Positions 1 through 64,000 of a stretch of 64,000 bases of DNA are shown one piece after another (position 1 is the first letter of the stretch; each line of letters opens with the position of its first letter). Below the pieces are notes generated by a model. That model made no database searches. It saw nothing but the letters and a program-made list of their open reading frames with translations, and was not told the origin of the DNA. The translations under genes were made by a program, and so were the position numbers. The DNA is from an uncultured Clostridia bacterium (lineage in GTDB: Bacteria; Bacillota; Clostridia; Christensenellales; CAG-314), in NCBI GenBank assembly GCA_947624235.1, contig CANQJK010000001.1, positions 4,153 through 68,152 on the forward strand, given 5' to 3'.

Positions 1-300
1 GCGTCCGCAACTGTGTATAGACGCCAACAGCAACACGCCCCTCGCATGCGCGACATTGATACCCGTGGTGATATTTGTGTTGAAGAACAATTCCTCCACG
101 GCGATCTCGTCGGGGTTATACTTTGCCACAAGTTCCGTAACGGACTTGTATATTATCGCAAGACGAACGGGAAAACTCTCCTGTTTGGGCGTACTGATAA
201 TACCGTAGTCCACCACCTGTTTGCGATTGAAATCCTCAAAATCCAACACCCCGTATCCCACTATCGCAAGACCGGGATCAAAGCCTATAACTCTTTTCAT
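1..300 (-). CDS. ruvC: crossover junction endodeoxyribonuclease RuvC, N-terminal 100 codons (3' end lies beyond window start)
   Basis: Not in ORF track because truncated. Minus-strand ATG at 300..298 opens MKRVIGFDPGLAIVGYGVLDF...PDEIAVEELFFNTNITTGINVAHARGVLLLA, which matches the RuvC N-terminus. It sits downstream of yebC, the classic arrangement. Confidence 0.85.
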   Translation of the reverse strand, partial: MKRVIGFDPGLAIVGYGVLDFEDFNRKQVVDYGIISTPKQESFPVRLAIIYKSVTELVAKYNPDEIAVEELFFNTNITTGINVAHARGVLLLASIHSCGR

Positions 301-360
301 AACTTCATCTGTTCACCCGATTATACTATATAACAACGCCGTGCAAAAGTCAAGTGAAAC

Positions 361-387
361 AAAAAATGAGTTCACCGAAGTGAACCC
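361..387 (-). terminator. intrinsic terminator after yebC
   Basis: Minus strand reads GGGTTCAC-TTCG-GTGAACTC followed by ATTTTTT. Confidence 0.7.
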
Positions 388-406
388 ATTTGTCTACTGC
401 AAACAA

Positions 407-1150
407 CTATTCCTCGTCATCCTCTTCGGGCAATACCACGTTGTGGAACACTTCCTGCACGTCGTCGTTGTCTTCGAGAGCGTCTATCATTTTTTGAAAA
501 CGAACAAGGTTTTCCCCATCCAACGTCACCATGTTTTGCGGGATCCACTCCATTTCGGCAGATACAAGGTTCAGTCCCTTTGCTACTACCGCGTCGCGTA
601 CCGCGCCCAACACGGATATATCGCAGGTCATTTCTACCATACCGTCCTCTATCGACACATCGTCTGCGCCTGATTCTATCGCCAATTCAAACGCCGAATC
701 GTCATCCAGATCGATGGTATTTTCCGCAATGACGATGCCCTTTCTGTCAAACATATAACTGACGCAATTTGTACCGCCGAGATTTCCGCCGTTTTTGTCA
801 AAGGCGTGGCGAACATCTCCCGCCGTGCGATTTTTGTTGTCCGTCAGACATTCCACGATGACCGCGCTTCCGCCTATTCCGTATCCTTCGTAGGTAATTT
901 CCGCATAGTCCACCGCCGAAAGTTCTCCGCTTGCCTTTTTGATGCTGCGCTGAATGTTGTCGTTTGGCATATTGTTGGCTTTGGCTTTTTGAATAACGTC
1001 GTAAAGCTTGCTGTTGGAAGCGGGATCCGCACCGCCAGCCTTTACAGCTACCGCTATCTCGCGCCCGATTTTTGTAAATATTTTAGAGCGTTCCGCGTCG
1101 CCCTTTGCTTTTTTGTTTTTGATGTTGTTCCATTTGCTGTGACCGGACAT
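407..1150 (-). CDS. yebC: YebC/PmpR family DNA-binding transcriptional regulator
   Basis: 247 aa. N-terminus MSGHSKWNNIKNKKAKGDAERSKIFTKIGREI is diagnostic of the YebC/TACO1 family. Confidence 0.95.
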   Translation of the reverse strand: MSGHSKWNNIKNKKAKGDAERSKIFTKIGREIAVAVKAGGADPASNSKLYDVIQKAKANNMPNDNIQRSIKKASGELSAVDYAEITYEGYGIGGSAVIVECLTDNKNRTAGDVRHAFDKNGGNLGGTNCVSYMFDRKGIVIAENTIDLDDDSAFELAIESGADDVSIEDGMVEMTCDISVLGAVRDAVVAKGLNLVSAEMEWIPQNMVTLDGENLVRFQKMIDALEDNDDVQEVFHNVVLPEEDDEE

Positions 1151-1161
1151 ATTAACCTCCT

Positions 1162-1902
1162 TTATTTGCTGTTCTGAGAGAAAACTTGATACATTATTAC
1201 GCTTCCTGCCACGGCGACATTCAAAGATTCGAAATTGTTCGCCATGGGCAATGCGACAGTTGTTTCGGCGCGATTTCTCGAATACTCCGAAACGCCGTAT
1301 CCTTCGTTGCCGAGCACCAAAGCGATAGGCGTACTGAACCGTGCGCTAAAAACGTTTTCGCCTGCCATATCAGCCACGACTATCGGCATATCTTGCAACA
1401 AATCGAAAACTTCTTCCTTTGTTCCTTCGTGAAGATCTATGCAAAAATGTGCCGACATGGCGCTTCGCAAAACCTTTGGCGCATACAGATCTACCGATTC
1501 GATTGCATATATATCGCCGAAACCGCATGCGACAGCCGTTCGAATAAGCGTGCCCACGTTGCCCGGATCCTGCAATCCGTCCAAAACAAGACAATTGCCC
1601 GAAGGAGGAGCAAGAGGAGTTTTTTCTCTTTGCACTACTGCCAAAACCCCCTGACTGTGCACAGTGTCGGACATTTTGGAAAAAATCTTGTCCGCCACGA
1701 CGATCTGTCCTTCGAAACCGTATGTCTGAGCCTTGCTTTCGGCAACGTAAACGCCGACGACGTTGGCGCCGTGACGAATGGCATCACCGACCAGACGCGC
1801 GCCTTCTATTACATATTGCAGATACTCTCTGCGATATTTTTTGTCAAGGAGTTTTGTCACATGCACTATCTTGGCATTGTCTGCGGAAGTGATGACCATC
1901 AA
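1162..1902 (-). CDS. TrmH/SpoU family RNA 2'-O-methyltransferase (RlmB-like)
   Basis: 246 aa. SpoU substrate-binding N-domain plus C-terminal motifs LVLDGLQDPGNVGTLIRTA and LVLGNEGYGVS. Confidence 0.85.
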   Translation of the reverse strand: MMVITSADNAKIVHVTKLLDKKYRREYLQYVIEGARLVGDAIRHGANVVGVYVAESKAQTYGFEGQIVVADKIFSKMSDTVHSQGVLAVVQREKTPLAPPSGNCLVLDGLQDPGNVGTLIRTAVACGFGDIYAIESVDLYAPKVLRSAMSAHFCIDLHEGTKEEVFDLLQDMPIVVADMAGENVFSARFSTPIALVLGNEGYGVSEYSRNRAETTVALPMANNFESLNVAVAGSVIMYQVFSQNSK

Positions 1903-1915
1903 ATTACCTCAAACA

Positions 1916-1938
1916 GCAAAAAGAGCCTTGATGGCTCT
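1916..1938 (-). terminator. intrinsic terminator after rplT
   Basis: Minus strand AGAGCC-ATCAA-GGCTCT followed by TTTTTGCTGTTT. Confidence 0.7.
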
Positions 1939-1944
1939 TGTGCA

Positions 1945-2298
1945 TTAGTTCAAATGAGCTTTGGCAGTTTCGGTAAGCTTTGCAAAAGTAGCCGAATCGC
2001 TCACTGCTATTTCAGCGAGGGACTTTCTGTTGATATCGATATTTGCCAATTTAAGCCCGTGCATCAACTTGCTGTAAGACAATCCGTTTGCATGAGCGGC
2101 CGCATTTATACGGGCGATCCACAAAGTGCGCATATCGCGTTTTCTGAGACGTCTGCCTACATAAGCATAGTTGCCACTCTTCATCACTGCCTGACGGGCA
2201 ATACGATAGTTGGTGGATTTGAGACCGAAATAACCTTTGGCACATCTGAGTATTTTTCTGCGCTTTTTTACTGCGTTTACACCGCGTTTTATTCTCAT
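1945..2298 (-). CDS. rplT: 50S ribosomal protein L20
   Basis: 117 aa, [25 protein letters not shown]..., canonical L20. Confidence 0.97.
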
Positions 2299-2313
2299 GA
2301 TCTGATCCTCCTT

Positions 2314-2508
2314 TTAATAGGGCAACATGCTCTTGATAGTTCCCTCTTGCGTCTTGTTTACGTAAGCGGTACTGCGCAAATTGCGAGTTCTTTTAGTCGT
2401 CTTTTTGCCGAGTTTGTGGTTTTTGTTGCATTGTGCACGCTTGATCTTGCCACTCTTCAACACGACAAATCTTTTTTTGGATGCACTATGTGATTTTTGT
2501 TTAGGCAT
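2314..2508 (-). CDS. rpmI: 50S ribosomal protein L35
   Basis: 64 aa, MPKQKSHSASKKRFVVLKSGKIKR..., canonical L35, between infC and rplT. Confidence 0.95.
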   Translation of the reverse strand: MPKQKSHSASKKRFVVLKSGKIKRAQCNKNHKLGKKTTKRTRNLRSTAYVNKTQEGTIKSMLPY

Positions 2509-2534
2509 ATATTTGTCCTCCGATTGAAAATTTT

Positions 2535-3041
2535 CTATTTTAGCGGGATCAAAAACATCGTTATGTTTCGACCTTCCGTCACAGGCTGTTTGTCTATTTT
2601 GGCGACATCAGACAAAATTTCGGCAAACTTTTTCATGACTTCCACGCCCTGATTTGCATACGCCTGCTGTCTGCCACGCATGCGAATGGTTGCCTTCACC
2701 TTGTCTCCGTCCTTCAAAAATTTACGCGCAATGTTGGCTTTTGTGTTGAGATCGCCCACGTCTATCGTCATGGAAAGCCACACTTCCTTGATCTCCATGG
2801 TCTTTTGATTGCGCTTCATTTCCTTTTCTTTTTTGTTTTGCTCGTACTTATACTTGCTGTAATCCATCAGTTTGCACACGGGCGGAACGGATGTAGGCGC
2901 AATTTTCACCAGATCCAATCCCTGTTCATCGGCGATCTTCTGCCCTTCATACGCAGAAACTATACCATACTGATGTCCGTCGTTTCCGATCAGTCTTATC
3001 TCTTTGTCTCTGATTTGACCGTTGATTTGAAGTTCTTTAAT
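2535..3041 (-). CDS. infC: translation initiation factor IF-3, initiating at ATT
   Basis: The ORF track starts at an internal Met (2918). The frame stays open upstream and reads IKELQINGQIRDKEIRLIGNDGHQYGIVSAYEGQKIADEQGLDLVKIAP from ATT at 3041..3039. GGAGGA sits 7 nt upstream. A non-canonical AUU start is the known infC autoregulatory feature. Confidence 0.9.
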   Translation of the reverse strand: MKELQINGQIRDKEIRLIGNDGHQYGIVSAYEGQKIADEQGLDLVKIAPTSVPPVCKLMDYSKYKYEQNKKEKEMKRNQKTMEIKEVWLSMTIDVGDLNTKANIARKFLKDGDKVKATIRMRGRQQAYANQGVEVMKKFAEILSDVAKIDKQPVTEGRNITMFLIPLK

Positions 3042-3054
3042 TGTTGTATCCTCC

Positions 3055-3263
3055 CCAAAAACTTCCTATGCAATTTTGCCATGCAAAATTGCCACAAGCA
3101 AAAAAAATGCGGTATCAAACAAAATACCGCACTTTATACTACACAACTCGGTGTGCAATAACTTAAATATCTGTATGACCGACAAACGCAATTATTCGGC
3201 GGTGAGAACGGTGATTCTGCTTGATTACGCATTTATTATATCAAAAGCCCGCCCGTTTGTCAA
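3055..3263 (-). promoter_or_regulatory. promoter plus L20-leader-like 5' UTR with attenuator terminator for infC-rpmI-rplT
   Basis: Minus strand TTGACA (3263..3258), 17 nt, TATAAT (3240..3235). Downstream hairpin TGCGGTA...TACCGCA plus T8 lies at 3133..3100. A perfect 10-bp hairpin GCAATTTTGC/GCAAAATTGC (3092..3070) lies just before the SD. Confidence 0.6.
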
Positions 3264-3335
3264 ACGATTGCGTTAAAATATATCCGTCAAAATACAATTT
3301 TTTACGATTGTGCGCGGACATATTTTCTCGAAAAA

Positions 3336-5252
3336 TCACATATCGTCCGATTTGCTTTGCACTTCGTCGCAAAGTTTCGAAACAAACTCGTCGATACTCA
3401 TAGTGCCGATATCGCCCTTCTTTCTGTTGCGAACGGCAAGAGTTTTGTTTTCCGCTTCCTTTGCGCCCAACACAAGCATATAGGGTATTTTTTGCAACTG
3501 TGCCTCGCGTATGCGATAACCCATTTTTTCGTTGCGGTCGTCCACTTCTGCGCGGAAACCGCTGTCCACAAGCCTGTCGCACACTTCATGCGCGTATTCC
3601 GACTGGTTTTCCGAAATGGGAACGATTTTTATTTGCACGGGCGCCAACCACAAAGGAAATGCGCCTGCATAGTGCTCTGTCAATATGGCAATGAAACGCT
3701 CTATGCTACCGAAAACAACGCGATGGATCATCACGGGACGATGTTTTTCGCCATCCTGTCCGACATAAGTCAAATCAAAACGTTCGGGCATTTGGAAGTC
3801 CAACTGGATCGTTCCGCACTGCCAAGTACGTCCGATGCTGTCCTCCAAGTGGAAGTCTATCTTCGGTCCGTAAAATGCGCCGTCGCCTTCGTTTATCTCG
3901 TAATCTTTGCCCAACTTGTTCAAAGCGTTTTTCAAAGCGTTTGTTGCAGTTTCCCATTGCTCATCCGTTCCCATGCTGTTTTCGGGACGGGTGGAAAGCT
4001 CCAAGCGATATTTGAAGCCGAACACGTTGTAAAATTTGTCAATCAACCTCACGACGCCCTCTATCTCGCTTTCTATTTGTTCGGGAGTCATGAATATGTG
4101 AGCGTCGTCCTGCGTAAAACACCTCACGCGCATCAGTCCGTGCAACGCACCCGACAGTTCGTGACGGTGAACAAGACCTAATTCTGCCATTCTTTCGGGC
4201 AAATCGCGATAGCTGTGCGGTTTGCGCTTGTACACCAACATTCCGCCAGGACAGTTCATCGGTTTTATCGCATAGTCGGCGTCATCTATTTTGACGACGT
4301 ACATATTGTCCTTGTAATGATCCCAGTGACCGCTACGGTGCCACAATTCCTGATTGAGGATCATGGGAGTTTTTATTTCCTGATAGCCTGCTTTTGCATG
4401 TTCCTTACGCCAAAAATCTTCCAAAAGGTTTCGCAAAACCATTCCTTTGGGGAAAAAGAACGGAAATCCCGGTCCCTCTTCGAAAATGTCAAACAGATCC
4501 AACTCTCTGCCCAGTTTTCTGTGATCGCGCCGTTTGGCTTCTTCGAGACGTTGTAAATATTCGTCCAATTCCGTTTTCTTTTCAAACGCCGTGCCGTAAA
4601 TACGCGTCAACATCTTGTTTTTCGTGTCTCCGCGCCAATAAGCGCCTGCAATGCTCGTAAGCTTAAACACTTTGAGTTTTCCCGTAGAACTGACGTGAGG
4701 ACCTCTGCACAGATCGACATATTCGCCCTGACGATACAGCGACACCGTTTCTGCGTCCAATTCGGACAAGATCTCCGCCTTGTAGTTGTCGTTGCGCTCT
4801 TTGAAAAATTCGATAGCGTCCTCTCTTTTGATCTCTTCCCGAACGATAGGCAGATTTTCCGTTACGATCTTTGCCATTTCCTTTTCGATTTTTTCCAAAT
4901 CTTCGGTTGCTATCACCGCTCCCTCGAAGTCTATATCGTAATAAAATCCGTTTTTGATCGCAGGTCCTATCGCGAACTTGGCGTTCTTCCACAAGCGCGA
5001 GACAGCCTGTGCCATCAGGTGCGCCGTAGAATGGCGCAAAACTTCCAACCCCTCTTCGTCTTTAAGGGTGAAAACTTTGAATTGGCAGTCGGAATCTATA
5101 ACCTTGTTCAAATCGCACAAAACTCCGTTTACCGAAGCGCATATGGCGTTGCGGGCGAGTCCGAGCGAAATGCTTTCGACCACTTCGAGACAAGTGAGCG
5201 GTTTGTCGAATTTTTTTACGCTACCGTCCGGCAGTACTACATTGATTGACAT
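3336..5252 (-). CDS. thrS: threonine--tRNA ligase
   Basis: 638 aa with TGS, editing, class II core and anticodon-binding regions. Peptides include HRKLGRELDLF, FTQDDAHIF and GAFPLWLAPVQ. Confidence 0.97.
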   Translation of the reverse strand: MSINVVLPDGSVKKFDKPLTCLEVVESISLGLARNAICASVNGVLCDLNKVIDSDCQFKVFTLKDEEGLEVLRHSTAHLMAQAVSRLWKNAKFAIGPAIKNGFYYDIDFEGAVIATEDLEKIEKEMAKIVTENLPIVREEIKREDAIEFFKERNDNYKAEILSELDAETVSLYRQGEYVDLCRGPHVSSTGKLKVFKLTSIAGAYWRGDTKNKMLTRIYGTAFEKKTELDEYLQRLEEAKRRDHRKLGRELDLFDIFEEGPGFPFFFPKGMVLRNLLEDFWRKEHAKAGYQEIKTPMILNQELWHRSGHWDHYKDNMYVVKIDDADYAIKPMNCPGGMLVYKRKPHSYRDLPERMAELGLVHRHELSGALHGLMRVRCFTQDDAHIFMTPEQIESEIEGVVRLIDKFYNVFGFKYRLELSTRPENSMGTDEQWETATNALKNALNKLGKDYEINEGDGAFYGPKIDFHLEDSIGRTWQCGTIQLDFQMPERFDLTYVGQDGEKHRPVMIHRVVFGSIERFIAILTEHYAGAFPLWLAPVQIKIVPISENQSEYAHEVCDRLVDSGFRAEVDDRNEKMGYRIREAQLQKIPYMLVLGAKEAENKTLAVRNRKKGDIGTMSIDEFVSKLCDEVQSKSDDM

Positions 5253-5525
5253 ATATACCTCCTAATATAAAAAATCCTTATAAACCCACACGGGTTCATA
5301 AGGACGAAAAAAATTTTTCCGCGGTTCCACCTTATTTGACGGCAAAGCCGTCCGCTCTTTGCTTTGTATCGCCAAAGCGTGCGCGCCAAGCCAAGTGGTA
5401 TTTTGCAATTTCATTTGCGACAATCGCACCGTCTGTCACTCTCTGAAAAACTACCTTTGCAAAACGTGTCTTTGCCTATAACGTATTTATGAACTTATTT
5501 TAGTACCGCCGATAAAACTTGTCAA
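5253..5525 (-). promoter_or_regulatory. T-box leader (probable Thr ACC specifier) with promoter, controlling thrS
   Basis: Minus strand TTGACA (5525..5520), 17 nt, TAAAAT (5502..5497). Stem I carries CAGAGAG and GGTGCGA elements. A specifier-like GAAATTGCAAAATACCA has ACC followed by A. T-box sequence AAGGTGGAACCGCGG lies at about 5338..5319. Terminator CCTTATGAACCC-GTGT-GGGTTTATAAGG is followed by ATTTTTT just before the SD. Confidence 0.8.
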
Positions 5526-5558
5526 CTGTTTTGTTGCATTAAATATCCGAACAGTTTT

Positions 5559-6308
5559 TTACTGGACGTCGATATAATCTACCTCGAATAACGAATTGAG
5601 CATATTGCAAAAATCTTCGTTGAGCTTGCGAGAAGTGTAGATCTTGACGTTTTGCGGTTTGAGCCACAAAATATTCAACATCAATTCTTCCTCGCAGGAA
5701 GTTTCGCGCGCGAGGGAAAACGTCGGCTCTATCACTTTGTCGGCAGAGCCGTAAAGCACAAAATCATCGTCTACCGATACGGACAGATTTTTAACTTTGC
5801 TCGGCGTGGATTCCAACAGATATTGCAAAAACTCCACTATCATCTGACTGTCGGACAATACATAAAAGTTATCCGATACGAGCTTGATAACTTCCGTCCA
5901 TTTCTTTTTGACGTGACCGAGTCGAAAATTGTAGTACCCGTCCAAGCAAAGTTCTTTATCCACGTCTACCACGCGCGACACCATCTGTTTGTCATAGTCG
6001 TTGTCGAATATGCAGATAGTATTGACCAAAACATTTTGATAAAAGTTGCTTTTGCGTATTTTGAGCAAATCGCGAAAAAAAACGTTTTTGTAGCCCAGCG
6101 TCAACGCCTGCAAGACCGCGTCGAGCAATATCCGCCGTATTTGAAATCTGTAAGTATCCGCGCAAGCCAAGGAAACATACTCGCGTCGTTGCCCTTGTAA
6201 TTCCGATATAATACCGTCTACTTCGCTCATTGCAGGCTCCATTTGTCCCTTGATAAAATCCAGCAAATGAGCGTTTTCCTTTACTACACTGACTGTTGCT
6301 TCGTACAT
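5559..6308 (-). CDS. ytxC: putative sporulation protein YtxC-like
   Basis: 249 aa, no enzymatic motif. Assignment rests on size and on the conserved position immediately upstream of thrS, as in Bacillus ytxC-thrS. Confidence 0.5.
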   Translation of the reverse strand: MYEATVSVVKENAHLLDFIKGQMEPAMSEVDGIISELQGQRREYVSLACADTYRFQIRRILLDAVLQALTLGYKNVFFRDLLKIRKSNFYQNVLVNTICIFDNDYDKQMVSRVVDVDKELCLDGYYNFRLGHVKKKWTEVIKLVSDNFYVLSDSQMIVEFLQYLLESTPSKVKNLSVSVDDDFVLYGSADKVIEPTFSLARETSCEEELMLNILWLKPQNVKIYTSRKLNEDFCNMLNSLFEVDYIDVQ

Positions 6309-6511
6309 AGTTGTAGTTTATGCAGATTTGTATTTTATTATTTAATTGCGACAAATGTCGCCAACCTTTTTGAGTGAAATGCAAAATGTTCTGCAAGGTC
6401 AAACATTTTGTATACAAAACGACATCAAAAACGGCTTGAAAGCCAATACTTCAAGTCGTTATATGTTTAATATTCTATTTGATTGTTTATGCGATCAACG
6501 TACAAGCCCTT

Positions 6512-7183
6512 TCAGATGATCTTTTGCGTGTAGCTCCATTGCTTATCCGCCTCGCTCACCCTGTAAGACTCCCTCATTTTTTGCAACGCTTTGTTGTATG
6601 CGAATTTATTAAGCACCGTTTTTGCCTCGCGCTCCATATATTCGATCGTTTCGTCGCGACATTTTGCCATGGCGGTAGCAACAAGCCAAGCCACGCCCAT
6701 ATCTACATAGTAATTTCCCCATTGTCTTATGTTTTTCAATTGAGCAAAAACCGACCGAATATGCTCGCTGTCGAGATAATTGAGCAGATCAACTACGCCA
6801 TATCTGCACACAAACGGTTTGTCGCTACAAAGCAATTCGCAGAAAAATCGAAAATACTTTTCCCGTTCGTCAACGGGAGCTTTTACCGCAGAACTATCGC
6901 AAACCGCCCAATTTTCGATGGTTCCCGCAAATTGAGCCAAATGTTCGCGCTTTTGTTCGAAGGGCATTTTTGCCGTGGAGATCACTATTCCGCGTAGCAG
7001 ATCTATCTCGTAATACGCATGTACGGGAAAGCGCTCTACCTGTTGGACGGAAAATTGCTTTGCCAATTTGCGCACAAAAGGCAAGGTACATCCGATGATC
7101 GGGACCTTGCTGTTGATTATATTGTTATTAAATTTTTTGTTGCTGTTCTTTTGGAGAAAGTCAACTGTTTCTTCGTATGTCAT
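6512..7183 (-). CDS. DNA alkylation repair protein (AlkD-like HEAT-repeat family)
   Basis: 223 aa, helical-repeat composition. Family-like segments IENWAVCDSS and YYVDMGVAWLV. Recognised from memory of PF08713-type proteins, not aligned. Confidence 0.55.
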   Translation of the reverse strand: MTYEETVDFLQKNSNKKFNNNIINSKVPIIGCTLPFVRKLAKQFSVQQVERFPVHAYYEIDLLRGIVISTAKMPFEQKREHLAQFAGTIENWAVCDSSAVKAPVDEREKYFRFFCELLCSDKPFVCRYGVVDLLNYLDSEHIRSVFAQLKNIRQWGNYYVDMGVAWLVATAMAKCRDETIEYMEREAKTVLNKFAYNKALQKMRESYRVSEADKQWSYTQKII

Positions 7184-7187
7184 AAGT

Positions 7188-7222
7188 AAAAAAATCCGAA
7201 TACGCCTATCGGCATATTCGGA
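7188..7222 (-). terminator. intrinsic terminator after acpP
   Basis: Minus strand TCCGAATA-loop-TATTCGGA followed by TTTTTTT. Confidence 0.75.
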
Positions 7223-7235
7223 AATCGTCCGACGG

Positions 7236-7490
7236 TTACTTTGCCTGCTCTTCGATGTACTTTACGATAGCCCCCACCGTTACCAAATCATTTGCCACTT
7301 CGTCGGGAACGGTAATTCCGAAATTATCTTCAAGAGACATGAGCATTTCTACCATATCGAGGCTATCCGCGCCAAGATCCTGCACAATGTTCGATTCCAT
7401 GGTGATCCTGCTCGGATCGTCGATATTGAGAGATTCTGCAAGAAGTTTTTGTACTTGTTCAAAAATTTTTTGTGTTTTTTCAGAATTCAT
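7236..7490 (-). CDS. acpP: acyl carrier protein
   Basis: 84 aa with phosphopantetheine site DLGADSLDMVEMLMSLEDNFG. AGGAGG SD. It stands alone, not inside a fab operon. Confidence 0.93.
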   Translation of the reverse strand: MNSEKTQKIFEQVQKLLAESLNIDDPSRITMESNIVQDLGADSLDMVEMLMSLEDNFGITVPDEVANDLVTVGAIVKYIEEQAK

Positions 7491-7513
7491 TGCTATTTCC
7501 TCCTAATTTACTT

Positions 7514-7542
7514 TATTATAGTACACAAATGTGAAACTTTCA
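7514..7542 (-). promoter_or_regulatory. sigma-A-type promoter of acpP
   Basis: Minus strand TTGAAA (7542..7537), 17 nt, TATAAT (7519..7514). Confidence 0.65.
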
Positions 7543-7583
7543 AGTATTTTAACAAATTTTATATGCAACTCATACAATTTAGT

Positions 7584-7829
7584 ATGAAATGTTGCACTAA
7601 CGGAAGATATCTGAACGAACAAACTTATATAGACACAGTGTGCAGATCGCGCAAAAAAGGATGCGCTCGCCCCAAAACTTGTTGTTGTGACGAGGAAGGA
7701 GGTTCTTTGCATTACAGCTACTGTTGCAAAGGAGGAAAGCTTACCTTGCGATGCGATAAGCGCTCCCGTGCAATTTCCGTGGAGATATTCCACAACAATC
7801 CGTGCCGACCGCCCGATTGCAAGAAGTAA
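7584..7829 (+). CDS. hypothetical small cysteine-rich protein (81 aa, 12 Cys)
   Basis: This is the tail of track ORF 7068..7829. From ATG 7584 it reads MKCCTNGRYLNEQTYIDTVCRSRKKGCARPKTCCCDEEGGSLHYSYCCKGGKLTLRCDKRSRAISVEIFHNNPCRPPDCKK. The frame stays open across about 340 nt of otherwise intergenic DNA. The stop overlaps the A-run at the 5' edge of a strong terminator (stem starts 5 nt downstream). There is no SD before 7584. TACAAT ends 5 nt upstream, so the mRNA may be leaderless. An internal AAGGAGG plus in-frame TTG (7707) is an alternative start. Confidence 0.35.
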   Translation: MKCCTNGRYLNEQTYIDTVCRSRKKGCARPKTCCCDEEGGSLHYSYCCKGGKLTLRCDKRSRAISVEIFHNNPCRPPDCKK

Positions 7830-7862
7830 AAAAGACTGCCGTAATGCTCGGCAGTCTTTTTT
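7828..7862. terminator. bidirectional intrinsic terminator
   Basis: A6-GACTGCCG-taatgct-CGGCAGTC-T6. It lies between the convergent stops at 7829 (+) and 7865 (-). Confidence 0.85.
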
Positions 7863-7864
7863 GT

Positions 7865-8086
7865 TTACAGATCGTCCGCGTCCTGAACGGGTTCTGCAAA
7901 TTTTCCCCAACCCAAGGGATTGCCTGTGTAGCTCCCGAATGGATCGCCTTCGTCTTCTTGGGACGAATTTTTGCTGTTCTTTGCACTTCCGCCGGAACTC
8001 TTACCGCTTGTGTTTTTGGTAGAGGAACCACAGCTCTTGGTGCTCTTTGCGTTCTTTGTGTTGGAACAATTCTTTGTAGATTTCAT
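7865..8086 (-). CDS. hypothetical Ser/Lys/Asn-rich low-complexity protein with acidic C-terminus
   Basis: 73 aa, MKSTKNCSNTKNAKSTKSCGSSTKNTSGKSSGGSAKNSKNSSQEDEGDPFGSYTGNPLGWGKFAEPVQDADDL. Strong AGGAGGT SD 7 nt before the ATG. The terminator begins directly after the stop. Confidence 0.6.
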   Translation of the reverse strand: MKSTKNCSNTKNAKSTKSCGSSTKNTSGKSSGGSAKNSKNSSQEDEGDPFGSYTGNPLGWGKFAEPVQDADDL

Positions 8087-8144
8087 TTTTTCTACCTCCT
8101 GCTATGAGTTTGTTCAATAGCGGAAATTTTATACAATACAAATC

Positions 8145-9272
8145 TTACTTGTTGTGTTTTTTTACAATTTCCTCTTGATATATTGGCAAATACCGTTCCA
8201 CCGTTTCTTGCCATGTAGAGCCAATTTCTTTGGCGTTCATTCCCACCTCGCGTAGATGTTGACGATTGTTCATCAATTCGTTGATTTTATTTGCAACCGA
8301 CATGGGATTATTTTCCACGACAAAACCATTTACGTCGTTAGTAATCCTCTCTGCCGAGCCCGTGTCCTCGATGACCAACGACGGTGTATTTGCGCCTGCC
8401 GCTTCCAAAATTACAAGACTGTCGTTATCGAAAACACTCGTAAATAAAAATAAATCCGCCGAAGCGTATAGCGAATCCAATTTAAATCTGTCCGTTATGG
8501 CCCCCGTAAACACCACATTGTCACTCAAATTCAACTTTGCGACAAGTTTTTGAAATTTTTTTAAATGCGGACCGCGTCCCACTATCGTAAACACAAAATC
8601 GGAGCGTATTTTCTTTAATTCCGCAAGACATTTCAGAGAAAACCCAATGTTTTTGTATTCGATAATAAGCCCGACATACAGTAAATTGAACTTTTGGAAA
8701 GCGTCTCTTGTCTCATGTTCAATCTGCTTTACTTTGACGCTACCATTTTTGACGATTGTAACGTCCTTTTTTAGTCCGTAAGACCTTAATTCGTCTATCA
8801 TCGAGTAGGATACGGAACAAACCCTATCGGCCTTTTTAGCTCTTCTAATAACTATTTTAAGCAATATCTCCGCCAAAAATGAACTCTTCAACGCGTTTTT
8901 GTAGCAATATCTGAATTTCGTATGCACCGTACAAACGGACGGAATCTTTTGCTTTTTTGCATATTTATTGCCAAAACCAGCCATCATTCCCAAGGATTGA
9001 GTGTGTACAATATCTGGAGCGAATTCCTTTAATGCACACTTCATTTTTTTTGAAATACCTGGCATCGCCCAAAAATCGTTTGCAGTCACTTGAATACTTT
9101 TAGCCCGAACAACCTTGAAATCAAACTGGTTGTCGTCAAATTTTTGATGATAGTTCGGCGCGAGAACAAGCACTTCGTTTGTTTTTTCCAATTCAGTGGC
9201 GTATCTGACTACCGCGTTCTCGGTGCCACCTATCCCAGGGACAAAACTGTCAGTAAAAATTGCAATTTTCAT
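8145..9272 (-). CDS. glycosyltransferase family 4 (diacylglycerol glycosyltransferase-like)
   Basis: 375 aa. N-terminus MKIAIFTDSFVPGIGGTENAV and a C-terminal EX7E-type region (FTSVFDNDSLVILEAAGANTP) are typical of GT4 glycolipid synthases. Confidence 0.85.
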   Translation of the reverse strand: MKIAIFTDSFVPGIGGTENAVVRYATELEKTNEVLVLAPNYHQKFDDNQFDFKVVRAKSIQVTANDFWAMPGISKKMKCALKEFAPDIVHTQSLGMMAGFGNKYAKKQKIPSVCTVHTKFRYCYKNALKSSFLAEILLKIVIRRAKKADRVCSVSYSMIDELRSYGLKKDVTIVKNGSVKVKQIEHETRDAFQKFNLLYVGLIIEYKNIGFSLKCLAELKKIRSDFVFTIVGRGPHLKKFQKLVAKLNLSDNVVFTGAITDRFKLDSLYASADLFLFTSVFDNDSLVILEAAGANTPSLVIEDTGSAERITNDVNGFVVENNPMSVANKINELMNNRQHLREVGMNAKEIGSTWQETVERYLPIYQEEIVKKHNK

Positions 9273-9637
9273 GGAGAATCTCCTTTTTTAATTATAAATG
9301 ATTTAAACGTTCCGTGTCAACTACTTTCATTTTTTATGGTGGTCTTGTCGTTTAAAAATTGTGTATAAACGGTATACAGAGACAATTAATACAAATCGAA
9401 TTGTGTTTTAAATCGGAAGCATTGCGTGACGCAAGGAATATATTACGGTGTGGTTTGCCTTGACAGCTTTAAAGCATGTTTTTTCACTAGCATGATGCTC
9501 CGAAAAGAGTTTCATGCTTTGTAGTTAACAAGCAACATTTCTGACTACGTTACTTGTGGAAAATCGACCATAAAAACATTAAGGCATAATGATGTGTGAA
9601 AAAAAATTTAGATTTACTGTCATTGCTAAATTTATGA

Positions 9638-9666
9638 TTGCATTTCAAACGAAAAAGTTATATAAT
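9638..9666 (+). promoter_or_regulatory. sigma-A-type promoter abutting the start codon at 9674 (possible leaderless mRNA)
   Basis: TTGCAT (9638..9643), 17 nt, TATAAT (9661..9666). Only 7 nt (atagttt, no SD) separate it from ATG 9674. Confidence 0.55.
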
Positions 9667-9673
9667 ATAGTTT

Positions 9674-10921
9674 ATGTTAGATGAAAGATTAGTAGGTGAA
9701 TTCAGAATTCACTCAAAAGAATACGAAAAGCTAGTTTCTGACACAATAGAAGAATACAATAGAAACGGCAAAAAGACGATTTTATTTGTATGCGATACTT
9801 TTTTCCCTACCATTGACGGCGTGGTTATGGTTATGCACAATTATGCCAAAAATTTGTTTGACAAAGTCAATGTCGTGATGCTCGTCCCCGCATTTAAGGG
9901 AAAGGTTTATTCGAAAGGATATCTTGCAATCGGGGTAACAAGCTCCTATTCAAAAAAATTACGCAATCAAATACCTTTGCCGATGTTTGATTACCACTAC
10001 GACAAACTCCTAAAAAATTTGCATATCGACCTAATCCATTGTCACTCTCCATTTATTATGGGCAGAGTTGCGCTACGACTACACAAAAAACGTCATATCC
10101 CCCTTGTTTGCACATTCCATAGTTTATACAAACGAGATTTCAAGAAACAAGTGCCTATGTTGGTGCCACTTATGATGCACTACATCATGCATTGTTTCAA
10201 TCGTTGCACTGAAGTTTGGACCATGCATCACGCGTGCGTCGAGGCAATTCGGGAATATGGCTACAAAGGGCCTATAACCATCATGCCGAACGGCACCTCC
10301 ACCGAACCGTCCGCAGACTATTTTAATGAAAGAACCGTTGCTCGGAAAAAATATGCTGTTGCCGACGATACGACTCTATTTGTGTTTGTCGGTAGACTTG
10401 TGACACAAAAAAATATTATATTCATTTTAGACGTGCTTGCAGAATTAAAAAAACGTGGACTTAAATTCAAAATGCTGTTTGTAGGGGAAGGCGCAGATCG
10501 AAACCTTTTGGAAAAGCATATCAAGGAACTTTGCCTGACTGATTGCGTATTTATCATCGGGCAAAAAGATAAAAATGGCGTTACAGAAGTTTTTTCCGCC
10601 GCGGATATGTTCCTATTCCCGAGCTTTTACGATACAAGCTCCCTCGTACAGGTTGAGGCCGCTTCGCGTTACACGCCCACCGCCTTTGTTGAAAAAAGTA
10701 CAACTTCGTACACAATTACTGACAATATAAACGGATATATATTTCCCGACGATGTCGAGGCATTCGCACAAGGAGTTTATGATGCGATAAGTAACAAGAA
10801 AAAACTACACGAAGTCGGGCAAAAAGCTTACGAAGAGTTGTATATCACTTGGAAACAAATCGTAGAAAAAGCTATTGCACGCTACAACGAGATAATAGAA
10901 AGCTCGAACAAAGATAAATAA
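9674..10921 (+). CDS. glycosyltransferase family 4
   Basis: 415 aa. ILFVCDTFFPTIDGVVMV N-domain and FPSFYDTSSLVQVEAASRYTP C-domain. It has a 35-aa N-terminal extension relative to typical GT4 proteins. Confidence 0.85.
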   Translation: MLDERLVGEFRIHSKEYEKLVSDTIEEYNRNGKKTILFVCDTFFPTIDGVVMVMHNYAKNLFDKVNVVMLVPAFKGKVYSKGYLAIGVTSSYSKKLRNQIPLPMFDYHYDKLLKNLHIDLIHCHSPFIMGRVALRLHKKRHIPLVCTFHSLYKRDFKKQVPMLVPLMMHYIMHCFNRCTEVWTMHHACVEAIREYGYKGPITIMPNGTSTEPSADYFNERTVARKKYAVADDTTLFVFVGRLVTQKNIIFILDVLAELKKRGLKFKMLFVGEGADRNLLEKHIKELCLTDCVFIIGQKDKNGVTEVFSAADMFLFPSFYDTSSLVQVEAASRYTPTAFVEKSTTSYTITDNINGYIFPDDVEAFAQGVYDAISNKKKLHEVGQKAYEELYITWKQIVEKAIARYNEIIESSNKDK

Positions 10922-11111
10922 ATTTGAATATCACATTCAAAAAAATGGAATCCACCCCCCCCCAAAAAAACGGTTTCGTTTTTAATTTAATGCTAAAATC
11001 AAAATCGCCTTTCTTTGTTAGTTATTATATAAGGGTATATTCTTCTCTTGAAGCCTTGCTCCTACCGTTTGCTCTTAACTAGAAATTTTTTTATTCCCCC
11101 ACAACACACTA

Positions 11112-12362
11112 TTATAGCAACATTTTTTTTCTTGCACGAATCCTTGTCGCCAGTTTGATACCGATACTCACTGTCATTCCCAACAACAAATAAATGTAGA
11201 AACTATAGACACGCCATATCATCATACATGTAAAACTTGCACCCGCCACCGTGTAAAGTACGCTTCTAAATAGCCCATAGAATGTTCCGTCCATTGCGCC
11301 CGAATTACCCGGAGTCGGGATAAACGTGGTTGCACAGTAAATGAAAAAAGTAATGCGGGTTACTTCGAACCACAGTTCCCACGACGGCGTCCAACCATAT
11401 GCCACTAATGCATTAGGGAACATCATTAATGCAAAGTACGGCAGTGAACATTGTGCAATGTTGTACAACAACGCCAAAAGCGTCCCCGCTATCAAAATGC
11501 GTTTGGACTTGAAAATTATCGCCATATTCTTTTTGTTGTTATCGATTGCGTTTTTGCCTTTTTGTATCCATTGGTCGGGTTTTTTGCAAATTTTCAACTT
11601 TGCCAATACCTTGACGCCCCAACTTATGACCTTGTAGCCTGCTTTGGGCATAAATGAGAACACAACTAAAAACAGCGGTACGGCTATATAGAAAACCGCT
11701 CCGAAATAGGCGAGGATCTGAACGGACAGGGGCACAATTTCTCGCGGAACGCCCACGCAAAAAGACACTATCGCGCACAGCACAAATGTGAATTGAGACA
11801 AAAACATCGATCCGATGGGTATTGCGCCCGCAGGTCCGCTGTCTACGCCGTGTTTGGCAAGATAATAAATTTGAAAAGGTTGCCCGCCCGAACCGAGAGG
11901 AGTCACATAATCGTAAAATTTGCCCAACACCGCACAGTTGAAAGAGGTTCCGAATTTGTATTTGCCTGTCGTTTTGCGCACCATCATAAACAGTTTGAAC
12001 GTTTCCAACAAAATCGTGGCAAAAAACAACCCAAAAAGCACAAGTAAATAATACCAACGACTTCCTATCAACTGAAATATTCGTGATAGATCTACGTCCT
12101 CGCCCGAAAAGTCCGACACGGCGGTAAAAACAATAATTGCGACAATAACGACGACAAAAAGAACGGTCACAATAATTTTCCACTTTTTTTTGCGCGACGT
12201 TTGCTTTTGCGATACATTAACGTCGATGTCGTTGCCTGCGCTGTCAGCGTGAGAAAGATCGGGCGTATCGTTTACGGTAACAGAAGCGCCTTTATCCGAT
12301 CCGTTTTCATCGGGATCTTCAAAATCTATATCCACTATTTCTCTTTTTACTTCGTCATTCAT
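11112..12362 (-). CDS. flippase-like membrane protein (UPF0104 / lysyl-phosphatidylglycerol synthase TM-region family)
   Basis: 416 aa. Acidic disordered N-terminus of about 60 aa, then multiple TM helices with the family motif PLGSGGQPFQIYYL. Confidence 0.75.
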   Translation of the reverse strand: MNDEVKREIVDIDFEDPDENGSDKGASVTVNDTPDLSHADSAGNDIDVNVSQKQTSRKKKWKIIVTVLFVVVIVAIIVFTAVSDFSGEDVDLSRIFQLIGSRWYYLLVLFGLFFATILLETFKLFMMVRKTTGKYKFGTSFNCAVLGKFYDYVTPLGSGGQPFQIYYLAKHGVDSGPAGAIPIGSMFLSQFTFVLCAIVSFCVGVPREIVPLSVQILAYFGAVFYIAVPLFLVVFSFMPKAGYKVISWGVKVLAKLKICKKPDQWIQKGKNAIDNNKKNMAIIFKSKRILIAGTLLALLYNIAQCSLPYFALMMFPNALVAYGWTPSWELWFEVTRITFFIYCATTFIPTPGNSGAMDGTFYGLFRSVLYTVAGASFTCMMIWRVYSFYIYLLLGMTVSIGIKLATRIRARKKMLL

Positions 12363-12516
12363 TGCTTTAATATTTTACTAAAATACTTTTCCTTTGTCAA
12401 ATGCTGACGTCGCCATACCGATACATCATACAATATAAAACATAATTCGTCCGATTTGGTGCAAATACAACATGTCAAGCAATAAAATACGATTACCGCA
12501 ATAAAAAAACCTGTAC

Positions 12517-12631
12517 GTTATAAAGCGCGGTTTCCAAGCGGTCGCTATCGACGATCGGAGTTCGCTTAACAAAGTACAGGAAGATTTAGCATATATTGAA
12601 GAAGCTACTCACACCCCAACATTTGACATAG
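12517..12631. repeat. copy 1 of the roughly 115-bp direct repeat (IS end-adjacent segment plus terminal repeat)
   Basis: TTATAAAGCGCGGTTTCCAAGCGGTCGCTATCGACGATCGGAGTTCGCTTAACAAAGTACAGGAAGATTTAGCAT...ACACCCCAACATTTGACATAGA. It differs from copy 2 at only a handful of positions. Confidence 0.8.
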
Positions 12632-12742
12632 ATTCACCTTTATTGAAGGGAAGAACAACAAGATAAAGATACTGAAAAGGAACGCATACGGAGTGAGGAA
12701 CTTCGAGAGATTCAGGAAAAGAATACTGCTTGCATGCGGGTA
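12626..12742 (+). pseudogene. ISL3-family transposase, C-terminal fragment only
   Basis: Frame reads ..FTFIEGKNNKIKILKRNAYGVRNFERFRKRILLACG*. This matches the conserved ISL3/IS1167-type C-terminus (EGxNNxIKxxKRxAxGxRNFxxFxxRIL). No upstream coding sequence remains. Confidence 0.65.
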
Positions 12743-12748
12743 AAAGAA

Positions 12749-12784
12749 GCCCTCTCTCGGTGGCAGTACTGCCATCGAGAGAGG
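12749..12784 (+). terminator. strong hairpin downstream of the transposase fragment
   Basis: CCCTCTCTCG-GTGGCAGTACTGCCAT-CGAGAGAGGG. No clean T-run on the plus strand; CTTCTTTT follows on the minus strand. Confidence 0.4.
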
Positions 12785-12845
12785 GAACAAACCGATTCAA
12801 TTATATGTTGGGAAAATACCTACACCCCAACATTTGACATAGAGC

Positions 12846-12963
12846 CTTATAAAAGCGCGGTTTCCAAGCGGTCACTATCGACGAACGGAATTCGCTTAAC
12901 AAAGTACAGGAAGATTTAGCATTGTTGAAGAAGCTACTCACACCCCAACATTTGACATAGAGC
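12846..12963. repeat. copy 2 of the roughly 115-bp direct repeat
   Basis: Same sequence as 12517..12631 with a few substitutions. Flanked on both sides by the 25-bp end sequence. Confidence 0.8.
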
Positions 12964-13035
12964 CAAATTATTTATATATTTATCTATTTTATTGTATTCT
13001 CCCAATATGTAATATCGGAAAAATTGACGCTTATT

Positions 13036-14430
13036 TCAGAACTGTGCGTTGCCGACCGTTCTGGGGAAAGGCAAGACGTCGCGTATATTGGATACCCCCG
13101 TAAGGTACATGATAAGTCGTTCGAAGCCCAAACCGAAACCTGCATGTTTCGTTCCGCCGAACTTGCGAAGTTCCAAATACCACCAGTAGTCCTCTTGTTT
13201 AAGGCCCAGTTCCTTTATTCTTGCAAGTAACACGTCCAAACGCTCTTCGCGCTGACTGGCGCCTATAAGTTCGCCCACTCCCGGCACCAACATATCCGTT
13301 GCGGCAACGGTCTTGCCGTCGTCGTTGAGACGCATGTAGAAGGCCTTGATGTCTTTGGGATAGTCGGTGACGAACACCGGTCCGCCGACGATTTTTTCCG
13401 TGAGATAGCGTTCGTGTTCCGTCGCAATATCGCAACCCCAAGTGACCGGAAATTCAAATTCGGCATTGTGCGGAGCAAGCAATTCGATAGCCTTTGTGTA
13501 ACTCAACCTTTCGAACTTGGAGTTGACGAGTTTGTTCAACCGTTCTTTTAGTCCGTTGTCCACAAAACTGTTGAAGAAGTCGATTTCGTCCGAACAATTT
13601 TCCAAAATATAGTTGATGACATATTTCAACATATCCTCTGCCAACTGCATATCGTCGTTGAGATCGGCAAAGGCTATTTCCGGTTCTATCATCCAAAACT
13701 CCGCCGCGTGGCGTTGCGTGTTGGACTTTTCGGCGCGGAATGTAGGCCCGAACGTATAAACTCTGCCAAAAGCCATGGCATATGTTTCGACATTCAACTG
13801 ACCTGACACAGTAAGGTTGGCGGGCTTGCCAAAGAAATCTTTTGAGTAATCCACTTCACCGTCCTTGTTTAGCGGAACATTGGCAAGATCAAAGGTAGTC
13901 ACCTTGAACATCTCGCCCGCGCCCTCACAGTCGCTTGCGGTAATAAGCGGAGTGTGGACATAAACGAAACCGTTTTCGTGAAAGAAACTGTGCAACGCAA
14001 AAGCCACCTCACTTCTCACTCGCATAACGGCGGATATCAAATTTGTGCGCGGACGCAAATGCGCTATCTCCCGCAAGAACTCAACCGAGTGACGTTTTTT
14101 TTGCAACGGGTAATCGGGAGTAGATTTTCCTTCCACAACTATCTTTTTTGCCTTCAATTCGAGCGGTTGCTTGTTTTGCGGAGTAAGCACCACCGTGCCC
14201 GTTACTACCAAAGCAGAGCCGACATTGAGATGCGCTATCTCGTCAAAGTTGTCTATTATGTCCTTTTCGAATACCACTTGCAAGCCTTTGAAACAACTGC
14301 CGTCGTTAAGGTCGATAAACCCGAATACCTTTGAATCCCGTACGGTTTTAGCCCATCCGCACACAGTAACCTGCTTGCCGTCGTAGTCTTTGCTGTTTGA
14401 GATTATTTGCTTTATTAAAATCCTTTCCAT
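13036..14430 (-). CDS. asnS: asparagine--tRNA ligase
   Basis: 464 aa. OB-fold N-domain and class IIb core ([36 protein letters not shown]). Confidence 0.95.
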
Positions 14431-14433
14431 ATT

Positions 14434-15621
14434 TCAGCCTCTCATTTTCCGCAAAAAAGGCGGTATCGTCGGATCTTCTTCCACCGTGACGTTAGCGGAT
14501 ATACCGCTATTGTCGCGTTTCGGTTGCTCCGTAGCGGACGGAGTCTGCGCTTCTGTTACCGTGCGCTCACGCGGAGGGACGGTAGATTGCGTTGAAGGTT
14601 GTCCAACCGAATTGCTACGCTGAATATTTGTCGCCGCAACTTGCGTAGCGGCTTCGCTACTGAAAAATGTCGCCTTACCGTCGTTGCGCCCCGAAAATCC
14701 TGTTGCGATAAGCGTAACTTGCACTTCGTCTTTCATATTTTCATCGAAGCCCACTCCAAACAATACGTTTGCGTCGGGAGATATTACCTGCCGTACAAGA
14801 TCGACGCCCGTCGTAACTTCGTCCAACGAAAGATCCTCTCCTCCGCGGAAGTTGACTATAAGGCTGGACGCGCCCTGTATCGTTGTTTCCAACAAAGGCG
14901 AATAGACCGCTTTGCGAATGGCGTCTATCGTTTTGTTTTTGCCTTTGCCTTCTCCTACGCCCATATGCGCCATTCCGCTGTTTCTCATAACGCACTTGAT
15001 GTCCGCAAGGTCGAGATTGATTCGTCCGTCCTGCACAACTATTTCCGTTATTCCGCGAATACCTTGCAACAAAATTTCATCCGCCTTGGCAAATGCGTCC
15101 ATTATCGAACAGTTTTTGTCGCGGTTGAGTTTTTCGTTTTGAACGATAACAAGCGAATCAACGTTGCCTTTGAGGTTTTCTATACCCATCTCGGCATTTT
15201 TCATACGCTTAAATCCCTCAAAATTAAAGGGTTTTGTAACGACGGCGATTGTGAGAATTTCCAATTCCTTGGCTATCTGGGCTACGATGGGAGCGGCGCC
15301 CGTTCCCGTTCCGCCACCCATACCTGCCGCGATAAAAAGCAAGTCCACGCCTTGAAGCGCATTTTGTATCTTATCCTTGCTTTCGAGAGCGGCAAGCCTG
15401 CCCACCTCGGGGTTAGCGCCGGCGCCCAAACCCTTGGTAAGCTTTTCGCCGATCGGCATTTTTTTTGCCGACAGCTTGGAAAGCGCCTGTTGGTCGGTAT
15501 TCAATGCAAGGTACTCCACATTGCGAATACCCGCTTTCATCATGCTGTTGACGGCATTTCCTCCTCCGCCACCTACGCCGACTATCAATATTTTTGCAAT
15601 TCCACCGGAAGTGTATTCCAT
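14434..15621 (-). CDS. ftsZ: cell division protein FtsZ
   Basis: 395 aa. Tubulin signature GGGTGTGAAP, N-terminal VGVGGGGGNAV, and a C-terminal conserved peptide IPPFLRK. Confidence 0.98.
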   Translation of the reverse strand: MEYTSGGIAKILIVGVGGGGGNAVNSMMKAGIRNVEYLALNTDQQALSKLSAKKMPIGEKLTKGLGAGANPEVGRLAALESKDKIQNALQGVDLLFIAAGMGGGTGTGAAPIVAQIAKELEILTIAVVTKPFNFEGFKRMKNAEMGIENLKGNVDSLVIVQNEKLNRDKNCSIMDAFAKADEILLQGIRGITEIVVQDGRINLDLADIKCVMRNSGMAHMGVGEGKGKNKTIDAIRKAVYSPLLETTIQGASSLIVNFRGGEDLSLDEVTTGVDLVRQVISPDANVLFGVGFDENMKDEVQVTLIATGFSGRNDGKATFFSSEAATQVAATNIQRSNSVGQPSTQSTVPPRERTVTEAQTPSATEQPKRDNSGISANVTVEEDPTIPPFLRKMRG

Positions 15622-16785
15622 TTAGTTATCTCCTTTGCGCAAATGTTTCAAAAACGACAGCAATCCGTTTCTGCCCTTGTTGGCGTGCATTGCTTCGTAG
15701 ATCAAGCCGTAGCTCGAAGTATATTCATTTCTGTTTGTTTGCGGATTAAAACTGTTGTACAAACGTATCGGCTTTTGCAGTTGTTGCGCCAAGGCGTCCA
15801 CTCCGCCACGCAGATACGCCAAACCTCCGCCCGTCAACACTATGGGCGTGTTTTGCGGTATTTCTCTTTCGCACAAATCGAAACTGCGCATAATGTAATC
15901 GCCTATTTGATCGATACGCGCTTTTACAACGGCATTCGCCTGTTTTGCCTCCACCGTTCTGCCGTGAACGTTGTAGACGTCGCCCGCTTTTACTTCCAAA
16001 TTGAGGTTGATCTTTTCCAAAACAGCGAGTGAAAAGTTGAAATCGCAACCCAAAACCTGACACAGATCGCTTGCGAGATACCCCGCACCCAAAGCAAACG
16101 TCCTTTGAAAAAGCAGTCCTTTTCCGCCACAGAGCATAACGTTGGTCGTGATGTAACCCACGTCGATTATTATGCAATATCCGTCTTTTACCAAAGCGCT
16201 CGCTATGTAATCCGCCTGCGCTTCGCAACCGTTTAGATAGTTGACTTTGTTGATGCCCTTCTCCAACAAAATGGGGGCGATGGTATTGCGAAAATACTTT
16301 TTCATAAAGGAAAAAGACACCAACCCCGTAAGCTTGTTTGCAATGGCGCCTACGGGATCGAAGGACTTTATCGCGCCGTCCAAAATGTAGTAGACGGGTT
16401 TTCCCGTCAACGGATCGTATTCGTCGCCTGCTTTGTAGATATCGGCTTTTCGCACTATGTCCTCGCAGTCGTCGAGATCGATTTTCTTTTTTGAGTGAAA
16501 CGTTACCGACGCCTCGCTTGTGACCAAGGCGCAAAAAGCCCCCGGTACGCCCACATATAGTTCTTTGATAGGCGTTTTTATTTTGTTTTCAACCTGACCG
16601 ATAGCCTGCGTTACGACATTGGTCAACAAATTCGGTTCGTACCATTCCTTGTCGCTGAATCCGCTGTAAGCGACTTGTCCCGTTGCCTTGATAACAAAGT
16701 CGCCGTCGTCGGACACCTTGGTTGCCGCCATACATGTGACTTTGCTTGAACCGAAATCCAAAACAGCTATAAAATCGTTTTTCAT
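15622..16785 (-). CDS. ftsA: cell division protein FtsA
   Basis: 387 aa, actin-like ATPase (LDFGSSKVTC, VLTGGGLAYLRG) with a C-terminal amphipathic tail. Directly upstream of ftsZ. Confidence 0.85.
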   Translation of the reverse strand: MKNDFIAVLDFGSSKVTCMAATKVSDDGDFVIKATGQVAYSGFSDKEWYEPNLLTNVVTQAIGQVENKIKTPIKELYVGVPGAFCALVTSEASVTFHSKKKIDLDDCEDIVRKADIYKAGDEYDPLTGKPVYYILDGAIKSFDPVGAIANKLTGLVSFSFMKKYFRNTIAPILLEKGINKVNYLNGCEAQADYIASALVKDGYCIIIDVGYITTNVMLCGGKGLLFQRTFALGAGYLASDLCQVLGCDFNFSLAVLEKINLNLEVKAGDVYNVHGRTVEAKQANAVVKARIDQIGDYIMRSFDLCEREIPQNTPIVLTGGGLAYLRGGVDALAQQLQKPIRLYNSFNPQTNRNEYTSSYGLIYEAMHANKGRNGLLSFLKHLRKGDN

Positions 16786-16805
16786 GCGTTCCTCTCTGTT
16801 GACGA

Positions 16806-17633
16806 CTATTTGGACGGCGTGGAAATGCGCCCGTTTTTGTAGACGGTGATCGTTATATCATCGCTATGCAAATTGAGATCGGAATTGTAGTACACGCTGT
16901 ATGCCTTTATGATCCTGTTGGCAAGATCCACCTCGGGCGATTGCACCACGATGTATCCGTTGAGTCTCGGGTGAATCACAAGACTGCCTTCTTCGTTGAA
17001 GGTAAAGACGTTTGTCTCGCCGAGCACTTGCCCGACATCGCCTATTTCCACCCAACATTGCCAAGTTGCCAAAATCGAATCGAGAATGTAGCCCAAACGA
17101 GTGTTGCTTTCGTCCGACGCAAAACTAAATTTGGTGCCCACGGCATTTTGATCGCCCTCTTTCACGTCTCTGCTGTTAAATGCCGAAGTTATGTCTATCA
17201 CGTTGGTTGAAGGTTCGGTAACGTATCCGAAACAATCCACATAAACAGGCGCGCCCGTGGACAATTGGAAGCATGCTATCGCAGTACGACGGACAAAGTG
17301 TATCTCCACCACGTTGGGAAAGTCTTTGACAACGGCAAAAGCATGCCATCGAGTGTATTTGGTGTTTAATTCCGCCATAAGATTGGTTTTTGACAAAAAC
17401 ACGATACTCTTGCCCTTGTAGGAGGACAAAAGGTCATCGGGAGCAAGCGCTCCTTCGGGGGCGATTATTTCGCTTCCGTCAAAACCGTGGTAAACCGGAA
17501 CGATTTTTTTGACTGTAAGCACTGCCGACAATACTACAATAATAACCACCACAACGGCTACTACTGCCAGAGAAATAAGAAGTTTTCTGCTCTTCACTTG
17601 TAACTCCCTTGGCGAACTGCTCGTAACAAACAT
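16806..17633 (-). CDS. cell division protein FtsQ/DivIB-like
   Basis: Single TM (LLISLAVVAVVVVIIVVL) followed by a POTRA-like domain, in the position upstream of ftsA. The track start (TTG 17666) overlaps the TATAAT of a promoter, so ATG 17633 (MFVTSSSPRELQ) is preferred. No SD is visible. Confidence 0.6.
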   Translation of the reverse strand: MFVTSSSPRELQVKSRKLLISLAVVAVVVVIIVVLSAVLTVKKIVPVYHGFDGSEIIAPEGALAPDDLLSSYKGKSIVFLSKTNLMAELNTKYTRWHAFAVVKDFPNVVEIHFVRRTAIACFQLSTGAPVYVDCFGYVTEPSTNVIDITSAFNSRDVKEGDQNAVGTKFSFASDESNTRLGYILDSILATWQCWVEIGDVGQVLGETNVFTFNEEGSLVIHPRLNGYIVVQSPEVDLANRIIKAYSVYYNSDLNLHSDDITITVYKNGRISTPSK

Positions 17634-17657
17634 ATTGCGCCAATAATAATTATCTAA

Positions 17658-17686
17658 ATTATACAACTTATGCCCAATATAGTCAA
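17658..17686 (-). promoter_or_regulatory. sigma-A-type promoter for ftsQ-ftsA-ftsZ-asnS
   Basis: Minus strand TTGACT (17686..17681), 17 nt, TATAAT (17663..17658). Confidence 0.6.
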
Positions 17687-17804
17687 TGAAAAAAAACAGA
17701 GGAAATATAATATTTTGTATATTTTTACATGGCTAATTGCGGAACGCTTTCCCTGTTTAGTCCACAGGATACCCGTTTGCGATTGTCGCAAAAATAGACG
17801 TGTC

Positions 17805-19046
17805 TCAATCGACGACCGTTATTTTTGCGCCCAATTTGCAAAGATTTTGCGCCAAATCGGAATATCCGCGATTTATGTGCTCCACCCCTTTCACGGTAGA
17901 TTTTCCGTTTGCGGAAAGCGTTGCGATCACCAACCCCGCTCCTCCTCGAAGGTCTTTTGCGGTGACGACTGCGGGGTGCAATTTTCGCCCTTTTACCGTG
18001 GCGATATTTCCGCTGATAGCGATATCTGCGCCCATGCGGGATAACTCCGTGGCGTTGTGCATAAGTCGGTTTTCGAACAGTTTTTCCTCAATATGCGTTG
18101 TGCCTTCGGCGACGCAAGCAAGAGACAGCAACAGCGACTGCATGTCCGTGGGAAACCCTGGATAAGGCGCAGTGGAAACGTCGCCGTAGCCCGAAGCGGG
18201 GCGCATGGCGTTCAATTTGACGGCGTCATCGTACTTTTTTACGCAAAAATGCGGGCTTAACACGCTCAAAAACGCGTCCAGATGTTGCGGGATACATTTT
18301 GTGACCGTTACGTCTCCCAAAGTCGCCACCGTGGCGGACAAATATGTCGCCGTGACTATGCGATCGGGAATTATGTCAAACTCCGTGCCATGTAGCTCGT
18401 CCGTGCCGACAATGGTAAGATCCGATCCGCCTACGCCGTATATCGTCGCGCCCATTTGCACCAACATTTGTTCCAAAGCCACCACTTCCGGTTCCGTCGC
18501 ACAATTGTACAAACGGCTTGTGCCCTTTGCCAAAGCGCATGCGCAAAGCATATTTTCCGTCGCCCCGACGCTGGCAAAACGCAATTTGTAGTTTGTTCCT
18601 TCGGGCGAACCGCAACAACTGACCATTTCGTCGTCGATCATCGTTTCCACTCCCAGCGCCCTCAAACCGTCGATATGTATGTCCATGGGACGAGCGCCGA
18701 TCGCACAACCCCCGGGCAAAGGAAGCGCTATTTTGCCGTATTTGGCGACCGTACTGCCCAAAACAAGCGCCGATCCGCGTAGCAACGTGGCGATGTTCCT
18801 CGGCGCGCATATTGTGGTAAGCTCGCCCCAGACGGTTACCGTATCATTTTCACGAACGATCTTTTTGCCCATGGAAACAAGTAAGGCAAGCATGTTCTCA
18901 ACATCTGCAATTTCGGGACAATTTTTCAACGTTACCGCGTCTTTGGTCAAAACGGTAGCGCCAAGCAACGCCAAAGCACAATTTTTGGCGCCGTAAACTT
19001 CTATTTCTCCGTGAAGTCTGCGACCGCCGTCAACTATGTATTCCAT
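17805..19046 (-). CDS. murA: UDP-N-acetylglucosamine 1-carboxyvinyltransferase
   Basis: 413 aa. MurA fold repeats and active-site loop LPLPGGCAIGARPMDIH. Confidence 0.95.
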   Translation of the reverse strand: MEYIVDGGRRLHGEIEVYGAKNCALALLGATVLTKDAVTLKNCPEIADVENMLALLVSMGKKIVRENDTVTVWGELTTICAPRNIATLLRGSALVLGSTVAKYGKIALPLPGGCAIGARPMDIHIDGLRALGVETMIDDEMVSCCGSPEGTNYKLRFASVGATENMLCACALAKGTSRLYNCATEPEVVALEQMLVQMGATIYGVGGSDLTIVGTDELHGTEFDIIPDRIVTATYLSATVATLGDVTVTKCIPQHLDAFLSVLSPHFCVKKYDDAVKLNAMRPASGYGDVSTAPYPGFPTDMQSLLLSLACVAEGTTHIEEKLFENRLMHNATELSRMGADIAISGNIATVKGRKLHPAVVTAKDLRGGAGLVIATLSANGKSTVKGVEHINRGYSDLAQNLCKLGAKITVVD

Positions 19047-20149
19047 AATTTTTCCCCCAAACCGTTGTCATATACATTTGATGATAAGTTGAGCATAACG
19101 CCCATTGCCGTCATAAAAACCACCAGGGATGTTCCGCCGTAACTGATAAAGGGCAACGGCAAACCCGTCGGAGGAATACTACCCGTTACCACGGCGAAAT
19201 TGAGCAAAGACTGCACTGCTACGACGGCGGAAATTCCGCCCGCAAGATAACAACGAAACTTGTCGCGACTGTTGACGGCAATACGAACTCCGCGAACTAT
19301 CACTACCGCATACAGGGCAAAAACCGCAAGACAACCGAAAAGTCCCGTTTCCTCGCCTATCACCGAAAAGATAAAATCACTCTCCGCAAACGGCAAAAAG
19401 CGATATTTCTGTCTGCTGTTAAACAAGCCGACGCCAAACCACCCTCCGCCTCCCAAGGCATAAAGGGACTGGATCAACTGATACCCTTCGTCTTTTGGCG
19501 AAGCCCACGGATCGATAAACGCCAAAAGCCGTTGCAGTCTGTACGGTTCCATTATTATCAACAAAGGAACAGCCAGCGCAATCGGCACGAGCATGAGCAA
19601 AAAATACTTCCATTTCATTCCGCCGATAAAGAGCATTATAACCATTAGCATTGCCATGCACATGGTAATGGACATGTTGGGTTCTGCAATGATGAGTGCG
19701 CAAAACAATATACCGACGCCAATAGGCAACAGACAGCAACGCAGTTTGGACATATCCGCTTTGGACATGTACACGGCGCAAAACAACACATAAGCAAACT
19801 TGGCGATCTCCGACGGTTGCATGGAAAAACTTCCCACTCCTATCCAACGGCGCGCTCCGTAATTTTCTATGCTTATCCCCGGAACAAAAACCAAAACAAG
19901 CAAAATTACCGAAATAACAATGCCCGCTATCCACAACTTTTTGATGAAATCGATGTTGATCTTGGATGCGACAAGCATGGCGACCAAACCAACAAGCGCG
20001 CCTATCGCCTGCTTGGTAAAAAAGAAATATTTGTTGCCGTAGGCGATCTCGGCGGAATAGGAGCTTGCACTGTAAACGAACACCAACCCTATTACCACTA
20101 ACGCCAATACGGAGCACAACAATATGTAATCAATTTTTTTGCTCGTCAC
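19034..20149 (-). CDS. ftsW: peptidoglycan glycosyltransferase FtsW/SpoVE (SEDS family)
   Basis: 371 aa polytopic protein with SEDS motifs (FLPFAESDFIFSVIGEETG, PFISYGGTS). Confidence 0.92.
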   Translation of the reverse strand: MTSKKIDYILLCSVLALVVIGLVFVYSASSYSAEIAYGNKYFFFTKQAIGALVGLVAMLVASKINIDFIKKLWIAGIVISVILLVLVFVPGISIENYGARRWIGVGSFSMQPSEIAKFAYVLFCAVYMSKADMSKLRCCLLPIGVGILFCALIIAEPNMSITMCMAMLMVIMLFIGGMKWKYFLLMLVPIALAVPLLIIMEPYRLQRLLAFIDPWASPKDEGYQLIQSLYALGGGGWFGVGLFNSRQKYRFLPFAESDFIFSVIGEETGLFGCLAVFALYAVVIVRGVRIAVNSRDKFRCYLAGGISAVVAVQSLLNFAVVTGSIPPTGLPLPFISYGGTSLVVFMTAMGVMLNLSSNVYDNGLGEKLWNT

Positions 20150-21422
20150 TTTTTATTTTTTCAACCGCCTTTATGAAATAGTTTCCTCGTTCTTCAAATC
20201 CGCAAAACTCGTCAAAACTGGCACAGGCATTGGACATCAGCACAATTCCGTTTAATGGCTTCATAACTTCGTAACACAGCTTCACGGCGATGTCCAAACT
20301 GTCGCATAAACGTATGTAAACGCCGTGTGTTTTACCGCATTCGGCAATGGCATGCGCCGTTTGTCCGACGGCGACTACCAGTCTGACGTTGCTTCCCATT
20401 TTGTCGAATATTTCGTCGTACCTTTCTCCTTTGTCGGATCCGCCCAAAATAAGCGCAAGATCCCCAGCAAAGCACTGCAATGCGCTGACGGTCGCATGTA
20501 CGTTTGTCGCTTTGCTGTCATTTATGAATGTCACACCGCAAATTGTATCCACATACTGCAATCTGTGCGGGAGAGGGCGGTAATCGGAAAGGGCGCGAAT
20601 TGCAACGGAAGGATCGACCTCGACGCAAGCGCATGCCAATATGGCGGATATCGCATTGGACAAATTGTGCTGGGCAAATCCCGCAATAGGCGTTGCGTCA
20701 AACGATCTTCTGTTGCCGTCAACGTTTACGGTCAATTGCCTTTCGTTATAATAACAGTCGGCGCCACTATCTCTCACTGAAAAGAACAATTTTGCACACT
20801 TGCAATTTTTGCTGAGCGCCATCACATTGGCGTCATCCATATTGAAAATCGCAAAGCCCTCCTTTTGATGGAGAAAATTATTTTGCTTGGCAAGCGCATA
20901 CGCCTCGAAACTGCCGTGATAATTGAGATGATCGGGCGCAAGATTGGTGAACACGCTGACATAAGGAGCAAAGTTTCGGCAATCGGCAAGCTGAAAACTC
21001 GAACTTTCCAACACTACTATCTCATCAGATCCGACATCTAAAACCTGCGACGAAAAAGGCACTCCTCCGTTTCCCAACAAACGCGTCTTTACGCCGTTGT
21101 CTTTCAAAATTTCGTATATCATTTCGCAGGTAGTCGTTTTGCCGTTTGTTCCAGTTACCGAGATGCACCTGCCTTTGCAAAAGGGAAAACAGTATTCCAA
21201 CTCACCCAATATTTTTGCACCTCTTTTTCGAGCCGAAACAAGACCTTTGGCAAAAGGAGGTACGCCGGGACTGACCAACACGACATTGTTCGAAGCGAGA
21301 TCGCAATCGCTATCGAACCCGAGACTGTCGTCATATTGAATTGCGTCTATATGCTGTTTTTGCAACATTTTTATCAAACTATTGCCCGTTTTGCCTCTGC
21401 CGTACACTATTATGTCTGACAT
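20130..21422 (-). CDS. murD: UDP-N-acetylmuramoylalanine--D-glutamate ligase
   Basis: 430 aa Mur ligase with P-loop VTGTNGKTTT, in the position between mraY and ftsW. Confidence 0.92.
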   Translation of the reverse strand: MSDIIVYGRGKTGNSLIKMLQKQHIDAIQYDDSLGFDSDCDLASNNVVLVSPGVPPFAKGLVSARKRGAKILGELEYCFPFCKGRCISVTGTNGKTTTCEMIYEILKDNGVKTRLLGNGGVPFSSQVLDVGSDEIVVLESSSFQLADCRNFAPYVSVFTNLAPDHLNYHGSFEAYALAKQNNFLHQKEGFAIFNMDDANVMALSKNCKCAKLFFSVRDSGADCYYNERQLTVNVDGNRRSFDATPIAGFAQHNLSNAISAILACACVEVDPSVAIRALSDYRPLPHRLQYVDTICGVTFINDSKATNVHATVSALQCFAGDLALILGGSDKGERYDEIFDKMGSNVRLVVAVGQTAHAIAECGKTHGVYIRLCDSLDIAVKLCYEVMKPLNGIVLMSNACASFDEFCGFEERGNYFIKAVEKIKSDEQKN

Positions 21423-21423
21423 A

Positions 21424-22416
21424 TTATTCTCCGAAACCCAGCAAAATTAAAGTTATCGATACTGTAACTATGCAATACAGCACGCATATGCGCGTTTCGC
21501 TCCACCCTTTTTTTTGCAAGTGATGATGAAAGGGCGCCATGAGGAAAATTCGTTTTCCCTTGGTGAATTTAAAATACGCGACCTGCATTATTACCGACAT
21601 ACTGGACACGACGAACATGATGCCCACTATGGGTATAAACAGGCTCATACGGCTGAATATCGCTACGCACGCCACGATAGCGCCCAACGCGAGAGAACCC
21701 GTGTCGCCCATAAACACCTTGGCGTCGTTGCAATTGAAAAGCAAAAATGCGACAAGCGCACCGCAACTTACGTAACAAAGAGAGATCAAATCGAGCGTTT
21801 GTTTGTAACCGTAGGTATCGCCCACTCCTTCCAGCGTTACCAGTTCTTTTTTGAGCAACGCTATCATTCCCGCAAGGAAACAAATCGTTGTACTCGTAGC
21901 CAATCCGTCAATACCGTCCGTCAAATTGACGCTGTTTGTGCAGGCAAGATATATGAATATCACAAGCGGTATTATCCAATATCCGATATCTGCTTGTTTA
22001 TCGGTAAACGGAATACGGATACGTCCGCCTATCGATATGTCAGAGTAAACAAAAACGGCGACCAATACGGCAATGGCAAGCTGTACGAGAATTTTTTGGT
22101 ATGCGTGCAAACCCATGTTTCGTTTGTAATGTATTTTGATAAAATCATCCAAAAACCCCACTACGCCATATGCGACAAACACCGCGATCGCAACCGCCGT
22201 GGCTCTGTTGGACCAATCGCAAAAAACGGAAGAAACAAGGCTGATCGCCAAAATAAATGCGATCCCGCCCATTGTGGGAGTTCCTTGCTTGTTGCTGTGC
22301 TCCGTAACGTATTGCAATATTTCTTGACCTGCTTTAAGTTTTTTTAGCAGGGGCAATAACATTGCGCAAAACAGCAAGCAAAGTATAAACGACGCCAAAA
22401 AAGAAATTTCCCGCAT
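21424..22416 (-). CDS. mraY: phospho-N-acetylmuramoyl-pentapeptide transferase
   Basis: 330 aa polytopic protein with MraY motifs (GTPTMGG, NLTDGIDGLA, MGDTGSLALG). Confidence 0.96.
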   Translation of the reverse strand: MREISFLASFILCLLFCAMLLPLLKKLKAGQEILQYVTEHSNKQGTPTMGGIAFILAISLVSSVFCDWSNRATAVAIAVFVAYGVVGFLDDFIKIHYKRNMGLHAYQKILVQLAIAVLVAVFVYSDISIGGRIRIPFTDKQADIGYWIIPLVIFIYLACTNSVNLTDGIDGLATSTTICFLAGMIALLKKELVTLEGVGDTYGYKQTLDLISLCYVSCGALVAFLLFNCNDAKVFMGDTGSLALGAIVACVAIFSRMSLFIPIVGIMFVVSSMSVIMQVAYFKFTKGKRIFLMAPFHHHLQKKGWSETRICVLYCIVTVSITLILLGFGE

Positions 22417-22444
22417 AACGCTCCTTTACTTCATCAAATATGTA

Positions 22445-23878
22445 CTAATCTACCCTCAACAGGTTTCGCACCACCTCGATATCCGAATAGGGAAATTTGC
22501 GTCCCCTTATTTCCTGATATTCTTCCGCGCCTTTACCGAGGATCGCGACAGTATCTTTGCCCGTAGCGATAGACAGCGCGTATTCCGTAGCTTGCGAGCG
22601 GTTGAGAATTATTTTATACCTGCAACTCAATGCTTCCGATACGTCGCGCGCGATCAATTTAGGATCTTCAAAACGCGGATTATCGTTGGTCAATACGGCA
22701 AAATCGGCATACAAAGATACTTTTTTCGCCATGAGCGGGCGCTTAAATTTGTCGCGATTGCCTCCGCATCCGAACACGACGATCAAATTTCCCTCGCACG
22801 TTTTTTTGAGAAAAGACAGTATGTTGTTTATTCCGTCGGGAGTGTGAGCAAAGTCCACCACAATACGCGCTCCGTCCGATCGAATGAGCGTTTCGTTGCG
22901 ACCGCTGACGCACTCCACTTCGCCTATCGCGTTAGCCACCGTATCTATATCAACGCCCAAAATGCTTGCGCATGTGGCGCTTGCAAGAGTATTGTACACA
23001 TTAAAAATACCCGCAAGTCGCGTTTTTATCATCGCATTCTGCCCAAATATTTGCAATTTGTAGGAAGAACCGTCCTTTTCTATGTTGACGTCGGACGCTA
23101 TCGCGTCGGCTTTGGAGTTTATCGCGTATGTTGCCGACGGGAGCATTTCGGCTATTTCTCTGCCCAGTTCGTCGTCTGCGTTCGTAACTACATTTTTGAC
23201 AAATTCAGAGGCAAAAAAACTCCTTTTGGTATCGCGGTAATTTTCCATTGTGCGAAAAAAGTCCAGGTGATCCTGCGAAAAGTTCGTAAAGACCGCCACC
23301 TCGGATGTTATGCCGTACATTTTGCGCAAAGCAATGGCGTGTGCCGAAACCTCCATGACCGCTATATCGACCTTGTTGAGATACATCTGTCTGAACCAAT
23401 AATGCAGTTCGATCGGATCGGGAGTCGTCAGCGACGTCGCATGGCGCTGTCCGTTAAAAAACACGCCGTTTGTGCCTATAACAGCCGTATTGTATCCTGC
23501 TTTGCTCAATATCGCTTCCAATATATATGAAGTGGAAGTTTTTCCGTTTGTACCCACCACAGACACTATTTTCAACTTATCGCAACAGCGATCGAAAAAG
23601 TTTTTCGAAGCGATGCACATGACGGTACGCACATCCTCAACTACGATCTGCAACGCCTTTGTTTCCAACGGATGATCGCATACTATGGCAACGGCTCCGT
23701 CGCCTATGGCTTTACGGAAAAAATTGTGCCCGTCGTATTTGGTCCCTTTAAGACAAAAAAACAGACAGCCTTGCTTTATTGTAGACGTATCGCAGGATAG
23801 GGACTGAATATCGGGGTTGCCCTCTCCTATTATTTTGTAACAAGCACCGTTAAGTATCTGTTGAAGATACATTTGCAA
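22445..23878 (-). CDS. murE: UDP-N-acetylmuramoyl-L-alanyl-D-glutamate--2,6-diaminopimelate ligase
   Basis: 477 aa Mur ligase (VGTNGKTSTS) with a DNPR motif (LTNDNPRFEDP), which indicates meso-DAP specificity. Confidence 0.92.
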   Translation of the reverse strand: MQMYLQQILNGACYKIIGEGNPDIQSLSCDTSTIKQGCLFFCLKGTKYDGHNFFRKAIGDGAVAIVCDHPLETKALQIVVEDVRTVMCIASKNFFDRCCDKLKIVSVVGTNGKTSTSYILEAILSKAGYNTAVIGTNGVFFNGQRHATSLTTPDPIELHYWFRQMYLNKVDIAVMEVSAHAIALRKMYGITSEVAVFTNFSQDHLDFFRTMENYRDTKRSFFASEFVKNVVTNADDELGREIAEMLPSATYAINSKADAIASDVNIEKDGSSYKLQIFGQNAMIKTRLAGIFNVYNTLASATCASILGVDIDTVANAIGEVECVSGRNETLIRSDGARIVVDFAHTPDGINNILSFLKKTCEGNLIVVFGCGGNRDKFKRPLMAKKVSLYADFAVLTNDNPRFEDPKLIARDVSEALSCRYKIILNRSQATEYALSIATGKDTVAILGKGAEEYQEIRGRKFPYSDIEVVRNLLRVD

Positions 23879-23976
23879 ACTCCGAAAAAAAAAATAATCC
23901 GTACGCTTTTATGTACAGATTATTTTATTTGTTTTTATTGTTAAATATGATTGCGCATGCAATACGTTTTGTTTGC

Positions 23977-25758
23977 CTATTCGCACGGAGGTATATTTTT
24001 GTAATTTATTATTTCCCTAAACACCAAACCTGCATACGGTGCCGCAACGATAGATCCGTAACTCTGCCCCTGCGGTTCGTCCACTATCATCAAAACAAGG
24101 TATTTGGGATCGGACGCAGGGAAAAACCCAACGAATGAGGAAACATATTTGCCCGTTGCCAAGGCGCCGTTTACAAATTTTTGCGCTGTTCCCGTTTTTC
24201 CGCCCACCTGATAACCGTCTATTTTGGCATTTTTTCCTCCGCCTTCGTCTACGACGCGTTGCAACATTTTGGCTATTTGCTTGCTCGTTTCCTCGCTTAT
24301 CGCACGGTTTACCACCGTGGGCGAAAATCTTTTCACCACCTGTCCCGTTGTCGGATCGGATATTTGCTTTACCAAATACGGTCGCATAAGCAACCCGCCG
24401 TTTACGGCGGCGCCCGTTGCCATACAAAGTTGCAATGCCGTCACTGCAATAGTCTGTCCGAAACCTATACGAGCCAGATCTCCGTTTGTAACGGAAGCCC
24501 GCGGAACTAAAATACCCGCCTGCTCTCCCGCAAAATCAATGCCCGTTACGTTTCCGTAACCGAATTTTTCAAGATATTCGTACATCGTATCTTTACCGAG
24601 AGACAGGGCGATATCTGTAAAAATAGGGTTACAACTGTTGTTCAATGCGTCGGAAAGATTTTGATTGGAATGTTTTCCGTTGGCATGTTTGGTCCAACAG
24701 CTTATTTTGGAACCGTCCACGATACGGATCCCCGATGAATTGCCGAAGATATGGTCCGCCGAAAAAGCCCGCGGATTTCCTTGACGGAATTCCTCCAAAC
24801 AGGCGGAAGCGGTAAGCACCTTAAAGGTGGAACCGGGTTCATACACATCGGTAAGCAATGTGTTTTTGGAATACTTCATCAGGTATTCGAGATCGTCCCT
24901 CGGCAAATCGTTAAGATCGACGCTCGGTTTGGAAGCCATTGCGAGAATTTCTCCCGTGGTCACATCCGTTACGATACATCTTGCGCCCTGCGGACTTTGC
25001 TGATACATTGCAAGTTCCAATACGTTCTCGACGATCGTTTGTATCACGGAATCTATCGTCAATGTAACCGTCATGCCGTTGACGGCAGGGATATACGTTG
25101 TGGAACCGCCGTCCAACTCATCGCCTACAAGGTCCGTTTCCGTGAGAAGCAATCCGTTGATGCCCTGTAAATATTTGTCGTAATACGCCTCTATACCCGT
25201 TTGTCCGACGCCGTCAGAGGACACGAAACCCAGCACCTGAGATAAAAAATCCCCGTACACATAGCTTCTCAGCCCCTCGGAAGCGAGATAAATTCCTTCC
25301 AATTGACACTCGCGAATTTTTTCCGCCACGTCGCTTGTTATCTGACGTTGGATAGTCACCTCGGAAATGCCTCTTTTGGTTATTTTATCATACACCGTTT
25401 GGTAATCCGTTTGCAATATCGCCGACAATTCGTTTGCGACGCGCTCGGGATCTTCCACGCTTTGAGGACGGACATATACGCTGTAACCAGTTTTTGTTGT
25501 GGCAAGCAGATTTCCGTTGGTATCGCATATATCTCCGCGGTATGCTTTGATAGGCAGATCGCGTTGCCATTGCTCCGACGCTCGGGCTTGGAGTTTTTTG
25601 CCCCAAATTACTTGTATATACCCCAAACGCAAAAATATGACTGATAATAAAAAAATTGCCATCACAACGAGCGATAGCAATCTCTTTTTTGTTATATAAT
25701 AGCTGTTTTGCAAATCAGCCCCCGAATACACTGCTGAACCAATCGCACAACGAGTCAA
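23977..25758 (-). CDS. class B penicillin-binding protein (FtsI/PBP2B/SpoVD-type transpeptidase)
   Basis: 593 aa. N-terminal TM anchor, dimerisation domain, and transpeptidase motifs STFK, SCN and KTGT. Confidence 0.92.
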   Translation of the reverse strand: MTRCAIGSAVYSGADLQNSYYITKKRLLSLVVMAIFLLSVIFLRLGYIQVIWGKKLQARASEQWQRDLPIKAYRGDICDTNGNLLATTKTGYSVYVRPQSVEDPERVANELSAILQTDYQTVYDKITKRGISEVTIQRQITSDVAEKIRECQLEGIYLASEGLRSYVYGDFLSQVLGFVSSDGVGQTGIEAYYDKYLQGINGLLLTETDLVGDELDGGSTTYIPAVNGMTVTLTIDSVIQTIVENVLELAMYQQSPQGARCIVTDVTTGEILAMASKPSVDLNDLPRDDLEYLMKYSKNTLLTDVYEPGSTFKVLTASACLEEFRQGNPRAFSADHIFGNSSGIRIVDGSKISCWTKHANGKHSNQNLSDALNNSCNPIFTDIALSLGKDTMYEYLEKFGYGNVTGIDFAGEQAGILVPRASVTNGDLARIGFGQTIAVTALQLCMATGAAVNGGLLMRPYLVKQISDPTTGQVVKRFSPTVVNRAISEETSKQIAKMLQRVVDEGGGKNAKIDGYQVGGKTGTAQKFVNGALATGKYVSSFVGFFPASDPKYLVLMIVDEPQGQSYGSIVAAPYAGLVFREIINYKNIPPCE

Positions 25759-26332
25759 ACCAGTTGGATTCGACCGAGAAATTTTGTGCAGGCCTTGTCT
25801 CGAGTTCGGTATAGTTCATGGTATTTGAACGCGACGCGTCTATATATCCGAGTTCTGTTGCACGTCTGTCCAGATCCTCGAAGTTTTCCATTTGCGATTG
25901 AGCGGTCAGTTGCTCTACCGATTTGGAAAGTTCCGAGTACTCTGCGCTACTCAATATAGCCGTTCCGAACGAGTTGGAAACGGATACTGCGCAAAGCGTA
26001 ACCGCCAAAATAAGCAACAGCACGACAAATGCGTAGCTTGCGACCATGACCTTTTCCTTGGTGGACAGTTTGCTTGCGGTGTGAGTTTTCGTCGCAGAGT
26101 AATCGCGATGATAACTCATCGAAAGCGTTTGAGACGAGGGCATAACGTCGGGAGACGCGTCGGATATATCGGCACTCTCCGTTGTTGCTGACACGCCGAG
26201 TTTAAGCTCTATCTCGTCCATCGAGAAATCCGTATTTTCTTCTGCTGTTTTCGAAACGGACGTTTCTATATCGGAGTAAACGTCTTGTTTCGGTTGTTGA
26301 TATCTGTCGTTGTTCCATTGCATAGTATTCAC
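25715..26332 (-). CDS. ftsL: FtsL-like cell division protein with long N-terminal extension
   Basis: 205 aa. One TM (VMVASYAFVVLLLILAVTLCAV) and an FtsL-like RRATELGYID segment. Located between rsmH and the PBP gene. Confidence 0.5.
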   Translation of the reverse strand: MNTMQWNNDRYQQPKQDVYSDIETSVSKTAEENTDFSMDEIELKLGVSATTESADISDASPDVMPSSQTLSMSYHRDYSATKTHTASKLSTKEKVMVASYAFVVLLLILAVTLCAVSVSNSFGTAILSSAEYSELSKSVEQLTAQSQMENFEDLDRRATELGYIDASRSNTMNYTELETRPAQNFSVESNWFDSLCDWFSSVFGG

Positions 26333-26347
26333 CGCCTTGCGATATTA

Positions 26348-27277
26348 TTACTTTTTGACAAATACTCTGAGCTTTGCGCTTTGAGATCGGGGGTTGTTAC
26401 GTTGTTCTTTTAGTGAAGGGGTAACGGGCTTTTTTGTGAGCACCACGCCCTTGGCTCTGTGGTTGCACACGCATACGGGCAAATTCGAAGGACAAATGCA
26501 ATCTGTTGCAAAATCCGCAAAACTTTGCTTTACTATGCGGTCCTCCAAGCTGTGGAAGCTTATCACGGCAAGTCTGCCGTTGTGAACGAGACGTTCGACC
26601 GCCTCCGACAAAAACTCGCTTAAACCGTCCAACTCTTTGTTGACCGCTATACGTAGCGCCTGAAAGGTTCGCTTTGCGGGATGACTGCCCTGTTTGCGAG
26701 AACAATGCGGAACAGATCTTTCTATCACGTCCACCAACTGTCCGCAAGTTTGCAAAGGCTGTTTTTGTCTTTCCGAAACGATGTTGCGTGCAATTGATTT
26801 TGCAAATTTTTCCTCGCCGTAGTCGCGTATTATGCGACACAGTTCCCATTCGGCGTAGTTATTTACGACATCCTTTGCCGTGAGCGCCTGAGACAGATCC
26901 ATTCGCATATCCAACGGCGCGTCCGATGACATATACGAAAATCCTCTTTCGGGATTGTCTATTTGGTAAGAACTTACGCCGAGATCGGCAAGTATTCCGT
27001 CCACTTTGTCTATACCCAGCGAATCCAGCACGTTTCCGAGTTCCTTAAAGTCGCTGTGTACAAAGCGAACGTCTCCTTTCGTCAACTTTTCTCTGCACGC
27101 TTCGAGCGCTTCTTCATCCTTGTCTATTGCAACAAGAGTTCCTTTGTCGAGCTTGTCCAATATTTTAGCGGAATGTCCGCCACCGCCTGCCGTGCAATCT
27201 ACATAGATCCCGTTGGGGTTTATATTTAGCGCATCGATAGACTCTTCCAAAAGTACCGATTTGTGTGAGTATATCAT
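26348..27277 (-). CDS. rsmH: 16S rRNA (cytosine1402-N4)-methyltransferase
   Basis: 309 aa. HKSVLLEE, DCTAGGGGHS, and DGILADLGVSSYQID motifs. Confidence 0.96.
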   Translation of the reverse strand: MIYSHKSVLLEESIDALNINPNGIYVDCTAGGGGHSAKILDKLDKGTLVAIDKDEEALEACREKLTKGDVRFVHSDFKELGNVLDSLGIDKVDGILADLGVSSYQIDNPERGFSYMSSDAPLDMRMDLSQALTAKDVVNNYAEWELCRIIRDYGEEKFAKSIARNIVSERQKQPLQTCGQLVDVIERSVPHCSRKQGSHPAKRTFQALRIAVNKELDGLSEFLSEAVERLVHNGRLAVISFHSLEDRIVKQSFADFATDCICPSNLPVCVCNHRAKGVVLTKKPVTPSLKEQRNNPRSQSAKLRVFVKK

Positions 27278-27726
27278 TGATCCTTATGCGTTGCGTAGTG
27301 TAATGTCATGTTCAATTTGTCGAACGCCTCGGAAGATTTGTCTTTTTTGCTGATACGCTCCAAATATTTTTCTTCGCTCCAAATTTCCACTCTGTTTATA
27401 ACGCCGACTATGCGAACATCTTTATCTATTTGTGCGATATTTATCAAATCGGTAGGCAACATAAATCTGCCTTGGGAATCCGCTTCCACCATTGCCGAAC
27501 ATTCCGAAAGACTGCGCAACGTTTCGGCGTTGTCTGCGCTGAACTCTCCGAGTTCGTTTACAACGCGAACGAACACATCCTCGGCAGAAGCGGGATACAA
27601 AGAGATGCAACCGGAAGTGCCGGGAAACAAAATGTACTCGTTACCGAGTATTTCGCGGTACTTTGCCGGAAGGCGTATTCTGTTTTTGTCATCCAACGTG
27701 TGTTGAAAGTTGCCTAACAGAAGCAC
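27274..27726 (-). CDS. mraZ: division/cell wall cluster transcriptional regulator MraZ
   Basis: The track ORF is N-terminally over-extended. GTG at 27726 follows AAGGAG and gives MLLLGNFQHTLDDKNRIRLPAKYRE, typical of MraZ. There is a 4-nt overlap with rsmH. Confidence 0.9.
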   Translation of the reverse strand: MLLLGNFQHTLDDKNRIRLPAKYREILGNEYILFPGTSGCISLYPASAEDVFVRVVNELGEFSADNAETLRSLSECSAMVEADSQGRFMLPTDLINIAQIDKDVRIVGVINRVEIWSEEKYLERISKKDKSSEAFDKLNMTLHYATHKDQ

Positions 27727-27756
27727 AACACTACACTCCTTGTATTTTGTACGTTC

Positions 27757-27797
27757 ATTGTAGCACAACTTTTAACCAATTTCAACCCTTTTTAACC
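27757..27797 (-). promoter_or_regulatory. dcw promoter overlapped by three phased direct repeats (candidate MraZ operator)
   Basis: Minus strand TGGTT-aaaaa-GGGTT-gaaat-TGGTT (27797..27773), exact 10-nt period. TTGAAA (27785..27780), 17 nt, TACAAT (27762..27757). Confidence 0.6.
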
Positions 27798-27981
27798 ATT
27801 TTGTCTCAAAAAACTTTTGAGAACTTGAAATTTAGCGAATTTGACGCTCAAATATGAAAATAAAAGAATAAAAATTTACTTTTGACGAACAATTATCAGC
27901 AAATTCGTCCCAAAAAATTTTCCACACGCATTTCGTAAAAAACGTTGCCTGCACTGCTGATATAAATATCATATCACAAAC

Positions 27982-28329
27982 CTAACGTATTAGCAATATA
28001 TTAAGCACAAAAAATAAAAAGTATTTTGTCGCTATCGAGCGAAGAAACTTCTTTGGGCGTGCGTTCGTCACACAAATAGCTTCGCAATACCTGACGCCAA
28101 AACAATTGCCGTACATATCGACGGTAATCGCTCTGCAATATGCGCCCTCGCTATATAAAGCGTAAAAAAAACAGCCTATATGATACGATGTATAATAGAT
28201 TATCATCTCAACTAAAAACAACAAAATTATATAGTTAGATCCCGAAACGAGTGTACAGACAATACGCAATACAGTCAAAGTCATTCGGACGCGCCGAAAC
28301 AAAATCCCCATATAAAAAACCACTCCCAC
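27982..28329 (-). CDS. hypothetical hydrophobic protein (weak call)
   Basis: 115-aa ORF rich in aromatic and hydrophobic residues. No convincing SD and no recognisable family. May be spurious. Confidence 0.2.
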   Translation of the reverse strand: MGVVFYMGILFRRVRMTLTVLRIVCTLVSGSNYIILLFLVEMIIYYTSYHIGCFFYALYSEGAYCRAITVDMYGNCFGVRYCEAICVTNARPKKFLRSIATKYFLFFVLNILLIR

Positions 28330-28365
28330 AGCCGTTTGAACCGACTTTGGAAGCGATGAAACCGT

Positions 28366-29061
28366 TCAAATAATTTGAGTGAGCTTGTTGCCGACGAGAT
28401 CGCAACTGGTAAGATAAAAATCTATGCCGAATTTATTCATAAAAAGGTTGGCGCGACAATCCTTGCCGTGCAAATGTCCGTACACTACCGTGGGGACTTC
28501 CGCGAGTATCAATTGCTTGATAAAATCGCTATCGTCGTATTTTACGTTGAAGGGAGGATAATGCATTATCGCAATTACCTTGTCGGACGGAGTGCGCATT
28601 TTTTGCATGGCGGCAAGAGACAATTTTAGTCTTTCGTTTTCGCGCAAGTATATTTTTGTATCCTCGGCGCCGAGATTGTCTCCGTCGGGACAAACCCACC
28701 CGCGCGTTCCGCAGATCAGGACGTTTCCAAATCGCAGGCAGTCGTTTTGCAGAGCGAAAAAACCCTGCGGGATCGATGAGCGCACTTGGGACAATGTGTT
28801 CCACCAATAATCGTGATTTCCTCTCAAAATCACCTTTTGTCCGGGAAGTTTTGCGACCAACTCAAAATCGGGCAACGCATCCTCCATGCGCATTGCCCAA
28901 GAAAAATCACCCGGTAAAAGCACCAGATCGTCCTGCGAAACCTTGGCTTGCCAATCGGAACAGATCTCTTCAAAATAATTTTCCCACGCCTTGCCGAAAA
29001 TTCCCATCGGCTTTTCGACAACAGTGGATAAGTGCAAATCGCTTATCGCAAATACGTTCAT
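28366..29061 (-). CDS. metallophosphoesterase (calcineurin-like)
   Basis: 231 aa. Motifs ISDLHLS, LLPGDFSW, GNHDYWW and GHLHG. Confidence 0.85.
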   Translation of the reverse strand: MNVFAISDLHLSTVVEKPMGIFGKAWENYFEEICSDWQAKVSQDDLVLLPGDFSWAMRMEDALPDFELVAKLPGQKVILRGNHDYWWNTLSQVRSSIPQGFFALQNDCLRFGNVLICGTRGWVCPDGDNLGAEDTKIYLRENERLKLSLAAMQKMRTPSDKVIAIMHYPPFNVKYDDSDFIKQLILAEVPTVVYGHLHGKDCRANLFMNKFGIDFYLTSCDLVGNKLTQII

Positions 29062-29093
29062 TTATTGATTGTAACACAGTTTGCGTTTTTTGT

Positions 29094-29312
29094 CTACACG
29101 ATACCGCCCTTTTTACTGCGCTTGGCTCGACATTCCGAACACATAATATCGTCTATGCCTATGGGATTTTTTTCGCAATAGGGACAAATAAGTTCATCGT
29201 CATCGTCAAAGATGCTTTTTCTTCCGTCCAGTTCGTCCTTACACACCTTGCAAAGCTGTTCGTCCAACGTTATATAATTCAATCCACAACGCGGACACCT
29301 TTTGTATTTCAT
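29094..29312 (-). CDS. small double zinc-ribbon protein
   Basis: Start moved to MKYKRCPRCG (GGAGA SD 8 nt upstream). Four CxxC pairs: CPRC, CKVC, CPYC, CSEC. 72 aa. Confidence 0.6.
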   Translation of the reverse strand: MKYKRCPRCGLNYITLDEQLCKVCKDELDGRKSIFDDDDELICPYCEKNPIGIDDIMCSECRAKRSKKGGIV

Positions 29313-29426
29313 AGTTAAGCTCTCCAATCTACACTTCAAACTATGAAATAACGGCAACATGTGTTACTGCAAAAAGGGAGATCGGATATCCTCCGCTCTC
29401 CCTGTTTTTATCGTCTTACGATATTG

Positions 29427-30074
29427 CTATTGATTGTTGCCTCCGCCCGTTGTGCGTCCCCCGGGAAATAAAGGCAACTCAAAATATCCCGAGCACACCT
29501 CTTCGGTGTATTCCTGACAAGGCGGAATAATTGCATATCCGTACGTCGGAATGATAAGCTCCACATCCATTGTAACTTTGAGAATTGCTGTAACACAGCA
29601 ATTTATCACAAAGATGTAGTAAGTAACGCCGTCTATGACCTGCGTTTGACTGTACTGTCCTTCGGGGCTGACAGCCGACACGCTTGCTTCGATCATGTAC
29701 GGAATTATGGAAGGTTCGGGCAAAAACATCACCACGTCCACAGGGACCGTAACGGTTCCCATACCGCTTCCCTCTTCGTTGTTGTTATCTATGTAAGTTA
29801 CTTCCACAGGGACGACCACGTCCGCCTGCACTCTTCCATACTTGGGACGCTCGGTCAAGCGCTCCACCACAAGGTTTTCGATTATACCTTTTGTAGTTGT
29901 ACTCTTTGCGCTTACGAAACGCAGGGGCAAAGCGGGAGACGACGGGTTTACGTCGGAAATACTTACCGTTATTTGTTGCAAAGTTGTTTGCTTGACGCAT
30001 GCGTCAAACACCTTTTTTCCTTGAATACAAATTTTTTCACTGCAATTATTGCCATCTATATTGTTTACCGGCAT
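29427..30074 (-). CDS. hypothetical beta-rich cysteine-containing protein (candidate structural / spore-surface protein)
   Basis: 215 aa. AGGAGG SD. N-terminal NCSEKICIQGKKVFDAC, alternating beta-strand patterns (VVVPVEVTYID, TVTVPVDVVMFL, AILKVTMDVELIIP), a CC pair and C-terminal Cys residues, and a Gly-rich tail. No family confidently recognised. Confidence 0.7.
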   Translation of the reverse strand: MPVNNIDGNNCSEKICIQGKKVFDACVKQTTLQQITVSISDVNPSSPALPLRFVSAKSTTTKGIIENLVVERLTERPKYGRVQADVVVPVEVTYIDNNNEEGSGMGTVTVPVDVVMFLPEPSIIPYMIEASVSAVSPEGQYSQTQVIDGVTYYIFVINCCVTAILKVTMDVELIIPTYGYAIIPPCQEYTEEVCSGYFELPLFPGGRTTGGGNNQ

Positions 30075-30264
30075 TGATTACCTCCTATGATAGTCAATAT
30101 ATTGTATGAACAAGTCTGTCAAAATGTGTTTGCAACGAAAAAAGGTTTAAGAATTGTTGTCGTATAAAAAACAAAATATGGTTTGTGACAGCATATTACG
30201 CTTGTGCACTTTGATCACCGTATTGTTTGTATATAATGCGTAAGTGAGTCACTGTCGCTATCTG

Positions 30265-30308
30265 CATTTACACACACTCTCTCATTTACATTAACATTGA
30301 CATTTACA
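30265..30308. repeat. three direct CATTTACA repeats at exact 18-bp spacing
   Basis: CATTTACA at 30265, 30283 and 30301. Intergenic, about 190-235 bp upstream of the 215-aa gene. Confidence 0.8.
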
Positions 30309-30483
30309 TTATCATTAGATACACGTTTGATACGTTTTGTTCTTGTTTGTTATTTACCGAAAAAAGGCAAATCGTCGGACGACAACCCTGCTTTTTCACA
30401 TTTCTGCCTCGACGAGAACCAAAAGGACAAAATAAAAGACATCTACCATGTAGATGCCTGCGTTTGTCTGAGCGTGCGTTGCG

Positions 30484-31071
30484 TCAGTCGATATCGAAAT
30501 GTCTGAAACGATCCTTCATATGTCCAAAATAGAAGGTGATAAGTTCGCGCGCCTTGCGTTCCAACACCTCTTTGGGATCGTCGTTACTGAGGATACGAAA
30601 GAAACTTGTCAAAAAGCCTTCGGCTACGGCACTGTAAAAATCGGGGTTTTCTATTTTTTCGTCGATCTCGGGAAAAACGTTTTGCACCAATTCCTTTATT
30701 TTGCCCGCGATCATACCGATGATATAATTTACAAAAGCTTCGTAGTGTACGGTATTGCCTTTTCGAATGATCAATAGCTCGTCGTTGTACTGCATTATAA
30801 AAGCTATCAACATTTGGGAAATTTCTTTCATGCTTTTGTTTTCGAAAGCAAAATCGTTATCCACAAATTGTTTCAGGCTTTCCATAAACGGGTTGATCAC
30901 GGCAAAGTAGAGAGCCTCCTTGTTGGTGTAATATCTGTAAATATTTCCTAACGAGATCTCTGCATTGTTGGCGATATTGCGAATAGACGCGTCGGCATAG
31001 CCCTGTTCTTTGAACTCTTCCACTGCCGCCACCAGTATCTTTTCCCTGATCTCCCTCTTTAAGTACTGCAT
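30484..31071 (-). CDS. TetR/AcrR family transcriptional regulator
   Basis: HTH REKILVAAVEEFKEQGYADASIRNIANNAEISLGNIYRYYTNKEALY. Start chosen at MQYLKREI (GGAGA 9 nt upstream) rather than the track start 31107. Confidence 0.88.
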   Translation of the reverse strand: MQYLKREIREKILVAAVEEFKEQGYADASIRNIANNAEISLGNIYRYYTNKEALYFAVINPFMESLKQFVDNDFAFENKSMKEISQMLIAFIMQYNDELLIIRKGNTVHYEAFVNYIIGMIAGKIKELVQNVFPEIDEKIENPDFYSAVAEGFLTSFFRILSNDDPKEVLERKARELITFYFGHMKDRFRHFDID

Positions 31072-31211
31072 ATTGAGCATTCTCCATTGGTATAATCTGA
31101 TATGCACAATTACGAATTACTTCCGCTTCGTTTATGCCTCGACAATTATAACATACCTAATGAAGTTTTGCAACCCATTATGCTAAAAAATCGATAAAAT
31201 TTTCATTTTTA

Positions 31212-31940
31212 CTAATACGCACATTCCAACAACATCTTGTCTGCAAGCAGGGCGATAAATTCTCCGTTGGTGGGTTTTTCGGCGGATGTGTAGACTTTTA
31301 CGCCGAAAATACTGTTGATGTTTTCTATCTTGCCCCTGTTCCACGCCACCTCGATAGCGTGGCGAATGGCGCGCTCCACTTTGCTGGCAGTTGTATTGAA
31401 CCGTTTTGCAATGGACGGATACAGAGATTTGGTAATGGCGTTTATTATGGGCGGATTGTCCACCGCGAGTTTGATGCCCTCGCGCAAAAATTGATATCCT
31501 TTGATATGCGCGGGAATACCGACGCTTACAAATATGCTACTGATACGCTCGTCCAACGTCTTTTCGGAAATGCTCTTTTTGCGCACCACTTTTCCGCCTA
31601 AACGTTCGCCCTCGTAAACGTTGATGATGCGTTGTTCGAGTACGCCGTATTCCAAGGGCTTTACCAAATAATATTTTGCTCCGAGGTCCAATGCCTTTAT
31701 CACAAACACCTCGCTCTTCAATTCGGACGCGACAATAAATTTTGCCTCGCGATATTTTTCCAACAGCGCATAGCCGTCCTCACCGCTCATCATCAACTCG
31801 GTAATTACGACGTCGGGTGTTGTTTCGTCCAACTTGGCACGGGCGTCCTTGCCTTCAACATCGAACACGACGGAAAATTCGTCGTTTTCTTCCAACTTTT
31901 CTTTTAGTCCCGATTGACCGATCAAACCTATTGTAATCAC
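31212..31940 (-). CDS. spo0A: Spo0A-type sporulation transcription factor with atypical receiver domain
   Basis: GTG start after AAGGAGA. The C-terminal domain is unmistakably Spo0A (GIPAHIKGYQFLREGI, YPSIAKRFNTTASKVERAIRHAIEVAW, KPTNGEFIALLADK). In the receiver, GQ replaces the DD pair and E48 replaces the phospho-acceptor Asp. Confidence 0.9.
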   Translation of the reverse strand: MITIGLIGQSGLKEKLEENDEFSVVFDVEGKDARAKLDETTPDVVITELMMSGEDGYALLEKYREAKFIVASELKSEVFVIKALDLGAKYYLVKPLEYGVLEQRIINVYEGERLGGKVVRKKSISEKTLDERISSIFVSVGIPAHIKGYQFLREGIKLAVDNPPIINAITKSLYPSIAKRFNTTASKVERAIRHAIEVAWNRGKIENINSIFGVKVYTSAEKPTNGEFIALLADKMLLECAY

Positions 31941-31969
31941 AAATATATCTCCTTTTTGTTTGTGAGCAC

Positions 31970-32034
31970 ATTATATCACCGTGTTACTGTCGTATTCGTG
32001 TAAATATTGACTAATAAATTACAACATTGTCGAA
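31970..32034 (-). promoter_or_regulatory. spo0A promoter (extended -10) with 0A-box-like motifs
   Basis: Minus strand TGATATAAT (31978..31970). TGTCGAA (perfect 0A box) on the plus strand at 32028..32034, and TGTCGTA at 31988..31994. Confidence 0.5.
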
Positions 32035-32053
32035 AAAAATACATAATTTTAAC

Positions 32054-32079
32054 AAAAAAAGGCGAGTAATTTACTCGCC
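32054..32079 (-). terminator. intrinsic terminator after the 126-aa membrane protein gene
   Basis: Minus strand GGCGAGT-aaatt-ACTCGCC followed by T7. The hairpin overlaps the stop codon. Confidence 0.75.
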
Positions 32080-32451
32080 GAGATCATCGGTATCATCGGA
32101 GTGAGGCGCATCTTCATTCGATTCGTCCGAGTCGCACGCGTCCTCTATCTCGTAGGATATTTCTTCCCTGTGAACACGAATGTACTCCTTCAAATCAGGC
32201 AAAACGGAGATATAAAACAAAGAACCCGCCAAACCAATCAATAGCTTGCACACCACGGTGACCACCACGCTCAAAAACGGTATCCAGGCAAACAACATAT
32301 TGATGAACGTAAGCACCATTTCTATCAAAAAGCCCACTGCATATAAAGGCGTTCCCACGACAATGCAAAGCGTTTTTGCTACGATATAAAAGAAATTTTT
32401 GCTCCTGTAACGGAACATCCAATGAAGCCTTTCCAAATAATATTGTTTCAT
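32071..32451 (-). CDS. hypothetical membrane protein with acidic C-terminal tail
   Basis: 126 aa. Two or three predicted TM helices, then an ...EDACDSDESNEDAPHSDDTDDLGE tail. Followed by a terminator. Confidence 0.55.
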   Translation of the reverse strand: MKQYYLERLHWMFRYRSKNFFYIVAKTLCIVVGTPLYAVGFLIEMVLTFINMLFAWIPFLSVVVTVVCKLLIGLAGSLFYISVLPDLKEYIRVHREEISYEIEDACDSDESNEDAPHSDDTDDLGE

Positions 32452-32565
32452 ATATTGATTTTACTATATGTAGTTATAAAAGTCAAATAAATGTCTCGGT
32501 AGCAAAAACAAACGAGACGCAGTACTATACAATAGAAATTAGCAAAAAAAATTACTGAAAAGCGA

Positions 32566-32825
32566 TTGACATATACCGAAAAGAAAACTAAAATAAAAGT
32601 ACAATCGAATCCGGTAGGTGAGGCTACCATGGGGATACGGGTTGCTACCGACTCAACGTGGAGACACGCGGTGTTTGGGTAGCAGGATTTGTCGAAAAAC
32701 AAGGCATATCCTAATGCAACTACACAGCCCCATGATGCTAAAACTTGTAATGGTAGGCGTTGTTTCCGTCATATTACGAAACATTTGAGTCTGTACTGTT
32801 GCAAGTGCAGATTTTTCATTTACCA
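32566..32825 (+). promoter_or_regulatory. promoter plus M-box (ykoK-type) magnesium riboswitch upstream of mgtE
   Basis: TTGACA (32566), 17 nt, TAAAAT (32589). The aptamer at about 32605..32762 carries GGTAGGTGAGGCT, GGGGATACG and ATGCTAAAACTTGTAATGG, which closely parallel the B. subtilis M-box. A weak hairpin plus ATTTTTC precedes the SD. Confidence 0.85.
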
Positions 32826-32837
32826 AAGGGGGTAACA

Positions 32838-34217
32838 ATGGAATACGAAGAAATGTCGGAATTGAAAGAGCGCGTGCTGACGTTGCTTTCCGAGAAAAAC
32901 TTTCGTGAACTCAAACGTATCATCAACGAGTTGCAACCTGTGGACACCGCAATTTTGTTGGACGAAATGAACGACAAGGATATACTGCCCATTTTTCGAT
33001 TGTTGAGCAAGGAAAACGCCGCAGAAACTTTTGTGGAAATGTCCTACGACGGGCAGGAACTACTGCTCAACAGTTTTACAGACGCCGAACTAAAAGCGGT
33101 ATTCGACGAAATGTTTTTGGACGATACCGTAGATATCATCGAAGAGATGCCTGCAAACGTAGTCAAACGTATAATCAAGCAGTCTGACGCGGAAACTCGC
33201 AAACTTATCAACGAAATATTGAAATATCCGCGCGACAGCGCAGGCACCATAATGACCGTAGAATACGTCAGCCTGCGCGAACAGTGGACGGTAAAAGAAT
33301 GTTTCGATCGCATACGCAAAATCGCTGTTGACAAGGAAACAATATACAACTGTTATGTCACGGACGACAAACGCAAACTGATAGGCACCGTAACGGTAAA
33401 GGATCTGCTACTACACGACTACGAAACGCCCTTGACGGACTTTATGCAAAGAGAGGTAATATCTGTCGAAGCAACGGACGACAAGGAATTTGTTGCGCAA
33501 CAGATCGCCAAATACGACCTATCCGCGTTGCCCGTTGTAGACAGTGAAAACCGCATGCTGGGTATCGTAACCGTAGACGACGTACTGGACGTCATGGAGC
33601 AGGAAGCGACGGAAGATATGTCCATAATGGCGGCCGTTACCCCCTCCACTGACACATATATGGAGCAAAGCATATGGCAAATCTGGAAAAACCGTATTCC
33701 TTGGTTGCTTATATTGATGATCTCCGCGACGTTTACGGGGCTAATCATCAACACATTCGAGGGCACGCTCCATGCGATAAGTCCGTTGCTGTTTGCAAGC
33801 ATACCGATGTTGATGGATACGGGCGGAAACGCAGGTTCGCAAGCGTCCGTAACCGTTATCCGCGGGCTGGCGCTGGATGAAATACGCCCAAAAGACGCGC
33901 TCAAAGTGTTGTGGAAGGAGATCCGCGTGTCGGCATTGCTGGCGCTTTGCCTTTCCGTTGTATGTTTTGGCAAGCTTTATCTTTTGGACGGACTGGCATT
34001 CGGAAATCCCTACACCTGGGATATTTGTCTCGCAGTGTCACTGTCCCTCTTTGCAACGGTCGTGCTTGCCAAGATAGTCGGTTGCATGATGCCTATGCTT
34101 GCAAAGGTGTGCAAATTGGATCCCGCCGTTGTGGCAAGTCCGTTTATCACAACGATCGTAGACGCGCTGTCCTTGATAATATTCTGTCTTATATCCATGG
34201 GATTGCTCCAAGCCTGA
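32838..34217 (+). CDS. mgtE: magnesium transporter MgtE
   Basis: Start moved to MEYEEMSELKER (AAGGGGG SD). MgtE N-domain, tandem CBS domains, and TM domain with MLMDTGGNAGSQ. Confidence 0.95.
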   Translation: MEYEEMSELKERVLTLLSEKNFRELKRIINELQPVDTAILLDEMNDKDILPIFRLLSKENAAETFVEMSYDGQELLLNSFTDAELKAVFDEMFLDDTVDIIEEMPANVVKRIIKQSDAETRKLINEILKYPRDSAGTIMTVEYVSLREQWTVKECFDRIRKIAVDKETIYNCYVTDDKRKLIGTVTVKDLLLHDYETPLTDFMQREVISVEATDDKEFVAQQIAKYDLSALPVVDSENRMLGIVTVDDVLDVMEQEATEDMSIMAAVTPSTDTYMEQSIWQIWKNRIPWLLILMISATFTGLIINTFEGTLHAISPLLFASIPMLMDTGGNAGSQASVTVIRGLALDEIRPKDALKVLWKEIRVSALLALCLSVVCFGKLYLLDGLAFGNPYTWDICLAVSLSLFATVVLAKIVGCMMPMLAKVCKLDPAVVASPFITTIVDALSLIIFCLISMGLLQA

Positions 34218-34231
34218 CAAAAAAAACAAAA

Positions 34232-34263
34232 ATGCCTTCAACCGTGCGTTGGAGGCATTTTTG
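34232..34263. terminator. bidirectional terminator between mgtE and the AAA+ gene
   Basis: A-run, ATGCCTTCAAC-cgtgc-GTTGGAGGCAT, then TTTTTG. Confidence 0.8.
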
Positions 34264-34284
34264 ATACATACATATATGCGAATG

Positions 34285-36285
34285 TCAGTTGCCGAAACCG
34301 ATGCGATTGCGCTTTTTGTTGATGTGTACAAAGTCCTTGTCCACTATCGCATGGGCAAAGTCCTCTTTGGTGAGCACTACTTCGCGCTCGCCTGCAAGTT
34401 GAGCTCTCATAGCGGCCTTTGCACATACACGCTCGTATAGGTTGCGAACGTAACGCGCGTTGCTGAACTCACGCGAGGAAACAAACGCCTCGTCGAGGTT
34501 GAGGAAGTATTCCTTCACGTCGGCAAGCATATCCTCAGAATAGGGAACCTTGTTTTTGCACATAGTGACAAAAATGTCATACAGTTGTTCTCTCGTAAAG
34601 TTGGGGAACTCTATTGTGTACGGCATACGGCTGGCAAGTCCTGCGTTGCCGTTGAGAAGATTTTCCATTTCGTCGGTGTAGCCAGCCATTATTACCACAA
34701 GATCGTTGCGGTGGTTTTCCATTTCCGCAATGAGGGTATCCAACGCCTCTCTGCCGTAATCTTTGAAGTCGTCAGGCCCCTTGTAGAGGGAGTAAGCCTC
34801 GTCGATAAACAGCACCGAGCCGTAAGCCTCGCGACACATGCTCAGCGTTTTGGGAGCCGTTTCGCCGATGTATCTACCGCAGAAATCTCTTCCGCTGTGT
34901 TCGAAAAACTCGCCTACGCGCAAGATATTTTTTTCTTTGAGAATTTTGCCTATTATGCGTGCGACCGTCGTTTTTCCCGTACCGGGATTACCAACAAAGC
35001 GCATGTGCAGGCATGGATTGCCCATACCCTTGTGATTGTGCACCAACTCTATTTGCGAGATGATTTCGAGGATACGCGCCTTTATCTTTTCCGTTCCGAT
35101 AAGCGAATCCAACATTTCCAAGCCCGATTTATCGTCCACAAAATCGACATTGCACAGACGTTCCGTATCGGCGAGAGAAATGACCTTGTTGGCGCTTTCC
35201 GCGCGAGCGTTTACAAGATGCTTTTGATACAGCAATTCGGACACCACCTTGTAGATGGTTCCGTCACCGTAAAAGCGACCGTCACTGCTTTCCTCGCGTA
35301 TACGAGCATTAAAGTACTTCCAAGCGGATTCTTCTATGCTAAATCCGAAGTTTTGAAGCAAGCCTTCGGCGATTTTGTCCACTTCTTCTATCGTGTAGGG
35401 AGCAAAGGATACGGAGCGAATAAACATCACGTCGTTAAGCGCTCTGCCCACGTTGTCCATGACCTCCTTGTCGATAAAGGGGATGCGGAACACCAAAATG
35501 GAATTTTGGCAAACTTCGACGAGATTCAAAAGGAACGTCTTAAACTCGCCCGTGTTTACGTCGTTCATCCAATCGCAGATGTCTATGCAAGAAAGCACAT
35601 AACCGCCCTTGTTGTGCACTTCGGAGAGCACTTCTTCAAACGGATCGTCGTTGGGAGATTGGCGCCTTCTCAACTTGGCGTAATTAACGGATGTGGAAAC
35701 GGAGCACAGCCCGAGGCAGTTGATCAAATCGACAAATTCGTTCAAAAACGTTTTAAGACCGCAACCGTCGTTGATGGCAAACAAATAATTTTGTTGCAAA
35801 AAGATATTTTCGGTACCACATTCCTTAAACTGCGGAGCAAGCAAATTTATTTCGTGCGCAAGCGCCTTAAATTCGTTTGCGGAAACGTGAGAATCGATTT
35901 TAGCCAAGACGGATTCTGTGCTTTTGTGAGCGGACGTTCCGCCGTCGCGATCGCCGAACATTTTGCGTATTTGATCGGCAACGGAGTCGCTCTCCTGCGA
36001 TTTGGGAGACTCATCCTCGCTTTTTTGACCGTCCAAAGTCAAAACGGATTCGGTGAAATCGTCGTATTTGGACGCGAGATGCTTGCCGATCGCTTCCAAC
36101 AATCCCTTGACGTCGAGCGATTCGTCCGTCAGCAATTCTACATAGAAGTAGCCTGCATTAAGTATCGTAACTTGCTCGGAATAGTTGTTCAACAAAAAAT
36201 CTCTGAGCACAAATATGGGTTTGACGTCGTCATCGGCGTGTTTTTCCAACCAATCGGCGTCGAATTTCAATACTACTGTATTCAA
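34285..36285 (-). CDS. AAA+ ATPase of the SpoVK/CbxX type with a roughly 430-aa uncharacterised N-terminal region
   Basis: Start reassigned to TTG 36285 (GGAGGA 6 nt upstream; the track start lies inside the promoter). Walker A GNPGTGKTTVARIIG, Walker B VLFIDEAYSL, and SpoVK-like DYGREALDTLIAEMENHRNDLVVIMAGY. Confidence 0.85.
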   Translation of the reverse strand: MNTVVLKFDADWLEKHADDDVKPIFVLRDFLLNNYSEQVTILNAGYFYVELLTDESLDVKGLLEAIGKHLASKYDDFTESVLTLDGQKSEDESPKSQESDSVADQIRKMFGDRDGGTSAHKSTESVLAKIDSHVSANEFKALAHEINLLAPQFKECGTENIFLQQNYLFAINDGCGLKTFLNEFVDLINCLGLCSVSTSVNYAKLRRRQSPNDDPFEEVLSEVHNKGGYVLSCIDICDWMNDVNTGEFKTFLLNLVEVCQNSILVFRIPFIDKEVMDNVGRALNDVMFIRSVSFAPYTIEEVDKIAEGLLQNFGFSIEESAWKYFNARIREESSDGRFYGDGTIYKVVSELLYQKHLVNARAESANKVISLADTERLCNVDFVDDKSGLEMLDSLIGTEKIKARILEIISQIELVHNHKGMGNPCLHMRFVGNPGTGKTTVARIIGKILKEKNILRVGEFFEHSGRDFCGRYIGETAPKTLSMCREAYGSVLFIDEAYSLYKGPDDFKDYGREALDTLIAEMENHRNDLVVIMAGYTDEMENLLNGNAGLASRMPYTIEFPNFTREQLYDIFVTMCKNKVPYSEDMLADVKEYFLNLDEAFVSSREFSNARYVRNLYERVCAKAAMRAQLAGEREVVLTKEDFAHAIVDKDFVHINKKRNRIGFGN

Positions 36286-36316
36286 ATTGTTTCCTCCAAA
36301 AATCAAAATCATTGTT

Positions 36317-36345
36317 ATTATAACATAACGAAAATACAATATCAA
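36317..36345 (-). promoter_or_regulatory. sigma-A-type promoter of the AAA+ gene
   Basis: Minus strand TTGATA (36345..36340), 17 nt, TATAAT (36322..36317). Confidence 0.6.
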
Positions 36346-36387
36346 GTAATTGTAAAAAAAACATTACAAAATTCGCCCAAATTTGCC

Positions 36388-36418
36388 AAAAAGAAAGACC
36401 GAGACAAAAATCTCGGTC
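36388..36418 (-). terminator. intrinsic terminator after the collagen-like gene
   Basis: Minus strand GACCGAGA-tttttg-TCTCGGTC followed by TTTCTTTTT. Confidence 0.8.
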
Positions 36419-36461
36419 TGTCTTTGTCTGTCAGGACGTACATTCACTACGTCACTGTGCG

Positions 36462-37310
36462 CTAATCGAGCTTTTTGACCGTCAGATATCTGTTAAGATT
36501 TTCCGACGGCGTAAGAGTGGTCGTAGCGGAGGAAGTCAACACCAGCGTAAGCACGTTTCCCGCAGTCAGCGCAACTATCGCAGAGCCGTCAAGCGCAGAC
36601 GTGGTACCTGTGTTGAAGTCCTCGGTAACGGTCGCGGAAGGAGTAGGCGCGCCGTCCGTGTTCACGCTCAATGTCAGCGTTGCCGCGGGCGTCACGTTGC
36701 CTATCAGTCCGTAGTTTATCTCGTAGTTACCGCTTTCGGTCACAGTGATACTGTTTGTTCCGTAGGTCACATTGGAAAGGGGCATCGTGCTTTCAAGCGT
36801 CAACGTTGTAGGCGTATCCGCCGTCAAGTCAACAGTGTCGCCTGCCAAAGAATACAAACCGCCGTAAGCGGACAACCCCGTTGTTGAAACGCCCGGTGCG
36901 CCCGTTGGACCTACGGGACCTTGGATACCCTGCGGACCTGTGGGGCCTACGAGACCTTGTATGCCCTGGATACCTTGCGGGCCTGTTGCTCCCGTTGCAC
37001 CTGTTGCACCTTGAAGTCCTGGCGGACCTGTGGGACCAACGAGACCTTGTATGCCTTGCGGACCTGTGGGACCAACGAGACCTTGTATACCTTGCGGACC
37101 TGTTGCTCCCGTGGCACCGGTGGGGCCTACGGGACCTTGGATACCTTGCGGACCGGTTGCGCCTGTGGCGCCGGTCACGCCGAACCCGGGAGGCCCCATT
37201 ATACCCTGCGGACCGGTGAAACCGCGCGGACCGCGTACACCGCGCTCGATGATTACAGTATTTGTGCCACTTTCGTTGTGGCAACAACAATTGTTACTCC
37301 AACAACTCAT
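36462..37310 (-). CDS. collagen-like (G-X-Y repeat) protein with BclA-like C-terminal domain and Cys-rich N-terminal cap
   Basis: Start moved to [15 protein letters not shown] (AGGAGAG SD). About 38 GXY triplets ([19 protein letters not shown]...). The beta-rich C-terminal domain of about 140 aa resembles exosporium BclA-type proteins. Confidence 0.85.
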
Positions 37311-37933
37311 TTTATTCTCTCCTTGTACAATTTGGGGACTTATCCCTACTGTCATACTATTAGATCAAACAAAAAATTGTTACACCATGCCGATCGTTGT
37401 TTACTTTTGCACACCGCTTATCCCGCTATTTTTAGCCGTAGCACAACTGTCAGCGCGCGTTCCTCAAAACTTTTTGCGGTTCAACATGCGCGCAACGGCC
37501 TCGTCGAATTTTCGTTCTGCTTACCCTTGAAATTCAAAACTCAACCCTCGGCTAATCGCAAAACGTCATTTTGCGATCGACGCATGGTTTTACGCAGACG
37601 CACAAGCCGTAAACAAAATTGCGCCTTTCGAACAGGATATTCCGCCTTGATTGCATGTTGCAGTCGATAGCCACCAAAACCGAACAAAAAACGGCATTAC
37701 ACAAATCATGCGCAATATCGAAGTAACCTATCTCGACCTGAACATCGTAACCACAACTTGAAACGCATTTTTACTTTTTACAACGCGCTATCACGACCTC
37801 GTAGGTAAAAAATGTTTGGGTTTTACGGAATTCTTTCTGAAATGTTTTTTTGTGAGAACCTTCAAAAAGTGCACCGCTTACAAAAAAAATCGCACCGCTT
37901 CTTAAATTTTTTTCCAAAAGTGCTTGTAAAGTA

Positions 37934-37995
37934 TTGACATTTTTGAAAAACGGGCATATACTTAAAACAGTTGAACAATTATTCAATTGTTTGCA
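37934..37995 (+). promoter_or_regulatory. promoter and ArsR/SmtB-type operator of the cad operon
   Basis: TTGACA (37934), 17 nt, TATACT (37957). The inverted repeat TGAACAATTATTCA (37972..37985) resembles the CzrA/CadC operator core TGAACA-N2-TATTCA. Confidence 0.6.
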
Positions 37996-38017
37996 AGATA
38001 ACACGGAGGATCGAATT

Positions 38018-38368
38018 ATGAATGACTTGATGTGTGATGACAATCTTGTACATGACGAGGTGTGCGAACAGGTGACGGTGGATATGCCGTCTGAAAACGA
38101 TCTGTACGATGTTGCGGAATTATTCAAAATATTTGGAGACTCAACGCGCATAAGGATATTGTCGGCGTTGGCGCAAGCCGAAATGTGCGTTTGCGACATA
38201 TCGGTAGTTCTCAATATGACAAAATCCGCAGTTTCTCACCAACTTCGCATTTTGAGGCAAGCCAAACTTGTAAAAAACAGACGTAAAGGCAAAGAAATAT
38301 TTTACAGTTTGGACGACGATCATGTCAACAGCATAATAAAATTGGCTTTGGAGCACATAAAGGAGTAG
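38018..38368 (+). CDS. cadC: ArsR/SmtB family metalloregulator, CadC-like
   Basis: Start moved to MNDLMCDDN (GGAGGA SD). N-terminal Cys pair, alpha-3 CVC (AEMCVCDISV), HTH SAVSHQLRILRQAKLV, and a C-terminal DxH-x10-H-x2-E alpha-5 site. Confidence 0.85.
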   Translation: MNDLMCDDNLVHDEVCEQVTVDMPSENDLYDVAELFKIFGDSTRIRILSALAQAEMCVCDISVVLNMTKSAVSHQLRILRQAKLVKNRRKGKEIFYSLDDDHVNSIIKLALEHIKE

Positions 38369-38371
38369 ACT

Positions 38372-38590
38372 ATGAAGTTAGTTATAACCATGCAAGATCT
38401 GGATTGCGCAAGTTGCGCGTCCAAAATGGAACAACAGATATTAAAAATCAAAGGCGTGCAAAGTTGCAACGTCAGTTTTCTCCTTCAACGCATGACGTTG
38501 GAGATAGACGACGATCGTTCGGAAGAAATATTAAAGAAGATCCGCAAAGCCGTAAGAAAGGTAGAACCGGACTGCAAATTGGAGATTTGA
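38372..38590 (+). CDS. stand-alone heavy-metal-associated (HMA) domain protein
   Basis: 72 aa ferredoxin-like fold with metal motif DCASCASKM. Its stop lies 1 nt before the ATPase ATG. Confidence 0.75.
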   Translation: MKLVITMQDLDCASCASKMEQQILKIKGVQSCNVSFLLQRMTLEIDDDRSEEILKKIRKAVRKVEPDCKLEI

Positions 38591-38591
38591 T

Positions 38592-40460
38592 ATGTCGCGT
38601 AACAAAATAGCACTTATAAGGATCGCTCTTTCCGCTACCGTCGTTGCGGTGACGTTGATACTGAAATTTACCGTCCATTGCGGTATATGGTGGGAATTGG
38701 GGCTATGTGTTGTGGCATATCTTGTTGCGGGCTACGACGTTCTGTGGAAAGCATGCAGAAATATATTCCACGGAAAAGTTTTTGACGAAAACTTTTTGAT
38801 GACCGTGGCAACAATAGGCGCGTTTGCCATAGGCGAATATGTAGACGCCGTTGCCGTGATGATACTTTACCAAATCGGAGAAGTATTTCAGCGATATGCG
38901 GTCGGAAAAAGTCGCAAAAATATCGCAAGTCTTATGCAGATACGTCCCGAGCAGGCGACGGTTTTGCGTAACGGCGAAGAAATTACCCTTCATCCGTCGG
39001 AGATCGCCGTTGGAGAGACCGTTGTCGTCAAAGCAGGCGACAAAATTCCCCTTGACGGGATCGTACAAAGTGGCGAATGTAATATCGACACTTCCGCCAT
39101 TACGGGCGAAAGCCTACCGAGACACATAAAACAAGACGACTCGGTGGTCTCGGGGTGCATAAATCTGGACGGAGTGCTCTACATCACCACCGTCGGCACA
39201 TACGAAGACAGCACCGTTTCCAAAATTCTCGACCTCGTGGAAAATGCTACGTCTCAAAAGGCTCCCGCAGAAAACTTTATTACAAAGTTCAGCAAATACT
39301 ATACGCCTGTTGTAGTTTGCCTTGCAATTCTTGTAGGCGTGTTGCCGCCACTCGTTACGGGCAACTACGCGGATTGGTCGGTTTGGAGCGTTTGGCTCAA
39401 ACGAGCCATGATGTTTTTGTTTGTATCATGCCCGTGTGCGCTGGTAATATCCGTCCCGCTGGGATTTTTCGGAGGTATTGCCTGCGCGAGCAAATACGGC
39501 ATACTTGTAAAAGGGAGCAACTATCTTGAACTGCTTGCCAAGGTAAACGCCGTGGCATTTGACAAGACAGGAACGCTTACCAAGGGAAACTTTGCCGTCA
39601 CTTACGTTTATCCCGAACAGCAACGCAACGAGGTATTGCAACTTGCTTCCGTTGCCGAACAATACAGCAATCACCCCATTGCTCTATCTATTAACAGAGA
39701 AACAAAAGCCGACATGCCTGCAAAAGTGACGGAGATAGCAGGCAAGGGACTTATTGCAGAAACCGACAGCATGACCATTCTCTGCGGAAACAAACAATTG
39801 ATGAGGGATCACGACATCGATTGTCCCGACGCAGAGGGCGGAACCGTGGTTTACGTTGCGTCGGACGGAAAATTTGTCGGTTACATCGTAATTGCGGACG
39901 AATTGAAACCCGACGCGAAAAAATCCGTATCTATGTTACGTCAAGTCGGTTGCAAAACCATTATGTTGACGGGGGATAACAACTCTACGGCAGAAAACGT
40001 TGCTAAAACTCTCGGCGTGGACGACTTTCGTGCGGAACTGCTACCGCAGGACAAGGTGGGAGAACTTAACAAACTCAAATCAGACAAAAAATCTATCGTT
40101 GCCTTTGTCGGAGACGGTATCAACGACGCTCCCGTACTTGCAACTGCCGATGTGGGTATCGCCATGGGTGCGATGGGAAGCGACGTAGCAATTGAAACCG
40201 CAGACGTCGTGCTTATGCGCGACAACCCCACCGCCATAAACGACGCCAAAGCAATTTCCAAAAAGACGATGGCGATCGTTCGAGAAAATATAGTCATGTC
40301 GCTTGCGATAAAATTTGCCGTACTTTTGATTGCGGTTATCGGAGTGCTGGACAAACTTTCCTTTGGGATGATAATCGCCATACTCGCAGATGTGGGCGTT
40401 TGCGTGCTTGCCATTTTGAACTCTATGCGAGCAATGATAGTTCGAAAAAAAGCAAAATAA
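38592..40460 (+). CDS. cadA: Cd/Zn/Co-translocating P1B-type ATPase
   Basis: 622 aa. CPC motif (SCPCALVISVP), DKTGTLT, GDGINDAP, and TGES-like TGESLP. Confidence 0.93.
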   Translation: MSRNKIALIRIALSATVVAVTLILKFTVHCGIWWELGLCVVAYLVAGYDVLWKACRNIFHGKVFDENFLMTVATIGAFAIGEYVDAVAVMILYQIGEVFQRYAVGKSRKNIASLMQIRPEQATVLRNGEEITLHPSEIAVGETVVVKAGDKIPLDGIVQSGECNIDTSAITGESLPRHIKQDDSVVSGCINLDGVLYITTVGTYEDSTVSKILDLVENATSQKAPAENFITKFSKYYTPVVVCLAILVGVLPPLVTGNYADWSVWSVWLKRAMMFLFVSCPCALVISVPLGFFGGIACASKYGILVKGSNYLELLAKVNAVAFDKTGTLTKGNFAVTYVYPEQQRNEVLQLASVAEQYSNHPIALSINRETKADMPAKVTEIAGKGLIAETDSMTILCGNKQLMRDHDIDCPDAEGGTVVYVASDGKFVGYIVIADELKPDAKKSVSMLRQVGCKTIMLTGDNNSTAENVAKTLGVDDFRAELLPQDKVGELNKLKSDKKSIVAFVGDGINDAPVLATADVGIAMGAMGSDVAIETADVVLMRDNPTAINDAKAISKKTMAIVRENIVMSLAIKFAVLLIAVIGVLDKLSFGMIIAILADVGVCVLAILNSMRAMIVRKKAK

Positions 40461-40523
40461 CGCATTTTGAAAGAGACGCTTTACGCGCATAAACAACTAA
40501 AAAGTTGAATAATTATACAAAAA

Positions 40524-40556
40524 CGACTTGAAATCATTGTTTTCAAGTCGCTTTTG
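40524..40556. terminator. terminator between cadA and the convergent ABC exporter genes
   Basis: CGACTTGAAA-tcattgt-TTTCAAGTCG then CTTTTG, with an A-run on the other side. Confidence 0.8.
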
Positions 40557-40637
40557 ATGTCACAAGGCGCAAACTCGGTTTACGGAATATTTTGATAATA
40601 TTTTCGATCGAACGCCCAAAACCCTTTTGCAAACAAA

Positions 40638-42554
40638 TCAGGCTTGCTTTTTTCGAAGCTGCTCTTTGTTGAATTGCAAAGTATATAGTTCGTAGTAACG
40701 TCCTTTTTGTCGAAGCAGTTCGTGATGATTGCCCTGTTCCACTATTTCGCCGTCGGAAAGTACTATAATGTTGTCTGCGTGCTGTATGGTAGAAAGTCTG
40801 TGCGCCACGATAAGCATTGTGCCTATGTTCATCATCTTGTTGAGACTGTCCTGTATCAACACTTCCGTTTCCGTGTCTATGTTGGCTGTTGCCTCGTCCA
40901 GTATCACCACTTCGGGGCGGTGAATTATCGTACGGGCAAAACTGAGAAGTTGTCGCTGTCCCGCAGAGAAGTTGTTTCCGCGCTCGCGCACTTCCTCGTC
41001 CAGACCGTTAGGCAATCTGTCTATAAATTTGTCCGCATTGACGTACTTGCACGCCTCCGTTACCGCTTCGTCGTCGAAGTCGTCCCGCAAAACAATGTTA
41101 CTGCGCACGGTGCCTGCAAAGAGAAATACATCTTGTAACATTTGACCGAAATGACGGCGTAAGGATGAGATCTTGATGCGTCTTATATTGATCCCGTCCA
41201 ACAAAATTTCACCTTTTTGGATGTCGTAATTGCGACAAATAAGCGAAAGGATAGTTGTTTTTCCGCTTCCGGTTGCACCAACGAACGCAACGGTATCTTT
41301 TGCGTTGACGTGAAAACTTACACCTTTTAGCACCCACTCGCCCTCGTTGTAGGCAAACCACACGTCTTTGAACTCTATCTCTCCTCTTATTTGCTCCAAC
41401 TCGATCGCGTCAGGTTCATCCACGACATCAGGCTGTATGTCCATAATGGTAAAAATTTTCTCTGCCGACGCAAACGCAGATTGCAACCTGTGAAATTGTT
41501 CGGCAAGATTTTGAATGGGATTGAAAAAGCGAGATATGAACATGTAAAAGGCGACGATAGTAGCTCCGTCTACGATTTGTCCGAGTATTTCGCGGTTATC
41601 CAGCGCGCCCTTCGAGCCGAGGAAGAACAAACACAGCACCGAAGAAATGTATAGCATATAAACTACGGGACGGAAAATTCCGAATACGAATATTTGTCCA
41701 CGTTCGGCGCGATACAATTTTTCGTTTTTGGACTCGAACTCTTCCATTTGACGCTCTTCGCGGTTGAATATTTGAATTATTTTCATGCCGGAAAGATGCT
41801 CGGACAGATAAGTGTTTATATCCGTTGTGCCGTTTTTCACCTGACGATAAGCTCTGCGCGAAAATTTGCGGAATATCACCGTAAACAATACGATAAAGGG
41901 CACAAAACACATCACCATAAGCGTGAGCATATAGTTGATAAACAGCATTGCCACCAATACGCCCAATATCACGAAAATGTTCTTTATCAGATTGACAAGC
42001 ATTCCCGTAAACATCATGGAAATGGCGTTTGTGTCGTTTGTGACGCGCGTAACAAGCTTTCCCACGGGTATTTTGGACAGCTGTGCGTGGGACAAGCTTT
42101 CTATATGAGTAAAAGCGTCCTCGCGCAATTTCGATATGATCTTTTGTCCCGTCTTTTGAAGTACGATCGCTTGAACATAAGTGCCGACAAGAGACACGAT
42201 CAATATCGACGCGTAAACTATCACTCGCCACAAGACGTCGTTATATCTGAAACCGCCCTTTTGTTGAATAATGCGTTCTATATCGGATATAAGTATCGGC
42301 GACAAAATGTTGTAGGAAACGGACAACAACATTACCAAACCGACGATAACAAAACTGAGCCAATACGGTTTGGCGTAAACAAGCAGACGTTTCATCAATT
42401 CGCCGTCCTTCATGTTTCGTTCAAATCCCATGGACTCCTTTTTGTCTTTTACGAGAGCGTATGCGAGTATGAGCGCACCGCTCAACACGCCTATTATTGC
42501 ACCGACGATAAGCAAGGGAAGATAATCCATCATACTATGCTCCCTCCTCGTCAT
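40638..42554 (-). CDS. ABC transporter ATP-binding/permease protein (type I exporter half-transporter)
   Basis: 638 aa. Six-TM domain plus NBD with GATGSGKTT, LSAGQRQLLSFAR, and VILDEATANID. Confidence 0.92.
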   Translation of the reverse strand: MTRREHSMMDYLPLLIVGAIIGVLSGALILAYALVKDKKESMGFERNMKDGELMKRLLVYAKPYWLSFVIVGLVMLLSVSYNILSPILISDIERIIQQKGGFRYNDVLWRVIVYASILIVSLVGTYVQAIVLQKTGQKIISKLREDAFTHIESLSHAQLSKIPVGKLVTRVTNDTNAISMMFTGMLVNLIKNIFVILGVLVAMLFINYMLTLMVMCFVPFIVLFTVIFRKFSRRAYRQVKNGTTDINTYLSEHLSGMKIIQIFNREERQMEEFESKNEKLYRAERGQIFVFGIFRPVVYMLYISSVLCLFFLGSKGALDNREILGQIVDGATIVAFYMFISRFFNPIQNLAEQFHRLQSAFASAEKIFTIMDIQPDVVDEPDAIELEQIRGEIEFKDVWFAYNEGEWVLKGVSFHVNAKDTVAFVGATGSGKTTILSLICRNYDIQKGEILLDGINIRRIKISSLRRHFGQMLQDVFLFAGTVRSNIVLRDDFDDEAVTEACKYVNADKFIDRLPNGLDEEVRERGNNFSAGQRQLLSFARTIIHRPEVVILDEATANIDTETEVLIQDSLNKMMNIGTMLIVAHRLSTIQHADNIIVLSDGEIVEQGNHHELLRQKGRYYELYTLQFNKEQLRKKQA

Positions 42555-44307
42555 CCAACGCCTGCAAAGCCACCATGGTTTGATAGTCGGCGCAACGCGC
42601 CATCAATTCACTGTGACTGCCAACGTCCACCACTTTGCCGTTGTCCAACAACACGATCTTGTCCAAACCGCTGACGGTGGAAATACGGTGCGCAATAAGC
42701 ACGGTAGTTTTACCCTTTCTCGTTTCGCGCAAATTAGACAAAATTTTCTTTTCCGTATCCGTATCCACTGCGGAAACTGAGTCGTCCAAAATCAGAATAG
42801 ACGCGTCTTTCATCAATGCGCGCGCTATGGATATACGCTGTTTTTGTCCGCCCGATACGGTCACGCCACGTTCTCCCATAAGAGTTTTGTAGCCATGCGA
42901 AAACCCGACGATGTTGTCGTCGATATCTGCCAACTTCGCCGAACGGACAACGGAGTCGTTGTCTGCGTCGTCCACTGCAAAGGAAATATTGTTTTCTATT
43001 GTATCCGAAAACAGAAAGTTATCTTGCGGAACATAGGCGCAGAAGTTGCGCAAACTCTTTACGGTAATATCATTGACGTCCTTTCCGTCCACGAAAAGCG
43101 TACCTTCGGGAACATTGTAACAACGCAAGATCAAGTCGGCGATCGTTGTTTTGCCCGCGCCTGTTTTGCCGATAATACCCACGTTTTCCCCTGCGTTTAT
43201 GCTAAAACTGACGTCGGAAAGCGCGTCAAAGTCGGTGTCGGGATAACGGAAGGTGAGATTTTTGAATTGTATCGCGCCGTCGATGTTCTCTACGTCAACG
43301 GCGTCGGCGCTGTCTGAAACATCTTGTTTGGCGTCCAACAGATCGGAAACGCGCTTCAAAGAAGCCTTTCCGCGAGAATGCATTTCAATAAGTTCGGTTA
43401 TAGCCATTATCGGCCAAATAACGGCGTTGTAGTATCCGATAAATTCCATCAGTTGCCCCGATGTAAACGTTTGGTTATACACCAGATAGGAACCGTAGCC
43501 CAAAACGATACAAATGACCGACTCGACAAACAATGTGACAAAGACGTTTAGTAGCGTGCTTATTTTGGTATATGCCACATTGGCGTCCTCGTTCTTTTTG
43601 TTGAGCCACCTGAAAGCAAGCAATTCTTTGAATTCTTTTACAAATGCCTTGATAACGGCAATGCCCGAAAAACTTTCTTGCGAAAAGTCGGACAAATCGG
43701 AAAACGCTTGTTGTCGAACGCTCCACTTCATGGACATATATTTGCCCACAAGCATACTTATTGCCACCATTAACGCCATCGGTATAAGCGACAGAACGGT
43801 CATGAGCGCATCCATTCTGAACATTTTGAACAACGACAAACCGCCTTGGAACAAAGCATCGAAGGTCATCAGTATGCCCGAACCGAAACAGTCCTGCACC
43901 GTTTCCAGATCGTTTGTAAAAAGCGACATCAAATTGCCTATCTTTTCTCGTGAATAAAATTCGCAAGAAAGTTCCTCGCAATGCGCATACATCTTTTTGC
44001 GCAGATCCCGTTCCACCCTGATACCGGATCCGAACAGACAAATTCGCCACAAAAAACGACCGAACACGATAGCCACGATGATCACGAACATGGGTTTGCA
44101 AATCCGATCCCAAACAAATTGAATGTCGAAGATAACGGTTTGTTCGTTCACGACTACGGAGCCTTTGTTCACCCCGTCGATAACCATGCGATACATTTCG
44201 GGGATCATCAACTGCGCATAATCTACTGCAACAAGAGCCATCAATCCCACAAGGATCAATAGCGCATACTTCCAGTAATATTTGTTGATGTATTTGCCGA
44301 AAATCAT
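42535..44307 (-). CDS. ABC transporter ATP-binding/permease protein (partner half-transporter)
   Basis: 590 aa. TMD plus NBD with GKTGAGKTT, VSGGQKQRISIARAL, and LILDDSVSAVD. Overlaps the downstream partner by 20 nt. Confidence 0.92.
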   Translation of the reverse strand: MIFGKYINKYYWKYALLILVGLMALVAVDYAQLMIPEMYRMVIDGVNKGSVVVNEQTVIFDIQFVWDRICKPMFVIIVAIVFGRFLWRICLFGSGIRVERDLRKKMYAHCEELSCEFYSREKIGNLMSLFTNDLETVQDCFGSGILMTFDALFQGGLSLFKMFRMDALMTVLSLIPMALMVAISMLVGKYMSMKWSVRQQAFSDLSDFSQESFSGIAVIKAFVKEFKELLAFRWLNKKNEDANVAYTKISTLLNVFVTLFVESVICIVLGYGSYLVYNQTFTSGQLMEFIGYYNAVIWPIMAITELIEMHSRGKASLKRVSDLLDAKQDVSDSADAVDVENIDGAIQFKNLTFRYPDTDFDALSDVSFSINAGENVGIIGKTGAGKTTIADLILRCYNVPEGTLFVDGKDVNDITVKSLRNFCAYVPQDNFLFSDTIENNISFAVDDADNDSVVRSAKLADIDDNIVGFSHGYKTLMGERGVTVSGGQKQRISIARALMKDASILILDDSVSAVDTDTEKKILSNLRETRKGKTTVLIAHRISTVSGLDKIVLLDNGKVVDVGSHSELMARCADYQTMVALQALDDEEGA

Positions 44308-44326
44308 CTGTGCCTCTTACTTGATT

Positions 44327-44370
44327 TTTTAGTATATCACTTAACAAATATTGTTTTAGTATATCACTTA
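44327..44370. repeat. two 17-nt direct repeats upstream of the ABC exporter operon
   Basis: TTTTAGTATATCACTTA at 44327 and 44354 (27-nt period). On the minus strand each reads TAAGTGATATACTAAAA, about 20-60 nt upstream of ATG 44307. Confidence 0.8.
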
Positions 44371-44470
44371 GCAAACATACAGTCAAATAAAAATAAAGAC
44401 AAACACTTACAATATGTGCGATTTTGTCCTAAAAAAATAAAGATCTCTGCCAAAAAGGCGATTTGTTTGT

Positions 44471-45193
44471 TCACAACGTCAAAAGTTCGTTCAAACTCTT
44501 GGGCGGAAAGAAGCAGTGCGAAAGATATTTGTACATTACTGTAAGCGCGTTTTTGAGCGTTTCGCGCGTAAAAATGAGATTTTTGAGTTTGTCGTAGGGC
44601 ATGGACTCCACCATTTTACAAGTGGCTATCGTTCGCGCAGGAACAAAAAAACTGTCGATCGTTCGGCAATTTTCGCACAAAAGCTCCCCGCGTTGCAGAT
44701 CCAAATACATTTTGTTGGCGCTTTGTCCGCAAGTGGCACAGCCGTCGAATGATATTTTTAGCCCTTGCATTTCCAAAAAAGCCAACAGATAACGCAAAGT
44801 AACGATAAATGGCTCCGTCCCGTCTGCCAAAGCGGTCAGCGCCCTGAGCGTTTCCGCAAACACATTGGGTTCCGACTGCCCCTCCTCCGTGTAATTGGAC
44901 AGACATTCTGCTATGACGCAGGCAGAGTAATATGTTTCGATATCCTCTCTCAAACAAAAAAAACTCTCCAACTGATCGCAAGTTTTAAGAGTAAACCGAT
45001 CGGCGCTTTGAACAAGTTCGTACTGACCGAAACAAAATTGATCGGCGCAGAATTTTAGTTTTGCACTGTTTTTTCTTATTCCCTTTGCATAAACGGAAAT
45101 TTTGCCGTACTCGAGCGAGTACAGCAAAATCATTTTATCATTTTCTTTGTAATCCGTCGCTTTTAGCGCCAGAGCCTTTGTCGTCACGTCCAT
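44471..45193 (-). CDS. recO: DNA repair protein RecO
   Basis: 240 aa. N-terminal OB fold (ALALKATDYKENDKMILLYS) and a C-terminal zinc motif CATCG...CENC. Confidence 0.9.
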   Translation of the reverse strand: MDVTTKALALKATDYKENDKMILLYSLEYGKISVYAKGIRKNSAKLKFCADQFCFGQYELVQSADRFTLKTCDQLESFFCLREDIETYYSACVIAECLSNYTEEGQSEPNVFAETLRALTALADGTEPFIVTLRYLLAFLEMQGLKISFDGCATCGQSANKMYLDLQRGELLCENCRTIDSFFVPARTIATCKMVESMPYDKLKNLIFTRETLKNALTVMYKYLSHCFFPPKSLNELLTL

Positions 45194-45272
45194 CTTCGGT
45201 CAATTCCTTATACAACAGGTAATAGACGGGGTTGCCTGTTTCCCTGAAAAGTTTCCAAACGGTATCTTTCAC
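45138..45272 (-). CDS. yqzL: YqzL-like small protein (44 aa)
   Basis: Below the ORF-track size cutoff. GTG 45272 with AGGAGG 6 nt upstream reads MKDTVWKLFRETGNPVYYLLYKELTEDGRDDKGSGAKSDGLQRK. It has the YqzL signature WKxFxxTGxxxxYLLxKE and the same position between era and recO as in Bacillus. Overlaps the recO 5' end by 56 nt out of frame. Confidence 0.6.
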   Translation of the reverse strand: MKDTVWKLFRETGNPVYYLLYKELTEDGRDDKGSGAKSDGLQRK

Positions 45273-45324
45273 AACAAACCTCCTAAAATAAGTTTGAGTA
45301 AAAAATTGCCGTTATATACAAATA

Positions 45325-46215
45325 TTATTTTTTTCGACTTGAATAACCCAATTCGTTGAGCATGGAAGGGTTGTTGCGCCAGTCCTCTTTAACTTTTATC
45401 CACAACGTCAAAAAAACTTTTGCTTCCAACAATCTTTCTATGCTTTCACGCGCATGGATACCGATGCTTTTGATCATGGCTCCGTGTTTACCCAATATAA
45501 TGGGCTTGTGAGAAGCCTTTTCGACGATCAAAGTGGCGTCTATATCCCAGGCATTTTGCTCGAACTGCATTTTGTTTATCGCAACGCCTACTCCGTGCGG
45601 GATCTCGTTTTCGCACGCAAGAAGAACTTTTTCCCTTATTATCTCGCTTACCTCGAACCTTTGGCTTTTGTCCGTGACGTCGTCCTCGTCAAAATACATT
45701 TCGCTACCTGTCAGGTACTTTTTCAGCGCCTGTTTAAGTTCGTCTATGCCCTTGTTGCGTTTTGCGGAAACGCAGTACACCTCTGCAATACCCTCTACTC
45801 CGTTCAGTTTGGCAAGTTCGGGCATAAGCTTGGCAGGTTGACAAATATCCGTTTTGTTGACTACTACCAAAAGGGGAACGTTTCTTTTGCGATAGCGTTC
45901 TATTTGCGCCAGTTCCCTGTCGTCTATCCCGTCGTGCCCGTCGATCACCACAAGTATGCAATCTACATCCGCAACAGCGTTGTCAATGCTTTTGAGCATA
46001 TAGTCTCCGAGAGCGTTTCGGCTGTGCAAAAAGCCGGGCGTATCCACAAAAACCATTTGACTGTCATCATCCGTCCAAATGCCCAAAATACTTTCGCGCG
46101 TGGTTTGAGGCTTGGGCGACACTATGGAAACCTTTTGTTTGACAAGTGAATTTACCAAAGTGGATTTGCCTGCGTTTGCCATACCCACCACGGCGATAAA
46201 ACCCGTTTTTCTCAT
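45325..46215 (-). CDS. era: GTPase Era
   Basis: The track ORF is over-extended. MRKTGFIAVVGMANAGKSTLVNSL at 46215 is the Era N-terminus, followed by DTPG, NKTD and a C-terminal KH domain. There is a 4-nt overlap with ybeY. Confidence 0.95.
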   Translation of the reverse strand: MRKTGFIAVVGMANAGKSTLVNSLVKQKVSIVSPKPQTTRESILGIWTDDDSQMVFVDTPGFLHSRNALGDYMLKSIDNAVADVDCILVVIDGHDGIDDRELAQIERYRKRNVPLLVVVNKTDICQPAKLMPELAKLNGVEGIAEVYCVSAKRNKGIDELKQALKKYLTGSEMYFDEDDVTDKSQRFEVSEIIREKVLLACENEIPHGVGVAINKMQFEQNAWDIDATLIVEKASHKPIILGKHGAMIKSIGIHARESIERLLEAKVFLTLWIKVKEDWRNNPSMLNELGYSSRKK

Positions 46216-46697
46216 TTGACGTCCCTTGTAATGTGCATTTTGTTGAGTATTGCCTCGCTTAAAGCGTGCATTTCTTTTTCGTCCGATTCCTCTATGTGAT
46301 CGTAGCCCAACAAGTGCAAAAGCCCGTGCAAAGACAAAAAGCACAGCTCCCGTTTGAGGCTGTGTCCGTACTCGACAGCCTGTTCTTTTGCACGATCGAA
46401 GCAAATGACAACGTCGCCAATGTTGAGTTTGCCCGTTTTGGGATTGATCGCGTCAAGCGGAAAATTGCTTACGTCCAAAACTTGTTTGTCGAGTTCCAAC
46501 GTCGGAAAGGACAACACGTCCGTAACGGCGTCCACTCCTCTGAATTTTGCGTTGAGCGCCTTGATCTCTTCGGGTGTAACGACGGACAACGACATCTCGA
46601 TGTGGCGCGAAGGTTGTTTAAGATATTTGAGCGCGCCGTTCAAAATGCGCTTTATGGTATGCTTATGAAAACCCACGTTGCTAAAATAAATCGTCAT
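46212..46697 (-). CDS. ybeY: rRNA maturation endoribonuclease YbeY
   Basis: 161 aa with zinc motif HGLLHLLGYDH. Confidence 0.95.
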   Translation of the reverse strand: MTIYFSNVGFHKHTIKRILNGALKYLKQPSRHIEMSLSVVTPEEIKALNAKFRGVDAVTDVLSFPTLELDKQVLDVSNFPLDAINPKTGKLNIGDVVICFDRAKEQAVEYGHSLKRELCFLSLHGLLHLLGYDHIEESDEKEMHALSEAILNKMHITRDVK

Positions 46698-48121
46698 TTT
46701 TCACCCGTCAAGCGTATATCGGGATAGGAAACGCGTTTGTGCCTTATTCCCGCAAAAGTAGAAATTATCGTACTTTTGATTATGTCCAGTTCTTTCAAAG
46801 AAATGTCGCAATCGGAAAATTGTTCAAACGCCATACGTTCCGCAACGATTTCGTTGACGATCTTTTCCACATTGCTTTTGTCGCCGTTTGCGCGCAAGGC
46901 GGCTTCCGCGGCGTCGCATATCATCAAGATAGCGGAAATTTTGTTTGACGGCTTGGGACCGTCGTAACAATAACCGTCATATGGCAAAGTGCCGTCGGTG
47001 TACCTTTGCGCTTTTAGATAGAAATATTTGATAGGCATCGTTCCATGGTGTTCCACTATCGCCGATTGCACTTCTTTGGGTAAACCGTACTCCTTTGCGA
47101 TAGCCAAACCGTTGAGCGTGTGATATTTGATCATATTTACGCTTGCTTCGGGCGTCATGCTGTCGTGAGGGTTGATACCGCTGAATTGGTTTTCCGCAAA
47201 ATAACTGGGGTTTTTCATTTTGCCTATATCGTGGTAGTACGCCGCGGCGCGAGCCATAACTGCGCTTTGTCCTATTGCGGCCGCACACGCTTCGACATAA
47301 GTGGCTACGGTCAGACTGTGGTTGTAGGTCCCGGGGGCTTTTTCAAACAGTTTGCGCATGAGAGTGCTGTCCGACGTCGCTATTTCGGAAAAACGAAACA
47401 CCGAGGACACGTTGAATATCTTTTCAAACAACGGAACTAGCACAAACATCAACATTACGCCGATGATACCGCTACCAAACGAACACAACGCTTTGATACC
47501 GTAGATCTTCCAATCCCACGCGTCGCGGAACATAAAATAACTTATTGTTGCGCAAATGACGGAAATAAAACCGAGTATCAAGCCGACTACCAAATAACGC
47601 AATCTGCGATAATGTCTGCCCAAAACGAAGGAAACGAACACCGCTTCGATAACACCGCTGAATAGCAAATAGAAAAAGTTCTCCGTTGCAACGGTTGCCT
47701 GCGTCTGCCAATTGATATCCTGCATGAAACAAAGCATTATTACGATAAAGTTGGCAAAGAAACCGCATTTTCCCGAAACTATCAACGAAAGGATCAAAGA
47801 ACACAGGGCAAAGGGAACAAGATTGATCGCATATTCCCAAACGGGGGCAAGTTGAATAAGTCCGTATGCGACCAACATCGTGATGAACATTGCCCATGTT
47901 TTTCGCAAACTTTCCATAACGGCGATGTCCGAAAAATAGGTGTACAACGCCAATGCGATCAACAATATTCCCAACGTGGACAATTGTACGGCGACTTTCG
48001 CCACCGACAGTCTGTCGAGATTGGCGGAAATACTCAAAGCGGAAAAAATAACAAAAACAGCAAAATAACTGCTTACGATCTCCTTCCACTTGATATTGGT
48101 TATTTTTTTGATTTTTTTCAT
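46694..48121 (-). CDS. pgpH: 7TM-HD membrane phosphohydrolase (PgpH/YqfF-type)
   Basis: 475 aa. Multi-TM N-terminal part and a cytoplasmic HD domain (HSLTVATYVEA...YYHDIGK). Conserved phoH-pgpH-ybeY order. Confidence 0.85.
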   Translation of the reverse strand: MKKIKKITNIKWKEIVSSYFAVFVIFSALSISANLDRLSVAKVAVQLSTLGILLIALALYTYFSDIAVMESLRKTWAMFITMLVAYGLIQLAPVWEYAINLVPFALCSLILSLIVSGKCGFFANFIVIMLCFMQDINWQTQATVATENFFYLLFSGVIEAVFVSFVLGRHYRRLRYLVVGLILGFISVICATISYFMFRDAWDWKIYGIKALCSFGSGIIGVMLMFVLVPLFEKIFNVSSVFRFSEIATSDSTLMRKLFEKAPGTYNHSLTVATYVEACAAAIGQSAVMARAAAYYHDIGKMKNPSYFAENQFSGINPHDSMTPEASVNMIKYHTLNGLAIAKEYGLPKEVQSAIVEHHGTMPIKYFYLKAQRYTDGTLPYDGYCYDGPKPSNKISAILMICDAAEAALRANGDKSNVEKIVNEIVAERMAFEQFSDCDISLKELDIIKSTIISTFAGIRHKRVSYPDIRLTGEK

Positions 48122-49101
48122 TATTTATCCTCTGATTCGTATGCTTTGACGATCTTTTGCACCAACGGATGACGTACTACATCCTTTTCGTTAAGACGCA
48201 TTATCCCGATATCGTCTATATCTTTGAGAATTTTTATTGCGTGTTTCAGTCCCGACGTCGATCCCTTGGGCAAGTCGATCTGCGTAAGATCTCCCGTTAT
48301 TACCATTTTACTGTTTTCGCCCAATCTTGTCAAAAACATTTTGATCTGTTCGCGCGTGGTATTTTGCGCTTCATCCAATATTACATAAGCGTTGGACAGC
48401 GTTCTACCGCGCATGTATGCCAACGGCGCGATCTCTATCGTACCCCGCTCCATCATCTTGGAGTAACTGTCTACACCCAACATTTCTTGCAAGGCGTCGT
48501 ACAAGGGACGCAAATAGGGGTTGACTTTTTCTTGCAGATCGCCGGGCAAAAAACCGAGTTTTTCTCCTGCTTCCACTGCCGGACGAGTGAGTATTATTTT
48601 CTCCACCTGCTTGGATTTGTATGCGTTTACCGCAATAGCCACTGCCAAGTAGGTTTTTCCCGTTCCCGCAGGTCCGACGCCGAAGGTGATCGTGTTTTTC
48701 TTCATCAGATCGACATACTTTTTTTGTCCGACGGTTTTGCATTTTATGGGTTTTCCGCGACTCGTTATCGCAACAACGTCCCCCATCAATTCGTCAACGT
48801 CGCCAAGCTTGTCCGACTTGGCAAGATCGCACAGATAATTGACGCGCCCGATATCCACCGAATCGCCGTCGGCGATAAAACTCCTCAGTTTGTTGACCAC
48901 TGCCAACGCCTGATCTACCGCCGTTTCCTCTCCGTAAATACAGCTTTGTCCGTCCTGCATCACGATCTTTACGTCAAACGCCGAACAAATCGCTTTTATG
49001 TTTTCGTCGAACGGTCCGAAAAGTTTGACAAGTTCGTCCATCGAATCTACTTGAATTTTCTTTGTTATCAAATATGCCTCCCTTGTCACTGCACAACGCA
49101 T
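48121..49101 (-). CDS. phoH: PhoH-like ATPase (PhoH/YbeZ)
   Basis: 326 aa. Walker A GPAGTGKTYLAV and PhoH motifs. An alternative TTG start at 49071 follows GGGAGG. Confidence 0.93.
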   Translation of the reverse strand: MRCAVTREAYLITKKIQVDSMDELVKLFGPFDENIKAICSAFDVKIVMQDGQSCIYGEETAVDQALAVVNKLRSFIADGDSVDIGRVNYLCDLAKSDKLGDVDELMGDVVAITSRGKPIKCKTVGQKKYVDLMKKNTITFGVGPAGTGKTYLAVAIAVNAYKSKQVEKIILTRPAVEAGEKLGFLPGDLQEKVNPYLRPLYDALQEMLGVDSYSKMMERGTIEIAPLAYMRGRTLSNAYVILDEAQNTTREQIKMFLTRLGENSKMVITGDLTQIDLPKGSTSGLKHAIKILKDIDDIGIMRLNEKDVVRHPLVQKIVKAYESEDK

Positions 49102-50168
49102 CGTCCATACAACGTAGCGGTAACTCCGTTACTGTCTACAACGTACTCCGTGCTCGACACAGTAAAATTGCAATTGTTCATTGCTATAAGATATGCCTTT
49201 TCCCGCAAATCGTCAAGACATTCGTCTATTGTAGCCGACACTCTCACAGTGTGCGTTTCCCTGAAAATGTTTGTTCGTACGCACAAATTCAAGGGATAAA
49301 GAAATGTGTCTTTCGCCTCATGCGTGTATTGTTCGAAAGGACAATCGCGCCTGTATTCCTTTCCGAAAAGCACTACTCCGCGACAAATAAAAACATTGCC
49401 CGTTTCTACCGTTTCCGTTCTGTAACCGTCAAATTGCGCATATCCCACGGCGCTGATTTCGAGGACGACTCTGCCCATTGCATAAACGTCTTGGGACGTG
49501 CCGTCGTTGAATAAACGCTTGCCCTCTATGAGCACGTCTCCCCGAGAAACGGTATCGCCTACTTTTACCAACGCGGTGCCTTCTTCACACAGCAATTCTT
49601 TGACAACGCCATCCCTATTTGCGACAATGTCTCTGCGGACAGACAAATCTATCGGAGGCGAAATCTCTTTTCGCTTGACAGCGTTGACGTAAACTACGCT
49701 ACCATAGCGCGTTATCACGGCATACATCGCGTCCAGTTTGTTGGCGAGCGCGTTTTGCAAGTTGTTCACGTTTAGTTTGGACATATTTGTCCCGACGCTT
49801 ACGCCTATCTCGTCAAGCGCGCTGAGAACGGACGCTTGATCGAAATCTCCGCTGACCTCGATAGCGAGACAGTGTTGCGACGACAAAGCGATAGCAACAA
49901 CGCATAGCGCGCAAAAAATCGGAAAAAGAAATCTTTTCCTCATGTATTCGACAAGCGCGGTCGTCCCGATAAACTTTTTGCCTATTATATTATAGCACCT
50001 TTCTTCTAATAATGCAATAGTATGTTTGATATCTTGTGCAGGCACTGTAACGGAGCATTTTTTCCCCTTTCGCTCTACCTCGCATAGAGTTATGCCTTTC
50101 TTTACAAGAGTGTTGAGCAGTCGGTTTACGTTTAGTCCTTCAAAGGTGATCTTGCACTTTCCCCTCAT
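49086..50168 (-). CDS. yqfD: sporulation protein YqfD
   Basis: 360 aa. N-terminus KITFEGLNVNRLLNTLVKKGITLCEVERKGKK, one TM, and a YqfD-type C-terminal domain. Follows yqfC. Confidence 0.85.
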   Translation of the reverse strand: MRGKCKITFEGLNVNRLLNTLVKKGITLCEVERKGKKCSVTVPAQDIKHTIALLEERCYNIIGKKFIGTTALVEYMRKRFLFPIFCALCVVAIALSSQHCLAIEVSGDFDQASVLSALDEIGVSVGTNMSKLNVNNLQNALANKLDAMYAVITRYGSVVYVNAVKRKEISPPIDLSVRRDIVANRDGVVKELLCEEGTALVKVGDTVSRGDVLIEGKRLFNDGTSQDVYAMGRVVLEISAVGYAQFDGYRTETVETGNVFICRGVVLFGKEYRRDCPFEQYTHEAKDTFLYPLNLCVRTNIFRETHTVRVSATIDECLDDLREKAYLIAMNNCNFTVSSTEYVVDSNGVTATLYGRCVVQ

Positions 50169-50458
50169 TTTTTCACCTCTACGGAAGAGATACTTCCCAC
50201 AACGACGGCAAAGTTTTTTTCAAGGTGCTTTATGCGTAAATCTTTACCCCATATCGTCAAAATTCCTTTATCGACGGCAAAAGAAACGCACTCGTCAGAA
50301 TACCCCGCGATACCATTGTGCCCCTCGACGACCGCCGTGTGCGAACCGTAAACGGAGTACTTGCACTCCTTGATAAGAGTAGCCAACTCAACCCCGCAAA
50401 TATTTGAAACACATTGTAAAAAAGAATTGCTCATATCCCTATTATATTGAGGAAACAA
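50165..50458 (-). CDS. yqfC: sporulation protein YqfC (YabP family)
   Basis: 97 aa YabP/YqfC-like (HTAVVEGHNGIAGYSDECVSF...LRIKHLEKNFAVVVGSISSVEV). Confidence 0.8.
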   Translation of the reverse strand: MFPQYNRDMSNSFLQCVSNICGVELATLIKECKYSVYGSHTAVVEGHNGIAGYSDECVSFAVDKGILTIWGKDLRIKHLEKNFAVVVGSISSVEVKK

Positions 50459-50475
50459 ACAATTCTTTCAAATTA

Positions 50476-50733
50476 TTAAAGCAGTTTGTCCAGTATTTTT
50501 GCAATTTCTTCCAACTTTTCCTTTCCTCCCTCGCCCAAAGAATTGAGCACGCAATTGCTCAGATGCGCATTTAGTATCTCTTTGTTTACTTTGGATAATA
50601 TCGCTTGACATGCCAATATCTGATTTGAGATATCGATACAGTACCGATTTTCCTCTGTCATTTTGATAATTCCGTCCATCTGACCTCGTGCCGTTTTGAG
50701 CAGGCGCGTAACCTTTTCCCTGTCCGCAGTCAT
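50476..50733 (-). CDS. csoR: CsoR family copper-sensing repressor
   Basis: Start moved to MTADREKVTRLLK (GGAGGTG SD). C-H-C ligand pattern (RYCIDI...NAHLSNC). ATGA overlap with the copA stop. Confidence 0.88.
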   Translation of the reverse strand: MTADREKVTRLLKTARGQMDGIIKMTEENRYCIDISNQILACQAILSKVNKEILNAHLSNCVLNSLGEGGKEKLEEIAKILDKLL

Positions 50734-53243
50734 AACTGTTGCACCTCCGTTACCGTGTACCCGACTTTTTCCACCGCCTTTTTGAAGGCTTCCGCATTGA
50801 CCTGCTTTTTGGTTTCCGCCACGGCGCATTTGTTTTCCAAATCGACGGAAACATTCAGTACGCCACGCATAGACGAAAGCGCTTGCTTAACGCGTGCGGT
50901 ACAGTGTTCGCACATCATTCCCTGTATTGTAAGTTTGTACTTCATAGTTTTTACCTCCGTTTTGTTTTTTGTTGATCCGATTTTTTTATCTTGATCGGCA
51001 CAAGATAGATTTGGTTTGAAAAATCTCAGTCTCAGTGCATTTGTTACTACAAACAGACTGGAAAGACTCATTGCCAAGGCGCCTATCATCGGACTTAATT
51101 GCCAATGCAAGGGCGTGACGTACAAAACACCGCATGCGATGGGTATTCCGAGTAAATTGTAGAAAAAAGCCCAAAACAGGTTTTCCTTGATGTTGATAAC
51201 GGTTTTTTTGCTGAGACTGATCGCCGTAGATACATCGCGTATGTCGTTTTTTACTAACAACACATCTGCGCTGTCCATAGCAATGTCGGCGCCGTTTGTA
51301 ACGGCAAAACCTATATCTGCGCGAGCAAGAGCGGGAGCGTCGTTGATCCCGTCGCCCACCATTGCCGTTACGCCGTCGTTCATTAACGAACGAACCTTCT
51401 GCTCCTTTTGATCGGGTAGAACTTCCGCATAAAACTCGTCTATCCCGACCGCTTCGCAAACAGCTTTTGCAGCCGTTTCATTGTCTCCCGTTAGCAAAAT
51501 GGGTTTTATGTTCATAGATTTGAGCATGTTTACGGCGTCTTTGGAAGATGCTTTGATCTCGTCGCCCACACCGATCATACCGATAAATTCGCCGTTGCAA
51601 GCGACAATCAGGCAAGTAAGGGCTTTTTTCGAAAAGCTGTCAAGTTGTTCGTCGTAGTTTTCCTTTACCCCTTGTTCCTGCATAAGTCGCGCGTTGCCTA
51701 CGGCATAGACCTTGCCGTCCACCGTTGCTACGACTCCGCGACCGGGCAAAGTTTCAAACTGCGTCGGAACACAGCACTCCGCTCCCAACTTGTCCGCGTG
51801 CTCGACAACAGCTTTGCCCAAGGGGTGTTCGCTTTGCTTTTCGATCCCGCCAACCAACGAAAAAAATTCTTTTCCGTCCATTGCCGAGATATACTCTTTA
51901 ACGTAAGGTTTTCCCAAGGTCAACGTACCTGTTTTGTCCAAAACAACCTGTTTTATCTGTGCAAGACGTTCGAGAATTTCCCCGTTTTTTACAAGAATAC
52001 CGTTTTCCGCGCCCTTACCCGTAGCCACCATTATAGCGACGGGCGTTGCCAACCCCAAAGCACATGGGCAGGATATCACAAGTACCGATACTGCAAAATT
52101 CAGCGCCGTGGAGATTGGATAGCCGACGCACAGCCAAACGACAAATGTCACAAGCGATATCGACATGACAATGGGCACGAAAACGGCGGAAATTTTGTCG
52201 GCAAGGCGCTGAATGGGCGCTTTGGAAGTTCCCGCTTCCTCAACGAGCGAAATGATTTTTTCCAATACGCTGTCCTGTCCCACTGTGGTCACTTCAACAC
52301 GCACATAACCGCCTACACAAACAGTGCCTCCTATAACAAAGGCGCCAGATTGTTTTTCTACGGGAATACTTTCGCCACTGACGCTGCTTTCATCCGCAAA
52401 ACAGTTGCCAAAAACGACTTTACCGTCCGCAGGAAAGGACATGCCTGCTTTTATCGCAACAACGTCCCCCGCCTTGATAGTTTTGCTGTCCACTTCGCGC
52501 TCTTGCTCGTCCTCTATCAAAATCGCCTTGTCGGGAGCCAGTTTGCGAAGTTTTGCAAGCGCGTCGCCCGTTTTAAGTTTTGAGCGTCCCTCAAAATACT
52601 TTCCCAAATCTACCAATGTCAGGATCATTGCAGACGATTCAAAGTACAGCATGTGATGATACTTTGCCACTGTATCCATATCTCCTTTGCCCAACGCGTA
52701 ACTCATCACAAACGTTACTGCCAAAGCATACAATGCGCTCGCCGTCGCTCCTACCGCAATTAAACTGTCCATATTCGGCGCACGTTGAAACAATCTTTTG
52801 AAGCCCACGATAAAATAACTTCTGTTTGCATACCATATCGGCAAACAGATCAAAAATTGCACCAACGCAAGCGAAACGGCGTTGGCGTGTCCGTCCAAAA
52901 AACTCGGCAAAGGAATACCTACCATGTGCCCCATGGAAAAGTACATCAATATGACGCAAAATACAACGGATACTATCAATCTGGCAATTCCGACGTTATT
53001 TGTTGCGGTTTGTTTGAAAGATCGTTCCGTTTCTCCGTTTACGCTTGCGCCGTAACCCGATTTTTTTACTGCCGATATTATGGCTTTGGTATTTGTTGCC
53101 TTTTCGTCAAACTCCACCGTCATGCTGTTTGTAAGCAAACTCACATTGACGTTAGTTACGCCTTTTAACTTCGATACGGCTTTTTCTACATGAGCGGAAC
53201 ATGCAGAACATGTCATTCCCACGACATCGAATTTCTGTTTCAT
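50730..53243 (-). CDS. copA: copper-translocating P1B-type ATPase with N- and C-terminal HMA domains
   Basis: Start moved to MKQKFDVVGMTCSACSAHV. CPC (SCPCALGLATP), DKTGTLT, and GDGINDAP. An extra C-terminal HMA domain MKYKLTIQGMMCEHCTARV follows the last TM. Confidence 0.93.
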   Translation of the reverse strand: MKQKFDVVGMTCSACSAHVEKAVSKLKGVTNVNVSLLTNSMTVEFDEKATNTKAIISAVKKSGYGASVNGETERSFKQTATNNVGIARLIVSVVFCVILMYFSMGHMVGIPLPSFLDGHANAVSLALVQFLICLPIWYANRSYFIVGFKRLFQRAPNMDSLIAVGATASALYALAVTFVMSYALGKGDMDTVAKYHHMLYFESSAMILTLVDLGKYFEGRSKLKTGDALAKLRKLAPDKAILIEDEQEREVDSKTIKAGDVVAIKAGMSFPADGKVVFGNCFADESSVSGESIPVEKQSGAFVIGGTVCVGGYVRVEVTTVGQDSVLEKIISLVEEAGTSKAPIQRLADKISAVFVPIVMSISLVTFVVWLCVGYPISTALNFAVSVLVISCPCALGLATPVAIMVATGKGAENGILVKNGEILERLAQIKQVVLDKTGTLTLGKPYVKEYISAMDGKEFFSLVGGIEKQSEHPLGKAVVEHADKLGAECCVPTQFETLPGRGVVATVDGKVYAVGNARLMQEQGVKENYDEQLDSFSKKALTCLIVACNGEFIGMIGVGDEIKASSKDAVNMLKSMNIKPILLTGDNETAAKAVCEAVGIDEFYAEVLPDQKEQKVRSLMNDGVTAMVGDGINDAPALARADIGFAVTNGADIAMDSADVLLVKNDIRDVSTAISLSKKTVINIKENLFWAFFYNLLGIPIACGVLYVTPLHWQLSPMIGALAMSLSSLFVVTNALRLRFFKPNLSCADQDKKIGSTKNKTEVKTMKYKLTIQGMMCEHCTARVKQALSSMRGVLNVSVDLENKCAVAETKKQVNAEAFKKAVEKVGYTVTEVQQL

Positions 53244-53249
53244 GAGATA

Positions 53250-53303
53250 ACACCCCCTCCCCGTGTACGTGTCTATTATACGCTTGATTTTTATCTTTTG
53301 CAA
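53250..53303 (-). promoter_or_regulatory. copA promoter and candidate CsoR operator
   Basis: Minus strand TTGCAA (53303..53298), 17 nt, TATAAT (53280..53275). A G/C-tract pseudo-palindrome ACACGGGGAGGGGGTGT (53266..53250) lies between the -10 and the ATG. Confidence 0.55.
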
Positions 53304-53379
53304 CCGAAAATATACAATAATTTCAGAAAAGTTGAATTTTCCAAACAACGATCGGCGCTTTTTGATAGGCAGATCCAAC

Positions 53380-53406
53380 AAAAAAGCCTCCGACAAACGC
53401 GGAGGC
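53380..53406 (-). terminator. intrinsic terminator after the thioesterase gene
   Basis: Minus strand GCCTCCG-cgtttgt-CGGAGGC followed by TTTTTTG. Confidence 0.8.
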
Positions 53407-53425
53407 AGAAAACAGATATACTTGA

Positions 53426-53842
53426 TTATCGATTTTTTTCACAAAGGGACAGCAACAAGTTGTACAATTCGACGTTTTTGCGTTTTAACGATATCGGTCG
53501 TCCTTCTTCGTCCACAAAGCAATGTACGCTTGTCGCAGTGCACACAACTTCTCCATTACAAGTAATTGTGTAGGCAATTTCCAATTTGACGACGGAGACG
53601 TCCTTTACCTCAACGTCGATAAGCAATTGATCGTAAAACGTTGTAGGCTTTTTGAATTGCAAGTTGACGGAAACGACAGGCGAAACCAGTCCTTCCTTTT
53701 CCATGCGTTGATAGCCGTAGCCGATCTGTTCGAGGAAGTCTACCCTTGCCTCTTCCATAAAACGCAAATAATTTGAGTGATGCGTAACACCCATTCGGTC
53801 GGTTTCGTAATATTGCACTCTATGCAAATAGGGCTTATACAT
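53426..53842 (-). CDS. acyl-CoA thioesterase (4HBT/YbgC hotdog fold)
   Basis: 138 aa, VQYYETDRMGVTHHSNYLRFMEEARVDFL, typical of the family. Confidence 0.85.
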   Translation of the reverse strand: MYKPYLHRVQYYETDRMGVTHHSNYLRFMEEARVDFLEQIGYGYQRMEKEGLVSPVVSVNLQFKKPTTFYDQLLIDVEVKDVSVVKLEIAYTITCNGEVVCTATSVHCFVDEEGRPISLKRKNVELYNLLLSLCEKNR

Positions 53843-53854
53843 GCGCCACCTCTG

Positions 53855-54976
53855 TTAGTCTTTATTTTCGAATTCGGCAACCACATCCCGAAGCAAATCG
53901 CGAATTTGCAATCCCTGCGGACAGGATCTCTCGCACTTTCCGCATTTTATGCACTTGCTTGCCTTTGCCCCGTTTTTTGTGTAGACGTTGTTGTAGTAGT
54001 AGTCGGCGTCCCAATCCTTAAAATGGCGTTTTGCATTGTAGCAAGCAAACAGATCGGGAATGGATATGTGTTGGGGACACCCGTCTGTACAATATCGGCA
54101 AGCGGTACACGGAATAATTTTTTCTCCGCGAAATAAGCCCGCGACATTGTGCGCAACAGTCATTTCACGCTGTGAAAGGGGCTGGAAATCTTTCATAAAA
54201 GAAATGTTCTCGCGCATTTGTTCAATTGTGCTCATTCCCGAAAGCACCATGAAAACATTGTCGAAGGAACCTGCAAATCGCAAAGCAAGATTTGCGGGAC
54301 TGATACCCAACGACTCCGCGACAGGACGCGATGCGTCAGACAGTCTGATAAGGTGTCCGCCTTTGATAGGTTCCATTACAATTACGGGTTTGCGGTGCTT
54401 GACGCACACCTCGTAGTTGGCTCTGCTTTGAATGGCGTCATCTTCATAATCGAGATAGTTGAACTGCAATTGCACCGCCTCTATTTGCGGAAAATCCGTC
54501 AATATACGCTCCAACACGTCCGACGTGTCGTGAAAGGAAATGCCCACATGTTTTATTTTTCCTTCGGCTTTCAGTTGAAACGCCGTTTCGTAAGCGTGAC
54601 ATCTGCGGTACTGCTCGTAGTTGCGACGGTTTTGCGCGTGCATCAAGTAAAAATCGAAGTACTCTACTCCGCAACATTTCAACTGCGTCTCGAATAACGG
54701 ACGAATGTCCTCCTCACAATTGAAATAACTGTCGGACAACTTGTCGGTCAATATGTAACTGTCGCGCGGATAACGGCTTGTAAGACACTCTTTCAATGTC
54801 GATTCGCTTCTTTCGCTGAGATACCCGTGCGCCGTATCGAAATAATTAAACCCCGCTTGGATAAATTCGTCCACCATAAGTTTGACTTGCCGAATATCTA
54901 TTTTACCGTCTTTTTCGGGAAGGCGCATGCAACCGAATCCAAAATTTTTGTTGACTTCCTCAAAGAATTTGTTCAT
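53855..54976 (-). CDS. aldo/keto reductase fused to a 2x[4Fe-4S] ferredoxin-like C-terminal domain
   Basis: 373 aa. AKR N-terminal region (FNYFDTAHGY, GISFHD) and two CxxCxxCxxxCP motifs (CTACRYCTDGCP, CIKCGKCERSCP). Confidence 0.85.
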   Translation of the reverse strand: MNKFFEEVNKNFGFGCMRLPEKDGKIDIRQVKLMVDEFIQAGFNYFDTAHGYLSERSESTLKECLTSRYPRDSYILTDKLSDSYFNCEEDIRPLFETQLKCCGVEYFDFYLMHAQNRRNYEQYRRCHAYETAFQLKAEGKIKHVGISFHDTSDVLERILTDFPQIEAVQLQFNYLDYEDDAIQSRANYEVCVKHRKPVIVMEPIKGGHLIRLSDASRPVAESLGISPANLALRFAGSFDNVFMVLSGMSTIEQMRENISFMKDFQPLSQREMTVAHNVAGLFRGEKIIPCTACRYCTDGCPQHISIPDLFACYNAKRHFKDWDADYYYNNVYTKNGAKASKCIKCGKCERSCPQGLQIRDLLRDVVAEFENKD

Positions 54977-55424
54977 TGTTGATTTCTCCTTGTTGTTTCA
55001 AACAGTATTTTAACATAAATTAAAACATTCTACAATAATTTTGAAAACAAATTCGACACAGCCGTTTGTTTTGATTTTTTGAAATTGGCAGAAACTGTTA
55101 TGTCCACGCCATCCATTTTCACAAAAGTCAAAAACAAATTGCTCAATCACGATACGCAATGCGAAAAGCCGACCTTTTTTCCGTCCCGATACCGACCGCG
55201 CTTACAAACTCATTTCAATATTTTAATAAAAATGTTGTTCAAACAGGCAAACTTTGTGATACAATTATTTGTAAGGCAAGCGTTTACCGCTTTGTGATCT
55301 TTGGCAAATCTGTTATTATAAATAACATTATCGCGTCAACGAGCAACAACGCTTTATCTGCCGGATAAAATAGGTTGTTGTCGCTACAACGATGATGTGA
55401 TCTACACTAAAAGGAGATATACCA

Positions 55425-55970
55425 ATGACTATCTACAATTCTTTCGGACGAATAGAAATCGACGACGCGCGCATCGATGAAGCATGCAGTGCCTATTTCA
55501 AATGGAAGGACCTCAATACTTATATTCAAAACAACAGTCATCGCGGGATCAACATGCCCGACGCAATAAGCGAACCAATGGGCTGTTACTGCCTCGGTCT
55601 CCTTTGGAATAGGGGCAACGAAGCGGGAGACGCATATGATCCCGTAAACAAAAAGAAAATAGAATTCAAAGCCACTTCGCGTTTTGAAGGAGACCTATCT
55701 TCTTTCGGTCCCAATTGTTCCTTTGACGATCTTGTCTTTTTGCGTTTCAAGCTTGACGACAATCTGCTTTACATATACGATCTCAAAATCAATTCTGATG
55801 AGTTCGGAGCATATCCCGCAAACAGCCAACAAACGATACAACAACAAAAAAAGCAAGGACGCCGTCCTCATGTGAGCCTCCAATCTCTTTTTGTAGACGC
55901 AAAAGGCTTACAGCCTGATATTATATTCGATATTCGCAGATGTCGTATTGTTGAAGATAACAGACAATAA
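55425..55970 (+). CDS. PD-(D/E)xK nuclease resembling PvuII/Bsp6I-type type II restriction endonucleases
   Basis: 181 aa, AAAGGAGA SD. The core LGLLWNRGNEAGDAYDPVNKKKIEFKATS parallels PvuII GREGNDAVD...EYELKS (D...ExK). Size fits the Bsp6I family. Assigned from memory of these sequences, not aligned. Confidence 0.5.
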   Translation: MTIYNSFGRIEIDDARIDEACSAYFKWKDLNTYIQNNSHRGINMPDAISEPMGCYCLGLLWNRGNEAGDAYDPVNKKKIEFKATSRFEGDLSSFGPNCSFDDLVFLRFKLDDNLLYIYDLKINSDEFGAYPANSQQTIQQQKKQGRRPHVSLQSLFVDAKGLQPDIIFDIRRCRIVEDNRQ

Positions 55971-56100
55971 TTTACCTTACTTATTCGCCCGTATTCTTGA
56001 AAACATTTCATCTTCCAATATGGGCAAATTTTTTTTCACGGAAGAGCGAGGGCGCCCCTCAAAAGGGATAAACACCCCCGAAAAGCCCCAAAATGGCAAT

Positions 56101-56151
56101 AAAAAGAAGTATGAAGTCGATATTTTTGTATCATTTTCATACTTCTTTTTT
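56101..56151. terminator. bidirectional AT-rich terminator after the nuclease gene
   Basis: AGAAGTATGAA-20 nt loop-TTCATACTTCT then TTTTTGG, with an A-run upstream. Confidence 0.6.
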
Positions 56152-56216
56152 GGTGCTGATAGCAAAACTTAAACTCACGTTGTTTCGCCGTTGGCGAAGG
56201 TTCTTGAACCACCAAC

Positions 56217-56244
56217 ATCGGATTTTGAGTCCGACGCGTCTGCC
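56217..56244 (-). pseudogene. tRNA-Leu(CAA)-like fragment (D-stem 3' half plus anticodon arm only)
   Basis: Minus strand GGCAGACGCG-TCGGA-CTCAAAA-TCCGA-TG matches the conserved D-arm/anticodon-arm segment of bacterial tRNA-Leu. I could not build an acceptor stem or T-arm (GGTTCAAGAACC is only T-loop-like). Confidence 0.45.
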
Positions 56245-56316
56245 CTCAGCCGAGCGAATGAAATGAGCGAACGCCACGAAGCGTAAACGCAGTCACCACT
56301 CAAATTTGATATTTAC

Positions 56317-56363
56317 AAAAAAAGGGCTGTCGCAGGTGAATGATGTCCACTTGCGACAGTCCC
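56317..56363 (-). terminator. intrinsic terminator of the topoisomerase operon
   Basis: Minus strand GGGACTGTCGCAAGTG-loop-CACCTGCGACAGCCC followed by TTTTTTTG. Confidence 0.85.
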
Positions 56364-56415
56364 ACAGTAGTTCGAGCGAAGTCTACGCCTTACGTTCCAC
56401 TGGGTTCGGAAAGTT

Positions 56416-58899
56416 CTATTCGCGCGACGCTTCTGTGCAGTAGCGGACGACGCGGATGATGGGGATACCGCCACGGTGGTCCTTGGGGGCGCGACCTTTG
56501 TGGTTTTTGTTTTCGACGCTGACTTCGGCGCTATCCACAACGTAGGTGGACGCCGCGTCGTACAGCGCCAACTTGCAATGCACGCCGTTGATGTAGGTGG
56601 CAAACGCAACGCAACTTCCGTTGTTGCCGAATTCGATGCCCTTTGCGCCCTTGCAATTACGCGCATGGCGGGCAATTTCCTTGACGGACAGGCGTTTCAT
56701 AAAGCCCTTGTTGGTCACAAGCAACACTTCGCCCTTGTCCTTTGCCACTTGTCCGGCAAACACGACGTACTCGTCCGTTTCCAGATTGATACAGTGCACA
56801 CCGCCTGCCACACGTCCCTGCAATGGGATCTCATTTACGTCAAAGCGAGTGCACCCGCCTCGGTCGGTGACGTAGAAGATATCCGAATCGGGTTTGAGCA
56901 CTTCCACCTTGAAGATCTCGTCTCCCTCTTTGCCTTTGTAGCCCTGAAACACCGATTTGAGCAGTTGATATTCGCTCCAAGCAGAGCGTTTGATAAGTCC
57001 CTGGCGGGTGTAAAACAGCAATTCTCCGCCGACGTCTGTGTTATTTTGAGCGAACACAGCCACGGGCAACTCGCCCATTTGCGCCTCGGGGAATATCTGC
57101 GTCAAAGTGACGCCTGCGTCGCGATAGCGAATTTCCGGCAGATCGCCCGCCTTTATCCTGAAACAGTTGCCCAAATTGCTGAAAAACATCACGTTGACGT
57201 CCGTTTGCGTTTCCACTGCGCGCGTCAACAGTTCGGCGTAGGTAGAACCGATAGCGTCCTTGGTGCTCATGTTGAAGTTTTTGGAGGGGATACGCTTGAT
57301 AGTATAGTCTACGGCGACGCCCACCACCACCGTTTCGACGGGTTTTTCGTCCGTTTCGCTGGGGATGACGGCGTCCGCTTCCGTTTTGCAAATTTCCGAA
57401 AGGCGGGGAGTTTTGTACAGCCGTTTCAACGCCAACATTTCCGTTTTGATAAGCTCCATTTGCTCCCGTTTGCTGTTGATGATGATGTTCAAGCGGGCTA
57501 TCTGGTGCTCCAATTCCTGCAATTCGTTTACCAATTTGTTAACTTCCAATTTGGTTATGCGCGCAAGACGCAGGTCCAAAATGGCTTGTGCCTGACGTTC
57601 GGAAAGGTCGAACCTATCCCGCAATTTGTTGCGCGCGTCCGAAGTTGAGGAGGCGTTTTTGATTATCTGTATCACCTCGTCGATATTTTGCACGGCAATG
57701 ACAAGTCCTTGCAAAATGTGTTCGCGTTCCTTTGCCTCTTCCAATTCGAACTTGCTTCGGCGCAGAATCACGTCCCGTTGATAGCTGACGTAGTAGGCGA
57801 TAATATCCAGCAAACCCATAAGTTGAGGCTTGCCGTCGGCTATTGCCACCATGTTTATGCCGTAGGACATCTCCAATTGCGAATACTTGAACAGGTTTTT
57901 TATCACCGAGTTGGGATCGCAGTCCTTGCGCAGTTTGATGACCGCGCGCAGACCTTCCTTGTCGCTTTCGTCCACTATCTCGGCTATGCCCTGAAACATA
58001 TCCTTCTTTTCGTCCTTCAAAGCGGCGATCTTTATCAGCATGTCCGATTTGTTTATGCCGTAGGGTATCTCGGTGATGACGATGTTGCGCCTGTCTCCGG
58101 GAGCCACCTCTATGTGCATTTTGGCGCGGACGGTGATCTTGCCTTTGCCCGTGTCGTACGCCTGCAACAAGCCATCACCGGGGATGATGTATCCGCCCGT
58201 GGGGAAGTCCGGTCCCTTGATAATCTTCATCATGTTGGCAAGGGATATCCTTGGGTTGTCGATAAATGCCACTGTGCCGTCGATGACCTCGGCAAAGTTG
58301 TGGGGAGGTATGTTTGTGGCAAGCCCCACCGCTATGCCCGTTGCGCCGTTTACCAACAGGTTGGGAAAGCGCCCGGGGAGCATGTCCGGTTCCTTGGTGG
58401 TGTCGTCGAAGTTGCGCGACCAACGAACGGTGTCCTTTTCGATATCCCTCAGCAGTTCCAACGCGCAGGGGGAAAGTTTCGCCTCGGTGTAGCGCATTGC
58501 GGCCGCACTGTCGCCGTCGATGTTGCCGAAGTTGCCCTGTCCGATGATAAGGGGCACGTTCATGGCAAAGGGTTGCGCCATACGCACCATTGCGTCGTAT
58601 ATCGAACTGTCGCCGTGTGGGTGATAACGTCCCATGCAGTCGCCCACTATACGCGCCGATTTGCGCGTGGGCTTGTCGGGAGTGTTGCCCTGTTCGTACA
58701 TGGAGTACAATATGCGACGTTGCACGGGCTTTAAGCCGTCCTCTACGCGGGGCAACGCCCTATCCAAAATGACGTGCTCGGCGTACGGCATCATAGATTC
58801 GTGCATCACCACTTCCATGGGCTTGGTGAGCAGGTTGGAGCCGTCCTCCATTTTGACTATGTCGCTGTTTTCCAGATCGAAAATATCCATTTGCTTCAT
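56416..58899 (-). CDS. type IIA DNA topoisomerase subunit A (GyrA/ParC family; no GyrA box seen, so possibly topoisomerase IV ParC-like)
   Basis: 827 aa. [27 protein letters not shown], and catalytic [11 protein letters not shown]. No QRRGGKG-type GyrA box in the C-terminal beta-pinwheel region. Confidence 0.9.
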
Positions 58900-58911
58900 T
58901 TGTGCACCTCG

Positions 58912-60873
58912 CTATACCAGTTTGTTGAACAGGGCGTCGTTGTCCTTGTTGAAATCGGCGTTTTCGGTGATGTACGCCTTGCGTGCGTCTATCTGATCGC
59001 CCATAAGAGTGGTCACCATGCGTTCCGCCTCGGAGATGTTTTCTATCGTCACGCGCATGAGGGTGCGCGTTTCGGGGTTCATGGTTGTCTCCCACAGTTG
59101 CTCGGCGTTCATCTCGCCCAAGCCCTTGTACCGTTGCAGATCGTATCCGCGACCGAACTCCTGCACTATCTCCTGCAACTCGTAGTCGTCGTAGGCGTAG
59201 CGCACCTTGTCCTTTTTGGAAATTTTGTACAGGGGTGGCATGCCAATGTACACATGCCCGTCGGTGATGAGCTCTCGCATGTAGCGGAAGAAGAATGTGA
59301 GCAATATCGCCCTGATGTGCGCGCCGTCTTGGTCGGCGTCGGACAAAATGATTATCTTGTCGTATTTGAGGTCGTCTATGTTGAAGTCCTCTTCGCCAAT
59401 GCCCGTGTCGAGGGCGTTTATCAAAGAGCGTATCTCCTCGTTGGCAAGCACCTGATCTATGCGCTTGCGCTCGGCGTTCAACGGCTTTCCGCGCAGGGGA
59501 AGTATCGCCTGAAACCGACGGTTGCGCGCCTGCTTTGCCGATCCGCCCGCGCTGTCGCCTTCTACGATGAACAACTCGTTCTTTTTGACGTCCCGTCCCG
59601 TGCAACTTGCCAACTTGCCCACAAGGGTGCTGTTGAATATGGAGTTCTTTTGACGGGTGACTTCCTTTGCCTTGCGCGCCGCTTCGCGTACCTTTGCAGA
59701 GGCAATGGACTTTTTGATTATCGTCTCGGCGTCCCCCGCGTTTTTGGCAAGAAGTTCGGTAAACGCCTCCGTCGCCAACGCCTCACAGGCGATTTTTGCC
59801 TCGACGTTGCCCAACTTGGTTTTGGTTTGCCCTTCAAATTGCACGTTCGCCATCTTGACCGACATCACAAGCGTTATGCCCTCGCGGAAGTCCTCGCCCA
59901 ACAAGTTGTCGTCCTTGGCTTTGAGAAAGCCTTTGGCGCGAGCGTAGTCGTTCATCACCTTGGTCATTGCCGATTTCAAGCCCGTTTCGTGCATGCCACC
60001 CTCTCCCGTGGGTATGTTGTTGACGTAGGAGATGAGGTTTTCGGTGTAGTTTGTGGTGTATTGAAAGGCAAATTCCAACTGCAAAGTTTCGTTGGAGCCC
60101 GACCAGTAAAACGGTTTGAGGTGCAAAGGCGCCTTGTTTTCGTTGAGGTACAGCACAAAGTCTTTCAACCCGCCCGTGTAGCAAAAAGTTTCGCTCTTGA
60201 CGTTGCCGTCGTCGTCCTCTCCGCGCTCGTCCGTCAACACAAAGGTGATGCCCTTGTTGAGGAAGGCAAGCTCCTTGACGCGCTTGTGTATCACCTCGTA
60301 GTCCATCTGAATGTTTTTGAACACCCTGCTGTCGGCAAGGAAGGATATCGTGGAACCGTGCTTGTCCGTTTTGCCCACCTTGGTGAGATGATCCTTGGGC
60401 ACGCCCGAAAGCACCTTGCCGTCCTCGCGCTCGGGGCTGTGGAAGTGCTGTACATACTCGAAGCCTTCCCTGCACACCGTGACGGTGAGCCATTCCGAAA
60501 GCGCATTGGTGACGCTGGCGCCCACGCCGTGCAGACCTCCGCTGAACGCGTAGTTTTCGTGATTGAACTTTCCGCCTGCGTGCAGTTGCGTAAACACCAC
60601 CTCTACGCCGGAAATTTTGAGTTGGGGGTGCTCGTCTACGGGTATTCCGCGCCCGTTGTCGCTTACCGTGACGCTACCGTCCTTGTGAAGAGTGATCTCC
60701 ACCTTGTCGGCATAGCCGTTTGTGGCTTCGTCCACGGCGTTGTCCACTATCTCCCACAATAGGTGATGCAACCCCGTGCGCCCCGTCGTCCCGATGTACA
60801 TGCCCGGACGCATACGCACCGCGTCCAAACCTTCCAGTACCTGAATATCTTTTGCCTCGTATGTCGTGCTCAC
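58912..60873 (-). CDS. type IIA DNA topoisomerase subunit B (GyrB/ParE family; several ParE-like signatures)
   Basis: True start is GTG 60873 (GGAGG 7 nt upstream), giving MSTTYEAKDIQVLEGLDAVRMRPGMYIG. GHKL ATPase, TOPRIM EGDSAGG, and PLRGK. NALSEWL and TTMNPETRTL resemble Bacillus ParE more than GyrB. The 874-aa track ORF is an artefact. Confidence 0.9.
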   Translation of the reverse strand: MSTTYEAKDIQVLEGLDAVRMRPGMYIGTTGRTGLHHLLWEIVDNAVDEATNGYADKVEITLHKDGSVTVSDNGRGIPVDEHPQLKISGVEVVFTQLHAGGKFNHENYAFSGGLHGVGASVTNALSEWLTVTVCREGFEYVQHFHSPEREDGKVLSGVPKDHLTKVGKTDKHGSTISFLADSRVFKNIQMDYEVIHKRVKELAFLNKGITFVLTDERGEDDDGNVKSETFCYTGGLKDFVLYLNENKAPLHLKPFYWSGSNETLQLEFAFQYTTNYTENLISYVNNIPTGEGGMHETGLKSAMTKVMNDYARAKGFLKAKDDNLLGEDFREGITLVMSVKMANVQFEGQTKTKLGNVEAKIACEALATEAFTELLAKNAGDAETIIKKSIASAKVREAARKAKEVTRQKNSIFNSTLVGKLASCTGRDVKKNELFIVEGDSAGGSAKQARNRRFQAILPLRGKPLNAERKRIDQVLANEEIRSLINALDTGIGEEDFNIDDLKYDKIIILSDADQDGAHIRAILLTFFFRYMRELITDGHVYIGMPPLYKISKKDKVRYAYDDYELQEIVQEFGRGYDLQRYKGLGEMNAEQLWETTMNPETRTLMRVTIENISEAERMVTTLMGDQIDARKAYITENADFNKDNDALFNKLV

Positions 60874-60885
60874 TTGTTTACCTCC

Positions 60886-60960
60886 GATGAGTTTGTCTTG
60901 TGAATTTTTTGAATAAGTTTGTCTTGTGATTTTTTGAATGAGTTTGTTTTGTGAATTTTG
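60886..60960. repeat. three tandem 25-nt repeats ending about 6 nt upstream of the B-subunit ribosome-binding site
   Basis: Plus strand GATGAGTTTGTCTTGTGAATTTTTT / GAATAAGTTTGTCTTGTGATTTTTT / GAATGAGTTTGTTTTGTGAATTTTG. The minus-strand unit reads AAAAAATCACAAGACAAACTYATYC. Confidence 0.9.
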
Positions 60961-61660
60961 TTTGTTGCGTTCCCGTAAACGCGCGGAGATGTGGCTTGCC
61001 CGTATAAGCGCAGGGACGTTGTGCGTTTTCCGCACTGCCCTACATGTGCCCGAAAAGCCTGTTGCATAGAAAGAACCGCTTTCAACCGCTTGCAAGGGGC
61101 TACCGAACGACCAAAACAATGTCGCCTTGCCTACTTCCATTGCGCGGGAACGTTGTGCGTAAATCTGATGTACGCACCCGCAAAATAGACGGTTAAGAAC
61201 AAAGACAAATTTGCCTTGTGTTTTTGTCTGATGCCACCCCGTATGCGCTCGGTTGTATAGCCCGCTTTCCGTAAACGCGGGAAAGGTTGTCGCATAGAAA
61301 GAACCGCTTTCGACCGCTTGCAAGGGGCTACCGATCGAACAAAACGATGTCGCCCTGCCCACTCTTTGCGCGGGGACGTTGTACGTTTTCTCGTAGATCT
61401 GATGTACGCACCCGCAAAATAGAGGGTTGAGAACAAAGACAAATTTGCCTTGTGTTTCTGTCTGATGCCACCCCGTATGCGCGCGGTTGCATATTCTGCT
61501 TTCCCGTAATGGGCGAAAGGTCGCACCCCACCCCAAAGGGCGTTGAACTTATACCCGTTTGCATTGTGCGTTTTCCCCACTGCCCTGCATGTGCCCGAAA
61601 AGCCTGTTGCATAGAAAACATTGCCTTTTCAACGCTTGCAAACCGCACTTTGTCGGCGCG
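60961..61660. repeat. nested/tandem repeat region of unknown function (two units of roughly 226-235 bp plus partial copies)
   Basis: Unit 1 (61061..61286) and unit 2 (61286..61520) are collinear and closely similar. A 55-nt module GACGTTGTGCGTTTTCCGCACTGCCCTACATGTGCCCGAAAAGCCTGTTGCATAGA recurs at 61013 and 61562. The hairpin module CTTTCC-N9-GGAAAG recurs 2-3 times. Confidence 0.85.
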
Positions 61661-61720
61661 GGGGATATGCTTTATACAGCAAACAGACCTATGCGCCGAG
61701 GAGAAAATTCACTATATAAA

Positions 61721-61749
61721 ATTATATCATGTATAGATATTTATTGCAA
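61721..61749 (-). promoter_or_regulatory. consensus sigma-A promoter firing toward the repeat region and the topoisomerase genes
   Basis: Minus strand TTGCAA (61749..61744), exactly 17 nt, TATAAT (61726..61721). Confidence 0.65.
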
Positions 61750-61819
61750 GAGATATTTTTATATTTATTCATACAATTTTGCGCAATTTGAGGGACAAAT
61801 TTGTTGATACAGAATAACT

Positions 61820-61874
61820 TGCATAATTATTTACATTTGTGCATATTTATACACACAGTATGCATATTTATGCA
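61820..61874. promoter_or_regulatory. three phased TGCATA-N2-TATGCA-type palindromes (candidate operator array)
   Basis: TGCATAATTATTTACA (61820), TGCATATTTATACA (61840), and the perfect palindrome TGCATATTTATGCA (61861). Spacing is 20 and 21 bp, and they lie 70-125 bp upstream of the -35 at 61749. Confidence 0.5.
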
Positions 61875-61976
61875 CGGAAAAACACCAACGCACCGCTCAT
61901 AACTAATAAACGCAAGGAAAAACAGCGCAAAAAATAAAACAGCAAATGGTAAAAGCAAAACCGCCGAGATATTTAT

Positions 61977-62019
61977 GCAAAAGGGCGACCGATCGCTCGA
62001 TTTGGAGCATCGGTCACCC
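61977..62019 (-). terminator. intrinsic terminator after the hydrolase gene
   Basis: Minus strand GGGTGACCGAT-loop-ATCGGTCGCCC followed by TTTTGCATAAAT. Confidence 0.75.
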
Positions 62020-62055
62020 AAGATTGACGAACAAAATTTTGCTTGGTCGGTGGCT

Positions 62056-63027
62056 CTACCGCCTATGAAAGAGTCCGCGCTTTTTGGGTGGGGCGACAAC
62101 TTCTTCGGTGTGTTCTTCTGCCTTTTCGGGGACGTATTTGTTGAGCCAATCGAGCACGTCGTTGTACACCTGCTCTTTGCATTGTTCGTTGAGTATCTCG
62201 TGGCGCGCGCCTTCGTACAGGTGCATGGTCAAGTCGGAAACGCCCACTTTTTTTTCGTAGAACGCTTCAAGTTTTTTAACCCCATTGCCGTAATTTCCAA
62301 CGGGATCGTCCCCTCCCGAGATGAGCAAAATGGGCGTTTCGGTGTTGATCTGCGAGTAGTTTTCCTTGCTGTACAGGTGAGAAATTCCCTCCATAAAGGA
62401 GCGGTAAAAGTTGGCGGAACAGGTGAATCCGCACATCTCGTCGTCGTTGTACTTGGCAACTTCGCTTTCGTCGCGGTTGAGCCAGGCGTTTTTGCCGTGG
62501 AACTTCTTTTCGTACGTTTTGAAGGACAAGTTTACGATAAGTTCCGCAGGGTGCCGACCGCCTTTGTGACGGCACATAGAACGCGCTATCACACCGCACA
62601 GGGTGAAACTTGCCCCCTTGATGTAGTTGGAACCGCACACGATGTACCCGTTGACGTCGGGGTGTTGCTCGATAACGGCTTGCGTGATGAAGCTTCCGTA
62701 ACTGTGCCCCATCATGAACAGAGGCAGATCGTACTGCTTGCGACAGTAGTCCAACAGGGCAAGCTGATCGCCCACGTTGTTGCCCCACATATCCCCCGCC
62801 TCGTAGCCGAGACTGTCTTGTTCGGCGGTGAGACCGTGTCCGCGATGATCGTTCATCACCACATAAAACCCGTGCGCATTGAGAAAACGCGCAAAATCGT
62901 CGTAGCGCGCCGAGTGCTCCGCCATGCCGTGGGCAATTTTTACAACTCCGCGAGGTTTTTTGACGTCGTCCCAAACGTAAAGAGCGACTTCCTTGCCGTC
63001 GTGCGATACAAAACGCGATTGCTTCAT
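62056..63027 (-). CDS. alpha/beta hydrolase (lysophospholipase / monoacylglycerol lipase-like)
   Basis: 323 aa. HGMAEHSARY oxyanion region, nucleophile elbow GHSYG, and a C-terminal charged tail. Confidence 0.85.
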   Translation of the reverse strand: MKQSRFVSHDGKEVALYVWDDVKKPRGVVKIAHGMAEHSARYDDFARFLNAHGFYVVMNDHRGHGLTAEQDSLGYEAGDMWGNNVGDQLALLDYCRKQYDLPLFMMGHSYGSFITQAVIEQHPDVNGYIVCGSNYIKGASFTLCGVIARSMCRHKGGRHPAELIVNLSFKTYEKKFHGKNAWLNRDESEVAKYNDDEMCGFTCSANFYRSFMEGISHLYSKENYSQINTETPILLISGGDDPVGNYGNGVKKLEAFYEKKVGVSDLTMHLYEGARHEILNEQCKEQVYNDVLDWLNKYVPEKAEEHTEEVVAPPKKRGLFHRR

Positions 63028-63149
63028 AATTACCTCCTTGCTTACCTTTTATTGTACGCCGATTTTATGAAAAAGTCAATACACTCACTCGCCGAAACAC
63101 ATGTCGGTGGGCAAATATATTTATCGGCGGGTTTGCATACACTATCACT

Positions 63150-64000
63150 ATGAAAATCGTATTTAGCGGGGGCGGAACGGCAGGTCACGTTATGCCCAAC
63201 TTGGCTTTGATAGACAAATTGCAAGCGCACACGGTGTACTACATCGGCACCGACGGAATGGAAAAGGGACTTGTGGCGCCCCTCGTCGCGGACAAACGCG
63301 TGACGTATCTGCAAATATCCGCAAGCAAACTGCAACGCAAGGCGACTTTGGGCAATTTGCTGTTGCCCTTTCGCCTCATCAAAAGCGTGCGTGAAGCCAA
63401 AAGGCATTTGCGCAAAATTCAGCCCGACGTGATATTCAGCAAAGGCGGATATGTGGGCTTGCCCACCGTGATCGCAGGCAGACTGCTCCACATCCCCACC
63501 GTGATACACGAAAGCGACATGTCCGCAGGGCTTGCCAACAGGATATCGGCAAAATTCGCCGACGTGTACCTATCGGCTTTTCCCTGCGACAAGCGCGCAA
63601 AGACGGTGGGCGTGATAGTGAGGGAAGTGTGGAAGGGGGACAAAGACGCGGGACTTGCCACAATGGGTTTTGACGGCTCCAAGCCGATATTGTTGGTGAC
63701 GGGCGGAAGTCTGGGCGCAAAAGTCCTAAACGACGCTGTGACAAACTGTCCGAATTTGGCAAAGACATTCGACATATTTGTGATAACGGGCAAGGGCAAA
63801 CGCATACACTGCCCCTTTGTGCACCAAGCGGAATTTGCCAACAACATGTGCGATCTGTTCAAGGCGTGCGACGTGTGCCTAACTCGGGCGGGAGCAAATA
63901 TCCTTGCGGAACTCACCCTTGCCCAAGTGCCCTTTGTAGCCGTGCCCCTCACCAAGCAATCGCGGGGAGAGCAAGTGGCAAACGCGCGCTACTTTGCCCA
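63150..64000 (+). CDS. murG: undecaprenyldiphospho-muramoylpentapeptide beta-N-acetylglucosaminyltransferase MurG (5' part; runs off window end)
   Basis: Not in ORF track because truncated. ATG 63150 opens MKIVFSGGGTAGHVMPNLALIDKL...IHESDMSAGLANR...LVTGGSLGA...LTRAGANILAEL, the MurG signature motifs. Confidence 0.9.
   Translation, partial: MKIVFSGGGTAGHVMPNLALIDKLQAHTVYYIGTDGMEKGLVAPLVADKRVTYLQISASKLQRKATLGNLLLPFRLIKSVREAKRHLRKIQPDVIFSKGGYVGLPTVIAGRLLHIPTVIHESDMSAGLANRISAKFADVYLSAFPCDKRAKTVGVIVREVWKGDKDAGLATMGFDGSKPILLVTGGSLGAKVLNDAVTNCPNLAKTFDIFVITGKGKRIHCPFVHQAEFANNMCDLFKACDVCLTRAGANILAELTLAQVPFVAVPLTKQSRGEQVANARYFA

Follow-up and report, generated by a model that had tools for sequence, protein, structure and literature searches.

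A lineage-specific tandem repeat block in the predicted leader of a topoisomerase IV-like operon of an uncultured Clostridia bacterium

The gyrA RNA motif, a candidate family of Rfam, is located upstream of gyrase genes in Pseudomonas. A literature search revealed nothing relevant on a known leader of topoisomerase genes or on the phrase gyrA RNA motif. A different kind of element is represented by the large BOX elements of pneumococci, which are modular, contain hairpins and stop-poor frames, and are co-transcribed with neighbouring genes in untranslated regions (PMC3049150). The locus described here lies in a stretch of 64,000 nt from an uncultured Clostridia bacterium (this whole stretch is referred to below as the window). 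About 0.8 kb of nested repeats, reported in an earlier note made from the sequence alone, separate the genes of a type IIA topoisomerase from their promoter.

Like the BOX elements, this block consists of modules in variable number, forms extensive hairpins, occupies a place in a putatively transcribed untranslated region, carries long stop-poor frames that are called as ORFs, and has a lineage-restricted presence. Unlike them, it is known at one locus, whereas BOX elements are represented by many dispersed copies per genome; in addition, one of its modules seems to be native to the leader, and the block has no sequence similarity to anything searched. With tandem segmental duplications and variable-number tandem repeats the block shares head-to-tail units of 234 nt and 25 nt that are missing in sister lineages, and the same gap holds other tandem blocks in relatives; its units, however, have diverged by 12-15%, and patchily. 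Structured 5' leaders and tandem riboswitches are similar to it in their position between promoter and start codon, in more than one copy of a putative domain, and in a GC content above the intergenic level, but the block has no conserved aptamer, expression platform, Rfam match or orthologous conservation. As for the gyrA RNA motif, it too is non-coding and precedes a type IIA topoisomerase gene; it differs in taxon and in size, and no Rfam family, this motif included if release 15 has it, scored in the block at E <= 10. On the whole, the block most resembles a modular intergenic repeat co-transcribed with a gene, and it fits the definition of a tandem segmental duplication, since collinear head-to-tail copies are present in the window and missing in sister lineages. 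The tests for a riboswitch-type leader, namely orthologous conservation and an expression platform, gave negative results. The explanation that we favour, with moderate confidence, is that local segmental duplication expanded the leader of a topoisomerase IV-like operon in this lineage alone and thereby produced the block.

The coordinates of the genes and of the repeat modules are given in Table 1. The intrinsic terminator of the alpha/beta-hydrolase gene (-27.6 kcal/mol, z = -5.0 against shuffles), already recognised in the earlier note, is the upstream edge of the topoisomerase transcription unit. The B subunit scores 879 bits on a model of a gyrase-B subfamily but stays under the curated NCBIfam cut-offs for both the gyrB and the parE equivalogs, and a regular-expression search did not find the GyrA-box motif in the A subunit; for these reasons the pair is treated as putatively topoisomerase IV-like (parE/parC-type). 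The B subunit was also called as part of an 874-aa "fusion ORF". Because the GTG start at 60873 is preceded by a GGAGG Shine-Dalgarno sequence, and the protein read from this GTG is covered in full (100%) by relatives of 653 aa, this ORF is an over-extension of the B subunit into the stop-poor leader. Among the matches listed, the closest relatives belong to uncultured gut Clostridia of animals, including a metagenome-assembled genome from rabbit (B subunit 93% identical) and Candidatus Fimimonas (84%).

Table 1. Features of the topoisomerase locus and of its putative leader (positions in the window)
Feature	Position	Strand	Evidence
Alpha/beta-hydrolase gene	63027..62056	minus	upstream of the topoisomerase pair
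Intrinsic terminator of the alpha/beta-hydrolase gene	61975..62020	minus	hairpin and U-run
Three TGCATAAATATGCA-like boxes, 20-21 nt spacing, in AT-rich DNA upstream of the promoter	61820..61875		repeat search
Conserved sigma-70-type promoter	61721..61771	minus	promoter scan and ten-lineage alignment
Promoter part: TGAATAAATATAAAAA element	61771-61756	minus	
Promoter part: -35, TTGCAA	61749-61744	minus	
Promoter part: -10, TATAAT	61726-61721	minus	
Leader 5' end with UCGGCGC...GCGCCGA hairpin	61642..61715	minus	fold; comparison with relatives
Module A, copy 1 (78 nt)	61564..61641	minus	88.6% identical to 61019-61095; also in contig L087
Spacer between module A copy 1 and unit 2, with degenerate ACGCACAA copy	61522..61563	minus	fourth motif copy, 65%
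Tandem unit 2 (C2 plus A')	61288..61521	minus	repeat search, TRF, alignment
Tandem unit 1 (C1 plus first part of module A copy 3)	61054..61287	minus	repeat search, TRF, alignment
Remainder of module A copy 3 (61019-61053), then partial degenerate unit interior (ACGCACAACGTCCC..., CGCGTTTACGGGAA)	60961..61053	minus	repeat families
25-nt tandem repeat, 2.7 copies, A/C-rich, just 5' of the Shine-Dalgarno	60890..60959	minus	TRF score 119
Shine-Dalgarno GGAGG of the B subunit	60885-60881	minus	read from sequence
True B-subunit start, GTG	60873-60871	minus	read from sequence
Type IIA topoisomerase B subunit (ParE/GyrB-like)	58912..60873	minus	NCBIfam PRK05644, 879 bits
Type IIA topoisomerase A subunit (ParC/GyrA-like)	56416..58899	minus	NCBIfam matches

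Read along the minus strand, the block has the layout A - spacer - C2 - A' - C1 - A - partial C (tail). The two tandem units are the most prominent part of it. Unit 2 (61282-61521) and unit 1 (61054-61287) are 84.7% identical over 242 columns (E 2.7e-74); TRF describes them as 1.9 copies of a 234-nt period with 87% matches, and the start-to-start spacings in the repeat search are 234 and 228 nt. The nested repeats of the earlier note are therefore real, with tandem units 85-88% identical in addition to the module and triplet repeats; two of its details needed correction. The module described as 55 nt long does occur in two copies (61564-61641 and 61019-61095), but its real length is about 78 nt, of which a 54-nt core is 96% identical between the copies; the first 42 nt or so, designated A', are present a third time in unit 2 (61282-61323). 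The core GGACGTTGTRCGT, counted four times, is exact at 61014 and 61374 and has one mismatch at 61148, whereas the fourth copy (61553-61575, an extended 23-mer) is only 65% identical. A partial nhmmer match at 60997-61030 falls within the tail of the block (60961..61053).

The differences between the two units are distributed unevenly. Two patches are 93-97% identical and the remainder is 63-77% identical (bin test p = 0.005), and a pairing between the two conserved patches is predicted. Either selection on an RNA helix or gene conversion could explain this pattern. Each unit also has a core of about 150 nt between the arms of an imperfect inverted repeat, about 23 nt long (CAACCGnGCGCATACGGGGTGGC ... 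GGTAGCCCCTTGCAAGCGGTTG). The GC content of the block is 52%, which is coding-like, while the neighbouring true intergenic DNA has 28-36%. Toward the gene, the 92-nt stretch 60874-60965 before the start codon is poor in G (A51 C20 U15 G6), has a folding energy of -1.9 kcal/mol and is essentially unstructured. The 25-nt unit repeated there, ahead of the Shine-Dalgarno sequence, is single-copy in relatives.

The source is apparently a metagenome-assembled contig, and it might be supposed that the assembly strung strain variants together and that the tandem layout is an artefact. The only other contig of the species found, the independent ENA contig L087, corresponds to positions 63804..61479 of the window at 99.96% identity and ends inside unit 2, which could be taken as a sign of such an artefact; its coverage of about 2x is, however, enough to explain the end. 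L087 was located by an exact match to the hydrolase protein; the B and A subunits of the window had no exact match. In L087 the promoter, module A, the spacer and the beginning of unit 2 are all seen again, so that these are not artefacts of one assembly; the confirmation extends to the start of unit 2, short of the unit 2/unit 1 junction. For the units themselves, a difference of 12-15% together with distinct junctions indicates that the same reads were not used twice. An artefact of this kind is thus highly improbable.

The promoter proposed in the earlier note, TTGCAA-17-TATAAT on the minus strand, scores 10/12 at 61749..61721 in the scan. Its 17-nt spacer carries an extended -10 TG (TTGCAA-17-TGnTATAAT). 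Across ten lineages little or nothing changes in the -35, the extended -10 and the TGAATAAATAT-AAAA element upstream of them: the promoter aligns column by column, and this element, the -35 TTG and the -10 TG-TA-AAT show no variation. Transcription would start at about 61712-61715. The beginning of the leader is similar to the leader starts of L081 and L101 (TTCGGCGC / TTCGGCAC). The scan of the interval 60700-62200 gave no terminator-like site, hence none between the promoter and the gene, in agreement with the earlier reading that no strong terminator precedes the B subunit. An internal promoter that bypasses the block to drive the operon was rejected, as no second promoter-like site was detected from 61720 to 60860, relaxed rules included. 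With a conserved promoter upstream, no terminator and no other promoter, the block is most likely transcribed as part of a 5' untranslated region of about 840 nt, and the giant leader proposed earlier is supported to that extent. Farther upstream, the three TGCATAAATATGCA-like boxes are kept in ten related loci, and TRF finds a 10-nt period at their counterpart in L101; an operator array is one possibility for them, curved DNA another.

The three minus-strand frames of the block are open over 165, 126 and 225 codons, and these stop-poor frames are what lies behind the 874-aa fusion, as had been suggested. The block contains eight stop trinucleotides against 19.7 +/- 3.0 in dinucleotide shuffles (0/1000). 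Since the units are duplicates, the fair figure is that for a single unit, p about 0.04. Protein coding was rejected: the 26 substitutions between the units are spread 8/7/11 over the codon positions in every frame, and the translations have no relatives. The translations of the three frames gave no match at E <= 10 among 5.8 billion proteins, the longest open frame gave none at E <= 0.001 among 1.84 billion representative proteins, and tblastn of the frames against the window and the related loci returned the same species only. The non-coding nature of the block, also proposed previously, thus agrees with these data.

Several known types of element were considered as well. Rfam 15 gave no match inside 60961-61720 even at E <= 10, and ARAGORN found no tRNA or tmRNA in the block, so a known RNA family was rejected; the earlier reader, too, could not assign one. 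The only gathering-level Rfam match in the window is an M-box at 32603-32765. A template or variable repeat of a diversity-generating retroelement was rejected because the substitutions between the units involve all bases and are not adenine-specific. In agreement with the earlier note, the block has no DnaA box and no CRISPR regularity, its periods being 234 nt and 25 nt only, and an oriC and a CRISPR array were rejected.

Each C-A' unit might instead be a lineage-specific cis-acting RNA domain, a tandem sensor or a protein platform, which tunes topoisomerase expression through, for instance, RNA stability, Rho access or a titrated RNA-binding protein. The strong conserved promoter upstream and the elevated GC content are consistent with this, as is the presence of A' in L001 (see below). 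With RNAalifold the two units share a domain of several stems in which neither copy breaks a pair and two pairs have changed on both sides, the latter counted in two copies only; its closing helix, predicted between 61253-61233 and 61103-61085, is formed by the most conserved patches. Besides, the 5' end of the transcript, GUGAAUUUU, is complementary to AAAAUUCAC near the Shine-Dalgarno sequence. However, the same program gives equally unbroken pairs of the same quality on the opposite strand, and covariation is not establishable from two copies. For this reason the argument that some stems are kept through wobble changes is not supported.

Folding energies are likewise close to those of shuffled sequences. 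On the minus strand, z against dinucleotide shuffles is -1.1 and -0.7 for the single units and -1.6 for the whole leader; the units fold about as well on the plus strand (-0.5 and +0.6), where the whole leader has -0.3. The recurring hairpins named earlier are present, but with z from -0.6 to -1.2 they are no more stable than shuffled sequence. Within the full leader the helices of each unit are predicted at low probability: the closing helix has 0.05-0.24, and the GC hairpin, with 0.6-0.8, is the only exception. No expression platform can be seen in the leader: it has no terminator-like site, and the Shine-Dalgarno sequence lies within the unstructured 92 nt. With neither an Rfam match nor conservation in orthologous leaders, an RNA domain of this kind is unlikely. 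The structural or compositional constraint from which the earlier note argued for an RNA family is not borne out either, because the leaders of relatives do not contain the block, its folds are like those of shuffles and Rfam gives no match.

Another possibility is that a small non-autonomous interspersed repeat, modular and BOX- or MITE-like, was inserted into the leader and partly duplicated, its hairpins affecting the operon incidentally. The block is missing from all sister lineages examined, its GC content does not match that of the intergenic DNA around it, its A/C architecture is modular, and the imperfect inverted repeat around the core of each unit would suit such an element. The large pneumococcal BOX elements are also stop-poor and co-transcribed with their neighbours (PMC3049150), and strain-variable repeat and inverted-repeat modules occupy the same gap in the P0024 lineage. 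The search for copies in the host genome covered the 64-kb window, and no further copy, and hence no second locus, was found there. In plasmids, phages and IMG/VR nothing similar was found, and a phage or plasmid origin was also rejected; a scan of JGI metagenomes with a single motif, the A' module, gave four chance matches only. The spurious ORFs have no relatives in either protein collection. No clear target-site duplication is recognisable around the block, and the orthologous leaders are too diverged to be aligned as an empty site. Finally, module A' is apparently native to the leader. A dispersed mobile repeat has no support in the collections searched and in 64 kb of the genome, and such an insertion is unlikely; nor is a dispersed MITE detectable there.

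Orthologous loci were taken from species-representative genomes and from assemblies with close relatives of the B subunit. In the B-subunit tree the window is sister to L001 and P0001 together, with P0012 as the next branch; the B subunit of the P0128 lineage is 94% identical to that of the window. The block is absent at L001, L002, L081-86 and L092-102, where B subunits are 84-94% identical and the promoter is kept. The earlier note had named a lack of conservation upstream of orthologous genes as a refutation, and by this standard a conserved regulatory leader is refuted. The leaders of relatives are about 45-190 nt long overall: 186 nt in L001, 136 nt in the P0001 lineage, about 85 nt in the P0012 lineage, about 105-130 nt in the P0002, P0003 and P0128 lineages, with about 130 nt in P0128, and about 45 nt in the P0024 lineage. 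In the L001 leader, 38 nt on the same strand match module A' in single copy. The match has a Smith-Waterman score of 32, while shuffles score 17.9 +/- 2.1 (0/300). An nhmmer model made from the window copies alone, run over 0.9 Mb, ranked this match first among the hits other than those copies (E = 0.29). This match suggests that at least part of the repeat is native leader sequence amplified in place.

According to the favoured explanation, local duplication within the leader, the ancestral leader would have been about 85-190 nt long. It would have carried a hairpin at the 5' end, the TTGCAA...GGTTCTTT module (A') and, ahead of the Shine-Dalgarno sequence, a stretch rich in A and C. The present order of modules would have arisen from it by slippage or unequal recombination, through a tandem duplication and then partial duplications and deletions. 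The 25 nt next to the Shine-Dalgarno sequence would have been triplicated separately; with two independent tandem events in one leader, the gap looks prone to repeats. Given the patchy divergence of the units by 12-15%, the duplication was apparently not recent. The operon would still be driven by the conserved sigma-70-type promoter, and RNA polymerase would cross a leader of about 840 nt. Translation would start normally, as the unstructured A/C-rich spacer of about 90 nt would separate the ribosome-binding site from the hairpins upstream; because the last 92 nt are A/C-rich and unstructured, this site should be accessible whatever the folding of the block. The block itself is probably not a sensor, and any effect would be generic, through leader length, RNA stability or Rho access. 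Its regulatory effect is possibly modest.

Some observations do not fit local duplication easily. A GC content of 52% would not obviously be yielded by copying an AT-rich leader, and about 150 nt of unit C have no detectable source in any relative, so that part of the block could be imported DNA. The patchy divergence, with patches that pair with each other, could reflect selection on an RNA helix and not neutrality. Stop trinucleotides are depleted on the transcribed strand, and the match in L001 is short. If local duplication is nevertheless the true origin, the block would be an ordinary repeat expansion in a bacterial untranslated region. Even so, it would have some value as a warning: stop-poor repeats give rise to spurious long ORFs, here an 874-aa "fusion", and high GC content with hairpins is no evidence of an RNA family.

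When comparing the gap between the hydrolase and topoisomerase genes in relatives, repeat blocks can be noted in sister lineages too; they are located upstream of the promoter and are unrelated in sequence to the block of the window. The typical gap is about 375-440 nt, and the four longest (the window, L097, L096 and L101) are 1099-1356 nt. The L101 gap contains two tandem units of about 350 nt that are 74-93% identical. Four strains with an identical B subunit, L095-L098, have gaps of 596, 597, 1099 and 1327 nt; the two long ones, L096 and L097, are made of repeated and inverted modules, the number of which varies between strains of this lineage (P0024). Among the other gaps, that of L095 is 597 nt long and that of L092 is 801 nt, including about 500 nt of T/G-rich DNA. 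The gap appears to be prone to local repeat expansion, as perhaps these genomes generally are.

Promoters of gyrase and topoisomerase genes respond to supercoiling. A role at the DNA level can therefore be imagined, in which the block is a spacer or insulator, or offers repeated sites for a regulator or topoisomerase, and tunes a supercoiling-sensitive promoter; this would explain why several lineages independently have extra repeat DNA. At least four lineages do have unrelated blocks beside this one conserved promoter, on one side or the other, their gaps reaching well beyond the typical length, and the ACGCACAACGTYCCCGC motif is repeated. Still, the blocks have no shared motif, a mutational hot spot accounts for the recurrence equally well, and we know of no binding protein. 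We consider a DNA-level role very unlikely. A broader version, in which a probably supercoiling-sensitive topoisomerase promoter of a Christensenellales-like clade repeatedly gained unrelated blocks of 0.3-1 kb that were selected to tune expression, as insulators, roadblocks, or elements of RNA stability or Rho control, with tandem structured RNA domains as the transcribed version in the lineage of the window, is quite unlikely as well. If the recurrence is a product of selection and not of a mutational hot spot, it would mean an unrecognised tuning of an essential, topology-sensitive operon. The comparative point most worth following is the occurrence of different repeat blocks in sister lineages beside one highly conserved topoisomerase promoter. 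Elsewhere in the window, a second local duplication, 95% identical, occurs in another long intergenic gap (12518-12632 / 12847-12961).

The promoter of the topoisomerase operon is accompanied by two kinds of upstream element, the TGCATAAATATGCA-like boxes and the TGAATAAATAT-AAAA element, both of which are kept in ten lineages. In four orthologous hydrolase-topoisomerase loci (L085, L086, L092, and L099), an additional ATATTTATGCA-like box is found approximately 15-25 nt downstream of the -10 hexamer. These elements resemble an array of operators, or else curved DNA, serving a putative conserved regulator of the topoisomerase operon.

Features of the window and of the orthologous loci (L numbers; own coordinates)
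Feature	Location	Strand	Details
Three palindromic TGCATAAATATGCA-like boxes	window 61820-61875		spacing 20-21 nt
Invariant TGAATAAATAT-AAAA element	window 61756-61771		directly upstream of -35
L101 gap block	L101:1460-2125		two ~350-nt units in tandem
L096 gap block	L096:1240-2125		"ATGTCATGTTGAGCG + hairpin" modules that recur, along with inverted partners
L097 gap block	L097:1440-2100		"ATGTCATGTTGAGCG + hairpin" modules that recur, along with inverted partners
L092 gap block	L092:1700-2190		~500 nt of T/G-rich, A-poor DNA
N-terminal extension regions	L099:465-623; L085:1572-1667		run through leader
Local duplication	window 12518-12632 and 12847-12961		95% identical; spacing 329 nt
Palindrome	window 12750-12785		36 nt, perfect stem; inside 673-nt gap 12363-13035
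M-box (magnesium) riboswitch	window 32603-32765	+	Rfam RF00380, 101 bits
Tandem-repeat array	window 36892-37245		periods 9, 18, 36, 54 nt

The hydrolase-topoisomerase gaps of sister lineages carry unrelated repeat blocks of their own, which lie upstream of the conserved promoter. Among strains of the L096/L097 group, which share an identical B subunit, the gap length ranges from 596 to 1327 nt. The source-collection calls for the B-subunit genes of L099 and L085 have N-terminal extensions (called lengths of 707 and 685 aa, respectively); like the 874-aa ORF of the window, they cross the leader, and these extensions look like start-codon miscalls.

Nine nucleotides at the inferred 5' end of the transcript, GUGAAUUUU (window 61704-61712), are complementary to AAAAUUCAC; two copies of the latter (60951-60959 and 60900-60908) lie within the 25-nt repeats close to the Shine-Dalgarno site. 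In the predicted minimum-energy fold, GUGAAUUUU is paired with AAAAUUCAC, and the entire block is looped out. Given the AT-rich sequence, this complementarity could be a matter of chance.

Another long intergenic gap of the window, 673 nt in length, also contains a local duplication; it has no Rfam match at the gathering threshold. The M-box is the sole curated RNA family detected in the window. Every period of the tandem-repeat array is a multiple of 9, and these period lengths are consistent with a putative collagen-like Gly-X-Y coding repeat.
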